Below, in pieces: positions 1 through 50,827 of a stretch of DNA of 50,827 nt. Under the pieces are notes generated by a model. That model ran no database searches. It had not been told where the DNA came from and worked only from the letters and a program-made list of their open reading frames with translations. Position 1 is the first letter of the stretch; each line of letters starts with the position of its first letter. The translations under genes and the position numbers were made by a program. The stretch is from contig DATJGL010000136.1 of the NCBI GenBank assembly GCA_035495075.1, positions 1 to 50,827 on the forward strand, in the 5' to 3' direction. This DNA is from Gemmatimonadales bacterium (GTDB taxonomy: Bacteria > Gemmatimonadota > Gemmatimonadetes > Gemmatimonadales > GWC2-71-9).

Positions 1-114
1 GTCGGCGGGATGCGGGCGAGCATCTACAACGCCTTCCCCCGGCAGGGTGTGGCGGCGCTGGTCAATTTCATGAAGGAGTTCGAAAGGACCAATCGGGCGG
101 CTATCCCGGCCTGA
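1..114 (+). CDS. serC: Phosphoserine aminotransferase, C-terminal fragment (start lies outside the window)
   Basis: Frame 1 reads [37 protein letters not shown]. The [10 protein letters not shown]...FM..F tail is the conserved SerC C-terminus. Confidence 0.6.
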
Positions 115-144
115 CCTGAGAAGCCACGCTGGAGCAGCAACTTA

Positions 145-182
145 GGCCCGGATCCAGGCTCGGTCCGGGCCTGATTCTTTTG
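145..182 (+). terminator. Rho-independent terminator after serC
   Basis: 8-bp stem GGCCCGGA (145-152) / TCCGGGCC (164-171), 11-nt loop, then T-rich tail TGATTCTTTTG. Confidence 0.6.
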
Positions 183-238
183 CCCGTCCGCGGGTAACAA
201 GCCGGTCGCAGGTGATCGTGGTCATGGCTGTCCGCCCC

Positions 239-267
239 TTGCCCACCTCACCTTCGTGCCGTATAAG
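239..267 (+). promoter_or_regulatory. Candidate sigma70-type promoter for the disulfide reductase-egt operon
   Basis: TTGCCC (239-244), 17-nt spacer, TATAAG (262-267). Sits about 120 nt upstream of the ATG at 388. Confidence 0.3.
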
Positions 268-387
268 CCTTTTGTGGCCGTTCCTCGATCGGGTCCCCAC
301 GACTGGATCGACGGAACCTTTTGGCTCCAAGCCTCGTTTTTCCCCTTGTCCTCTCGTACCAACCGGCTCCCGCGCGAGGCCTCCCAC

Positions 388-1785
388 ATGGCGACAGTGG
401 AGCACTACGATGCGCTCATCATCGGCGCAGGTCAGGCGGGGGTGCCTCTGGCACGCGCCTTCGCCACGGCCGGCCGACGGACGGCGCTCGTGGAGCGCGA
501 GCACGTGGGCGGGACCTGCATCAATGAAGGCTGTACACCGACCAAGACGATGGTAGCGAGTGCCCGGGTGGCGTATCTCGCTCGGCGCGGCGCCGACTAC
601 GGCGTACGAGCCGGCCCGATCACGGTGGATTTGTCTCGGGTCCGTGAGCGCAAGCAGGCAGTGGTGGACAGCTTTCGGAACGGTGGCCAGCGCCGCCTCG
701 AATCCACTCCCAATCTCGACCTGATCTTCGGCGACGCGCAGTTCACGGGCGTGAAGCAAGTGTCCGTCCGCCGCACGTTGAATGGCGGCCGCCGGCAGAG
801 CCTCAACGCCGATCTCGTATTCGTCAACAGCGGCTGCCGCCCGGCCCGCCCCGCTCTCCAGGGCCTCGACCAGATCTCGGCGCTCAATTCGACCTCCATC
901 ATGGAGCTGACGGACGTCCCGGAGCATCTGCTGATTCTCGGAGGCGGCTACATCGGTCTCGAGTTCGCGCAGATGTTCCGCCGCTTCGGCAGCGACGTCA
1001 CGGTGGTGCAGCGCAACGATCAGCTGCTCCCCAACGAAGACACGGACGTTGCCGCCGGCGTTCAAGAGATCCTCGAGGAAGACGGGATCGAGATCATGCT
1101 CCGGGCACAGTCCCACTGCGTTGCGCGCGATGGGTCGGCAATCAGGCTCGGCGTTCGCGTCGCCGATGGCGAACGAGTGCTCCGCGGTTCGCACTTGCTG
1201 CTCGCTGCCGGCCGCGCGCCCAACACGGACGACCTGAGCTGCGCCTCCGCCGGCGTCGCCGTGGATGAGCATGGCTTCATCAAGGTCAACAACCGGCTCG
1301 AGACCAGCGCACCCGGAGTTTACGGGCTCGGCGACGTCAAGGGCGGCCCGCAGTTCACTCACATCTCCTACGACGACTTCCGCATCATCCGAAGCAATCT
1401 GCTGGAGGGCGGCAACGCCACGACCGATCACCGGCTGCTGCCCTACACCGTGTTCATGGACCCCCAGCTCGGCCGCATCGGTTTGAACGAAAAGGATGCT
1501 CGCAAGCAGGGGCGCAACGTTCGAATCGCCAAGATGCCGATGAGCAACGTCGCGCGCGCGATCGAAGTGGATGAGCCGCGCGGGTTCATGAAGGCCGTGG
1601 TCGACGGCGACAGCGGGAAGATCCTGGGCGCTGCCGTCCTCGGCATCGAGGGCGGCGAGCTCATGTCGGTAATTCAGCTTGCCATGATGGGCGGTGTGAC
1701 CGCGCGGACTCTGCGCGACGCCATCTTCGCACATCCACTGTTGGCCGAATCGCTCAACAACCTGTTCGCGACGCTCGACGCCTGA
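388..1785 (+). CDS. Class I pyridine nucleotide-disulfide oxidoreductase (FAD/NAD(P)H flavoprotein disulfide reductase; substrate unknown, not a true MerA)
   Basis: N-terminal Rossmann motif [11 protein letters not shown]. Redox-active CxxxxC in [14 protein letters not shown]-terminal His-Glu dyad region AHPLLAE. Start moved to ATG 388 so the FAD motif is N-terminal. No HMA domain and no C-terminal Cys pair. Confidence 0.85.
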
Positions 1786-1801
1786 GGCAACCGGAGCCGC
1801 G

Positions 1802-3151
1802 ATGACACATATCTCCGCCGCACCGACCAATCCAGACACCGCGCCCGTCTCCGATGAGCAGCTTCGGGCGACTCTCGCGGCGGAACTGGCCGACGCTCGA
1901 CGCCGTACGCTCTGGCTGGTAGAGCCGCTCAGCGACGAGGACTTGCACCGCCAGCACGACCCGCTGATGAGCCCCGTGCTCTGGGACCTGGGGCATATCG
2001 CTGCCTTCGAGGACCTGTGGCTGACGCACAATCTGACCGGCCGCATCGAATTCAGTGAGATGCCGGGACTCTACAACCCGTTCGAGCATCCCCGGCGCGT
2101 ACGGGGGACCCTCGCATTGCCGCGCCTGGCTGAGGCTCGGCAGACGATGGAGGAGATCCGTGCCCGCGCATTGGCCCGGCTCGACACCGCCGACTTTCGC
2201 AGCGGACCACGGCTGCTGCATGACGGGTACGTGTATCGGATGGTGCTTCAGCACGAATACCAGCACGACGAGACGATTCTTCAGACGCTTCAGCTCAAGC
2301 GAGGGGACCCCTACGTGCCCCCCGAGCGTCGCCCGCTTCCACCTCATTCCAGGTTCTACCAGCCCGGCGAAATGGTCTTCTTCCCGGGTGGTCCGGTCGA
2401 GCTCGGCACCGACGACCGGTCGGCTGCGTACGACAACGAACGTCCTCGCCACCAAGTGGATCTCGCGCCCTTCTGGATCGATGTGACACCCGTGACCAAC
2501 GGCGACTTCCTCGAGTTCGTCGAGGCCGGCGGTTATCGGAGCCGCGAGCTGTGGAGCGAGGAAGGCTGGCAGTGGTTGAGAGAAGCCGGCGTCTCGGCAC
2601 CCAAGCACTGGGCCAAGCGCCTCAGCGTCTGGACCACCCGGACAATGGACCTGATCCGCCCCCTGGATCCGCTGCGCCCCGTCTGCCACGTGTGCTACCA
2701 CGAGGCGCAGGCGTATTCCAGATTCGCGGAGAAGCGCCTTCCGACCGAAGCGGAATGGGAAGCCGCCGCGTCATGGGATCCGGCAAGCGGTACGAAGCGG
2801 ATGTATCCCTGGGGCGACGAGCCCTGGACGCCGGAGCTGGCCAATCTGGATCAGACTGCGTTCGACACGGTGCCGGTCGGCGCCTACGCACGGAACGTTT
2901 CGCCCATCGGCTGCCATGGCATGATGGGCGATGTCTGGGAGTGGACCGCCAGCGATTTCCTTGCGTATCCCGGCTTCGAGGCATTCCCCTACAGCGAATA
3001 CTCCCAGGCGTTCTTCGGCTCGGAATACAGAGTTCTCCGCGGCGGGTCCTGGGCCACGCGCCCGGGCGCGGTAAGGTCCACCTTCCGCAACTGGGACTAC
3101 CCTATCCGCCGCCAGATCTTCAGCGGCTTTCGGTGTGCTCGCGATGCCTAA
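1802..3151 (+). CDS. egtB: Ergothioneine biosynthesis sulfoxide synthase EgtB (DinB-like N-domain plus FGE-sulfatase C-domain)
   Basis: DinB-type N-terminus (HDPLMSPVLWDLGHIAAFEDLW, HEYQHDET). C-terminal FGE-like GGSWATRP...FRCARD. GGAG is 8 nt upstream. Lies 16 nt after the reductase gene. Confidence 0.85.
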   Translation: MTHISAAPTNPDTAPVSDEQLRATLAAELADARRRTLWLVEPLSDEDLHRQHDPLMSPVLWDLGHIAAFEDLWLTHNLTGRIEFSEMPGLYNPFEHPRRVRGTLALPRLAEARQTMEEIRARALARLDTADFRSGPRLLHDGYVYRMVLQHEYQHDETILQTLQLKRGDPYVPPERRPLPPHSRFYQPGEMVFFPGGPVELGTDDRSAAYDNERPRHQVDLAPFWIDVTPVTNGDFLEFVEAGGYRSRELWSEEGWQWLREAGVSAPKHWAKRLSVWTTRTMDLIRPLDPLRPVCHVCYHEAQAYSRFAEKRLPTEAEWEAAASWDPASGTKRMYPWGDEPWTPELANLDQTAFDTVPVGAYARNVSPIGCHGMMGDVWEWTASDFLAYPGFEAFPYSEYSQAFFGSEYRVLRGGSWATRPGAVRSTFRNWDYPIRRQIFSGFRCARDA

Positions 3152-4106
3152 GCTCATTACCACGGCCGTCGCGCGGCCCAATCCGCGCATGTTGGCCGAA
3201 GTGGCGGCTGGTCTGTCCGGGCCGCAGAAGGAACTCCCTCCGAAGTACTTCTACGACCACCGTGGGTCGGAGCTATTCGAAGAGATCACCCGTCTGCCCG
3301 AGTATTACCTCACCCGGGCCGAGCGCTTGCTTCTCGAGCAGTGGATGCCGCACCTCGTTCGCTCACTCGGGAGCCGCACCCTGGTGGAACTGGGAGCCGG
3401 AAGCGCGGAGAAGTCCCGCATCATCCTGAACGCGATGCGTGCCGCTGGAACCGCGGAGCTATACGTGCCGATCGATGTCAGCGTGGCATTTCTGCGGCAA
3501 ACAGCCGAGCAGATCCGTGCTGAGTATCCCGGTCTCACAGTCACCCCGGGTGTTGCGGATATCTCCGAGGAGCTGAACGTCCCCCGCCGACTGGCGAGCC
3601 CGGTCCTCCACGCGTTTCTGGGAAGCACCATCGGCAATTTCCACGCTCAGGCGGCGGTCCGGCTACTTCGCCGGGTGCGGAGCATGATGTGGGCCGGCGA
3701 TCGCTTCCTGATGGGGGCCGACCTCCGCAAGGACGTCGCCGTTATCGAAGCGGCCTACAACGACTCGCGGGGGGTGACGGCGGAGTTCAACCTCAACATG
3801 CTCCGGGTGCTCAATCACGAGTTGGGCGCCGATTTCGACCTGAAGAGCTTCGTCCATCGCGCGTTCTACAACCCCAACGCACATCGCATCGAGATGCACC
3901 TCGTGTCGGTGCGACCGCAGGTCGTGAAGGTGCCGGGAATCGGGCAGGTACGGTTCGCGGCCGCCGAGTCTATCCGCACCGAGATCAGTTGCAAGTATGA
4001 CATCCCCAGCATCGCTGCGCTGTTCTCTGCGGCGGGACTTCGGCTCGAGTCGTGGAAGACGGATCCGGAGCGCCGATTCGTCCTCGTGGTGGCGAAACCG
4101 GTATGA
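3144..4106 (+). CDS. egtD: L-histidine N-alpha-methyltransferase EgtD
   Basis: LPPKYFYDHRGSELFEEITRLPEYYLTRAE is the EgtD/Methyltransf_33 signature. ATG 3144 overlaps the egtB stop (3149-3151). GTG 3135 is an alternative start. Confidence 0.85.
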   Translation: MPKLITTAVARPNPRMLAEVAAGLSGPQKELPPKYFYDHRGSELFEEITRLPEYYLTRAERLLLEQWMPHLVRSLGSRTLVELGAGSAEKSRIILNAMRAAGTAELYVPIDVSVAFLRQTAEQIRAEYPGLTVTPGVADISEELNVPRRLASPVLHAFLGSTIGNFHAQAAVRLLRRVRSMMWAGDRFLMGADLRKDVAVIEAAYNDSRGVTAEFNLNMLRVLNHELGADFDLKSFVHRAFYNPNAHRIEMHLVSVRPQVVKVPGIGQVRFAAAESIRTEISCKYDIPSIAALFSAAGLRLESWKTDPERRFVLVVAKPV

Positions 4107-5359
4107 CTCGGCTGAACCGCCCGACGCTGCTGGCCTACCTCGAGGAGCGCACCTTCAGCGCGCCCGGAGTGGGAGCGCCGAACTCGCGACGAATCGGCGC
4201 GGAAGTGGAGCTCATACCGATCGACGCGGCGACCGGGCGTCCTTGCCCGCTCGACGATGGCGCCGGGCCGGCGACGCTGCCGTTCCTTCGCCGCTTTGCC
4301 TCACGGCAGGGTTGGGTCGAGCAGCGCACGCCCAAGGGCGTGCCGTGTTTCGCCGTGCCGACCGGGGGGAGCATAACCTTCGAGCCGGGTGGTCAGATCG
4401 AATTCGCGAGCCCGCCAAGCCGCTCGGCCAGCACGCTGATCAACCGCTTGCGGGGTGTGGTGCTGCCGCTTCGCGCGGCGGCCGCCGCCGAGGGGATTAC
4501 GCTGCTCACGGTGGGGATCGACCCCCGCAACCCGGTGGAGCAGGTGCCGCTGCAGCTCTCCTGCGACCGTTACGTCCGCATGGCTGCGCACTTCGCGCGC
4601 ATCGGGCAAAGCGGGGCCAGAATGATGCGCCAGACCGCCGCATTCCAGGTCAGCGTGGATTTCGAGAACCAGCCGTTCGTGCGATGGCGACTGCTGAATG
4701 CGCTCACGCCATTCGTAACGGCGATTTTTGCCAACTCCCCGGTCTACGCGGGCCGATACACTCGGCACCGGAGCTTTCGGGCTCATTGCTGGCGACTGCT
4801 CGATCCACAGCGGACCGGTCTGCCCTACGACGAAGAGCGTCCAGTCGAGGCGTACCTGGAGTTCGCGCTCGGTGCTCCGGCAATTCTGCTGCCGACGGTT
4901 GACGGCCACTGTGACTCGTTCGACAGCTGGCTTGCTCGCGCCAATCCGTCGCTCGACGAGTGGGAAGCTCACCTCACCACGCTGTTTCCCGAGGTCCGCC
5001 CCCGCGCACACCTGGAGCTTCGCTCCATGGACGCCATCGACCCGGCCTGGTATCCGGCGGCTCTTGCCATCGTGGCGGGGCTGGTGTACGAGCCGCGTGC
5101 CAGGGAGGCAGCGCTGGATCTGCTTCCGGCTCCCGACCTTGGCCTGCTCGAGCGCGCCGGGCGCGTTGGATTAGCCGACTCGGCGATTGCTCGGACTGCG
5201 TCGGATCTGTTCGAGCTAGCTCTGTCCGGCTGTGCAGCCCTGGGAACCAAGTTTCTCCAGCCGGTCCACCTCGAAGAGGCCCGCACCTACTTCGAGCGCT
5301 ACACCAGGGTAGCGCGCTCGCCGGCAAACGAGCTCAAAGCCCGCCCCGTCGCTGCCTGA
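4103..5359 (+). CDS. egtA: Glutamate-cysteine ligase family 2 (EgtA-type gamma-glutamylcysteine synthetase)
   Basis: GCS2-family sequence (GAEVELIPID..., RMMRQTAAFQVSVDF). ATGA start/stop overlap with egtD at 4103-4106. Confidence 0.75.
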   Translation: MTRLNRPTLLAYLEERTFSAPGVGAPNSRRIGAEVELIPIDAATGRPCPLDDGAGPATLPFLRRFASRQGWVEQRTPKGVPCFAVPTGGSITFEPGGQIEFASPPSRSASTLINRLRGVVLPLRAAAAAEGITLLTVGIDPRNPVEQVPLQLSCDRYVRMAAHFARIGQSGARMMRQTAAFQVSVDFENQPFVRWRLLNALTPFVTAIFANSPVYAGRYTRHRSFRAHCWRLLDPQRTGLPYDEERPVEAYLEFALGAPAILLPTVDGHCDSFDSWLARANPSLDEWEAHLTTLFPEVRPRAHLELRSMDAIDPAWYPAALAIVAGLVYEPRAREAALDLLPAPDLGLLERAGRVGLADSAIARTASDLFELALSGCAALGTKFLQPVHLEEARTYFERYTRVARSPANELKARPVAA

Positions 5360-5498
5360 TCCGATAAGCCCGCCGCCGTTCCCCAGCCTGCAAGCCGTTG
5401 CACCGAAACCGGGGATTTAACGTCCCCCGGTCGGCTCCGTCCGTCGGTCAGTTCGCCTCAGCCCATTCGCTAACTCAACCGAGACGGAGGATAGGCCG

Positions 5499-6455
5499 AT
5501 GTACTCGACCACCCGGCGTCTGCTGCTGTTACCGGCGCTCGCCGCCACGGCGGCCCTCGCCCTTGCCGCGTGCAGCGGCGAATCGACCGGCCCGGCCACC
5601 CAGCCGCCGATGAGCCAGAATGACGCGAACGCCGCCTCGGACGTCATCGTCGGCGACCTGTCGGATCAGGCTGATGGCGCAACCACCACGTCGTCCGGCG
5701 CCAGCTTTTCGCTCATCGCTGCGCCGTCCAGTGGTCCGAGCCAGTCCGTGACCGCACTCGCCAAGGCGCCCTGGTATTCGACTGCCTGTTCTCCGGCACC
5801 TACGGTCACAACCAACGGCAACACCACCACCTATGTGTTCGACCACTGCGCAATCTCGCGGCTCATTCCGCTCGAGACGCTGAGCCGGACGGGCGAAGTC
5901 GACGTGACGCTCGATCCTGGCAGCCGGCTTGTTGCGTTCAAGGGCTTCCAGCGTACCTGGGAACGGATCTCTTTCCGGACCGGGCAAACCATCACAACTT
6001 CGGCCACGCAGGACGGCACTCGCAGCATCACCGGCGACGGTACCACCCTCGAGTTCCATGCGTACGGCTCGAGCGATCCCGCGACGAGCCTGTTCCAGAC
6101 CGACTTCGTGCACGAGGATCAGTCCACCTCGCGGCACGAACGGAACTGGCATTCGCAGTTCACGGCGGACGTCGCCGGCTCGATCGCCTTGAATCAGCCG
6201 CTGCCGGCCGGTGTGTGGTCCCTCAACGGAACGTCGACGTGGATACGGAACCCTGGTGCAGCGAATCAGAAGAGCTGGACCTTTGTAGTCAGCGCTCCCG
6301 ACGTCCACTACAATCCGGCCTGCACCTCGGCGCCTCAGTTCGATGCTGGCACGATGACGGTGAGTGCGTCCAACGGTCAGAACAGCAATACGTCGGAATT
6401 CACGATCACGTTCACGGGCTGCGGGAAGTACACCGTGGTGATCACGCAGAGCTAG
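5499..6455 (+). CDS. Hypothetical lipoprotein
   Basis: Signal peptide with lipobox LALAAC|SG. GGAGGA Shine-Dalgarno about 8 nt upstream of the ATG. Ser/Thr-rich mature part with no recognisable domain. Confidence 0.6.
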   Translation: MYSTTRRLLLLPALAATAALALAACSGESTGPATQPPMSQNDANAASDVIVGDLSDQADGATTTSSGASFSLIAAPSSGPSQSVTALAKAPWYSTACSPAPTVTTNGNTTTYVFDHCAISRLIPLETLSRTGEVDVTLDPGSRLVAFKGFQRTWERISFRTGQTITTSATQDGTRSITGDGTTLEFHAYGSSDPATSLFQTDFVHEDQSTSRHERNWHSQFTADVAGSIALNQPLPAGVWSLNGTSTWIRNPGAANQKSWTFVVSAPDVHYNPACTSAPQFDAGTMTVSASNGQNSNTSEFTITFTGCGKYTVVITQS

Positions 6456-8098
6456 GGAGCCGTTGCTTGCCGTCTTTTCCTGCACGCCGCCAGCAGTTGC
6501 CGTGGCGCCGGATGATTGGGGTACAACCTGCGCGCAGCCTCCGCGTGGGGGCGGGCGCGGTCGCAGTGGCCGCGGTTACGCCATTCGTAAGCCAGCAACA
6601 TCTGAATTCGGTAGTTCCCCGGGTCCAGCCGGCCAGCCCACTCCAAAGTTGCCGGCCCTCGGCCTCCGCTGAACACCGCGATCGCTGCGATCTGCCCGAT
6701 CGACTGAATTGTCAGCAAGGTTCCGAGCAGCGCAACCGCGCCCGCCAGCCTGGCTCGCCGCATGTCGGAAAGCTGGATGGTGAACAGCGAGCGGCGCGGT
6801 GGGCGGATCAATGCGCCCAGCAGTGCGGCAATGAACACCGTCGGAGCGGGAAGCAGAAGGACGGCGTCGAAGGCGCTGACGCACGCCAGGACGAGAAGCG
6901 TGATCAGTGCGACCAGCGCTTGCAGCCCTTCGGAGGTATGAGAGCCCTGCCGCCACCGACGCCACGCCCCCACGGCCAGCGCGCCGCCGAGAATCAGCAC
7001 GGCGACCAATGCCAATGGCCCCCGCTCGGCCAGGAGAGCGACCCAGTCGCTGCTGGGCCACGGGTTGGTGGGGATGAAGTCGTCCGGATCGAAGGCTGGG
7101 TCGCCGGGGAAGGTGTACTTGGGATACTCGACGGCCCAGTTACCCGCCCCGACGCCGGCCACCGGATGATCGGTCGCCATCCGCAGCGTATTGCGGTACT
7201 GCACCAGGCGTCCGCGACCGCTTCCCTCGCGGTAGTCTGCCAGGCCACGCATCGAGTCGAGATAGGGTGAAGTCGAGCGCCACTCGAGGTGGTTTGGAAG
7301 CAGCAGCGCGATCCCCGCGGCAATTCCAGCGGCGAGAGCCAGGGCAATCACGCGACTGCGGGCGACCTGGTTCTTCCAAAGGCCGCCTGCCCACAGCCCC
7401 TCGATGGCGAACGAGGCCAACCCGATCGTGAACGCAAGCCAGGCCGCCCGCGAACGGGAAAGCACCAGCGCCGCGCCGGCAAGCGCGACCCCTGCCTGCC
7501 ACAGGAACCCTTCCCACCGGCGTCGAGCCTCGAGTCCCGCGAGCGCGAGCACGGGAGCCCCCAGCGCGACGAAGTGCGCCATGAAGTTGCGGTTGCCGAA
7601 GGTTCCCCCCGGGGCGCGCCGCTCGGCCATTACCGACAGCTCAACGCCGTAGGCCTGCAGCAGCGCCGTTCCGGCGGCGAGCGCCACCGCGGCGGCCAGC
7701 GTGCGCACCAAGGCCTCCCGGCTCGAGGGGGCGACCGTCCGAGCGCTCCAGAACACCAACGCTCCGGAGAGGCTCAGGCCAAAGGCCCGAAAGGCGAGCC
7801 AGTGGTTCTCCGCAAGAATGGCTGATACGAGGGAGACGGCGAGAAAGACAGCCAACAGGGCATCGGCGGCCGTGATCTGGAGTTTCTTGGCGCGCACCAG
7901 GCCATAGATCGCCGCCCCGAAGCCGGTGAGCTCGGCGACCAGCTCCTTGGGAACTGCGTGCCGCTCCAGATCGAACAACGGATATGGCAGGGCCGCGAGC
8001 ACCACGCCGACCACGCCAACCTGCAGAATGCGAAGCGCAACCCGGTTGTCGGATCCGGGCTCCGCTGCGGGCTCACTGCCGAGCGATGCGATGGCCAT
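6452..8098 (-). CDS. O-antigen ligase/polymerase-like multi-pass membrane protein with TPR-like C-terminal tail
   Basis: About 10 or more hydrophobic helices. Large loop with RNFMAHF...SRSRAAWLA typical of the Wzy_C/O-antigen ligase family. C-terminal soluble repeat-like region. Confidence 0.55.
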   Translation of the reverse strand: MAIASLGSEPAAEPGSDNRVALRILQVGVVGVVLAALPYPLFDLERHAVPKELVAELTGFGAAIYGLVRAKKLQITAADALLAVFLAVSLVSAILAENHWLAFRAFGLSLSGALVFWSARTVAPSSREALVRTLAAAVALAAGTALLQAYGVELSVMAERRAPGGTFGNRNFMAHFVALGAPVLALAGLEARRRWEGFLWQAGVALAGAALVLSRSRAAWLAFTIGLASFAIEGLWAGGLWKNQVARSRVIALALAAGIAAGIALLLPNHLEWRSTSPYLDSMRGLADYREGSGRGRLVQYRNTLRMATDHPVAGVGAGNWAVEYPKYTFPGDPAFDPDDFIPTNPWPSSDWVALLAERGPLALVAVLILGGALAVGAWRRWRQGSHTSEGLQALVALITLLVLACVSAFDAVLLLPAPTVFIAALLGALIRPPRRSLFTIQLSDMRRARLAGAVALLGTLLTIQSIGQIAAIAVFSGGRGPATLEWAGRLDPGNYRIQMLLAYEWRNRGHCDRARPHAEAARRLYPNHPAPRQLLAACRKRRQATAP

Positions 8099-8181
8099 CA
8101 GCTCGCCGGTCTGCGTGCGGTCGAACGGTCAGGCAGGATACGGCCTCCTTCGAACGGCGGGTGCGGCACTAAGATTGATTC

Positions 8182-9057
8182 ATGCCCGCTGACAAGCTTG
8201 CGCCACTCGTTTCTACCGAGTGGCTCGCCGCCCGCCTGGGACGGGCCGACGTGCGCGTCGTGGACGGATCGTGGTACCTCCCGGCGATGAACCGGGACGC
8301 CACCGTCGAGTTCGCCGAGGGACACATCCCCGGCGCGGTGTTTTTCGATCTCGATGCGTCGAGCGATCAGTCAACCGCGCTGCCGCACATGCTGCCGCCG
8401 GCACCGGCCTTCGCCGCGCGCATGGGAGGGCTCGGGCTGGATGATTCGAGTACGATCGTGGTCTACGATGGGTCGGGCGTGAATTTAAGCGCACCGCGCG
8501 TCTGGTGGATGTTCCGGGTCTTCGGTCACGACGCAACAGCCGTGCTCGACGGCGGCCTCGAGAAGTGGAAAGCCGAGGGGCGACCTCTGGAACGAGGGTC
8601 TGCCACCCCCGGCCCCGGGCGCTTTACAGCCAGGCTCGATCAAAGCCGGATCCGGGATCTCGCAACGCTTCGAGGCAATCTGGCAACCGGCGCCGAGCAG
8701 GTGGTGGACACCCGTCCGGCGGGGCGCTTCGAGGGGACTCACTCCGAGCCACGGGCGGGCGTGAAGAGCGGCCACATCCCCGGGAGTGTCAACCTTCCGT
8801 TCAACGAGCTGACGACATCCACGGGCACGTTCCTGACCCCGGAACGACTCCGGGCCCGGCTCGAAGCGGCCGGGATCGACCTCGCTCGGCCCATTGTCGC
8901 CACCTGCGGCTCCGCCACTAGCGCCTGCAGCGTTGTCCTGGGCCTCGACCTGCTGGGACACCGCGACGTGGCCGTCTACGACGGCAGCTGGACCGAATGG
9001 GGCGGGCGAGACGACACCCCCATCGAGCTTGGTCCGGCGCGTCGAGCCGGGTCGTGA
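8182..9057 (+). CDS. sseA: 3-mercaptopyruvate sulfurtransferase (tandem rhodanese)
   Basis: LVSTEWLAARL...VRVVDGSWYLP...EGHIPGAVFFDLD, and a second rhodanese domain with catalytic Cys in ATCGSATSAC. Confidence 0.85.
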   Translation: MPADKLAPLVSTEWLAARLGRADVRVVDGSWYLPAMNRDATVEFAEGHIPGAVFFDLDASSDQSTALPHMLPPAPAFAARMGGLGLDDSSTIVVYDGSGVNLSAPRVWWMFRVFGHDATAVLDGGLEKWKAEGRPLERGSATPGPGRFTARLDQSRIRDLATLRGNLATGAEQVVDTRPAGRFEGTHSEPRAGVKSGHIPGSVNLPFNELTTSTGTFLTPERLRARLEAAGIDLARPIVATCGSATSACSVVLGLDLLGHRDVAVYDGSWTEWGGRDDTPIELGPARRAGS

Positions 9058-10544
9058 AAATCACGTCTGTAGCTCGAGGAAGCTTGGCGACCGGGCGCGG
9101 GCTGAGCTCGCCGGCACTGGGGTTCGGGTGTGTCGTGCTCTTCGCCCTTCCGTTCGCCGCGGTGGGCCTGGGCGCCGGCGTTGGCGTTGTGCAGAAGCTC
9201 GCGGTCGGCGACCTGCGCACCGCCTCCTTCCTCGGCCTGTTCGCGGTCGTCTTCGGCGGCGTCGGCCTGGGTCTCATCGCCGCCGCGCTCGCCGGGAGAC
9301 GCGAGGCTGCGAGGCGCGCCGTGGTCGAGGCGGAGCATCTGGAGGAGCCGTGGCTTTGGCGACAGGACTGGGCGGCCGGCCGGATCGAGGACGCGGGGCG
9401 AAAGGGGCAGTACGGGCTTTGGGCCTTCGCAGCGCTGTGGAATCTGATCGCCCTCCCCTCTGCCTTCCTGGCGCTTCAGGAGTTGCATCGAAGCGGCAAT
9501 AAGCTCACGCTGATCGCGCTCATCTTTCCCATCATTGGGGTCGGGCTCCTCGTCGCGGCGGCGAGAAGCACCATTCGTGAGCGAAAGTTCGGCCTCTCGA
9601 TCCTGGAGCTTACCACCCAGCCGGCGGTAGTAGGCCATGGACTTGGGGGAACCGTTCACGTGGCGTCTCCCCTCCTCCCTCCTGGCGGATTTCTCGCGAC
9701 CCTCTCGTGCCTGAACATTCGGACCACCGGCTCGGGCGATAACCGCTCGACCACCGAGACGATTCGGTGGCAAGAGCAGCAGAAGGTGACGGGGCAACGC
9801 GCCGCTGCCGGCCGGGACGGTGGTTTGGTGACCGCCGTGCCGGTTCACTTCCGTCTGCCGGGAGATGTCGCCCCCTGCGACGACACAAACTCCAACGACC
9901 GGATCGTGTGGCGACTCCAGTTGACGGCTGCGGTGCCCGGCCTGGATTACTCGGCGACATTCGACGTTCCGGTCTTCCGTACAACAGCCAGCGCCGAGCC
10001 CCTGACCCCCGAGCAGGAGAAAGAGCTGGGGCCGCCAACCGAGTCGCTCCCGTATCGGCAGCCCACGGACTCACCGATTCGCGTAAGCCAGAGCGCGCGG
10101 GGTACTCAGATCGTCTTCCCGGCGGCGCGAGATCCGGGCGCAGCGATGGGCTTGACCGGGTTCACCGCCCTCTGGGGTGCCATCGTGTGGCTGATCATCT
10201 ACCTCAAGGCCCCGATCGTCTTTGGGGTGCTGTTCGGCGCGGTGGAGGTAATCCTGCTCTACGCCACGCTGCGAATGTGGCTGCGAGTCGTCGAAGTGAC
10301 GGCCAGCCGCGATGGCGTCGCAGTCGCGAGCGGGTTCGGCGTAGCGGGAGACGCTTCGTTGATCCCGGCTCGCGACATTTCCGCAGTCGAGGTGAGGATC
10401 GGGATGCAGGCGGGGTCGACCGTGTATTACGACCTTGCCGTTGTGACGGCCGGCGGTCGCCGCACCAACGCGGGGAGCGGTGTGCGCGACAAGCGGGAAG
10501 CAGAGTGGCTGGCGGGTCTCATACGACAAGCGCTCGGGAAGTGA
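9054..10544 (+). CDS. Hypothetical multi-pass membrane protein
   Basis: GTG 9054 overlaps the sseA TGA (GTGA). Four to six predicted TM helices flank a soluble beta-rich middle region. No family recognised by eye. Confidence 0.55.
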   Translation: MKITSVARGSLATGRGLSSPALGFGCVVLFALPFAAVGLGAGVGVVQKLAVGDLRTASFLGLFAVVFGGVGLGLIAAALAGRREAARRAVVEAEHLEEPWLWRQDWAAGRIEDAGRKGQYGLWAFAALWNLIALPSAFLALQELHRSGNKLTLIALIFPIIGVGLLVAAARSTIRERKFGLSILELTTQPAVVGHGLGGTVHVASPLLPPGGFLATLSCLNIRTTGSGDNRSTTETIRWQEQQKVTGQRAAAGRDGGLVTAVPVHFRLPGDVAPCDDTNSNDRIVWRLQLTAAVPGLDYSATFDVPVFRTTASAEPLTPEQEKELGPPTESLPYRQPTDSPIRVSQSARGTQIVFPAARDPGAAMGLTGFTALWGAIVWLIIYLKAPIVFGVLFGAVEVILLYATLRMWLRVVEVTASRDGVAVASGFGVAGDASLIPARDISAVEVRIGMQAGSTVYYDLAVVTAGGRRTNAGSGVRDKREAEWLAGLIRQALGK

Positions 10545-10570
10545 GCCGCCAAGTCACGCTGGGGGGAGGG

Positions 10571-10607
10571 CCGAGCGCAAGCCGTTGCATCGGCAGCTTG
10601 CGCTCGG
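10571..10607. terminator. Bidirectional terminator-type hairpin between convergent genes
   Basis: Perfect 12-bp stem CCGAGCGCAAGC (10571-10582) / GCTTGCGCTCGG (10596-10607) with a 13-nt loop. No clear U-tract. Confidence 0.45.
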
Positions 10608-10613
10608 GGTGAG

Positions 10614-11033
10614 CTAATACGCCTGGGTGGTCGAGTTCCGCAGCGATGGCGCCACTTGGACCGTGACTTGGGAACCGGGTCTGAGCGTCACCGCACCGCT
10701 CCGATAGGTTCCGCTGCTGCCGATCTGATTGACGACCATCGAGACACGACCCGACGGTCCGATACGACCCCAGTCCAGCTCGAAGTTGGCGGTCTGTTGC
10801 GAGGTGACCGTTCCGAGGCGTTGCTCTTGGCCGTTGATATTCGCGAACACAGTGACGTCGCTCGTATTCAGGTTCTTGACCGTGACCACGACGTTCGCAG
10901 CAGCCGTGCCGGTCTCGGGCGGCGGGGGGGACGGGTTGTGGCTGCAGCCCAGAAGTGCTGCCGCCAGCACCAGATGCGTGGGCCAGGCTCTACGCTGAAG
11001 GCGGGTGCTGCTGTGGTTGATCAGGGGAGTCAT
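10614..11033 (-). CDS. Hypothetical lipoprotein
   Basis: Lipobox AALLGC|SH after a basic n-region. Small beta-rich mature domain. Confidence 0.55.
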   Translation of the reverse strand: MTPLINHSSTRLQRRAWPTHLVLAAALLGCSHNPSPPPPETGTAAANVVVTVKNLNTSDVTVFANINGQEQRLGTVTSQQTANFELDWGRIGPSGRVSMVVNQIGSSGTYRSGAVTLRPGSQVTVQVAPSLRNSTTQAY

Positions 11034-11165
11034 GACGGCATCTCCGCGAAAGGGGCGCCGCTTTAATCTACTCCCGGAAACCGGATCCCGCTGTAACCGC
11101 CGTCCCCCGGAGATTGGGCGGGTGGCGTGCTGGCTCCCCCGCGTTAGGCACCGTAAGATTCCGCC

Positions 11166-12458
11166 GTGACCTCCGCAGCTCCGCTGCCTCGCTCGTCAGA
11201 GATCGTCGCCGTCATCATGGGTGGTGGTGCCGGCACTCGTCTCTTTCCTCTGACCAAGGACCGCGCCAAGCCGGCGGTCCCGTTGGGCGGCAAGTATCGG
11301 CTGGTGGACATTCCGATCAGCAACTGCATCAACGCCGATATTCGACGGATCTTCCTCCTCACGCAGTTCAACTCGAGCTCGCTGCACCGGCACATCCAGG
11401 AGAGCTACCGCTTCGATCAGTTCTCGCCCGGCTTCGTCGAGATCATGGCCGCACAACAGACACCGGAAAGCGTGGCCTGGTATCAAGGCACCGCCGACGC
11501 CGTCCGCCAGAATCTCATTCATCTGGCGAACTATCCCCACCGGCTCACGCTGATCCTGTCGGGCGACCAGCTCTACCGCATGAACTTCCGGGCCTTGATC
11601 GCACGGCATGTCGCGACGGGGGCCGAGGTCACCGTGGCGACGCTCCCCGTGCGTCCGGAATCGGCTCGGGCATTCGGCATCATGCAGGTCGGGTCCGACG
11701 GCCGGATCGTGCGCTTTGTCGAGAAGCCGACGGACTCCGAAGTGCTTGCGTCGCTGCGGGTGGAATGGGCTGCCTTCGGCGACACCGAGGAGCCGGTGGA
11801 CCCCGACTGTCTCCTTGGCTCCATGGGGATCTACCTGTTCGAGCGTTCGGTTCTCAAGGAGGCCCTCTGCGGCGACGAGGCCGATTTCGGCAAGCACGTG
11901 ATTCCCAAGCTTCTCACCAAGCACCGGGTGTTTGCCTACCTGCACCAGGGCTACTGGGAGGACATCGGGACCATCCGGGCCTTCTACGAAGCCAACCTCG
12001 ACCTCTGCGAGCCACTTCCCAAGTTCAATTTTTACGATGCGAGCGCCCCGGTTTTCACCCACGCCCGCTATCTGCCGCCAACCAAGATCATCAAGAGCCG
12101 GATCGAGCGATCGGTCATTGCCGACGGGTGCATCATCAACGACGCTCTTATCGAGCACTCGCTCGTCGGTGTGCGTAGCCGCATCGATGCCGGGGCTACC
12201 CTCCGCGACACGCTGCTCATGGGCCACGACTATTACGAATCATCGGACCGGGCCCAGCACGGCGCGCCGCCTATGGGCGTGGGTCATGGCACCCTGATCG
12301 AGCGAACCATCGTCGACAAGAATGCGCGCATCGGCGCCGGTGTGCGCATCAGTCCGGAAGGGAAACCCGCGGAGCTCGACGGCCGTAATTTCTACATTCG
12401 CGACGGCATCGTGATCATCCCGAAGAATGCCGTCATTCCCGACGGAACCATCATTTGA
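11166..12458 (+). CDS. glgC: Glucose-1-phosphate adenylyltransferase
   Basis: GGGAGTRLFPLTKDRAKPAVPLGGKYRLVDIPISNCINA signature, plus a left-handed beta-helix C-terminus. GTG start. Confidence 0.9.
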   Translation: MTSAAPLPRSSEIVAVIMGGGAGTRLFPLTKDRAKPAVPLGGKYRLVDIPISNCINADIRRIFLLTQFNSSSLHRHIQESYRFDQFSPGFVEIMAAQQTPESVAWYQGTADAVRQNLIHLANYPHRLTLILSGDQLYRMNFRALIARHVATGAEVTVATLPVRPESARAFGIMQVGSDGRIVRFVEKPTDSEVLASLRVEWAAFGDTEEPVDPDCLLGSMGIYLFERSVLKEALCGDEADFGKHVIPKLLTKHRVFAYLHQGYWEDIGTIRAFYEANLDLCEPLPKFNFYDASAPVFTHARYLPPTKIIKSRIERSVIADGCIINDALIEHSLVGVRSRIDAGATLRDTLLMGHDYYESSDRAQHGAPPMGVGHGTLIERTIVDKNARIGAGVRISPEGKPAELDGRNFYIRDGIVIIPKNAVIPDGTII

Positions 12459-14071
12459 GCAATCTCATCGCCATGCCGACCATTCGTTGCCTGCTCATGC
12501 TCTGCGCCTTCCTGCTCCCTGCTTCCCTCGCGGCACAGAAGGAGGCTCCACCCAACCAGGCGGCGCAGAAGGACGCCAAGGACTCGACAACTGCCAAGCC
12601 GTCCGCGGAAAAGGCCGAGCAGTGGGTCACCCGCCACACGGTCACCATCGGCGGCAAACCGGTGAGCTACGTCGCGACCGCCGGCACGCTAATCATCCGC
12701 GATTCCTCCGACACGCCGGTCGCGAGCTTCGGATACGTCGCCTATACCAGGCCCGACGTGAAAGACCCAGCCACCCGCCCGCTCACCTTCGCCTACAACG
12801 GTGGTCCCGGATCATCCTCGGTGTGGCTGCACATGGGTGCGCTCGGCCCCCGTCGGGTCATGGCGACCGATGCGGGTCCGACTCCACCTCCGCCGTATCG
12901 GTTGGCGGATAACGAGTACAGCCTGATCGATCGCACCGACCTGGTCATGATCGATCCCGTGGGCACCGGAATCAGCCGGCCGCTGGGCAAGAAACAGAAC
13001 AAGGATTTCTGGGGCGTGGACCCGGATATCGAATCGATCAGCCGGTTCATCAAGCAGTTCGTGACCGAGAACGGCCGGTGGAACTCGCCCAAGTTTCTGC
13101 TCGGCGAGAGCTACGGAACCACGCGGTCGGCGGGGATCGTGGATTACCTGCAGACCCGTGAGAACATGGCGTTCAACGGCGTCGTTCTGGTCTCCGTCGC
13201 GCTCGATCTCGAGGCGATCTTCGAGTGGCCCGGCAACGACCGGCCGTACGCACTGTTCGTCCCGACCTTCGCGGCTACCAGCTACTTCCATCACGCACTG
13301 CCAGCGCCGCCGGCCGATCTCAACGGCTTCCTCCAGGAAGTGAGAGCCTGGTCACTGGGGCCGTACACCAATGCGCTGATGGAGGGAAATGGGCTGAGCG
13401 ACGCCGAGCGGGATACAATCGCGGCCAAGCTGCATCAATACACCGGCTTGTCAGTGGATTACATCAAGAAGGCTAACCTCCGCGTCTCCGAGGGGGAGTA
13501 CACCCAGGAACTGCTGCGGGAGCATCGTGAGACGGTCGGTCGACTCGACTCCCGGTTCACCGGCGTGACCTTCGACCCGCTGGCCCAGAACGCCGCCTAC
13601 GACCCGCAATCCGCGGCCGTCAGTGGGGCCTACACCTCGGCGTTCCTCGACTATTACCACCGCGAGCTGAACGTCCCCCGGGACCGCAACTACGTCATCA
13701 CGGCCCACGCCTTCGAGTCATGGGACTGGAAGCATCGGGTTCCGGGAGAATCCCAGCCTCTCCCGATGGTCAACACCGGGCCGGATCTGAGCCACGCGCT
13801 CAGCTTCAATCCCAACCTCCGCGTGCTCGTGCTCAACGGCGTCTATGATCTGGCGACTCCCTTTCTCGCGACCGAGTACATGGTCTCGCACCTGAACATC
13901 GCCCCGGAACTGCGGTCACACGTAATCATGAAGTATTACGACGCGGGGCACATGATGTATCTCCACGAGCCATCATTGGTCCGCATGAAGTCCGATGTCG
14001 CTGCGTTCGTCGACGCCACCGGGCGGGTCAGTCAGCCGGGTGACGTCGCGAAGACTGCAACCGGACGCTGA
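12455..14071 (+). CDS. Secreted serine carboxypeptidase, peptidase family S10
   Basis: Signal peptide. GGPGSSS and catalytic-Ser motif GESYG. C-terminal YDAGHMMY (catalytic His). TTG 12455 overlaps the glgC stop; ATG 12473 is an alternative start. Confidence 0.8.
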   Translation: MSNLIAMPTIRCLLMLCAFLLPASLAAQKEAPPNQAAQKDAKDSTTAKPSAEKAEQWVTRHTVTIGGKPVSYVATAGTLIIRDSSDTPVASFGYVAYTRPDVKDPATRPLTFAYNGGPGSSSVWLHMGALGPRRVMATDAGPTPPPPYRLADNEYSLIDRTDLVMIDPVGTGISRPLGKKQNKDFWGVDPDIESISRFIKQFVTENGRWNSPKFLLGESYGTTRSAGIVDYLQTRENMAFNGVVLVSVALDLEAIFEWPGNDRPYALFVPTFAATSYFHHALPAPPADLNGFLQEVRAWSLGPYTNALMEGNGLSDAERDTIAAKLHQYTGLSVDYIKKANLRVSEGEYTQELLREHRETVGRLDSRFTGVTFDPLAQNAAYDPQSAAVSGAYTSAFLDYYHRELNVPRDRNYVITAHAFESWDWKHRVPGESQPLPMVNTGPDLSHALSFNPNLRVLVLNGVYDLATPFLATEYMVSHLNIAPELRSHVIMKYYDAGHMMYLHEPSLVRMKSDVAAFVDATGRVSQPGDVAKTATGR

Positions 14072-15019
14072 TTGCGGGTCGCGATCTACGGCGTCGGTGG
14101 CGCGGGCGGGTATTTCGGAGCCCGGCTAGCGCGGGCCGGAGCCGACGTGGTGTGGGTTGCGCGAGGTGCGCACCTGGAAGCGCTTCGGCGTCGCGGGCTC
14201 GAGGTCGAGAGCGTGCACGGGGACTTTTCCCTTGGCCCCCTCCGCGCGAGCGCCGACCCTGCCGACCTGGGGCAGGTGGACGCGGTCATTCTCGGTGTAA
14301 AGCTGTGGCAGCTGCTCGATGCTGCCCGCGCGATGTTCCCGTTGCTCGGACCCGGCAGTTGCGTCCTTCCGTTGCAAAACGGCGTCGAGGCGCCTGACGT
14401 TCTCCGTTCGGTGCTGGGTGACGGGCCTCCCCTCGGTGGGATAGCCAAGATTATCAGCGAGCTGGTGGGGCCCGGGCACATCCGGCACCATGGGGGCCCG
14501 AGCTCACTGGCGTTCGGCGAGCTCGACGACCGTGACAGCGAACGGGTTGGGCGGCTTCGTGCGGCCTTCCACCAGGCGGGCGTCGCGGTCGACGTTCCCA
14601 AGTCCATTCGCTCGGCGCTGTGGGACAAGTTCCTGTTTGTCGCGTCTATGGGCGGGGTGGGTGCTGTTTGCCGGGCCCCCTTGGGGGTCATTCGATCGGT
14701 TCCGGAAACCCGCGCCCTGCTCGAGCACGCGATGATCGAGATTCGCGTTCTCGCTCACGCACGGGGCGTGCGGCTCCCTGACGACGTTGTCGAGCAGGCG
14801 CTCGCTTTGGCGGACCAGCAGCCCGCGGCGGGCACGACGTCGCTCCAGCGCGACCTCGCGGCCGGCCGGCGTTCGGAACTCGAATGGTGGAGCGGCTCCG
14901 TGGTGCGGCTAGGCCTCGAGTCGGGCGTGCCGACGCCGCTGCACCGATTCATCTACCACAGCCTCTTGCCGAGCGAGCTTCGCGCATCGGGCCGCCTGGA
15001 GTACCCTGCCGGCAGCTGA
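14072..15019 (+). CDS. panE: 2-dehydropantoate 2-reductase (ketopantoate reductase)
   Basis: N-terminal Rossmann motif IYGVGGAGGYFGARLARAG and an ApbA/PanE C-domain. TTG start abuts the peptidase stop. Confidence 0.8.
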   Translation: MRVAIYGVGGAGGYFGARLARAGADVVWVARGAHLEALRRRGLEVESVHGDFSLGPLRASADPADLGQVDAVILGVKLWQLLDAARAMFPLLGPGSCVLPLQNGVEAPDVLRSVLGDGPPLGGIAKIISELVGPGHIRHHGGPSSLAFGELDDRDSERVGRLRAAFHQAGVAVDVPKSIRSALWDKFLFVASMGGVGAVCRAPLGVIRSVPETRALLEHAMIEIRVLAHARGVRLPDDVVEQALALADQQPAAGTTSLQRDLAAGRRSELEWWSGSVVRLGLESGVPTPLHRFIYHSLLPSELRASGRLEYPAGS

Positions 15020-15176
15020 GCCAGCACCAGCATCCCGCCCCTGTCCGGGCGTAACGCCATTTCACCGGGCGATGCCGGCGTCCCCCTCACCGCCAGATAC
15101 ACAAGCCGGGCAGTCACTTGCCGGGCGCCGCACGAAACTTGCCCCCCGGAGGTCCAATCCCCCTTAGGAGACCCGC

Positions 15177-15590
15177 ATGTTGTCGCGCTCCGGCTTTCTC
15201 AAGGCCGCGGCCCTCCTGGGCGCGCTTGCCACGCTTAGCGGCTGTTCCAAGGCGCACGTCACAACCGACCCTGAGCCACGTGCCAATACCCGCGCAGCCA
15301 AGGCGCCGAGCGCGGCTGCTCGACTCGGCGTGCCGCCGGGCAAGCTGCCGCCGCCGGGGCTGTGCCGCGTCTGGTTCCCAGGGCGTCCGCCGGGCCATCA
15401 GCCCAAGCCCGCACCCTGTGCCGATGTCGAAGTCGGGGCTCCTGCGGGCACCTGGGTGCTGTATCGTCCCTCCCAGGATAAGCAGGTAGTGCACGTCCGG
15501 TACGTTGACGAGCGGCGGGCCGGAGTGATCGTTTGGATTCGAGTATTCGACGTGAAGAGCGGGGCGTTCGTGCGGGACGTTACGGGATAG
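15177..15590 (+). CDS. Hypothetical lipoprotein
   Basis: AGGAGA Shine-Dalgarno. Lipobox TLSGC|SK. Confidence 0.55.
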   Translation: MLSRSGFLKAAALLGALATLSGCSKAHVTTDPEPRANTRAAKAPSAAARLGVPPGKLPPPGLCRVWFPGRPPGHQPKPAPCADVEVGAPAGTWVLYRPSQDKQVVHVRYVDERRAGVIVWIRVFDVKSGAFVRDVTG

Positions 15591-15745
15591 CCCGGGACGC
15601 TGCCGTCAGGCGCTCAACGCAACAATACCCCCCTTCGTAGGTGATGCAGGACGGGTCGCCCGGCGCGGTACCCGGCCGGGCGGCGTCGTCATCCAGCCAG
15701 GCGCCTCCCCTCGACCTCACTACTGCGTCGCCTGAGGGAGGCGTC

Positions 15746-16129
15746 ATGCGCTTCGCTGGACTACTCGCTGTGGGGGCCGTTGCGTTGACGGCGTGCAGCG
15801 ATACCACGCAGCCCCCGCTTACCACTGATCTCTCCGGCTCGTACAACCTCCAGTCGATCGCGATCGCCAGCGTCACAGAGCCAAACTCGAACGGGACGCT
15901 TCAGCTGACCACGTCGGGCTACGATCTCGCGCTCACCGTAAACGGCCAGATCCAGCCGGAGGATGTTGGCACCTACGGGATCGGAAGTCCAAACACCTGG
16001 ACCCAATCATCGACGACCACTGGCATTGTCTCGTTCGGCACGTTCTCATCAACTGGATCGACGCTTACCGTTACGCTGACCTCACCGCAGTCGATCGTGT
16101 TCGTCTGGACCAAGGTCGCCCAACAATGA
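15746..16129 (+). CDS. Hypothetical lipoprotein
   Basis: GAGGGAGG Shine-Dalgarno before ATG 15746. Lipobox ALTAC|SD. The longer ORF from 15641 has no signal-peptide logic. Confidence 0.55.
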   Translation: MRFAGLLAVGAVALTACSDTTQPPLTTDLSGSYNLQSIAIASVTEPNSNGTLQLTTSGYDLALTVNGQIQPEDVGTYGIGSPNTWTQSSTTTGIVSFGTFSSTGSTLTVTLTSPQSIVFVWTKVAQQ

Positions 16130-17077
16130 GATGATTGCCGCGGGGTCAGTGCTTCCGCCGGGCTGCGAGCGTGCTCTCGGCAGGGTGATTTGATCGGCGC
16201 CCCAGGGCTCGAGGCGCCAGACAGTGCTTCCCCTGGCGGCACGGGCCCAAATGCCGGCTTTGGTCGAGTCGAAGACAAGCGATAGTTTTGGCTTGCCGTT
16301 GGGCCCGAATACCGTGAGCCGACGCTTGGGCGCGGTGAACTTTAGGGAATCGACTTGGGCCGGCGTTGCGAACCCGGTTGCCTGAATGCCCCCCAGATCA
16401 GGCAGGAAATTGGCGACCGCCATCGAGTCAGTACCGCAGCCCGGCGTCAGGGCCCAGGCTCTTGCCTGCCTGGTCAGAGCGTACCGCTTGGCGCCCCGCT
16501 GAATCTCCACCCTCGCAATGCTGTTCTTCGGCACGCCGCCGATCCGTCGGTCCCGCCATTGGTCGAGCGGGCACTGGCCAGGCTGGGCAGCGCGCTGCGC
16601 ACTAGGTACACCTGCGGCTCGTTCGAGGTCCGTACGTAACCGGTAGACTTGTCCCGCCTTTCCTACGATGACGTCGGTGACGGCCGTTCCCCTCGCAATC
16701 CCCCGCACGTGCTTTGCCGAGGCGCTGTCCATCCCGACCTGTCGATAGGATGCCGCTGTTTCCGCGACCAGATCACCCGACGCCGCAGTGTCGGCCAGCG
16801 AGGTCAACAGATCTTCCACCTTGCGGCGATCCGCCGGGTGACCGTTCACCTGCCAGGCGTCGGGAACTCCGTCCAGGCTGATGCTTCCGGCGTCGGGCTC
16901 GTAGTATTGGGTGATCAGGCGCATCGTGGTGGACTTGCCGGCGCCGTTGGGCCGGAGAAAGCCCACGACCTGCCCGCGATCGATCCGGCAGGAGACCGAG
17001 TCAACGGCCACGGTGTCGTCGAATCGCTTGGTGACTGCGTCGAGGGTGAGGACGGACGTTGTGTCCGTCGTCTGGCG
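16082..17077 (-). pseudogene. Remnant fusion ORF: N-terminal ~60 aa of a GldA-type ABC ATPase joined in frame to a DUF4340-like C-terminal domain
   Basis: Reads ...LTLDAVTKRFDDTVAVDSVSCRIDRGQVVGFLRPNGAGKSTTMRLITQYYEPDAGSISLDG. It then switches abruptly to DUF4340-like sequence (W.V.G.PADRRKVEDLLTSLADTAA...VEIQRG...). There is no Q-loop, signature motif or Walker B. The first Walker A Gly is replaced (LRPNGAGKST). No ATG lies near the frame opening (TAA at 17078-17080). Confidence 0.55.
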
Positions 17078-17230
17078 TTAGTGCCTCGCCGCCGGTACGG
17101 TAAGTCAGGTCCGCGGCTGGGTTCTCGAGTACGTTCCGGGCGGGCGAGCCGCCCGGTTCGCGCCCCTTGGGATGCGCCAGCCAAGCGAAGCCGTCGCGCC
17201 GACTCAACTCTTCAATTCACGAGAGGTTGC

Positions 17231-17677
17231 GTGCTCCGATCCCGGTTCGGCTGGACTCTGGTTGGTGTCCTCGTCGCCGCGCTGGCGTGCAGCCAGGAGA
17301 CCGGTCGGCTATCGCCCGAACAGGAGCAGCGGTTCGCCGGGGAGGGGATTCTGCACCGCGCCGACAACGTCCGATTCCGGTGGAGCGAAGGGGCCGGGCG
17401 CCGGGGGAGTACCTGGGAGGACCGCCTTGCCTCGATCGTGGTCACCCGCCGGTCGGTTCTGATTCACAAGAACGCCAAGGTGGGTCTCGAGATCACGCCC
17501 GGAAGCGGAGGTCGCTACGAGGTGCACCGCGACGCGGACCGGGTCCGCCTCAGCACGGGCAGCGGCCGATCGGCGGAAACGTGGTCCTTCGTTCCAGATG
17601 ACAATGCGGAGGGGTGGACCCAGGATATCCGGGCGGTGATCCGTCTCGGCTCCCCCAGCGGGGCCGATCCGAAGTGA
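17231..17677 (+). CDS. Hypothetical lipoprotein (PH/GRAM-like fold suspected)
   Basis: GTG 17231. Lipobox AALAC|SQ. The upstream part of the 342-aa ORF is antisense to the remnant gene and reads as noise. Confidence 0.5.
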   Translation: MLRSRFGWTLVGVLVAALACSQETGRLSPEQEQRFAGEGILHRADNVRFRWSEGAGRRGSTWEDRLASIVVTRRSVLIHKNAKVGLEITPGSGGRYEVHRDADRVRLSTGSGRSAETWSFVPDDNAEGWTQDIRAVIRLGSPSGADPK

Positions 17678-17682
17678 ACGAG

Positions 17683-19119
17683 ATGACTGTGCTGCAGACG
17701 GCGATCGCCGCTGCGCACGTGCTCCTCGCCATCGTCGTCTCGGTCCACATCGTTCTCACCAAGGAAGATGTCCGCGCGGCGATCGGATGGACCGGCCTCG
17801 TCTGGCTTACTCCGGTCATCGGCTCCGTGATGTACGGCCTCTTCGGGATCAACCGGATCCGGCGGCAGGCGGGGATGTTGCGGCGGGGCCGACAACTGGC
17901 CGACAGCCGGACGGCCGAGCTCGCGGTGACTCATTCATCCGATGCGCTGGTGCCACTCGACGCTCAACCGAGCCTTCGCGGTATTGCGACTATCGTGGGA
18001 CGGGTCACCGGCCTGCCACTGACGCGGTCGAATTCAGTGGACCTGCTGATCAACGGCGACGAAGCCTATCCAGCCATGATGGCGGCGATCGACGAGGCCA
18101 AGCGGAGCGTGGGGCTCGCCAGCTACATCTTCGACCGGGGTGTCGCCGGCGATGGCTTCGTGGCTGCGTTGGGACGAGCGGTGGCGCGGGGCGTTCAAGT
18201 GAGGGTGCTGGTGGATGGGGTTGGCGCCCGCTACAGCAGGCCGCCGATCTTTCGAGCCCTTCGCGGGCACCACGTGCGCGTCGCGGCATTTCTGCCGCCG
18301 CGTATCCCGCTGGTGCAGCCTTACTCTCAGCTGCGAAATCACCGCAAGCTGATGATCGTGGATGGACGAATTGGCTTCTGCGGCGGCATGAATATCCGCG
18401 ACGATTGCCTGCTGGCCCTTGGGCGCCCGGGTGCAACGCAAGACGTGCACTTCCGGCTGCGGGGGCCGGTGGTCCAACAGCTCGCGCAGGCGTTCGCGTT
18501 CGATTGGGCCTTCACTACCAAGGAACGACTGGACGGGGACCCGTGGGCGTGCGAGGTGGAGCCTGCGGGGGACGTGGTTGCGCGAGGCCTTCCCGAAGGG
18601 CCGGACGAGGATTTCGAGACGCTGATGCTGGTGCTTCTCGGCGCCCTGTCACAGGCTCGTTCATCCATCCGGTTGGCCACGCCCTATTTCCTGCCCGACT
18701 TGCCGTTGGTAGACGCCCTTCGGACCGCCGCCCTCAGGGGGGTTCGAGTAGAGATCGTGTTGCCCGAGCGGGGCAATCTGAGGATGGTAGAATGGGCGGC
18801 TATGGCGCAGTTGAATCAGGTGCTCAAGTGGGGCTGTCAAGTGTATTTGTCGCGACGGCCATTCGATCATTCCAAAATCCTGGTCGTCGACGGAAGCTGG
18901 TCGCTCGTCGGATCGGCCAACTGGGATCCTCGGAGTCTCCGGCTCAACTTCGAGTACAATGTGGAGTGCTACTCGACAGAGCTGGCAGGCAGACTCGAGC
19001 GGCTTCTCGACCAGAAGATCGCGAGCGGCAGACGGATGACCCTCGCAGATCTTGAGGGTCGTCCGCTGCCGCTCCGGCTGCGCGATGGGATCGCACGATT
19101 GGCGCAGCCCTATTTGTAG
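17683..19119 (+). CDS. cls: Cardiolipin synthase (PLD superfamily, two HKD motifs)
   Basis: Two N-terminal TM helices. HKD motifs NHRKLMIVDG and HSKILVVDG...GSANWD. GTG 17674 (GTGA overlap with the upstream stop) is an alternative start. Confidence 0.85.
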   Translation: MTVLQTAIAAAHVLLAIVVSVHIVLTKEDVRAAIGWTGLVWLTPVIGSVMYGLFGINRIRRQAGMLRRGRQLADSRTAELAVTHSSDALVPLDAQPSLRGIATIVGRVTGLPLTRSNSVDLLINGDEAYPAMMAAIDEAKRSVGLASYIFDRGVAGDGFVAALGRAVARGVQVRVLVDGVGARYSRPPIFRALRGHHVRVAAFLPPRIPLVQPYSQLRNHRKLMIVDGRIGFCGGMNIRDDCLLALGRPGATQDVHFRLRGPVVQQLAQAFAFDWAFTTKERLDGDPWACEVEPAGDVVARGLPEGPDEDFETLMLVLLGALSQARSSIRLATPYFLPDLPLVDALRTAALRGVRVEIVLPERGNLRMVEWAAMAQLNQVLKWGCQVYLSRRPFDHSKILVVDGSWSLVGSANWDPRSLRLNFEYNVECYSTELAGRLERLLDQKIASGRRMTLADLEGRPLPLRLRDGIARLAQPYL

Positions 19120-19135
19120 GGGCGTTCGCCAACGG

Positions 19136-19420
19136 CTAGTGGCTAATCGCTTTCTCGTCCTTCCGCTCGGCCAGCAGCCGCTCCGCAAAATCGAGCCGGT
19201 TCTCGAGCTCGGTGACCCGGGTCTCGAGCTGATCGACCAGTTCGAGCCGAGCCCGGACGTTCTCGTCCAGCTCGGGAGCCCGATCGGGCGGCATGTGGTG
19301 CCGGGGAGGTGGCCAGCCGTACCATTGGTAGTGCGCCCGCCTTCCCCAACGCCACGGCCGCCAGAAGAGAAGGGCGAGGATGAGGAGGGGAATCCACCAG
19401 CCTCCATGTACCGAAATCAT
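19136..19420 (-). CDS. Small single-pass membrane protein with C-terminal coiled coil (PspB-like architecture)
   Basis: MISVHGGWWIPLLILALLFW TM helix followed by the LELVDQLETRVTELENRLDFAERLL heptad region. ATGA overlap with the padR stop. Confidence 0.5.
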   Translation of the reverse strand: MISVHGGWWIPLLILALLFWRPWRWGRRAHYQWYGWPPPRHHMPPDRAPELDENVRARLELVDQLETRVTELENRLDFAERLLAERKDEKAISH

Positions 19421-20028
19421 GATGCGTTGCTCCTCTCGGGCCCTCCCGCGGTGGAAGGCTGGTCCCATTCACGCTCGATCTCTTCGATCGTGCGCCGGAG
19501 AATTTCGACGACGCGTTGAAGCGACGGGTGGTCGGGGCCACGTCGCCACGCCCGCTTGTAGGTCACCGCCGCGAGTCGTGCGAACGCTGCGTTCAGCTCG
19601 CCCATGTGCCCGCCTGCCACGTCACGCAGCGTATCGCGCACTCGGTCGATAATGTCGTCGATGACGTCCCGGTTCTCGTCCAGGAAACGCTCGCCTTCGG
19701 CTGTTATGTGGTAGACCTTGCGACCCTCAGTCTCGACTGCGCGGACGTAGCCCTGATCTTCCAGCAGCTGCAGTGTGGGGTACACCGTGCCGGCGGAGGG
19801 GGTGTAGTGGCCGCCCATCCGCTCTTCCAGATCCTTGATGATCTCGTACCCGTGCCGGGGCTTTTCGCGGAGCAACCGGAGGATGACGAACTTGACCTCT
19901 CCGGCCTCGAACATGGGCCCTCGGTGGCGTCTGCGTTGGCCTCTCTGACCCCACTGGAATCCAAAGCCGCCGGGGCCGAAGCCCGCGAACAGATCGCCTA
20001 AACCCCAGTCATCTCGACAATTATGCAA
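19417..20028 (-). CDS. PadR family transcriptional regulator with Gly/Arg-rich N-terminal extension
   Basis: KFVILRLLREKPRHGYEIIKDLEERMGGHYTPSAGTVYPTLQLLEDQGYV winged helix. TTG start at 20028 is preceded by GAGG 5 nt upstream. Confidence 0.8.
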   Translation of the reverse strand: MHNCRDDWGLGDLFAGFGPGGFGFQWGQRGQRRRHRGPMFEAGEVKFVILRLLREKPRHGYEIIKDLEERMGGHYTPSAGTVYPTLQLLEDQGYVRAVETEGRKVYHITAEGERFLDENRDVIDDIIDRVRDTLRDVAGGHMGELNAAFARLAAVTYKRAWRRGPDHPSLQRVVEILRRTIEEIEREWDQPSTAGGPERSNAS

Positions 20029-20067
20029 TTGACACCTCGCTGACCGTGTTCGTCATAACGTGCGATA

Positions 20068-20097
20068 TATCGTACGACTTAGCGTACGATACGTCAA
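20068..20097 (-). promoter_or_regulatory. Candidate padR promoter with embedded palindromic operator
   Basis: On the minus strand: TTGACG (20097-20092), 17-nt spacer, TACGAT (20074-20069). A perfect inverted repeat TATCGTACG-N6-CGTACGATA (20068-20076 / 20083-20091) covers the spacer and the -10 element. Confidence 0.45.
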
Positions 20098-20186
20098 GCG
20101 GCGCAGCGAGGTTTCGGATGGCGGTCCGGGCGGGTCCAGCCCATAATTGGGGTCGCCCCTCACCGACCCTCCCTCAACCAAGCCCC

Positions 20187-21533
20187 ATGTCCACTCTGCT
20201 CCTGACGTTGGCGTCCCTGGCCCTTCCTCAAGTACCTCAGCAGGGCGCCGCTTCGGCCCTGCCCGTCGACTCGACCCCAGTCGTGGCATTCGAGTCAGTG
20301 AGCGTCGTGCCGATGGATCGAGAGCGAATTCTAGATGGTCAGACGGTCGTGGTACGCGACGGCAAGATCGCCGAGATTGGGCCGAGCAATCAGGTGCAGG
20401 TGCCGGAGGGTGCCGTGCGGGTGAACGGCCGGGGAAAGTATTTGATGCCGGGCATCGCCGAAATGCATGCCCATGTTCCTGCGGGCGATGACCCGCTCCT
20501 CGAGACGTACATGGCGCTCTACGTCCTCACCGGGGCAACTACCGTTCGCGCGATGCTGGGCACGCCCGACCAGCTCGAGTATCGCAAGCTGATCGCCTCC
20601 GGCCAGATGCTCGGTCCGACGCTATTCGCGGTCGGGCCGCCATTCACCGGCAGCAACACGAAGAAGCCCGAGGACGGCGAGGCCAAGGTTCGCGAGTATC
20701 ACTCGGCCGGTTTCGACGTGCTCAAGATCCTTCCCGGGCTCAAGCGGGAGACCTACGATGCCATCCTGAAGACAGCCCACGAGCTCAACATGCCCATCTC
20801 GGGCCACGTGCCTACGTCCGTGGGTGTGCGGCACGCCATCGAGTCAGGGCAGTCCATCGAGCATCTGGACGGTTACCTGGAGGACATGGGGAGTGATCGC
20901 CGGAAGATGGCAGAGTTGGTTCAGCTGACGACAGCGGCGGGGATCTGGAATTGCCCCACGATGGACGTCTGGAAGACGGTGCTCGGCCTGCGCGACCCGG
21001 ACGAGCTGCTTCGTGAGCGGCCCGAAGTGCAGTACCTGCCTCGACAGTTGGTTGATCAATGGACCCAGCGCGTCGCCGGCCTGCGCCATAAGGGCCCCGT
21101 CAGGTTCGCGCTCGAGGGCCTGGGTATGAGCCGGTCACCCGAAACCGCCGCCCCGCTGCGCGACTCACTGCTCAAGGCACTCTCCGACGGCGGGGCGAGG
21201 CTGCTGCTTGGATCGGACTCTCCCCAAGTCTTCAGCGTGCCCGGGTTTTCGTTGGCTCACGAAATGGACGCTATGGTAGCCGCCGGCCTGTCGACCTGGA
21301 CCGTCCTCTCGGCGGCGACCCGAAACCCGGCTGAGTTCTTTGGCCGATCGGCAGAGTTCGGTACCGTGGAGGTCGGCAAGCGCGCGGACCTCCTTCTGGT
21401 GGATGGCAACCCGCTGGACGACATTCGAAACGTTCACCGCCAATCAGGGGTGATGCTGAGAGGCCGTTGGCTACCCGCGGAGGAGATCAACCGGCAACTG
21501 GCCCAGATTGCGGCGCGATGGAAGGCCCAATGA
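20187..21533 (+). CDS. Secreted metal-dependent amidohydrolase family protein
   Basis: Signal peptide MSTLLLTLASLALP. HxH metal motif GIAEMHAHVP. C-terminal GKRADLLLVDGNPLDDI typical of the amidohydrolase superfamily. Confidence 0.75.
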   Translation: MSTLLLTLASLALPQVPQQGAASALPVDSTPVVAFESVSVVPMDRERILDGQTVVVRDGKIAEIGPSNQVQVPEGAVRVNGRGKYLMPGIAEMHAHVPAGDDPLLETYMALYVLTGATTVRAMLGTPDQLEYRKLIASGQMLGPTLFAVGPPFTGSNTKKPEDGEAKVREYHSAGFDVLKILPGLKRETYDAILKTAHELNMPISGHVPTSVGVRHAIESGQSIEHLDGYLEDMGSDRRKMAELVQLTTAAGIWNCPTMDVWKTVLGLRDPDELLRERPEVQYLPRQLVDQWTQRVAGLRHKGPVRFALEGLGMSRSPETAAPLRDSLLKALSDGGARLLLGSDSPQVFSVPGFSLAHEMDAMVAAGLSTWTVLSAATRNPAEFFGRSAEFGTVEVGKRADLLLVDGNPLDDIRNVHRQSGVMLRGRWLPAEEINRQLAQIAARWKAQ

Positions 21534-21546
21534 CGGGGGAGCGCAG

Positions 21547-21804
21547 ATGAATCGCGAGCGGCTAAAACAACTCCTGGAGCAGCTGCACGCGGAGCTCGCG
21601 GGTACCGATGCGGTCGATCCCGGGCTTCGTGAACGGCTGCGGGGCATCCAGCGCGACGTGGGCGAAGCCCTTTCCCGGGAGAGTCCCCCGTCTACGCTGC
21701 GCGACCGGCTGGAAGACGAGGTCGCGCAGTTCGAGGCGTCGCATCCAACGGTAGCTCGCCGGATGGCAGAGGTAATCGACACTTTAGCGTTGTACGGGCT
21801 CTAA
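21547..21804 (+). CDS. DUF4404 family protein
   Basis: MNRERLKQLLEQLHAELAG...FEASHPTVARRMAEVIDTLALYGL matches the DUF4404 pattern. GGGGGAG Shine-Dalgarno upstream. Confidence 0.65.
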   Translation: MNRERLKQLLEQLHAELAGTDAVDPGLRERLRGIQRDVGEALSRESPPSTLRDRLEDEVAQFEASHPTVARRMAEVIDTLALYGL

Positions 21805-22753
21805 ACGACAAGGCGGTTTGCGAGCCTGTGAGAGCCCGAACGTTCGGTCGCTTGCTGGCTCGGTGCCTCTGGACTTTCTCGCCGCGCGGCTGACCATGGT
21901 ACCAACCTCGGCGGGCGGGAGCGGGGCGGCGGTCGCATCGCCTCACAGGAGACCAGTGCCGTTCCTGCTACGAAGGTGAGTGCCGCGCGTAGGGTCGACA
22001 TTGGTTCTCCCCTTGGCAAACCGGTCGATCGGCGGCGGTCGCCGCTGGCTCGAACCAGGGATTCGCGCCGCAAGCTGGGGCCAGCCTCACTCCGACCTCA
22101 CGCTTCCCTCACTTTCGGGTCAACCGCGTCAAAAGCATGCCTCCACAAGAGGTTGGTGCTGACATGCACAGCCGGAACGACGTTTAGAATGGGCGCCTTG
22201 TTGGGCTAAAGGGGCGGGCCTACTTCGCTGAGTCGGAATTGGGGCGGTGAAGCGGACGAACGGCGAGACTTCGAGGCAGCTAGGGATTCGTCATGACGGC
22301 TTCCGGGTGGTCCGAGTGCTCGCGCAATACCTTGCATGGTCCGCGGCACCGCCGCATCAGCGCTGCTGCAGCGGCTCTGCGACCTCTCAGCACCGCCAGC
22401 CCGGACCTCTTGCCCACCCCCGCCGACTACGGGTGGACCGTTGCCGTTGCCGGGTTTGGCCGAGACAGCCTGCTGACTCCCGGGCGTCATCGTTGGCGCC
22501 TTGCAAGCATTTCAGACCGAACGGGTTAGTTCCTCCGGTTGCGCTTGATCTCAAGTTGATTTTCCTCCCTGATTCCGAGAGAAGCCGGTGGTAGCTCCAT
22601 TGGGGAAGCCGGCACGCCGTGGTTCCAGTGATGCGGTTGACCTCTCAACACCACCGGCCCCGGCATTGCAACCACCGGTTGCTTCCGTCAAGTTGACGCG
22701 GCATTACCAGCAGTCCGGCTGCCGGGCCGGAACGTCAGCACCGCCACGAGGCC

Positions 22754-24496
22754 ATGACCGATAACCAGCCCCAGACGCCCCTGGGCACCACCCCTCTTCC
22801 CGTGTCGGATCGGGAGGAGGTCGAGGCACTTCGCGCGGCGACGCTGGGCCACTACGACGTGCTCGGCGAACTGGGTCGCGGGGGCATGGCGACGGTCTAC
22901 CTCGCGCACGACATCGCACTCGACCGCAAAGTCGCCATCAAGGTGATGTCGCCCGTGCTGAGCCTGGGCGACGGCGTCGAGCGTTTCAAGCGCGAGGCCA
23001 GGACCTCCGCCTCGCTCAGTCACCCGAACATCATTCCGATCTACGCCGTCCGTCACACCGAGCGGTTGCTCTACTTCGTGATGAAGTACGTCGAGGGCCG
23101 CTCGCTCGATTCGATCATCGCCGAGCTGGGCCAACTCCCCGTGCCGATGGTGCAAGCCATCCTGGGGCAGGCCGCGAGCGCCTTCGGCTATGCCCACCGT
23201 CGCGGGGTGGTTCACCGCGACATCAAGCCCGGCAATATCCTGATCGACGAAGAGGGCTGGGCCGTCATCACCGACTTCGGAATCGCGAAGGTGGCGCAGG
23301 CGCCGCAGCTCACCAGCACCGGGCTCTCGGTGGGAACTCCCACCTACATGAGCCCGGAGCAGGTCGAGGGCAAAGGTGTCACCGGCGCGTCGGATCAGTA
23401 TTCGCTCGGCGTCGTCGCCTACGAAATGCTGACTGGGCGGCCGCCGTTCATCGGTGGCGGCATGATGGCGACGATGTTCGCGCACGTGCACCAGGATGCC
23501 GATCCGCTCGAGCAGCTGCGTCCCGATTGCCCCGAGGGTCTTCGGAATGCTGTGATGCGGATGCTCGCGAAGGACGTCGGCGACCGCTGGCCTTCCATAG
23601 AAGACATCATCGCGGTCATTGGGTCACCGTCGCTCAAGCCGGACGACCCAACCCGCAGCCAGCTGATCGCGATCGCCAAGACCGGAACCCGTGGCGGCAT
23701 CAACGTCGCCACGCCCAAGAGCCCGATTCCCATGGTCCGGACGCCGAGCCCCATCAGGGTCTCGGCCACCAGCGCCGATGCCGGCATGGCCCCCGCCTCT
23801 CGAGAAGTCGGTACGACCGACGCCCCCGTTCTGCCACGCCCCTCGTCCATCGTGTCCATGGTCCTCGCAGCGGGCGGCATTCTCGTTGGAGTTGGGTCCC
23901 TCATCGTGGCTCTGAGAGGTCGCTCGCCTGCGCCAGATCGGGCTCCGGAGACCGGTGCCTCGACGGTCAGCGCTCATGCGGCTGTGCCGTCGGCACCGGC
24001 CAGCGTTCCCGCGGCGCCGGCAGCGCCCACGGCCGCCCCCGCGAGCGCCACAAATCCATCTGAGCGGGGAACCTCGGAGTCCGCCGCCAAGACGTCCGAG
24101 CCGACCCCGCCCGCCTCAGCAACCCCGGCGCCGACCGATGCTGCGACCCCGTCGTCCGCTGACCGGGACGCAGTCGAGGCAGCAATCCGGTCCTACGCGT
24201 CCGCCCTCGATTCAGGCAGCGTCGTTGCTGCTAAGCGCGTGTTTCCGGCGATGCCGGATTCGCAGCAGGCCGCTCTCGAAGGCTTCTTCTCAGGAGGGGG
24301 CCGGATCACGACGCTCTGGCGGGTAGCCGACGTTCAGGTCGCGGAAGATCGGGCCAGCGCCCGCATCCGCGGCGCGAGCCGCCTGGAGCCGGTGGACAGC
24401 ACCCCGGCCGTACGGCCGGTGAACCTCCGCGCGGTGCTCGAAAAGACACCGGATGGTTGGCAGCTGCGTAGCCTGGGAGGCTCCGGCGCTCCCTGA
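22754..24496 (+). CDS. Ser/Thr protein kinase with one TM helix, Ala/Pro-rich linker and NTF2/SnoaL-like extracytoplasmic domain
   Basis: Hanks motifs VAIKV, HRDIKPGNIL, DFG, GTPTYMSPE. TM helix IVSMVLAAGGILVGVGSLIVAL. C-terminal AIRSYASALDSGSVVAAKRVFP...W.. NTF2-like fold. Confidence 0.85.
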   Translation: MTDNQPQTPLGTTPLPVSDREEVEALRAATLGHYDVLGELGRGGMATVYLAHDIALDRKVAIKVMSPVLSLGDGVERFKREARTSASLSHPNIIPIYAVRHTERLLYFVMKYVEGRSLDSIIAELGQLPVPMVQAILGQAASAFGYAHRRGVVHRDIKPGNILIDEEGWAVITDFGIAKVAQAPQLTSTGLSVGTPTYMSPEQVEGKGVTGASDQYSLGVVAYEMLTGRPPFIGGGMMATMFAHVHQDADPLEQLRPDCPEGLRNAVMRMLAKDVGDRWPSIEDIIAVIGSPSLKPDDPTRSQLIAIAKTGTRGGINVATPKSPIPMVRTPSPIRVSATSADAGMAPASREVGTTDAPVLPRPSSIVSMVLAAGGILVGVGSLIVALRGRSPAPDRAPETGASTVSAHAAVPSAPASVPAAPAAPTAAPASATNPSERGTSESAAKTSEPTPPASATPAPTDAATPSSADRDAVEAAIRSYASALDSGSVVAAKRVFPAMPDSQQAALEGFFSGGGRITTLWRVADVQVAEDRASARIRGASRLEPVDSTPAVRPVNLRAVLEKTPDGWQLRSLGGSGAP

Positions 24497-24564
24497 CAAA
24501 ACCGCCGCGGCTCCGGGCCCGTAGGGGGTACCGTTCCCCGACCGCCTCAGCTCCGGAGAATTCG

Positions 24565-25089
24565 ATGACTGACCTCCGCTATCCCATCGGGAAGTTCCAC
24601 GCTCCCGCCAGTGTCACCGACGCAGAACGCGCAGCACTCGTAGACCAGATCGCGGCGCTACCCGGCGATCTCCGCGCGGCCGTAGCCGGCCTTGACGACG
24701 CCCAGCTCGATACGCCATACCGCGAGGGCGGCTGGACCGTCCGGCAGGTGGTGCATCACGTGCCGGACAGCCACGTGAACGCGTACACCCGGCTCAAGCT
24801 CGCGCTCACGGAAGACGTCCCGACCATCAAGACCTACGAGGAAGCCGAGTGGGCCGAGCTGCCCGAGGCGAGGTCAGCGCCTATTGGGGTTTCGCTGGCC
24901 CTGCTCGATGCCTTACATGAACGGTGGGTGCTGTTGTTACGGGTCCTTGCGCCTACCCAATTCGCCCGGTCGTTCCGGCATCCTGAGCTGGGTCTCATGA
25001 CGATAGACCAGCAGATTGCCATGTACGCCTGGCATGGCCGGCATCACTTGGCGCACATTACATCGCTGAGCACGCGGATGGGCTGGTAA
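24565..25089 (+). CDS. DinB/YfiT-family metal-dependent thiol-transferase-like protein
   Basis: YPIGKF..P, HHVPDSHVNAY and WHGRHHLAHI His-triad motifs of the YfiT/BstA-type DinB fold. GGAGAA Shine-Dalgarno. Confidence 0.8.
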   Translation: MTDLRYPIGKFHAPASVTDAERAALVDQIAALPGDLRAAVAGLDDAQLDTPYREGGWTVRQVVHHVPDSHVNAYTRLKLALTEDVPTIKTYEEAEWAELPEARSAPIGVSLALLDALHERWVLLLRVLAPTQFARSFRHPELGLMTIDQQIAMYAWHGRHHLAHITSLSTRMGW

Positions 25090-25108
25090 CCCTCTCGCCG
25101 AGCCTTCG

Positions 25109-25705
25109 ATGATCACACTCACCGGTCTCGTCGTCGCCGCCGGGCTGTTCCTTCCCGGCGGAACACTTCCTGAACGCGCCCCCCAGGACACGGGGCAGTC
25201 TGTCACCCGCGATGGCGTCACGCTTCCACGTCACGTGGAAGCTGGCGGGCGAGACCTTGTGCTGAACGGCACCGCCACCCGGAAGAAGTTCATCGTGAAG
25301 GTGTATGTCGCGGGGCTATACCTACCCGCCCGCGAGACCGACGCGGAGAAAATCCTCGCGGCGGACGAGCCGCGCCACATCGTCTTGCAGTTCGTCCACG
25401 ACGTGGACAAAGGCAAGATGTGCAACGCCTGGAACGAAGCCCTGGAGAACAACACCCCGGACTCGTCGCCCGAGCTCAAGGGGCAGTTCGAGACGCTTTG
25501 CAGCTACATGGAAGACATCAAGAAGGGAGAGCAGTTTGTCTTCAGCTATCTGCCCGGCGAGGGGACGCGGGTGGACGTGAAGGGCGTAACCAAGGGGACG
25601 ATCCCGGGAAAGCCGTTCGCCGATGGCCTCTTCAAAGCCTGGATCGGCCCCAAGCCGGGCCCCGGCGAAGGCTTCAAGAAGCAGCTGCTCGGCCAGGGCT
25701 CCTAG
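25109..25705 (+). CDS. Chalcone isomerase-like family protein, secreted
   Basis: Signal peptide. KFIVKVYVAGLYLP and FKAWIG motifs typical of the Chalcone_3 family. Confidence 0.7.
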   Translation: MITLTGLVVAAGLFLPGGTLPERAPQDTGQSVTRDGVTLPRHVEAGGRDLVLNGTATRKKFIVKVYVAGLYLPARETDAEKILAADEPRHIVLQFVHDVDKGKMCNAWNEALENNTPDSSPELKGQFETLCSYMEDIKKGEQFVFSYLPGEGTRVDVKGVTKGTIPGKPFADGLFKAWIGPKPGPGEGFKKQLLGQGS

Positions 25706-26667
25706 CGCCGCCGGCGCAGCACCACGTCCTCGCTTCGGGTTCTTGGTCCGACCACCAGCACCAGCAGCCGCGATTCGTATCCGTCCGCCGACACCCGCAC
25801 GTATTGCGTGCGGCAATTGTCTACCAGGGCCATGTCGAAGCGGAACTGATACTGGCCCTGGTCGTCGGTGAATGAGGTGTAGGGCGTGCCCAGCATGACG
25901 AGGTGGGCGCCCGCCAGAGGGCGCCCGTTATCGCTGCGGAAGATGCGACCCACCGCAACGCCCATCTGAGGGGGCCCCGCCGATTCCACCGGCGCGACCG
26001 GCTTGGGGACGCACTTGTCCGGCCGATCGGGCAGGAAGGCCTCGAGAGGCCGCACGTCTCGGGGCCCGGCCCCCGCCGGAGGTCCGGTCTTCCGGCGGCC
26101 GAAGATCCGTTGTGCCTCCGCTTCCATCATTCGCTCGGCGATGTCGGCTGGCGGTGCGGCGGACCGGTCGGCCTCGTTCGCGGCCGTGGGCCCTGCCTGC
26201 TTATCCGTAGACTCGTTCGTGCCGGTGGAGCGTTTTTCCTCCGGGGGGGCATTCGGCTCGGGCTCCGGGATCGGTTGCTTCACCTGCGGAGGCGGCGCGA
26301 CCTCGACCGGTGGTGGCGGCGGAGTTGCCGCTTTGGGTGGAGGCGGCGGCGGCCGTTGTGGTGGCGGAGGAGGCGGCGGCTTCGGTCTCGGCTGAGGGGG
26401 CGGCAGGTAGAACGGCATCACATGCTCGCGCGCCGCCGCCCGCTGGTCCGCGTCCTGTTGGTCTCGATCCTCCTGCCCGCGACGTGCCAGCAGGATGGCG
26501 AGGATGATCAGTGCGGTATGTACGACCACACTGTCGGCCAGCCAAAGCCACGGGTGGCGGCGCCGGCCTGGAAGGAACATCGGTCGGCGGGGACCACGCG
26601 GCTTCCGCACTGGCTGATACGGCAGCCGGCGGGAGTGGGTCCGAGGAAACAGCGGTCCGATGGCCAA
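25702..26667 (-). CDS. Membrane-anchored polyproline-rich protein with C-terminal carboxypeptidase-regulatory-like domain
   Basis: One TM helix (VVVHTALIILAILLA). Pro runs (KPPPPPPPQRPPPPPPK). C-terminal GRIFRSDNGRPLAGAHLVMLGTPYTSFTDDQGQYQF beta-sandwich motif. Confidence 0.6.
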   Translation of the reverse strand: MAIGPLFPRTHSRRLPYQPVRKPRGPRRPMFLPGRRRHPWLWLADSVVVHTALIILAILLARRGQEDRDQQDADQRAAAREHVMPFYLPPPQPRPKPPPPPPPQRPPPPPPKAATPPPPPVEVAPPPQVKQPIPEPEPNAPPEEKRSTGTNESTDKQAGPTAANEADRSAAPPADIAERMMEAEAQRIFGRRKTGPPAGAGPRDVRPLEAFLPDRPDKCVPKPVAPVESAGPPQMGVAVGRIFRSDNGRPLAGAHLVMLGTPYTSFTDDQGQYQFRFDMALVDNCRTQYVRVSADGYESRLLVLVVGPRTRSEDVVLRRRR

Positions 26668-26673
26668 CGCGAG

Positions 26674-27486
26674 CTACCGTCGCTCGGCTTCCCGCGGCAC
26701 CAGCGCGATGGCACGAAGCGGGCCACCTGATCCACCCTCGATCTTCATCGGCAAGGCAATCAGCAGCGCGCCGGTCGGCGGAAGCGAGTCCAGACTACGC
26801 AGGTTCTCGAAGCCCACCACATTGTGCGCCGCGGCCAGGCGGTGCACCTGGAAGTCCTTCGACTGCCCATAGTCAATCGAGGCGACGTCCACCCCGATCG
26901 CCGTGACCTTCCGATCTTCGATGAGCAAGCGAGCCGCGTCCGCCCCGAAGCTGGGGAAGTGAAGCTTGGATGCATCCCCGGGCGTGTCATCTCCCAGATA
27001 CTCCTTGCGGTTCGGCCACCGGCGGTCCCAGCCTGTCCTGATCAGAACCGCCGAGCCGGCGGGAATCCGGCCATGGCGCTGCTCGAAGGCAGTTACGTCC
27101 GCCGGTGTGAGCCGGTAGTCCACGTCGCGCGCCGACTGGGCGGAGATGTCGATGACCACGGCCGGGAGTACCAGTTGCGTGAGCGGCACCCGATCCGCCG
27201 TGAGCCCCGATTGGGAGAAATGGACCGGCGCATCCAGATGGGTACCGCCGTGTTCCGGGGCTGCGAAGGCGTTCGCGCTGTAGAACCAGCCGCCGGGCAC
27301 GGGTCCATAGGCCAGCTTCTTGAGCTCGAAGCCCGATGCTGAAGTGGGCCAGTAAATCGTCTGTGCGTTGAGCGGGTGGGTGAGATCGATCATTTGCACT
27401 TTGCGCAGGTCCACTACCTGTGCGTCGAGGCGGCGACCAATCAAGAGCCCGCTGGCAGCGAGCCATGCCGCGACGATGATTCGCAC
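26674..27486 (-). CDS. Cyclase family protein (kynurenine formamidase-like)
   Basis: Signal peptide. HGGTHLDAPVHF zinc-binding motif of the putative cyclase/arylformamidase family. Confidence 0.8.
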   Translation of the reverse strand: MRIIVAAWLAASGLLIGRRLDAQVVDLRKVQMIDLTHPLNAQTIYWPTSASGFELKKLAYGPVPGGWFYSANAFAAPEHGGTHLDAPVHFSQSGLTADRVPLTQLVLPAVVIDISAQSARDVDYRLTPADVTAFEQRHGRIPAGSAVLIRTGWDRRWPNRKEYLGDDTPGDASKLHFPSFGADAARLLIEDRKVTAIGVDVASIDYGQSKDFQVHRLAAAHNVVGFENLRSLDSLPPTGALLIALPMKIEGGSGGPLRAIALVPREAERR

Positions 27487-27496
27487 CCTGGCCTCC

Positions 27497-27700
27497 CTAG
27501 TCCTCTCTGTGCGTGGACGTGAAGAGATACAGACCGCCGAGCAACAGGACGACCGCTCCGAGGATCGGCCCCGGGCCGCCGTAGTTCTCCATGCTGAACG
27601 GTGCCGTCGTGGCAGCTCTGGCCACGGTGACGAATGTGATGGTTCCCATCACGAGGCCGATCATGCCGAGGGCAATCAGCACGAGAGAAAGCGTACGCAT
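27497..27700 (-). CDS. Small two-TM membrane protein
   Basis: 67 aa with two hydrophobic helices. Tightly spaced between the DinB gene (12-nt gap) and the cyclase gene (10-nt gap). Confidence 0.5.
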   Translation of the reverse strand: MRTLSLVLIALGMIGLVMGTITFVTVARAATTAPFSMENYGGPGPILGAVVLLLGGLYLFTSTHRED

Positions 27701-27712
27701 GGATCCTCTCTT

Positions 27713-28288
27713 CTAGAGTGTCGTGTTATCGCGGCCGGCAGAGGCCGGATCCGATAGACGGCTCAGGGTCTCACGGATCTGCGCGGCGTGTCGCTCCTCG
27801 TGCTGCGCTAGAAAGAGCAACCACTGGTAGAAGTCGAGCGGTCCTATGAGCGGATGCGGGGCCTTGAGCTCACTCAGCGCCCGTCCACTCACCCGCCTCA
27901 GCAACTCGAGCAGCCTCGCCCGGCTGATGCCCAATGCGGCGATGGACTCCGACAGGGTGCGCACGCCCGTCGGCGTGACCCCCGCGGGCGCCTTGATCGC
28001 GCGACTTCGTACTCGGAGACTGAACCGGTCGAGGGCGCCGAGAACTGACGTCGATTCCGTTTCTGCGCCCAGTAACTCGGCTTGCTTCGCGAGCTGGCCG
28101 AGCCTCCGACCGATGCCGTCTTCGACGAGCTGCAAGTGCTCCACGATCTCTGCCACCGACCACGTGCCGGGCGCCGGGACGGTCGCGGCTGCGTCAGCCG
28201 GAACCGCCGCAATCGTTTCGAGCAGCGCGGTTCGGGTGCGCTCCAACTCGACGCGGAGCTCGGCCAGGCGCGGGTGCAGTTCGCTCAC
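27713..28288 (-). CDS. DinB family protein (DinB_2-like four-helix bundle)
   Basis: WSVAEIVEHL...EERHAAQI His-containing helices. GTGA overlap with the ctaA stop. Confidence 0.7.
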   Translation of the reverse strand: MSELHPRLAELRVELERTRTALLETIAAVPADAAATVPAPGTWSVAEIVEHLQLVEDGIGRRLGQLAKQAELLGAETESTSVLGALDRFSLRVRSRAIKAPAGVTPTGVRTLSESIAALGISRARLLELLRRVSGRALSELKAPHPLIGPLDFYQWLLFLAQHEERHAAQIRETLSRLSDPASAGRDNTTL

Positions 28289-29250
28289 AGGCGAGCTCCC
28301 GCCGCCGTTTCGCCAGCAACCTCAGTCGTCGGCACTGCCGCACGTGCCGAAGCCTCTTGAGCCAGGGCGGCTGCGCCGAGCAATACCAGTGCGATCCAAA
28401 GCAGATCGGCCAGCAGTAGATGCACCAGCTGCAGCCACACCGGCGCGAGTAACGCGATATTCGTCAGGCCGGCGAGCCATTGCGTGACGACCAGCCCTCC
28501 GACCGCCCAGGCGAGCCGCTTGACGACGCGTCCTCGCTGAGCTGCCGCCGAGGTGGCGAGCACGATCAGATACAGCCCGACCGCCACAGCGAGCGCCGGG
28601 TGCAACACCCGAAGCCGGACGAGCAGATGCGCCGTCGGCGAGGCGTCCTGCCGAATGCCTTCCACCAGCGAGGCCGGCGGAAACAAGGTATCGCCCAGGG
28701 CGGTAATTGCTCCGCTCATCCCCACGACAAGGGTGCCCAACAGTGCCGCAGCGAAAAGCCAAGGCAAGCGTCGCCGAACCTCGACGCGGAGCTGCTCGCC
28801 ACCTGAGGCCCACCACGCGGCGAGTGCCAGCGATCCGAGCAGCAGGAACGTGTTGAGCAGATGTGTAGCCAGATAGACCGCTCGCGTGAGCGAGGCATTC
28901 TGAGCGACCAGCTCGAGCTTCACGAGCGCCGCGCCGATGAGCGCCTCGCAAAGCATGAACACCAGCGCCAGTCCGGCCCCCAGCCGAACCGGAGATCCCG
29001 CCGGCGCAACCCGCCGAGACCAGACGAACAACCCGACCACCAGCAGCAGGGCGACTCCGCTGGTGGCCCGATGGGTAAGCTCGATCAGGGTGGCGAGCCC
29101 GGGGCTCTGTGGAATTACGACACCCGTGCACAGGGGCCAATGACTGCCGCACCCGGCGCCCGACCCTGAGGCGCGCACATAGGCACCCCAGAGGACGACC
29201 CCCAGGTTGGCGGCGAGGACGCCCCAGGCATACTTGGCGAAGCGAGCCAT
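28285..29250 (-). CDS. ctaA: Heme A synthase (COX15/CtaA family)
   Basis: Eight TM helices. N-terminal GAYVRASGSGAGCGSHWPLCTG Cys pair. Conserved His residues in helices. Confidence 0.8.
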   Translation of the reverse strand: MARFAKYAWGVLAANLGVVLWGAYVRASGSGAGCGSHWPLCTGVVIPQSPGLATLIELTHRATSGVALLLVVGLFVWSRRVAPAGSPVRLGAGLALVFMLCEALIGAALVKLELVAQNASLTRAVYLATHLLNTFLLLGSLALAAWWASGGEQLRVEVRRRLPWLFAAALLGTLVVGMSGAITALGDTLFPPASLVEGIRQDASPTAHLLVRLRVLHPALAVAVGLYLIVLATSAAAQRGRVVKRLAWAVGGLVVTQWLAGLTNIALLAPVWLQLVHLLLADLLWIALVLLGAAALAQEASARAAVPTTEVAGETAAGARL

Positions 29251-29320
29251 CGCCTAAAGATACGCTGGAGGCCAACCGTTGTTGGTGGTGTGGTCGGGGC
29301 AGCAGGAAGCGCAGCGGTGG

Positions 29321-30613
29321 CTACAACTTGAAACCGCCAACCGCGCCGGTGAGGCGGTCCGACGCCTCGGCGAGGTGCCCTGCCGAAGACGAAATTTCTT
29401 CGGTCGAAGCGTTGAGCTGCTGGGCTGCGGCGGCGATCTCCTGAGCGGCGGCGGCATACTCTTCCGTGCCGGCAGAGACTTCCCGCATGCGACTGGCTAT
29501 GGTCTCGACCAGGGCCCTGACATCCTGGGCCGACTGAGATATTCGCCGGGTCCATTCGTCGTTTTGCTCGGCGTCGGACGCCACCCCGTCGAGCCCTTCG
29601 GCTGCCGCATGGGCGGCGTCTCGAGCTGCCATACCGCCCCGACCCAGCCGGATCAGACGCTCCCGGGCCGTGCGCACCCGCTCGAGTACGCTCTGAACGG
29701 TGGTGCTGGTCGACGTCGCCGCCTGAGCTGCCTGGCTGGCGAGTTTTCTTACTTCTTCGGCCACCACGCTGAAACCGCGTCCCTCTTCTCCGGCTCGTGC
29801 CGCTTCGATGGAGGCATTCAGGGCGAGCATGTGCGTCTGTTTTGCGATGGCCTTGGTCTGCGCCACGAACTTCTCGATCTCGCTGGACGCCGCAGTCAAC
29901 GCGTCGGCCTCTGCAGCTCCCGCGTCGATCTCATCCGTGAGGCGTGCCAGCTCCGCGGTACTCGCGTCAAGCCGTTCCCGATGACTCCGGGCGAGCCGCG
30001 CCAGCGCGGCGTTCCGCTCGGCGGCCTGGGTCGCCCCCGCCGCGAGCTCCTGCGTGATATGCAGAATCCGGCCTGCGTCCTCCGCAGCAGCGCGGACGAT
30101 CAGGGCCTGCTGGTTCGCCCGCTCGGTGAGGTCGCCGGTAGTACCTGCGACCTCCTGGGTCGAAGCGGTCATTTCCTGGGTTGACGCGGCGATCTGCTCA
30201 GCCATTGCCGCCGCCTCGCCGGCTGCACCCTGGATCGCGCTCGTCAGCGAACGCAGCGAGCTCACCATCGCCCCCAGGGATCGCATCATCTGGCCGCCGT
30301 TCCGGCCGGAAGTGTCGATCGAGAGATCCGAGATGAGGAGGTTTCCAGCGGCGACTCGGCTCGCAATGATCTCGGCCGAATCGAGCGGGCCGATCAGGCG
30401 CGATGCGATCCAGCGGAAAAACAGGGCGGCGCCGACCCCAGTCACGACAAAGAACCCGAGCGTGGCAAGCAGCACCTCTCGGTCAAGGGTCGTGTCGCCC
30501 GCGAGTGCGGTGACCCACCGGAGCAGCAAGTACACCAGGACCGTGAGGACGGCAACGGCCAGCGCGCCGTTGAGGTAGAGCATCCGGGTGAGGCTCGTCC
30601 GGCTTTCGGCCAT
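29321..30613 (-). CDS. Methyl-accepting chemotaxis protein with minimal periplasmic loop
   Basis: Two TM helices, a HAMP domain, and the highly conserved signalling hairpin [35 protein letters not shown]. Confidence 0.85.
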
Positions 30614-30667
30614 GATTCTCGGGGCCAGGGGTTGTCGGGGGATCCCGAAAACTTAAGCGACTGCGCC

Positions 30668-32359
30668 TCAGTAACGCCACGCCCCGGTAGACTCTCCGGC
30701 GGTCGCGTGACTCGCGACGTAATCGGCCATTTCGCGAACCAGGTCGGCGTTGCTTGTCGGCTGCCAGCCATGGCCCTTCTGCGGCCGCCCGTACTTGAAG
30801 TAGCCGGCGTATGCCGGGTTCGTGCGGTGTTCTAGGAAATCCTCGAGCATATAGACGGCCAGGTTCAGGTAGTAGTTGTCCATGTCTCCGCAGAGCACGT
30901 GGATCTTGCCGATCAGGCTCGGGCCGACCGTCTTCCAGTTGCGCTCGAGGTATTCGCGCAGATCGTAGTCGTGCGATCGCCAGTACTCGGCGACATCGCG
31001 GTTGATCGCTCCAGTCGAGTCGTTCCAGATGGGGGCGGGATATCCCTCCTTGTCCACCGGCCCGTAAGTCGCCTCCCAGATAGCGAAGTTCTCTCCACCG
31101 CGCCGCCGACTTCCGCGGACGTTATTGAGCTGATTCTCCTGCCGTAGCATTACCACCGGCTGCCCGTCCGCTCGACGCTCCGATGGCCTGTCCATCGTGA
31201 TCCACTGGTTCCGAGTGACGTAGAACGCGTTGGTGTCGGCGTACAGGTTGACCAATTCGTAGCGCCGGAAGTCAACCGGGTCAGGATAGTAGCTCCAGGT
31301 CCCGCCGAAAAAATCAGGGTGGTACACCTGGAGTGCGAGGGCCTCCCAGCCACCGGTGGACCCGCCGGTGAGCACCCGGGCGTACGGCGCCGCGATCACG
31401 CGGAACTGCTTCTCCAGGTAAGGGATCAGCTCCTGCATGATGGCATCACCGTAGGGCCCGTTGTTCGCCGAATTCACCGCGTACGAGTCGTCGTAGTACG
31501 GGCTGGGATGCAGGATCCGGATCGCAACCATCCGCGGGAAGCTGTCGGACAGCCACGAGCGGGCGAACTTGGCGCCCGACTCGCGGTGGTCGGTGCGCTC
31601 GATGCGCGCCTTACGCACGGAATCCGGCTCCGGCGTGCTGTCGAGCGTAAAGCTAAACGGCGCATCCAGGGTGAAATGCCCTTGCAGCCATACCGTTGGA
31701 AACCGCACGGAGGGGTGCTCATCGTATCCTTTCGGCAGGAGCACGACCGCACCCAGATAGATCGGGTGGCCCCACCATTTGGTGAGAATCTGACTCTGAA
31801 TGCGAACCTGCTTCACATAGCGATCATCCGGGGGGACGTCGACCGCCGGCAACTTGCGGCTCAGCTCGATTCGCGCCCTGGTACCGCTGAGTGGATCGAC
31901 GTGGATCCGGCGAACCGTGCTCACGAGGGTGCCCGGTGCGGTGTTGAACTGCTGTCCCTCCCATTCGTCCATGTGTGCCCAGATCGTGTGGCCGTCCGCG
32001 CGGGCGAAGCGGGTGTACACGCTGGCCAGCGCCTGGACGTAGTAATCTCCGGCCGGCAAGTCGTCCAGCGACTTCAGAGGATACCCGCCCGCACGGCGGT
32101 CAATTACCGCAGGTGAGCCCGGCTTGAGCTGGTTCACGTCCACGCCGAAAAACGGGATGCTCACCATTCCGCCTGCCCTGAGCCGGGGCTCGTCCGCGCT
32201 GTCCTTGGCCAGGAACACGAAAACGCGGCCAGTCAGAGCCTCGGCGCGTAGAGAGGCGGGAACCACGATTTCGAACCGGGCACCCGGCGGACGCTGGCTG
32301 GCCAGAGGGGACGCGGCGATCAGGAACCAGGCCGTTGCCGCCAGCTGTTTGAGGCTCAT
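30668..32359 (-). CDS. Secreted esterase-like alpha/beta hydrolase family protein
   Basis: Signal peptide. Nucleophile elbow G-x-S-x-G within LTGGSTGGWEAL, resembling the putative esterase family. Confidence 0.55.
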   Translation of the reverse strand: MSLKQLAATAWFLIAASPLASQRPPGARFEIVVPASLRAEALTGRVFVFLAKDSADEPRLRAGGMVSIPFFGVDVNQLKPGSPAVIDRRAGGYPLKSLDDLPAGDYYVQALASVYTRFARADGHTIWAHMDEWEGQQFNTAPGTLVSTVRRIHVDPLSGTRARIELSRKLPAVDVPPDDRYVKQVRIQSQILTKWWGHPIYLGAVVLLPKGYDEHPSVRFPTVWLQGHFTLDAPFSFTLDSTPEPDSVRKARIERTDHRESGAKFARSWLSDSFPRMVAIRILHPSPYYDDSYAVNSANNGPYGDAIMQELIPYLEKQFRVIAAPYARVLTGGSTGGWEALALQVYHPDFFGGTWSYYPDPVDFRRYELVNLYADTNAFYVTRNQWITMDRPSERRADGQPVVMLRQENQLNNVRGSRRRGGENFAIWEATYGPVDKEGYPAPIWNDSTGAINRDVAEYWRSHDYDLREYLERNWKTVGPSLIGKIHVLCGDMDNYYLNLAVYMLEDFLEHRTNPAYAGYFKYGRPQKGHGWQPTSNADLVREMADYVASHATAGESTGAWRY

Positions 32360-32471
32360 TGAAAGCTCGATAAGTGCAGGGTAGCGGGCATCTTAATCGA
32401 ACCCGGCTCTTGGCGCTAACTATGCTACCGGGCTACATTTACACCTTCATGTCAGGGTGCCCGAGAAACCG

Positions 32472-34958
32472 ATGTCCGATCCAGTGATCCAGCGTTCCGA
32501 CCATCCCGATACCCAGGTACCGGCGGCGGACGCCTACCGCCCGGACGTGATTGAGCCGAAGTGGGAGGCACGCTGGGCCGAATCGGGGACCAATGAGACG
32601 GACCTCGACGGCGCTCTCAAACCCTTCTTCAACCTGATGATGTTCCCCTACCCCTCGGCCGAGGGCCTGCACGTGGGGAACATGTTCGCCTTTACCGGGG
32701 CCGACACCTACGGCCGCTTCAAGCGGCTCCGGGGTTGGAATGTCTTCGAGCCGATCGGATTCGACGCGTTCGGGATCCATAGCGAGAACTACGCGATCAA
32801 GCTGGGGATCAATCCGGCGGAGCTGATCCCCCGCAACATCGAGAACTTCCGGCGTCAGCTCCGCCGCATGGGCGGCATGTTCGACTGGCGCCACGAGCTA
32901 TCTACCACCGATCCGCGCTACTACAAGTGGACCCAGTGGATCTTCGTGCAGTTGTTCAAAGCGGGGAAGGCGTACAAGAAAGCGGCCCCGGTCAACTGGT
33001 GCCCCAGCTGCAAGACGGTCCTGGCAAATGAGCAGGTCATCAATGGAGCGTGCGAGCGCTGCGGAACCACCGTCGAGCAGCGGATTCTGGAGCAGTGGTT
33101 CTTCCGGATCACTGACTACGCCGACCGGTTGCTGAGCAACCTGGACGACAAGGCCAAGATGGATTGGTCGGACTCGACGGCCACGGCGCAGCGCAACTGG
33201 CTCGGCCGCTCAGAGGGAGCCGAGATCGATTTCCCGTTGGAGCACGGCCGATCGATCCGCGTCTTTACAACCCGGCCCGACACGGTGTTCGGCGCCACCT
33301 TCATGGTACTGGCGCCGGAGCATCCGCTCGTGACCGAGATAACCACGCCGGCCCAGCAGGAGGCGGTGGAGGCGTACCGGCGGCAGGTGTCCTCGCGGGA
33401 CCTCGTCTCGCGTAAGGTGGGAGACCGGGAGAAGACGGGGGTCTTCACCGGCGCCTTCGCCAAGAACCCGGCGACTGGCAGAACCATTCCGGTCTGGATC
33501 GCCGACTACGTGCTCATGGAATACGGGACCGGCGCCATCATGGCCGTCCCCGGTCACGACGAGCGGGACTTCGATTTCGCCCGGCGATACGGTCTTCGGG
33601 TTGTCCGCGTGCTGGGTCGGCCGGGGCAGGATCCCGACGCCCCTGTCGAAATGTCGGAGACCGGCGTCGAAGGCTATCGGCTGCTGAACTCGGGAGAGTT
33701 CACCGGCATGCCGGCGGCCGAGGGCAAGACCGCCATCATCCGCTGGCTGGAGGAGACGGGGCGGGGGAAGGGCGTGATTCAGTATCGCCTGCACGATTGG
33801 TGCATCTCCCGGCAGCGGTATTGGGGACCCCCGATCCCGATGATCTACTGCGACGCCTGCGGCCCGGTTCCGGTGCCGGAGCGCGATCTCCCGGTGCTGT
33901 TGCCGTTGATCGAGGACTTCCGACCGGACGACAGCGGGGTTTCGCCGCTGGCTCGACATGAGGAGTGGTACTACATCGCCTGCCCACAATGCGGGGCTCG
34001 CGGGCGCCGCGAGACCGACGTTTCGGACACCTTCCTCGACTCGGCGTGGTATTTCCTGCGCTACCCCAGCACCGAATTCGATGACCGGGCCTTCGACGAT
34101 CTGCGCACGCGACGCTGGCTACCGGTCACCTCCTACATCGGTGGAAACGAGCACGCGGTGTTGCACCTGTTGTACTCTCGTTTCATCACGATGGTGTTGC
34201 AAGAGCTGGGGCACGTTCAATTCGACGAGCCGTTCGCCAAGTTCCGGGCGCACGGTACCATCGTGAAGGACGGCGCGAAGATGTCCAAGTCGCGGGGAAA
34301 CGTGGTGATCCCCGACGAGTATATCGCAAAGTGGGGCGCCGACACCTTGCGGATGTACCTGATGTTCCTAGGGCCGTTTCGGGAGGGTGGAGACTTCCGA
34401 GACGACGGCATCTCCGGGCCCCGCCGCTTTTTGGAGAAAGTGTGGCAGCTGGTGGCTGACTGCATCCGGGACGATGCGTCCGGCGAGGTCAAGCACCGGA
34501 TCCTCGTGAAGTGGAACCAGACCAAGAAAGCGGTCACACACCGGCTGGAGGACCTCGAGTACAACACCGCGATCGCGGCGCTTATGGAGCTGCTGAATGT
34601 CCTGCGAGAGGAGAACTGCCGGGAACGGCGGATTGTCGAGGAGCTGATCATCATGGTGGCGCCGTTCGCGCCGCATTTCGCGGAGGAGTGCTGGGAGCGG
34701 CTGGGTCATCGCACCTCCGTGTTCAGCGCCCACTGGCCCACGTGGGATGAGCACCTCACGGTCGAGCACACGGTCGAGCTGGTGGTTCAGGTGAATGGCA
34801 AGACCCGCTCGAAAGTGCATGTTCGGCGCGACGCATCCGAAACCGAAGCGGTTACCGCGGCGCTGGCAGATGAGACGGTCCGCCGGCTGATCGACAGCAA
34901 GGAGATCCGGAAGCAGATTCTGGTCCCGAACCGGCTGGTGAACCTAGTAACTGCGTGA
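32472..34958 (+). CDS. leuS: Leucine--tRNA ligase
   Basis: HIGH-type motif (PYPSAEGLHVGN), CP1 editing domain, KMSKS present. GTG 32457 is an alternative start. Confidence 0.95.
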   Translation: MSDPVIQRSDHPDTQVPAADAYRPDVIEPKWEARWAESGTNETDLDGALKPFFNLMMFPYPSAEGLHVGNMFAFTGADTYGRFKRLRGWNVFEPIGFDAFGIHSENYAIKLGINPAELIPRNIENFRRQLRRMGGMFDWRHELSTTDPRYYKWTQWIFVQLFKAGKAYKKAAPVNWCPSCKTVLANEQVINGACERCGTTVEQRILEQWFFRITDYADRLLSNLDDKAKMDWSDSTATAQRNWLGRSEGAEIDFPLEHGRSIRVFTTRPDTVFGATFMVLAPEHPLVTEITTPAQQEAVEAYRRQVSSRDLVSRKVGDREKTGVFTGAFAKNPATGRTIPVWIADYVLMEYGTGAIMAVPGHDERDFDFARRYGLRVVRVLGRPGQDPDAPVEMSETGVEGYRLLNSGEFTGMPAAEGKTAIIRWLEETGRGKGVIQYRLHDWCISRQRYWGPPIPMIYCDACGPVPVPERDLPVLLPLIEDFRPDDSGVSPLARHEEWYYIACPQCGARGRRETDVSDTFLDSAWYFLRYPSTEFDDRAFDDLRTRRWLPVTSYIGGNEHAVLHLLYSRFITMVLQELGHVQFDEPFAKFRAHGTIVKDGAKMSKSRGNVVIPDEYIAKWGADTLRMYLMFLGPFREGGDFRDDGISGPRRFLEKVWQLVADCIRDDASGEVKHRILVKWNQTKKAVTHRLEDLEYNTAIAALMELLNVLREENCRERRIVEELIIMVAPFAPHFAEECWERLGHRTSVFSAHWPTWDEHLTVEHTVELVVQVNGKTRSKVHVRRDASETEAVTAALADETVRRLIDSKEIRKQILVPNRLVNLVTA

Positions 34959-34960
34959 AG

Positions 34961-36088
34961 TCACAGCAGCTTGACTATCCATTCCCCGACAACATACCCG
35001 ACGGCCGCAACCCCCAGGCCGACGGCGAACATGTCGATCCCGCTCCGGAACACGCTGCGGCCGGTAAAAAAGCTCCGTGCGGCGCCTACGACGAAGTGGG
35101 AAAGCATCGCAATAGCGAACGAGACCCAGATAGCCGTGATCCCGCGGCTGATGAGAAATGGGGCCACCGGGATGAAAGCACCTAAGGCCGTCGCGACACC
35201 CGTGGTCCAGGCTTCGCGTAATGGGGTGCTGGTAGCCTCTCCGATCTTCAGCTCTTCGCGGACCTTCTCTTCGAGCGCGCGGGCCGGATCCTCCATCACC
35301 TGCGTGGCGATGGCATGCGCCTGCCCCGCAGGGATCCCTTTGGCCTGATAGATGAGACTCAACTCTTCGTGCTCGAGCTCGGGCATGAGCCGAATTTCTT
35401 CCTGCTCCATCGCGATCTCGTGCTCGAATACCTCCCGCTCGCTCTTGGCGGCCAGATAACCAGACGATCCCATCGACAACGCATCGGCCACCATCCCGGC
35501 CAGGCCAGCAACCAACACCCCATGCCCAGCCTCACCCAAGCTTGCCTGAGCCCCAATCATGCCTGCCACGAGGCCGAAGTTGGCGGTGAGACCGTCATTG
35601 AACCCGTAGACCACGTTCCGGAGAAAGCCTCCCGCACCGGTCTTGTGCCAGGGTTCAGCCGATTTTCCGCTGATGCTCGCCAGCCGATCGGCGTGCTCCT
35701 TTGACTCGCGAGCCAGCGTCAGAGCGGTTGGCCCGGCCACGCCGCCAGGCGATTCCCGGTAGAGGCTCAAGTAGCCCTTCACCTCGCGGCCTTCCTCTTC
35801 CAACAGGAGCGGCAACAGCAACTGGGGCCCGAACCGCCGGGCAAGCCACGCACGCAGGCGGGCTCCCCTCGACGGTTCGGGGCGGGCCACCGGATGCCCG
35901 TGCTCCGAGAGTAATTGCCGCCACATCTCTACGTGCCGGTCCTCCACGCCCGCGAGCTGGCGATACAGGTCGGCCCGCGTCGGGTCGCGCTCGGTCCCGG
36001 CCAGCTCCCGGTACAGGTAGGCCGCGTCAGCCTCGTCTTCGAGATGATGGAGCCAGGTGTGCGGGGCGGCGGTGGGAGTGGTTGGCAT
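34961..36088 (-). CDS. VIT1/CCC1 family iron/manganese transporter with N-terminal ferritin-like domain
   Basis: N-terminal E..A..LY..LA...D....LY..LA..E..H rubrerythrin-like helices. C-terminal five-TM VIT1 domain (NVVYGFNDGLTANFGLVAG). Confidence 0.8.
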   Translation of the reverse strand: MPTTPTAAPHTWLHHLEDEADAAYLYRELAGTERDPTRADLYRQLAGVEDRHVEMWRQLLSEHGHPVARPEPSRGARLRAWLARRFGPQLLLPLLLEEEGREVKGYLSLYRESPGGVAGPTALTLARESKEHADRLASISGKSAEPWHKTGAGGFLRNVVYGFNDGLTANFGLVAGMIGAQASLGEAGHGVLVAGLAGMVADALSMGSSGYLAAKSEREVFEHEIAMEQEEIRLMPELEHEELSLIYQAKGIPAGQAHAIATQVMEDPARALEEKVREELKIGEATSTPLREAWTTGVATALGAFIPVAPFLISRGITAIWVSFAIAMLSHFVVGAARSFFTGRSVFRSGIDMFAVGLGVAAVGYVVGEWIVKLL

Positions 36089-36198
36089 GCTTCAACTTAA
36101 GCGCGAAGAGCGAGTGGTGGACAGGGAACAGGGGCGCCGCGCGAAGGGAGGCCTTGGGTTTGCGACCTTTGGGCCGTCCCCGGCATCTTTACTCCGTC

Positions 36199-36753
36199 AT
36201 GTCGAGAGCGCTTGTCATGGACTCGTACCTGCTGGCCGACACCAAGACGGTCGTGGCCCAGGCGAAAGCCGGTGATCCAGCCGGCTTCGAGGCGTTGTAC
36301 CGCGCTTTCGAAATTCCTGTCTACAACCTGTGCCGGCGCATCTGCCGGACCGCCGAAGACGCCGAGGACGTCCTCCAGGAAACCTTCCTGGAGATTTGCC
36401 GCAGCATCGGCCAGTTCCGAGAGGACGGAAGCCTCTGGGGCTGGGTCCGAACCATCGCGGCAAGCAAGGCCCTTATGCGCCTTCGCCGGAACAAGTACCG
36501 GGATACCGACGAGCTGAACGACGAGGTCGTCGGCCAGCGGCGCGAGGATACCCATCTCCGCATGGATCTCGAAGCCGCGCTGGAGCGGCTGTCGGAGACC
36601 GCGCGGGCGGTCGTTTGGCTGCACGACGTAGAGGGTTATACCCACGAAGAAATCGCCGCGATGATGGGCAAGACGCCGAGCTTCTCCAAGTCCCAGCTGG
36701 CGCGGGCCCACGCACGGCTGCGGCGCTGGCTTGGCGAGGAGGTGGCCGCGTGA
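36199..36753 (+). CDS. ECF-type RNA polymerase sigma factor
   Basis: Region 2 (AEDAEDVLQETFLEICRSIGQF...WGWVRTIAASKALMRLR) and region 4 HTH (GYTHEEIAAMMGKTPSFSKSQLARAHARLR). Confidence 0.85.
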   Translation: MSRALVMDSYLLADTKTVVAQAKAGDPAGFEALYRAFEIPVYNLCRRICRTAEDAEDVLQETFLEICRSIGQFREDGSLWGWVRTIAASKALMRLRRNKYRDTDELNDEVVGQRREDTHLRMDLEAALERLSETARAVVWLHDVEGYTHEEIAAMMGKTPSFSKSQLARAHARLRRWLGEEVAA

Positions 36754-37355
36754 TGCACCTCTCTATGGAACAGTTGTTGGCCCTTCGTGAACCGGGCGCC
36801 GAGCCCGGCACCCAGGCCGCTCGGGCTCACTTGGATGCGTGTGAAGCGTGCCGGGCCGAATTCGATCGATTGCACCAGCGCATCGCCCGACTCAAGGCCC
36901 TGCCCGCACTCCGCCCCACTCGCGACCGTTGGCCCGCTGTACGCGCCCGGTTTGAAGCCGAGCGGCGCGCGCGGCGGCTCCGCCGGGCTGGCCTGGTTGG
37001 ACTAGCGGCGGCTGCCAGCATCGCGTTGCTGATCGGTTTGCGCGGAGTCTCTCACCCACCCATCGCCAGCGCCGTTCCGGCGGAGTTGTCGGAGGCTAAG
37101 GCACGGTCGCAGGCTCTCGAAGCCGCGATCGACCAGTACCATCCCGAAAGCCGTGTGGTCGATGGGAGAACTGCCCGGATTGCGCAGGAGTTGGAGGACC
37201 GAATCGCCGCCGTCGATCGCGAGCTGCAGGCGACAGACCTGGCCGATCCAAGCCATCGGGAAGCTCAGGAGCTCAATCTGTGGCGTGAGCGAGTTGGTTT
37301 GCTGGATGCGCTGGTGGACGTGCATCTCACCCGCGCCAGCCACGTGGGGTTGTGA
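36753..37355 (+). CDS. Anti-sigma factor (zf-HC2-like N-terminus, single TM)
   Basis: HLDACEACRAEF motif. TM helix GLVGLAAAASIALLIGL. Start overlaps the sigma stop (GTGATG). Confidence 0.65.
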   Translation: MHLSMEQLLALREPGAEPGTQAARAHLDACEACRAEFDRLHQRIARLKALPALRPTRDRWPAVRARFEAERRARRLRRAGLVGLAAAASIALLIGLRGVSHPPIASAVPAELSEAKARSQALEAAIDQYHPESRVVDGRTARIAQELEDRIAAVDRELQATDLADPSHREAQELNLWRERVGLLDALVDVHLTRASHVGL

Positions 37356-38236
37356 TGCCCAAACCGCAGCTTGGTAGCGTGAGAACCGGATGGCTCGCCC
37401 TCGGGATTGCCACGCTGGGCATTCCCATGATTGCTGCCCGCGCGCAGGCGCCGGTTCACCTCGAGCAGGCCCGCGACGAGATGTTCAACTTGGTGGTGAA
37501 CCGCCGGGCCCGGCTTGGACTCAAGGTGAATCTGCAGGCGCAGGACACCGACTCGATCGGCGCGCGGGTCGATGCAGTAACACCCGGCGGGCCGGCCGCG
37601 AAGGCCGGTATCCGCTCCGGCGACGTCATCACACGCCTCGACGGGAATTCCCTGCTAACAGCCCCGGAGCTACCGCGAGAGCCGGGCCGGTCCCTGCCCG
37701 GCTTGCGGCTGATCGAGCTGGCCGCCCGGCTCGGTCCGAACGACACCGTTCCACTCGAGTTTCGCCGGGGCACCGACCGCAAGGTCGTCACTCTCATCAC
37801 CGCCGGCGATCCCAGGTCGCTCGAGATGGGTAATCGCATCGTCATTCCCCGAGACTTTGCTCAGCAGAGCCTCGAGGGTATGCGTGCAATGGGCTCGGAT
37901 CCGGAAATCGGAGACCTCGATATCCGGCTTCCACGAGTGGCGATGCTCTACGGCGGGGAGCTCTCAGAGCTCGAGCTGGCGCCCCTCAATCCCGACCTCG
38001 GTCAATATTTCGGCACCAGCGAGGGGATTCTGGTGATCAGCGCTCCTCGCGGCTCCTCGCTCGGCCTCCGAGGCGGCGACGTCGTCCTCGCGGTGGACCA
38101 GCGCAAGCCAGCCAGCCCGTCACACCTGCTGCGGATCCTGCGAAGCTACGATCACGACGAAAGCTTCAAGATCGACATTCTGCGCAATCGGAAGCGCGAG
38201 ACTATCACCGCCAAGCGGGACGAGCCGAAGCAATAG
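37352..38236 (+). CDS. Secreted tandem-PDZ domain protein (no protease domain)
   Basis: Signal peptide. Two PDZ cores (GARVDAVTPGGPAAKAGIRSGDVITRLDG and GILVISAPRGSSLGLRGGDVVLAVDQ). Start overlaps the anti-sigma stop. Confidence 0.7.
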   Translation: MMPKPQLGSVRTGWLALGIATLGIPMIAARAQAPVHLEQARDEMFNLVVNRRARLGLKVNLQAQDTDSIGARVDAVTPGGPAAKAGIRSGDVITRLDGNSLLTAPELPREPGRSLPGLRLIELAARLGPNDTVPLEFRRGTDRKVVTLITAGDPRSLEMGNRIVIPRDFAQQSLEGMRAMGSDPEIGDLDIRLPRVAMLYGGELSELELAPLNPDLGQYFGTSEGILVISAPRGSSLGLRGGDVVLAVDQRKPASPSHLLRILRSYDHDESFKIDILRNRKRETITAKRDEPKQ

Positions 38237-38242
38237 CCGCCG

Positions 38243-39961
38243 TCACGCGGTTACCTGTACCCTCACCCTCTGCAATCGCTCCGGATGCACCTGTCGGGCC
38301 AGCGCTGCGAACTGGCTCGGGTCGAGGCTTTGCGGACCGTCGCTGAGCGCGGTTGCCGGACTTGGGTGGACCTCCACGATCAAGCCACAGGCCCCTGCCG
38401 CCAACGCCGCCAGACCGAGCGGCGCCACCAGTGAGCTGATACCGGCGGCGTGGCTGGGGTCTACCAGTACCGGCAGGTGGGTGCGCTCGCGCACCAGCGC
38501 GACAGCGTTCAGGTCGAGTGTATGACGGGTGGCGCGCTCGAAGGTGCGTATCCCGCGCTCGCACAACACCACGTTAGGGTTACCCTCGGCGAGCACGTAC
38601 TCCGCCGCCATCAACCACTCCTCGATGGTCGCGCCGGCGCCACGCTTCAGGAGAATCGGCTTGCCGCTCCGGCTGGCCGCCCTGAGCAGCGAGAAGTTCT
38701 GCATGTTGCGGGCGCCGATCTGGAGCATGTCGGCGAAGTGCGCGACGAGCGGGACCTCCTCCCAGCTCAGCACTTCCGTCACCACCGGAAGGCCGGTGGC
38801 CTCGCGGGCCTGCGCCAGGTAGCGCAACCCCTTCACGCCAAGGCCCTGGAAGTCGTACGGCGAGGTCCGCGGCTTGTACGCGCCGCCTCGCAGCATGTCT
38901 CCTCCGGCCTCCGATACCAGCGCGGCGGTCTCGAGAATCATCTCCTTCGTTTCGACGGAGCACGGGCCCCCGATGAGAATCGGCGTCTCCCCGCCGAACG
39001 AGAGATCACCCACCGCCACGAGGGTACCACCCGGGTTCCGCCGGCGATCTACCAGCGGGACCTCCGGCTTTCGGACGTAATGCGCCGGGGTCGGCACGGG
39101 CAATGCGAACCGGAGAGCCCCGTCCGGCCACGCTTCGTAGCTGCCGAGAATCACCAACTCGACTGCGAGAGCCTCGATCTCCTCCAATGCCTCCGCGACG
39201 CGGGGGTCGGCAGCGGCGCCGGCCACGTCTACGTAGAACCGGTAGGTCCACGGCTTGGAGCGCTCGGGCCTCGACTGCAGCGCGGTGACGTTGACGCCGC
39301 GGACACCGAACGCCTGGAGCGTGAGGGCCAGGCTTCCGGGCTTGTGATCGACGCAGACGATCAGCGAGGTCTTGAACGGCCCGGTCGGGCTCTGCGGGAG
39401 TGCGGCTTCCGCCCGGGTGAAGGTCAGAAACCGGGTTTGGTTGGATGGGTCGTCCTCGATTCGCTCGGCCAATGGCACCAATCCATGGGCATCGGCTGCG
39501 TGACGGGCGGCAATCGCCGCGAGTGCCGGATTGCCCTCGCGCGCGACGATCTCTGCACTTCCCGCTGTGTCCCATGCACTGACCAGCTCGGCAGCCGGCA
39601 GGTGCTTGCTCAGCCAGATCCGGCATTGCCCCAATGCCACGGAGTGGGAAAGCACTCTGCGGATGCCGCGCAGCTCGGCGCCAGGGAGGCCCATGAGGGT
39701 GTGATGAACCGGCAGCATCACCTCGTGGGTGAGCCGCAGATCCCCGTCTCCGAAGGCTTCCTGGAGCAGGTCGTAGGTCGAGGTGACCGAGCCGATCAGA
39801 GAGTTCTCGATTGGGAGAATCCCGGCCTCGGCCGCGCCGTCACGAACGGCCGCGACGACGTCCTGCACGTCGCGGCAGGCAACAGGCTCGAGGTCGGGCC
39901 ACCGCCGCCGTCCGGCCGCCTCACTGAAGGAGCCCGTGGTTCCCTGGATTGCTACGCGCAT
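38243..39961 (-). CDS. Fused prephenate dehydratase-ACT / 3-deoxy-7-phosphoheptulonate (DAHP) synthase type I-beta
   Basis: The N-terminal half has PDT motifs (RVAIQG...[20 protein letters not shown]) and the ACT motif [18 protein letters not shown]. The C-terminal half has DAHPS/KDO8PS-like motifs GGPCSVE and [20 protein letters not shown] 39961 has a GGAGGA Shine-Dalgarno. The upstream 54 codons of the tracked ORF read through a terminator. Confidence 0.85.
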
Positions 39962-39988
39962 CTCGCCGACTCCTCCGAAGAACAGGAC

Positions 39989-40017
39989 AAAAAAAGCCCG
40001 CCGTGTTTCTCGGCGGG
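39989..40017 (-). terminator. Intrinsic terminator inside the pheA-aroF leader (attenuator terminator)
   Basis: On the minus strand: CCCGCCG-AGAAACA-CGGCGGG (7-bp all-GC stem, 7-nt loop), then C and U7. Ends 27 nt upstream of the fusion-gene ATG. Confidence 0.7.
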
Positions 40018-40046
40018 GCGTCGATGGGTCCGTTCTGGCTCGAGCG

Positions 40047-40136
40047 TCAGTGCACGCTGGTACCGGAACCGGACGGCCGTGGCGCCGCGCCGGTGCGAGC
40101 AAAGTAGAAATACCAGTACGCACGCCGCATGTTCAT
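40047..40136 (-). CDS. Candidate 29-aa attenuation leader peptide rich in aromatic codons
   Basis: Minus-strand translation gives [29 protein letters not shown]. Codons 7-12 are TAC TGG TAT TTC TAC TTT. There is no Shine-Dalgarno; the ATG sits 6 nt after the candidate -10 element, so it may be leaderless. Confidence 0.55.
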
Positions 40137-40142
40137 ACGAGC

Positions 40143-40172
40143 AGTCTACGGCCCGGCTGCCGCATCTGTCAA
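40143..40172 (-). promoter_or_regulatory. Candidate sigma70-type promoter of the aromatic leader / pheA-aroF transcript
   Basis: On the minus strand: consensus -35 TTGACA (40172-40167), 18-nt spacer, -10 TAGACT (40148-40143). Confidence 0.5.
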
Positions 40173-40208
40173 GCGCGACCCACCGACCGGCTTGGCTCCG
40201 GGCCGCTT

Positions 40209-41273
40209 ATGTTTCGCCGACCCCGATACCGCTGCAACACACCCTTCGGGAGCAAGGCCTTGCGACCTCGATCCGTGGCCCTGAGCCACGGTGCGTACCT
40301 GCTCCGCTTGCCTCGGATCCCGTTTTGTGTTGCCGGCGTGATTTGCCTCCTGCTGGTGACGCCGGCGGCGGCCCAAAGTCTGCCCGCGTATGCGCCGATC
40401 AATCCGATCGCCCAGTCGCGCAGCGGAGTGTACTTCCAGCCTTACCGTGAGCCGCGCTTGGGCCACCTGAGCCTGGACGTCCGTCTCGACTACGGAAGCG
40501 CTATTGAATACAACCTGCCGGCTTCCCGACCCAGCTACCTCCTCGACGCCGAAATCCTGCGACTCGAGGTGGCCGCAGCGCGGGACCTGAACCAGCAGTT
40601 TTTCCTGTTCGGTACTATAGGAGTGGGCGGCGCGTATGCCGGGTTTCTTGATGGCTTTCTTAATTGGTACCACGACCTGCTCGGTCTCAAGTTGCCAGAA
40701 CGAACCAGCCGCCCGAACAACTCGTTTGCGTATCAGATGGCTCTGAACAACGGGCTGACCGTCGTCCGGTCACCGTCGGATCTGTTTCTCAACGATCTCC
40801 GGTTGGGCGCGGGCTACCGGCCCACGCCCTGGTATCAGGGAGTGGTCACGCTCACCCTTCCGACGTCAACCGCACCCGACGGCTATGGTCGAGGCACAAT
40901 TTCGCTCAGCGCGTTGAATACATTCCACACCCGCCTGAGCTCACGATTGACGTTCGAGGGCGCGCTGGGGTTGGGATGGACGCCAACGCACGGGGATCTT
41001 TCGCCCTACCAGGAAACCGTGTTCGCATCCCTGGCCTCCGGGCTCAGGTTCCGCTTCTGGGGCCGGCAATCTCTCTTCGCGACCGTGTTCTACCACTCGC
41101 CGTATTATCACGACACCACACTGCCCGCCCTGGATCGACGGGAGCTTTCGCTCGACTTTGGATGGCTGCTGGCGACGAAGGGTGGGAGCGAGTGGCGAAT
41201 CGGGATGACCGAGGACCTGGAGCCGAGCGGGCCCGCCATCGACATCATATTCCGTTTGGGGGGGAGTTTCTGA
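40209..41273 (+). CDS. Hypothetical outer-membrane beta-barrel-like protein
   Basis: Hydrophobic signal-like segment VAGVICLLLVTPAAAQS. Alternating aromatic/aliphatic beta-strand pattern. Ends in ...IIFRLGGSF (terminal Phe). Start is uncertain (ATG 40209, TTG 40308 or GTG 40335). Confidence 0.5.
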   Translation: MFRRPRYRCNTPFGSKALRPRSVALSHGAYLLRLPRIPFCVAGVICLLLVTPAAAQSLPAYAPINPIAQSRSGVYFQPYREPRLGHLSLDVRLDYGSAIEYNLPASRPSYLLDAEILRLEVAAARDLNQQFFLFGTIGVGGAYAGFLDGFLNWYHDLLGLKLPERTSRPNNSFAYQMALNNGLTVVRSPSDLFLNDLRLGAGYRPTPWYQGVVTLTLPTSTAPDGYGRGTISLSALNTFHTRLSSRLTFEGALGLGWTPTHGDLSPYQETVFASLASGLRFRFWGRQSLFATVFYHSPYYHDTTLPALDRRELSLDFGWLLATKGGSEWRIGMTEDLEPSGPAIDIIFRLGGSF

Positions 41274-41284
41274 TCCGCCTTCGG

Positions 41285-41524
41285 TCAGGTTGTCTTGGCG
41301 CCAAAGAGGAACTGCTCCATGTTGGCGAACAAGAATTCCTTGGCTTGCTGCTCCCGGAGGTTGAGGCCGTAGTGATTGATCAATTGTTGCTGGGTCTTGA
41401 GCCACTCAGCCCAACAAGCGCCGCAGATCTCCTGGTACGCCCGAAGACCGAGGTCGTTGGGAAACGGCCGGAAGCTCATCTGATCGCGGTCCTGCCCGCA
41501 GCGGACGCAATGGATCGTCGCCAT
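41285..41524 (-). CDS. yggX: Fe(2+)-trafficking / oxidative damage protection protein YggX
   Basis: MATIHCVRCGQDRDQM..PFPNDLG..I...IC..CW.EW...Q..LINHYGLN is the YggX family signature. Confidence 0.85.
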   Translation of the reverse strand: MATIHCVRCGQDRDQMSFRPFPNDLGLRAYQEICGACWAEWLKTQQQLINHYGLNLREQQAKEFLFANMEQFLFGAKTT

Positions 41525-41554
41525 GGGTCTGGAAGATAGTCGCCCCCTGGAGGC

Positions 41555-41845
41555 TCAAGGCGTCAAGTGCCGCTGGACCACCTCCCCGCGGCGAATGTCG
41601 CGGGCCCCTCTGGCCGTTCCTAGGCCGACGCCCAGGCCGAACACCAGAGCAGTCGTCGAACCGATCATTGGGAGCAAGACAAGCGGAGACGCCAGAATGG
41701 CGGCGACGGCTCCGGCCAGCCATGGAGCCCAGGCCGATTGGACCGCGTCCACGAACCTGAGTCGGCGGCCCACAAAGCGCTTCGCCAGGACATATCCGCC
41801 GAAGCCGGCGGCGCCGGCGACCAACAGGGCAATAATGGGATACAT
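41555..41845 (-). CDS. Small membrane protein, hypothetical
   Basis: 96 aa with three hydrophobic helices and no recognised family. Confidence 0.45.
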   Translation of the reverse strand: MYPIIALLVAGAAGFGGYVLAKRFVGRRLRFVDAVQSAWAPWLAGAVAAILASPLVLLPMIGSTTALVFGLGVGLGTARGARDIRRGEVVQRHLTP

Positions 41846-41933
41846 GGGTTAATCTCGGATCTGATTGAGGTTCGTTCCACTACGGAACGGCGACCCTGGA
41901 GGATTCGGGGCGATTCCCGACTGGAGTGAACGA

Positions 41934-42368
41934 ATGCCGAAGCATCCAACAGTGATGGTTCCGAACGTCGGCCCCATGGACCACGCCTGGGACGTCCTGG
42001 GCGAGTGGCAGGTGGAACTGGAGCATCCCGAGGGGGATGAGCCGATTCGCGGCACCGTGAACTTCCGGTCCTGGGCCGAAGGCGAGCTGAAGCTCGAGCC
42101 GGCGGCCGCGGCGGCGATTGGGGTTCCGCGGACGATCGCGCTCGAACGAACGAGTGACGTGCATCGGACCGATGCGGGCGGGGGGGCGCTCCAGTGGGTG
42201 CTCTTGGCCCCCGCCTCCAAATGGTCGCTCCAAGTCACCATGTGGCCTGGCGCGCTCCATCTTTTCGTCCATGACGCGGACGACGAGGACGAACAGTTGT
42301 ATCGAGCCCGTGCCACCCGTACGCCCGCCTACTATGCCCGCAAATATCCGCTGGAGGAGGCGGAGTGA
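41934..42368 (+). CDS. Hypothetical protein
   Basis: ORF with coding-like composition and an acidic C-terminus. No recognisable motif. ATG 41934 chosen over the upstream GC-noise extension. Confidence 0.4.
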   Translation: MPKHPTVMVPNVGPMDHAWDVLGEWQVELEHPEGDEPIRGTVNFRSWAEGELKLEPAAAAAIGVPRTIALERTSDVHRTDAGGGALQWVLLAPASKWSLQVTMWPGALHLFVHDADDEDEQLYRARATRTPAYYARKYPLEEAE

Positions 42369-42408
42369 CGGACTAGTCAATTTGTATGGGCTCCCATAGA
42401 CTTCAGCC

Positions 42409-42789
42409 ATGGAGTCCCGGATGCTGGAGTTGCCGCTCAGGGGCACGGGAGCAGCCCCAGAAACCGCCCGGGTCGAAGTCGCGCTGCTCGACCCCGCCGA
42501 TCGGCTCAAACGTGCCGGTATCGGGCTGGTCGCCGGTCTCGCCGTCGCCGTCATCGCGCTTCCCATTCCGATCGTTCATCTGATAATGGTGCCGGGCGGC
42601 TTGATCATCGGCGTTGCGCTTGCCCTGCGGCGACTGGGTCAGAGCAAGACCTTCCGCGGAGCGGCGGGCCGCTGCCCTTATTGCGGCGCCGATCAGCGGT
42701 TCACCCTGGTCGGTCCCTTCCGTCTGCCCAAGACCGTGTACTGCGCATCCTGTCAGCGCGAGCTGTACCTCGACGAGGTACAGGCGTAG
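42409..42789 (+). CDS. Membrane protein with C-terminal CxxC...CxxC zinc-ribbon
   Basis: Two TM helices, then GRCPYCGADQ...YCASCQREL. Confidence 0.5.
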   Translation: MESRMLELPLRGTGAAPETARVEVALLDPADRLKRAGIGLVAGLAVAVIALPIPIVHLIMVPGGLIIGVALALRRLGQSKTFRGAAGRCPYCGADQRFTLVGPFRLPKTVYCASCQRELYLDEVQA

Positions 42790-42794
42790 ACGCA

Positions 42795-43790
42795 CTACCA
42801 GCGCACGGCCGCGCTGCCCCACATGAAGCCGGATCCGAACGCGGTCAGAACCAGGAGGTCGCCCGATTGCAGGCGCCCCGCCCGCACGCATTCGGCCAGC
42901 GCGATCGGGATGGTCGCGGCGGTGGTGTTGCCGTAGCGTTGGATGTTGTTGTACACCTGATCGTCCCCAAGCGCCAGATCCCGCTGGACCATCTCCGAGA
43001 TGCGAAGATTCGCTTGGTGCGCGAGCAGGAGGCGAATGTCGGCGGGCTGGGCGCCGATCTTCTCCAGCACGGCGCGGACTGATTGGGGCATGCGAACCAC
43101 GGCGTGGCGGAACACTTCGCGCCCGTCCATTTCGAGGTACTGCTTGCCCGCCTCCAGGTGATCCACCGTGACTCGCGGATGATACATCGAGCCGGGGACG
43201 TCGACCCAAAGCTTGTCCGCGAATCCGCCGTCGGAATGGAGGTCGAAGGCCAGGATGCCACGGTCGGCGCGCTCGGCCGGCCCGAGCACCACCGTTCCGG
43301 CGCCGTCGGCGAAAATCACAGCGGTGCTTCGACCCCTGCTGCTGACGTCCATGCCGGTAGACTGAATCTCGGCGCCCACCACCAGAATGCGTCGGTACAG
43401 GCCGGTTTGGATCCACGCGTCTGCCACGGACAACGCGTAGATGAAGCCGCTGCACTGCGCCCGCACGTCCAGCGCCGGAATCGGGTCGAGGCCGAGATCG
43501 CGCTGGAGGTACACGCCATTTCCTGGGGCGAAGTGATCCGGCGTCGAGGTCGCATACACGATCGCGTCGAGCTCCGACGCCGGTATCCCTGCCGCTTCGA
43601 GGGCCCGGTTCGAGGCGCAGAGCGCCAATTGGGCACCGGTCTCTCCTTCGCGAACCCAGCGGCGCTCCTCGATGCCGGTACGCGCCCGAATCCACTCGTC
43701 GGTCGTGTCCATGACCGATGAAAGATCCTGGTTGGTGACCACGCGATCAGGCACGGCAAAGCCGGTACCCAGGATGCAGGCTCGCGGCAT
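42795..43790 (-). CDS. fabH: Beta-ketoacyl-ACP synthase III
   Basis: Active-site Cys in AQCSGFIYAL, His in LLAHQANLRI, Asn in YGNTTAATIP. Confidence 0.9.
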   Translation of the reverse strand: MPRACILGTGFAVPDRVVTNQDLSSVMDTTDEWIRARTGIEERRWVREGETGAQLALCASNRALEAAGIPASELDAIVYATSTPDHFAPGNGVYLQRDLGLDPIPALDVRAQCSGFIYALSVADAWIQTGLYRRILVVGAEIQSTGMDVSSRGRSTAVIFADGAGTVVLGPAERADRGILAFDLHSDGGFADKLWVDVPGSMYHPRVTVDHLEAGKQYLEMDGREVFRHAVVRMPQSVRAVLEKIGAQPADIRLLLAHQANLRISEMVQRDLALGDDQVYNNIQRYGNTTAATIPIALAECVRAGRLQSGDLLVLTAFGSGFMWGSAAVRW

Positions 43791-43896
43791 GTAGAATTCC
43801 GTGGGCCGAGGTGTCGGAAGAGCTGGGCGGGGAGGATATCTTCACTCGGCTCGACGCGATGCGCAAGTGGATGTTCCCCCAATCGCCGGAGTATTG

Positions 43897-44142
43897 ATGG
43901 CCAAACCGAACGACCCGCTGGATGCTGATTTCCCTCTGGGTGACGGGACCGCCGACATGGAGGCCGTCGTATCCTGTCCATACTGCGGTCAGCCCAACGA
44001 GATCGGGCTCGACCCGGGGAGCGGCGAGCAGCAGGAATACGTCGAGGATTGCCAGGTGTGCTGCCGCCCGTGGCGCGTGGTGGTGCGTTACGGTCACGGC
44101 GGGTCGGCCGACGTGACGCTGGTCCCCGATGCCCAGGAGTGA
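43897..44142 (+). CDS. CPXCG-motif cysteine-rich small protein
   Basis: VSCPYCGQPNEI...EDCQVCCRPW matches the CPXCG family pattern. Confidence 0.65.
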   Translation: MAKPNDPLDADFPLGDGTADMEAVVSCPYCGQPNEIGLDPGSGEQQEYVEDCQVCCRPWRVVVRYGHGGSADVTLVPDAQE

Positions 44143-44149
44143 GACTGGA

Positions 44150-44902
44150 ATGACGACGTCCTTCAAGGACCATTTTTCCGGCCACGCGGCGACCTACGCG
44201 GCGTACCGGCCCACGTATCCTCCGCGCCTGTTTGCCTGGCTCGCCAGCGTGGCGGCACAACGAAGGGTGGCGTGGGACGCCGGGACGGGAAGCGGGCAGG
44301 CAGCGATCGGACTGGCGGACCATTTTGAGCGGGTAATCGCGACCGACGCGAGCGCCGCGCAGCTGGCTCATGCGGCGGCTCACCCGCGGGTCGAGTATCG
44401 GGTGGCGGCTGCGGAATCGAGCGGCCTCGCGGCCGCGTCCATAGACCTCGTAACCGTCGCCCAGGCGCTCCACTGGTTCGACATCCCTGCCTTCTTTGCC
44501 GAAGTGCGTCGGGTTCTCACGCCCAGCGGCTTGCTGGCCGTCTGGTGCTACGGCGATCCAACGCTCGATGACCCTGTCCTCGATGTCATTCTGCGACGTT
44601 ATAACCGCGGGACTGTGGAAGAGTACTGGCCTCCTGAGCGTGATCTCGTGCTCGACGAGTATCGGGCCGTTCGCTTTCCTTTCGGTGAGATGGCCTCCCC
44701 GCCGTTTTCGCTCGAAGCCGGGTGGTCCCTGGCGGACCTGATGGGCTACCTTCGCAGCTGGTCTGCCACCAACCGGTATGTGAAAGCCCATGGAGTGGAT
44801 CCGGTGGTGCATGTAGAGGGGGAAATGCGTCTTGCGTGGGGCCCGCCGGAGACGAAGCATATCATCCGCTGGCCGGTGACTCTCCGGGTGGGTCATGAGT
44901 GA
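44150..44902 (+). CDS. Class I SAM-dependent methyltransferase
   Basis: Motif I VAWDAGTGSGQAA. Methyltransf_11-like core. Confidence 0.75.
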   Translation: MTTSFKDHFSGHAATYAAYRPTYPPRLFAWLASVAAQRRVAWDAGTGSGQAAIGLADHFERVIATDASAAQLAHAAAHPRVEYRVAAAESSGLAAASIDLVTVAQALHWFDIPAFFAEVRRVLTPSGLLAVWCYGDPTLDDPVLDVILRRYNRGTVEEYWPPERDLVLDEYRAVRFPFGEMASPPFSLEAGWSLADLMGYLRSWSATNRYVKAHGVDPVVHVEGEMRLAWGPPETKHIIRWPVTLRVGHE

Positions 44903-44905
44903 CCG

Positions 44906-45622
44906 CTAGATACCTCCGAGCCACGGATATCCCTGGTCCTCCCAGTATCCGCCTGGGCGCTCCGCGGTAAAGGTCATCCTGGTGAGATACTTCGTGAGTT
45001 TGTACCCCAGCTTGATCGGCGAGTAGAGCCGAAGCGGAGCCCCGTGATCGGGCCGAAGCGGGAGGTCGTTGAACGCATACGCCAGGATGGTCTGCGGGTG
45101 CATCGCGCTTGTGAGATCCCAGCCGTTGTAGTAGTTGTTGTCGAACGAATCAAACCTCAGGTACCGCGCCGTCGGTAGAGGCTCCACCAGAGCTGCCACC
45201 GTCGCGACCGGCACGCCGGTCCAGCTGGCGATCGCGGTCCAGCCTTCCACGCAATGATGCTTCACGGTGTAGCTGACGCTCGGCAACGCCTCGAGCATTG
45301 CCCGGGTCAGGCGCATGGGCTTCCGCACCAGCCCACCGACCTCGAGTCCCCATGCATAGGTATCAGGAGGCAGCGGGGTCCGGTCGCTGATGAAATACGA
45401 CGGCATGGTTCCGCTGCGCTGGCTCACATCGTACGTCGGGGCCAGGCGCGACGACGAGAGCAACACGTGCTCGCCGACCCAGTCGTTGATCCGCGATACC
45501 GCCGCGAGTCTCGGTCGGATTGCCCGCCCGCCGTCCCAACCGCAGGCAGCGATCAGTGAGGCAGGCCCCGCCAACAAGCCCAGCCGCAGGAAGTCGCGAC
45601 GATCGAGGCGCCCGTCAGTCAT
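44906..45622 (-). CDS. Molybdopterin-dependent oxidoreductase, sulfite-oxidase fold (MsrP/YedY-like), Tat-exported
   Basis: Twin-arginine signal RRDFLRLGLLAG. Oxidored_molyb core (HCVEGWT...). Confidence 0.8.
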   Translation of the reverse strand: MTDGRLDRRDFLRLGLLAGPASLIAACGWDGGRAIRPRLAAVSRINDWVGEHVLLSSSRLAPTYDVSQRSGTMPSYFISDRTPLPPDTYAWGLEVGGLVRKPMRLTRAMLEALPSVSYTVKHHCVEGWTAIASWTGVPVATVAALVEPLPTARYLRFDSFDNNYYNGWDLTSAMHPQTILAYAFNDLPLRPDHGAPLRLYSPIKLGYKLTKYLTRMTFTAERPGGYWEDQGYPWLGGI

Positions 45623-46349
45623 GGCTCGGGAACCTGCCTCGGTACCATCCCGTCACGATGCCCCGGAGAGACGCTGGGTCGACCAGGAGCACCAGCGCCA
45701 CATGGACGAGTGTAAACCCGATAAAGAGCCATACCGTTACGAAGTGCCAGTAGCGCGCCAGCTCGTAACCGCCGAAGAGCGCTGTCAGCCACCCGAGCTG
45801 CACCGGCTTGTAAATGGCGAACCCGCTGAGGGCGGACACCGCGCCGAGCACCACGATGAACGTGTAGGCGGCCTTTTGGAGCGAGTTGTGCTTGCCCTGG
45901 GGCGGATGGTCCCGCCGCAGGCGCAGATAGTAGAGCTGCATCTGGATTGCGGGGCGGACGTCACGCGGTCTGAACAGGAGCGCGCGCCACTCCCCCGAGG
46001 CGATCAGAAATCCGACATACACGAGTCCCGTGATCACGAACGGCCAAGCCAGGGCGAAATGCCAGTTGAGTCCGCCGGCGAGCCAGCCGCCGAGCCGCGC
46101 CCATTCAGGGAAGCCGTGAGGGTAGGAATGCGAGTCGAAAGGATTGGGCACCGGATACACCCGGCCCTTCATCCCGAAATGGGGAAACGCGGCGTAGATC
46201 TGGAGCCCGCTCGCGATCATGCCCACCAGCACGACCGCGTTGAGCCAATGGGCGGTCCGCACCAGCCAGTGGTGGCGCTTGACCGGGATTCGCGCTGGGG
46301 CATCGCCGGGGCTATCGAGGGGCGGCAATGGTGCGGCGGACGACGTCAT
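45615..46349 (-). CDS. Membrane b-type cytochrome subunit (cytochrome b561 / Ni-hydrogenase cyt b family)
   Basis: Four TM helices with conserved His (RTAHWLNAVVLVGMIASGLQIY). 8-nt overlap with the downstream Moco gene. Confidence 0.7.
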   Translation of the reverse strand: MTSSAAPLPPLDSPGDAPARIPVKRHHWLVRTAHWLNAVVLVGMIASGLQIYAAFPHFGMKGRVYPVPNPFDSHSYPHGFPEWARLGGWLAGGLNWHFALAWPFVITGLVYVGFLIASGEWRALLFRPRDVRPAIQMQLYYLRLRRDHPPQGKHNSLQKAAYTFIVVLGAVSALSGFAIYKPVQLGWLTALFGGYELARYWHFVTVWLFIGFTLVHVALVLLVDPASLRGIVTGWYRGRFPSHD

Positions 46350-46429
46350 GCCGGATCTCCGAACCTTTCCTGGGCCGCACCCCTAACGCCACCGGCGGGC
46401 GAGCGGTTCCTTCGGACCTGCCGGGGGCT

Positions 46430-47188
46430 TTATACCGGCGTCTTGGGGGTGGCGAAGTCGCTCTCGATGCGGCCGTCTTTCAGGTGGATCTGGCGAAGGG
46501 CATACTCGGCGATGTCGGCCTCGTGGGTAACGACGATGATGGTCTGTCCCTCCCGATGCAGCGCGCGGAACAGCTCCATGATGTCGTAGCTCGTCGCCGA
46601 GTCCAGGTTGCCGGTGGGCTCGTCGGCCAGGAGAATGCTGGGCCTGTTGACCAGCGCGCGGGCGATAGCCACCCGCTGGCGCTGGCCGCCGGACAGCTCG
46701 TTCGGCTTGTGCTGCATCCGGTCGGCGAGACTCACTCGGGATAGCGCCTCCGTCGCCAGTGCTCGGCGCTCCTTGCTCGCGATTCCGGCGTACACGAGGG
46801 GCAGCTCGACGTTGTGCAGGGCCGTAGCGCGCGCCAGCAGATTGAATGTCTGGAACACGAACCCGATTTCCCGATTCCGGATCCTGGCCAGATCGTCATC
46901 CGCCAACTCGGAGACCCGGTAGCCATTGAGCCAGTACTCGCCGCCGGAGGGGCTGTCCAGGCATCCAATGAGGTTCATCAGCGTCGACTTGCCGGACCCG
47001 GACGGGCCCATGATGGCCACGAACTCATTCTTCCGGATCGTGATGTCTACGCTCTGAAGGGCATGCACCACCTCGCCGCCCATGTCGTAGTCACGCTGGA
47101 GATTCCGGGTGACGATGATGGCGTCGGCGGGAACGTCGGACGGCAGCTGTGCCATCCGCTCAGCGGTGCTTTCCATGCTGGCTGTCAT
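46430..47188 (-). CDS. ABC transporter ATP-binding protein (MacB/LolD-type), no adjacent permease
   Basis: Walker [10 protein letters not shown], signature LSGGQRQR, Walker [16 protein letters not shown] Shine-Dalgarno. Confidence 0.85.
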
Positions 47189-47243
47189 GGGTTGGAACTT
47201 AGTCTCCTCCAGCGCCCGGACACATCAGCCGGAATCGCTCGTC

Positions 47244-48647
47244 CTATTGTCCGCGTTCCCGCCGAGCGAATGCCTCCAGTCCGGCCGATCCGGCGAGCCA
47301 GACGCACACGGCCCCAAACACATAGGCCATCGCACCGGGGAGGATCAGAAACAACACCCCAAGGATGATAAAGAACACACTCACCGGGCCATAGATCGAA
47401 CGCCGGGCGCCGCTGATCAGTGTTCGCGCCGCCACCGCTGCGCGCACCCGGAGCTCACGGTGGGCCCTCCGGCGCCGATGGTGGGTGGGCACAGGTTCAA
47501 CCCGTGCGAGTCCCGTCGGAAGGACAGGTTGCAGACTCTTGGGAGCCCGGTACGCCCGCCGGCGTACCTCCATGCTTTCGCCAAGGTCCCGGCGGAACTG
47601 GGCTTCCATCTCGTGGGCGAACGATTCGTCCTCAATAAGTACATCAATCTCATAGTTGCCGAGCAGACTCGAGGCATTGAGGTTGCTGGTACCGATCCGC
47701 GCCCAGCGGCCGTCGGCGACTATCGTCTTGGCATGCAGCATCGGTCCATCCCACTCGTAGATGCGGATTCCCGCCTGGAGCAGCTTCCGGTACCCTACTC
47801 GGGTAAAGTTGCGCACGACCGGAAGGTCGCTGGTGCCGGGAACCAGGAGGCGGATGTCGGCTCCGTCACGTGCGGCGTCGACCAGTCCCTGGAACAACCG
47901 GGGCGGGGGGACCAGGTATGCGTCCGTAATCCACAACCTCTCTACGCTCCCGGCGGTGAGGTACTCGAGTGATCGGTACGCCCGCTCACGGCCCGGCTCG
48001 CCTGCGATAACCCGAACTTCCGCATCCCCAGCTGGGGATGGGTCGGGTGGACGCTGGTCCTCCGCGATCGGAGGACCGGCCAGGTTCCAGGTGACGAGGA
48101 AGGCCACATCCAAGGCGTACGCGGCCGGACCGTGAATCTCGACGGCGGTGTCGCGCCAGGGGGGAAGACCGCGCTCGGGGTCGCCCGACCATTCATCGCC
48201 AATGCACTGGCCCCCGACAACCGCGGCCGCCCCATCGCAGACCAGCACCTTCCGGTGGTCGCGCGTGAGGTTCGCGAAGACCTGAAGCAGGTGTGGCGGA
48301 TTGAAACAGCGCACCTCGACCCCCGCTGAGCGAAGGAAGCGCCAGTAGCGACGAGCAGTCGCGATCGACCCCAGCCAATCGTAGAGGACTCGCACCTGTA
48401 CTCCAGCGCGAGCCCGCGCGGCCAGGGCTTCGGCAAACCTCCAGCCGGTCTTGTCAGCGCGGATGATGTAGTTCTCGAGATGAATGCACTGGCGGGCTGC
48501 AACGATCTGGTCCAGCATGACCCCGTACGTGTCGGGTCCATCGATCAGCAGGCGGACTCCGTTACCGGGGATGGGACGGCCACCGGCTGCGCGGTTGAGC
48601 GCGGCTTCGATCGACCGCGCCGCCCGCGAGGGCCGGGGAGATGTCAC
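47244..48647 (-). CDS. PLD-superfamily phospholipid synthase/hydrolase (ClsB-like) with C-terminal TM helices
   Basis: Two HKD motifs, DHRKVLVCDG and LHAKTIVADG...GTSNLN. Hydrophobic C-terminal tail VSVFFIILGVLFLILPGAMAYVFGAVCVWLAG. Confidence 0.8.
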   Translation of the reverse strand: MTSPRPSRAARSIEAALNRAAGGRPIPGNGVRLLIDGPDTYGVMLDQIVAARQCIHLENYIIRADKTGWRFAEALAARARAGVQVRVLYDWLGSIATARRYWRFLRSAGVEVRCFNPPHLLQVFANLTRDHRKVLVCDGAAAVVGGQCIGDEWSGDPERGLPPWRDTAVEIHGPAAYALDVAFLVTWNLAGPPIAEDQRPPDPSPAGDAEVRVIAGEPGRERAYRSLEYLTAGSVERLWITDAYLVPPPRLFQGLVDAARDGADIRLLVPGTSDLPVVRNFTRVGYRKLLQAGIRIYEWDGPMLHAKTIVADGRWARIGTSNLNASSLLGNYEIDVLIEDESFAHEMEAQFRRDLGESMEVRRRAYRAPKSLQPVLPTGLARVEPVPTHHRRRRAHRELRVRAAVAARTLISGARRSIYGPVSVFFIILGVLFLILPGAMAYVFGAVCVWLAGSAGLEAFARRERGQ

Positions 48648-49234
48648 GCTTGGCCGAGGCCGAGGAGGTGTTGGTGCGGCCGGAGGGCCGTGAGCAGGAA
48701 GCTGATGTGCGTCTCGAGCGGCACGCCGATTTCGTCAGCGCCACGCTGGATGTCGTCGCGGCTTACGCCTCGGGCGAACGCCTTGTCCTTGAGCTTCTTC
48801 TTGACGCTGGAAACCTCCAGGTCCGACAGGCTTCGCGACGGGCGCACCAGGGCGCAGGCCACCAGAAAGCCGGAAAGCTCGTCCACCGCAAACAGCGCCT
48901 TTGCCATCGGCGTGCCTCGCGGCACGCCGGTATAGCTCGCGTGGCCCAGTATGGCCTGTTGCATCGGCTCGGGAAAGCCCGCCGCCGCCAGCATTCTTAC
49001 GCCCTCGCTCGGATGCTCGGCCGTCGCCCAGTGGGCGTCGTTGGGGAACCGCTCATAGTCGAAGTCGTGGAGCAGGCCTACCATGCCCCACGCTTCCGGG
49101 TCCTCGCCGGCCTGCCCGGCCATCGCCCGCATGGCGATCTCGACCGCGTACATGTGCCGCCGGAGCGCCTCTGATGCGGTGTACTCGTGCATCAAAGCGA
49201 GAGCCCGCTCGCGGGTCCAGCCGTTGAGATTCAT
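48644..49234 (-). CDS. HD-domain metal-dependent phosphohydrolase
   Basis: H...HD motif (RRHMYAVE...GLLHDFDYE). 4-nt overlap with the PLD gene. Confidence 0.75.
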   Translation of the reverse strand: MNLNGWTRERALALMHEYTASEALRRHMYAVEIAMRAMAGQAGEDPEAWGMVGLLHDFDYERFPNDAHWATAEHPSEGVRMLAAAGFPEPMQQAILGHASYTGVPRGTPMAKALFAVDELSGFLVACALVRPSRSLSDLEVSSVKKKLKDKAFARGVSRDDIQRGADEIGVPLETHISFLLTALRPHQHLLGLGQA

Positions 49235-49282
49235 CGCGCTCGCAAACTCACGAGGGCCGACACCGCCCGCAAATGCTCCCCG

Positions 49283-50566
49283 CTACGGTGCCAGCTTGGG
49301 GATCGTCGAACCGTACGTCGTGTTGACGGCATCGATGATCAAATTGGTGAAAACCTGATGGGCCGCAGCACTTGGGTGCACGCCGTCGAGCGAGAAATAG
49401 GTACCGAAGGTGACGTTCGGCGTCGCATTCGTGGTGCCTCCGCACGGGCCGCCGGGGAGGCAGGGGAAGGTAGTGACCTTGGGCGGCTGCCCGGGGACCG
49501 GTGGCTCGGCCTTGGCCGCCAGGAACGTGGGCGTCATGTCGACGTAGGCCCATCCCTGCGCCTGGGCCTGGCTCGAGATAAAGGCGTTGTATCCCGCCAC
49601 CGCAAGACGCATTGCCTTGAACTCCGCCGGGAGCACCACTTCGTTGTCCACCGAGCAATCGAGGGTCGTCGGAACGCCGGCCTGCGCGGCTGCGAGCTTG
49701 GGGACTCCGACTGTCCACGGCACGAGAACCGAGTCGCCATTCGACGTCGGGACTGCGGCTTTGGGAGCGCAGTTGAGGCTGACCGAGAACTGCGCCGGGA
49801 AGCCGCCCGCGGGCACACCGGGGCAAAGGCCGGTCTTGAGGCACCAGTACACGGCGCCAGACGTCGCGAAGGGGTTCGCTGCGACGTCACCCACGCCGAT
49901 CAGTATGGCCTTTGCGCCTATTCGCGCGATGCTGTCGACGATCGGTTTGTAATTGGCCTCGAATGCCGGCACGGGCGTGATGAGCGACGGGTCTCCTGGA
50001 TTGGTTCCGTTCGTGAGGGCGGCGAGCACGTCATTGTTGCCGATCCAGACGGAGACGAAGGTCGGCTGCGCGGCCATCATCGCCTGGATCTGGGTACGGC
50101 CGCCCAGAATGAACTGAGTCAGTGCATTGGTGCCACCAAACGGACTGGTGTTGCTCCCCACACCGAACGATGTCACGCCGGGGACCGCGACGTTGCTGAG
50201 GTAAGGCAAAGGTGCGCCCTCCCGCAGCGAGCAGTCGGTGGAGCTGCCACCGCCCAGGCGGCTAGGCGGGTTCGTGGTATTGATCGTGAACGGCGGCGGG
50301 CACCCGGGCTTGTTCAGAAGAGGCACGAAGAACGGAGCTCCCGCCTGGTGGGCAAAGAGCACCGCATACGACTGGAGTTGAGTGCTGTCGTTGATCCCGG
50401 CCGACTGAAAGCCGGCGGTGATGCTGTTGCCCATCGAGACGTAGCGCTCCAGCAGCCCGCCGTTGTTCGCCAGGTCCGGCGGGTTGAGCGACTCGTCAGA
50501 GCGACAGCCGGTGAGGAGCGGGAGTGCGAGGCCAAGAACAGCAGCCGCGAGATGACGACGCTTCAT
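49283..50566 (-). CDS. SGNH/GDSL-like hydrolase lipoprotein
   Basis: Lipobox LLTGC|RS. Block I YVSMGNSITAGF. C-terminal DGVHPS block V. Confidence 0.7.
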   Translation of the reverse strand: MKRRHLAAAVLGLALPLLTGCRSDESLNPPDLANNGGLLERYVSMGNSITAGFQSAGINDSTQLQSYAVLFAHQAGAPFFVPLLNKPGCPPPFTINTTNPPSRLGGGSSTDCSLREGAPLPYLSNVAVPGVTSFGVGSNTSPFGGTNALTQFILGGRTQIQAMMAAQPTFVSVWIGNNDVLAALTNGTNPGDPSLITPVPAFEANYKPIVDSIARIGAKAILIGVGDVAANPFATSGAVYWCLKTGLCPGVPAGGFPAQFSVSLNCAPKAAVPTSNGDSVLVPWTVGVPKLAAAQAGVPTTLDCSVDNEVVLPAEFKAMRLAVAGYNAFISSQAQAQGWAYVDMTPTFLAAKAEPPVPGQPPKVTTFPCLPGGPCGGTTNATPNVTFGTYFSLDGVHPSAAAHQVFTNLIIDAVNTTYGSTIPKLAP

Positions 50567-50584
50567 ACGCTCGGCTCTCCCGGG

Positions 50585-50827
50585 TCAGAACTCGTACGAG
50601 AAGGTCGCACCGAACAGGTGCGCGTGGAACTGATACAGGCCGTTGTTCTGGTCGACCAGGGCGGGGCAGGGAGTGCCGCCAGGGCAGACCGAAAGGTCGA
50701 GCGGCACCGTTCGGCCTCGTCGGTCACCCTGATCGATGTACTGGTAGGCTGCGTCGATACGGAAGCTGGTCCCGAGTCGGGTGCCGAGTCCTACCGTAAA
50801 GGACGAACGATCGCCCTCCGGCAGGTT
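50585..50827 (-). CDS. Outer-membrane transport protein, FadL/OMPP1-like C-terminal fragment (start outside window)
   Basis: Minus-strand translation ends ...LYQFHAHLFGATFSYEF*. Alternating beta-strand pattern and a terminal aromatic residue. Stops 18 nt upstream of the SGNH gene. Confidence 0.45.
   Translation of the reverse strand, partial: NLPEGDRSSFTVGLGTRLGTSFRIDAAYQYIDQGDRRGRTVPLDLSVCPGGTPCPALVDQNNGLYQFHAHLFGATFSYEF

Follow-up and report, generated by a model that had tools for sequence, protein, structure and literature searches.

Rfam includes amino-acid leader families for Phe, Trp, His, Thr, Leu and Leu/Phe. In C. glutamicum, the aroR leader (Phe-Tyr-Phe) attenuates the aroF operon for DAHP synthase (DAHPS), as reported by Neshat et al. 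2014 and summarised in PMC11802643. The ilvB leader peptide gene of C. diphtheriae is carried on a leaderless transcript, whose start was mapped to the start codon by RNA-seq (PMC5784534).

For the Gemmatimonadota, the searchable literature yielded no report of an attenuator. These bacteria are abundant in soil and barely studied genetically. Here we describe a leader found in the DNA of an uncultured Gemmatimonadales bacterium; the window, meaning the whole stretch that was analysed, is 50,827 nucleotides long. We consider it very probable that this leader is a ribosome-mediated transcription attenuator, which tunes a fusion of prephenate dehydratase (PDT), ACT and DAHP synthase domains to charged aromatic tRNAs, chiefly Phe-tRNA.

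An Rfam search of positions 39700-40500 with E values up to 10 returned only chance-level matches and no amino-acid leader family. A gathering-level scan of the window and related loci recovered tRNAs in other loci only, again with no leader family, and the same searches placed no T-box or riboswitch family in the leader region. The leader of Gemmatimonadota almost certainly represents an attenuator family that is still uncatalogued. The mechanism itself is textbook, so the surprise for a specialist is modest.

The leader and its structural gene

The gene that the leader is predicted to regulate (38243-39961, minus strand) codes for a 572-aa protein that joins PDT, ACT and type I family DAHP synthase domains (Pfam PF00800, PF01842 and PF00793, the last being DAHP_synth_1). 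The initial annotation had called a prephenate dehydratase-DAHP synthase gene downstream of the leader, and all three domains are present behind an ATG at 39961 and a GGAGGA Shine-Dalgarno (SD) sequence at 39971-39976 (minus strand), of which relatives keep GGAG. Upstream of this ATG, the reading frame of the fusion stays open across the terminator and the greater part of the leader ORF, as far as a GTG at 40123. This gives a minus-strand ORF of 626 aa, which we rejected as the gene start because the homologues of the fusion share a start and all begin with MRVAIQG after the conserved SD. Recognition of the leader family thus corrects a likely gene-calling error, in which the fusion would be started at GTG 40123.

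The leader region is a divergent intergenic region, with a DUF3187 gene upstream on the other strand. A plus-strand ORF that spans the leader (39783-41273) was also set aside, since a DUF3187 match and a signal-peptide-like start put the real gene at approximately 40275-41273. Because this gene is divergent, the terminator described below does not serve it. No other attenuator emerged when the window was scanned for small ORFs that contain amino-acid runs and precede terminator-like hairpins.

All features of the leader lie on the minus strand. Its promoter, read from the sequence, consists of a -35 hexamer TTGACA (40167-40172), a spacer of 18 nt and a -10 hexamer TAGACT (40143-40148) that ends 6 nt ahead of the leader ATG, just as first proposed. 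The promoter match by itself is weak evidence, as the region 38000-42000 holds one sigma-70-like site, that of the leader, against 0.5 expected by chance. Across the family, TTGACA is found at the same distance from the ATG in 60 of 71 distinct members, the 18-nt spacer in 53 of the 71, and the -10 box has the consensus TA(G/C)(G/C)TT. The distance from the -10 box to the leader ATG is 6 nt in 47 of 71 leaders (range 5-9), and an SD-like motif precedes the leader ORF in just five of them. Because the promoter spacing is fixed, the 5' end of the transcript probably lies on the A of the leader ATG (40136) or beside it, in which case the leader ORF would be translated from a leaderless mRNA. The suggestion of a possibly leaderless ORF in the initial annotation is therefore supported by the promoter-to-ATG spacing.

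The leader ORF (40047-40136) comprises 29 codons from ATG 40136 to a TGA at 40049-40047. Its codons 7-12 (40101-40118; TAC TGG TAT TTC TAC TTT) specify Tyr-Trp-Tyr-Phe-Tyr-Phe and form the only run of at least six aromatic codons in all frames of the window; block shuffles of the window give on average 0.55 runs of at least four. Both the ORF and its six consecutive aromatic codons are present where they had been reported, and relatives carry a corresponding aromatic-run ORF of 24-29 codons. Each of 71 distinct leaders has three to seven aromatic codons inside some 7-codon stretch. Among 109 distinct leaders, Phe is found in 108, Tyr in 98 and Trp in 76. Thus, of the mixed three-amino-acid sensor that was originally envisaged, the mixture holds and the obligatory use of three amino acids does not; the run is better described as mixed and led by Phe. 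The position of these codons relative to segment A, the first pairing strand of the leader RNA, is established, with a conserved gap that has a median of 7 nt. One member, L262, is an exception, since its ATG opens a different frame from that of the aromatic codons.

The sequence elements and their conservation are equally well established. The leader is present at all 78 loci that were selected by protein and have enough upstream DNA, and the aromatic ORF is intact in 77 of these. Where loci were instead picked by the leader DNA pattern, it precedes the fusion at 61 of 61 with enough downstream sequence. A covariance model of the family (R1) has a single match in the window, at 94.7 bits, and no match at E<0.1 in 677 kb of control loci. 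In total, at least about 100-200 species-level genomes carry the element ahead of this one gene, with position and order kept. It is this conservation in more than 100 species-level genomes, rather than within-window statistics, that places the composite beyond chance. Among 204 protein relatives, the best 80 all come from metagenome-assembled genomes. An alignment of orthologous loci had been put forward as a check, and in it the aromatic ORF, the terminator and the pairing of segments A and D are conserved in every related locus with enough sequence.

Terminator and antiterminator folds

The intrinsic terminator (39989-40017) has a stem of CCCGCCG/CGGCGGG at 40017-39997, in which 40017-40011 pairs with 40003-39997 to form seven G+C base pairs around a 7-nt loop. 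Seven T nucleotides follow at 39995-39989. The stem and T-run agree with the initial annotation and are conserved in relatives. At 7 bp and -14.6 kcal/mol, the window hairpin is among the weakest of the family, whose terminators (segments D:E) are 90% paired with medians of 12 bp and -25 kcal/mol.

Four further strands can be assigned upstream of segment E. Segment A (CCGGCGCGGCG, 40083-40093) is nearly invariant among 69 sequences and can pair with B to form an early hairpin or with D to form an antiterminator; it is closely similar to E. Segment B (GUCCGGUUCCGGU, 40062-40074) has A or C as its partner. Segment C (GCCAGAACGGAC, 40028-40039) is the other partner of B, and the helix that they form surrounds the stop codon of the leader. 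Segment D (CGCCCCGCCG, 40011-40020) supplies the 3' strand of the antiterminator and shares nucleotides with the 5' arm of the terminator. The antiterminator is thus a rod of two helices, A:D and B:C, that uses the 5' arm of the terminator.

An antiterminator had been predicted from the complementarity of CGGCGCGGCG (40092-40083) and CGCCCCGCCG (40020-40011), which pair at 9 of 10 positions. This pairing stands and gains comparative support, including compensatory changes. The structure proves larger than was claimed, with the B:C helix around the stop codon and the A:B hairpin as a putative rival.

In the alignment of the family, 86% of the cells of the rod are paired, compared with 31-46% when the partners are slid. 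The rod has 16 pairs with compensatory changes, compared with 7.8±1.3 in shuffles, and none of 500 shuffles reaches 16. These best covariation figures come from an alignment that was fitted to the structure and thus carry alignment bias; on a plain, unfitted MAFFT alignment, the rod is 82.8% paired. In the main B:C helix, each of the six pairs has undergone compensatory change within the family. The A:B hairpin (P1), together with a UUUACC:GGUAG extension that is shifted in the window sequence, is 78.5% paired, compared with 29-48% when slid. Compensatory changes in P1 do not exceed those in shuffles because both of its arms are almost invariant.

Single-sequence minimum free energy (MFE) calculation gives the whole leader a stability no different from that of shuffled sequence (z = 0.02). 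RNAalifold on 19 sequences returned only the terminator, the A:B hairpin and one 4-bp helix. Because this program cannot display mutually exclusive folds, the antiterminator was derived from transcripts truncated before E. The folding analysis proposed in the initial annotation yields two folds, the rod A:D/B:C and the terminator D:E, which the base-pairing models show to be mutually exclusive.

Ribosome position and competing explanations

We infer that the leader ORF is translated, that its RNA folds in a kinetic order, and that the outcome responds to amino acids. Segments A and B would first form the local hairpin P1, which in most relatives would be lengthened as the last Phe codon and the ACC after it pair with a downstream GGUAG. 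Once C and D have been transcribed, the RNA could rearrange to a long rod of A:D, a short linker helix and B:C, in which the 5' arm of the terminator is sequestered. Without the rod, D would pair with E and the T-run would end transcription. When aromatic amino acids are scarce, a ribosome stalled on the Tyr, Trp or Phe codons would hold open the base of P1 and leave A and B free, so that the rod is made before E and RNA polymerase reads into the gene. When they are plentiful, the ribosome would pass over A and B toward the stop codon in the B:C apex, the rod would be blocked and the terminator would form.

The effect of the ribosome was modelled by masking its footprint on transcripts that end before E, with the mean probability that D is paired with A taken over 69 sequences. 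In silico, this probability is 0.81 with the ribosomal A site on any aromatic codon except the last, 0.54 on the last aromatic codon, and at most 0.04 at three to nine codons past it. In these models, a ribosome stalled on the aromatic codons allows the antiterminator and an advancing one blocks the rod. The aromatic run lies exactly at the 3' boundary of the region in which a ribosome can stall and still leave A free. In 58 of the 69 sequences, refolding of the early structure into the rod has a lower estimated barrier when a ribosome is stalled. Direct-path refolding barriers (median 9.1 versus 5.6 kcal/mol) lie in the expected direction and are too crude to settle the default state.

When full-length leaders are folded to equilibrium, the terminator prevails for nearly all ribosome positions in most of the sequences. 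Ribosome masking of the full-length leader was dropped as a test for this reason, and the truncated transcripts were used instead. Because the terminator dominates this equilibrium, read-through in the model rests on an unproven assumption, namely that the rod is made ahead of the terminator and that its displacement comes too late. When E is absent from the transcript, the A:D probability is 0.76 without a ribosome and 0.75 with a ribosome at the stop codon. Since the rod is favoured in both of these states, basal termination would, according to the models, have to come from one of three sources: a ribosome over A and B during synthesis of D and E, steric exclusion by a ribosome located inside the rod, or trapping in P1.

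The same folds might instead be flipped by a bound ligand or protein, as in a riboswitch, a T-box-like element or the target of an RNA-binding regulator, with the small ORF incidental. The RNA past the aromatic run is conserved more than the peptide, long conserved helices are present, and the ribosome-free equilibrium fold before E is already the antiterminator, so a factor that stabilises the termination state is conceivable. However, the promoter-spaced ATG, the frame and the aromatic run are all retained at those 77 of 78 loci selected by protein, whereas the remaining N-terminal codons are free to vary. The run also ends exactly at the edge of the zone in which a ribosome leaves A free, the region matches no T-box or riboswitch family, and the three helices account for all conserved segments. 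We therefore judge a switch of this type improbable.

There is a similarly small likelihood that the product of the ORF is a small protein with a function of its own or a peptide acting in trans, or that the terminated leader serves as a small RNA, in place of attenuation or in addition to it. Such roles in trans are reported for the Sinorhizobium trpL peptide and attenuator sRNA (PMC7298713, PMC7968998), and the C-terminal part of the Gemmatimonadota peptide looks conserved (...GAAR.PSG.G.V). However, RNA pairing explains this apparent peptide conservation. The N-terminal codons vary strongly, the third codon positions past the aromatic run are about as conserved as the first and second, and the length and stop position of the peptide vary between 24 and 29 codons. 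Moreover, frameshifts in members L014 and L135 alter the peptide, with loss of its residues, and keep the nucleotides of CCGGCGCGGC. The variable N-terminal codons, the even conservation of codon positions and the two frameshifts together indicate that selection is on the codons of the run and on the RNA, and not on the remaining peptide.

A chance coincidence of promoter, ORF and hairpin in G+C-rich intergenic DNA, or a hairpin that merely insulates the gene from upstream transcription, could draw on a promoter-like site that is not significant alone and on the MFE z-score of 0.02, but it is effectively refuted by the complete co-occurrence with the fusion gene and the compensatory changes, along with the conserved position and order in more than 100 species-level genomes and a divergent upstream gene that leaves no upstream transcription to block. 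The ribosome-mediated attenuator proposed in the initial annotation is the reading that this analysis supports.

Comparison with known leaders

The leader predicts regulation of the entry into aromatic amino-acid synthesis in these Gemmatimonadota. It supplies a ready covariance model for annotation, and offers a clean natural case for how a leader ORF that is probably leaderless would couple translation to transcription.

In the Chloroflexota, an aromatic leader of 11 codons is found upstream of DAHP synthase. The order of its parts is that of the Gemmatimonadota leader. A TTGACA promoter comes first, with little or no 5' UTR; next are an ORF that carries a run of Phe, Tyr and Trp codons, hairpins and a strong terminator with its T-run, and a DAHP synthase gene follows. 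This leader, too, is without an Rfam match. However, the sequence is unrelated, and the R1 model gives no match. The Chloroflexota ORF is much shorter, with a conserved Pro-Ala-stop end, and its DAHPS has a short N-terminal domain and no PDT fusion. Together with this leader and C. glutamicum aroR, the Gemmatimonadota leader suggests that mixed-aromatic attenuators of DAHP synthase recur outside Proteobacteria. More speculatively, 5'-terminal mixed-aromatic leader ORFs could form a broad unrecognised class that evolved independently before DAHP synthase in at least three phyla: Gemmatimonadota, Chloroflexota and Actinomycetota (aroR). If so, loading of 70S ribosomes on a 5'-terminal AUG would be a recurrent means by which bacteria with sparse use of SD sequences lock the pioneer ribosome to RNA polymerase. 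With a single attenuator on the PDT-DAHPS fusion, the charging of Phe-tRNA would then govern flux into the entire shikimate pathway.

The C. diphtheriae ilvB leader shares with the Gemmatimonadota leader an ORF without an SD at the 5' end of the transcript, a location that is probable in our case. Its start was mapped experimentally, whereas that of the Gemmatimonadota leader is deduced from conserved promoter spacing alone, and it belongs to another amino-acid pathway. In C. glutamicum, another bacterium of high G+C content with leader ORFs that are sometimes leaderless, aroR likewise places mixed aromatic codons before a DAHP synthase gene, and its attenuation is relieved under Phe limitation (as summarised in PMC11802643). 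The Gemmatimonadota leader is likened to it in this last respect by its predicted mechanism. The two differ in phylum, that summary of aroR reports no Trp codon, and the comparison is one of descriptions only. In addition, the gene regulated in Gemmatimonadota is fused to prephenate dehydratase.

The initial annotation had matched the layout to the enterobacterial trpL, pheL and hisL attenuators. The likeness holds as a functional resemblance and not as homology, because nothing in Rfam matches. As in E. coli pheL-pheA, trpL and hisL, a short leader ORF with many codons for the end product and an intrinsic terminator lie ahead of a biosynthetic gene. A strand is common to the antiterminator and terminator, an earlier hairpin, which in Gemmatimonadota is a candidate, rivals the antiterminator, and the fold is set by the position of the ribosome, which for Gemmatimonadota is a result of modelling. 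In pheA, the regulated enzyme also includes prephenate dehydratase. In contrast to these systems, the Gemmatimonadota leader has no detectable homology to them, even at the permissive Rfam threshold, and is probably leaderless, whereas those of E. coli are led by an SD. The pure Phe run of pheL is replaced by a mixture of Phe, Tyr and Trp. The antiterminator is a two-helix rod in which the strands of the early hairpin are re-paired (A with D, B with C), and the leader stop codon lies in its apex. Finally, the fusion of PDT, ACT and DAHPS means that one attenuator would serve both the entry to the pathway and its Phe branch.

Organization of the leader and its surroundings

On the minus strand, sequence reading and a promoter scan place a -35 box, TTGACA, at 40172-40167 and, after an 18-nt spacer, a -10 box, TAGACT, at 40148-40143. 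This promoter is the sole site in 4 kb, where 0.5 are expected. Six nucleotides beyond it, the ATG at 40136 opens a 29-codon leader ORF that ends with TGA at 40049-40047. Codons 7-12 (TAC TGG TAT TTC TAC TTT) form the only six-codon aromatic run in the window in any frame, and block shuffles of the window give a mean of 0.55 runs of at least four aromatic codons. A second run, with four codons (~43376-43387, minus strand, other frame, within a long ORF), is therefore at chance level. A terminator scan identifies the stem CCCGCCG/CGGCGGG at 40017-39997, followed by CTTTTTTTGT. Next come a Shine-Dalgarno (SD) sequence, GGAGGA, at 39976-39971 and the ATG (39961) of the gene for a 572-aa fusion protein with PDT (prephenate dehydratase), ACT and DAHP_synth_1 domains. 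The initial annotation had described this arrangement, from the promoter and aromatic run to the terminator, GGAGGA and gene start, and re-reading of the minus strand confirmed the observation with every coordinate right.

The leader sits in a divergent intergenic region of ~310 nt. The neighboring gene (~40275-41273, plus strand) matches DUF3187 and has a signal-peptide-like N-terminus; because it is divergent, the terminator cannot end an upstream transcript. Similar sequence lies upstream on the DUF3187 side in many related loci, which suggests conserved synteny. The fusion gene is monocistronic in the window, and the next gene, coding for a PDZ protein (37352-38236, plus strand), converges on it. 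The two genes end 6 nt apart, and a scan between them (38236-38243) found no terminator-like hairpin.

Two longer open frames were rejected as the true extents of the genes. A 626-aa frame from GTG 40123 (38243-40123, minus strand) spans the terminator as well as most of the leader ORF, but homologues put the start at 39961. A plus-strand frame (39783-41273) is open across the whole leader, but the DUF3187 match puts the real start at ~40275. Automatic gene callers could absorb the attenuator into such G+C-rich open frames. The PDT-ACT-DAHP synthase architecture of this gene (38243-39961, minus strand) is not confined to Gemmatimonadota: full-length matches also come from Spirochaetota, Syntrophomonas, Desulfoscipio and Anaerolineae MAGs. 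In the fusion, the DAHP synthase half might be under allosteric control by the Phe-binding ACT domain of the PDT half.

Conservation and the target of selection

The nearest relatives of the fusion protein are from Gemmatimonadales MAGs. The upstream 200 nt of 18 of 18 close loci share one part order: TTGACA 36-37 nt upstream of the ATG, a 24-29-codon ORF that contains an aromatic run (e.g. SWFFYFT, YWFFFT), the segments A (CCGGCGCGGC), B (GTCCGGTGTCGG), C (CCGACCGGAC), D (CGACGCCCCGCCGG) and E (CCGGCGGGGC), and a T-run. A DNA pattern derived from the leader yielded ~67 further instances among species-representative genomes. The distance from the leader stop to the start of the fusion gene is 71-104 nt in all 61 instances for which the sequence extends far enough downstream. 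Other matches of the pattern, located within long ORFs of other phyla, were dismissed as chance.

To avoid the circularity of leader-based selection, loci were also sampled by protein alone, using the PDT half. The best 80 of 204 relatives are all from Gemmatimonadota MAGs, and R1, a covariance model of the leader, matches 78 of these 80, always on the same strand and directly before the gene. In the two loci without a match, no more than 44-51 nt of upstream sequence is available. Positive loci carry one copy each, including the window (39985-40136, 94.7 bits, E ~4e-18), and 677 kb of control loci gave no match at E<0.1. Both the aromatic ORF and the terminator are kept in relatives, and this comparative evidence, which we grade as strong, supports the proposal that the element is an attenuator. 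Several MAGs labelled Acidobacteriota (L016, L017, L106, L127, L128 and L144) carry the fusion gene at 65-70% identity and have shorter-run leaders (MTRYWYSPLTG..., MTRYRHFSFTG..., MTRYWYWPFTC...). We could not tell whether these are mislabelled bins, a sister lineage or cases of horizontal transfer.

Among 109 distinct leader peptides, Phe is present in 108, Tyr in 98, Trp in 76 and all three in 73. The run is therefore mixed, as suggested, but Phe predominates and a three-amino-acid sensor is not obligatory; mean codon numbers per leader (71 distinct) are 3.0 for Phe, 1.2 for Tyr and 0.65 for Trp. Codons upstream of the run vary freely (entropy 1.4-1.6 bits at all three positions), and the three codon positions downstream are conserved almost equally (0.63, 0.62, 0.85). 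Two members, L014 (2835-2982) and L135 (79-223), have a 1-nt deletion directly after the run that alters the peptide (…TKPARPRW…) and leaves segment A and the other RNA segments in place. Thus, selection acts on the start codon, an open frame with aromatic codons and the downstream RNA sequence, and not on the peptide product. The start codon is GTG in L252. In L262 (437-579) the ATG and the aromatic run are in different frames, perhaps because the copy has decayed or was misassembled.

Of 71 distinct upstream regions, 60 have TTGACA as the -35 box and 53 an 18-nt spacer, and most have TA(G/C)(G/C)TT as the -10 box. The distance from the -10 box to the ATG is 6 nt in 47 (range 5-9), and an SD-like motif precedes only five. 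A transcription start ~7 nt past the -10 box would fall on the A of the leader ATG, and this spacing indicates that the leader is probably translated as a leaderless mRNA. Only 22% of Gemmatimonadetes genes had SD-type interactions in one survey (PMC10783764), which leaves room for initiation by other means.

Alternative folds and ribosome position

RNAalifold (19 sequences) recovers the terminator, D:E, and an early A:B hairpin. Transcripts ending just before E adopt a third fold, a long rod composed of A:D, a short linker helix (CGAUG:CAUCG in most members) and B:C, with the leader stop codon in its apex. The A:D pairing, which in the window joins 40093-40083 to 40020-40011, is the antiterminator that had been proposed; terminator and rod both use D and are mutually exclusive.

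Pairs were counted on 69 sequences, with slid partners as control and 500 shuffles as the compensatory control for the rod. In a MAFFT alignment, the rod is 82.8% paired (34-46% slid), with compensatory changes at 10 pairs and a covariation score above all 500 shuffles. A model-fitted alignment, which is biased towards the structure used for fitting, gives 86% (31-46% slid) and 16 compensatory pairs versus 7.8±1.3 (0/500 shuffles), including CG↔GC flips in B:C and UA/GC/AU changes in the linker. The terminator is 90% paired (41-55% slid), with 3 compensatory pairs versus 3.1 in shuffles. The A:B hairpin with its UUUACC:GGUAG extension is 78.5% paired (29-48% slid), and its compensatory changes do not exceed shuffles, as expected, since A and B hardly vary and each must fit two partners. 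The median energy of the terminator hairpin is -25 kcal/mol; the A-to-D segment has -47 and the region of the early hairpin -27.

With E present, the terminator is favored at equilibrium for almost all ribosome positions, so in this model the decision must be kinetic and depend on the state of D when E emerges. The terminator of the E. coli trp attenuator is likewise favored at equilibrium by textbook energies. We masked a 28-nt ribosome footprint codon by codon on transcripts ending before E and averaged the probability that A holds D over the 69 sequences. This value is 0.81 when the A site holds an aromatic codon other than the last, 0.54 for the last, 0.30 and then 0.10 for the next two codons, and at most 0.04 from +3 to +9 codons past the run. 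Thus, the 3' boundary of the permissive zone coincides exactly with the end of the run, whose last codon lies a median of 7 nt from A.

Because the probability returns to 0.75 with the ribosome at the stop codon and is 0.76 without a ribosome, termination in plenty would need one of three extra conditions. The ribosome might still cover A/B when RNA polymerase transcribes D-E, a ribosome in the rod apex might sterically exclude the rod, or the early hairpin might trap the RNA. By crude direct-path estimates, a stalled ribosome reduces the median barrier between early fold and rod from 9.1 to 5.6 kcal/mol, and the barrier falls in 58 of 69 sequences, which is the direction expected. These kinetic steps are inferred, whereas the alternative pairings and the placement of the codons are shown. 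The element is very likely a ribosome-mediated attenuator that senses the charging of aromatic, mainly Phe, tRNA.

Other candidate aromatic leaders and known systems

An unrelated candidate mini-attenuator lies upstream of DAHP synthase genes of Chloroflexota (Limnocylindria/Chloroflexia), as in L055 (2590-2790). Similar elements occur in L028, L032, L035, L040, L043, L044, L046, L047, L050, L052, L056, L058, L071, L075 and L079. A TTGACA promoter and a very short 5' UTR lead into an 11-codon ORF, which is followed by two hairpins, a strong terminator (GCAGAGG...CCTCTGC, then a run of at least five T and GTT) and the gene. The ORFs (e.g. MSHYFYFRCPA, MDRFFYFRCPA, MTHWYFYSSPA, MNAPYWFTPPA) contain a run of aromatic codons and end in a conserved Pro-Ala-stop, and the element matches neither Rfam nor R1. 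In addition, L020, an Anaerolineae locus with a PDT-DAHPS fusion, has a small ORF with nine aromatic residues, MKGYWSFFYAYFYGAPKAAVASR, ~584 nt ahead of position 3001, where the match starts.

The resemblance to enterobacterial trpL, pheL and hisL noted in the initial annotation holds for function, since the E. coli leaders belong to the same class of leader-peptide attenuation, but not for homology. No Rfam family matches the leader even at E up to 10, and it therefore appears not to be homologous to any catalogued leader. In the literature accessible without subscription, we found no papers tying Gemmatimonadota to leader peptides or attenuation. The leader is a new, well-delimited family within a known kind of regulator. 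Its two unusual features, the mixed aromatic run and the probably leaderless ORF, both have Corynebacterium precedents. The C. glutamicum aroR leader, as described in one report (PMC11802643), carries Phe-Tyr-Phe before the DAHP synthase gene aroF and responds to Phe limitation, and the mapped start of the C. diphtheriae ilvB leader peptide gene is its start codon (PMC5784534).
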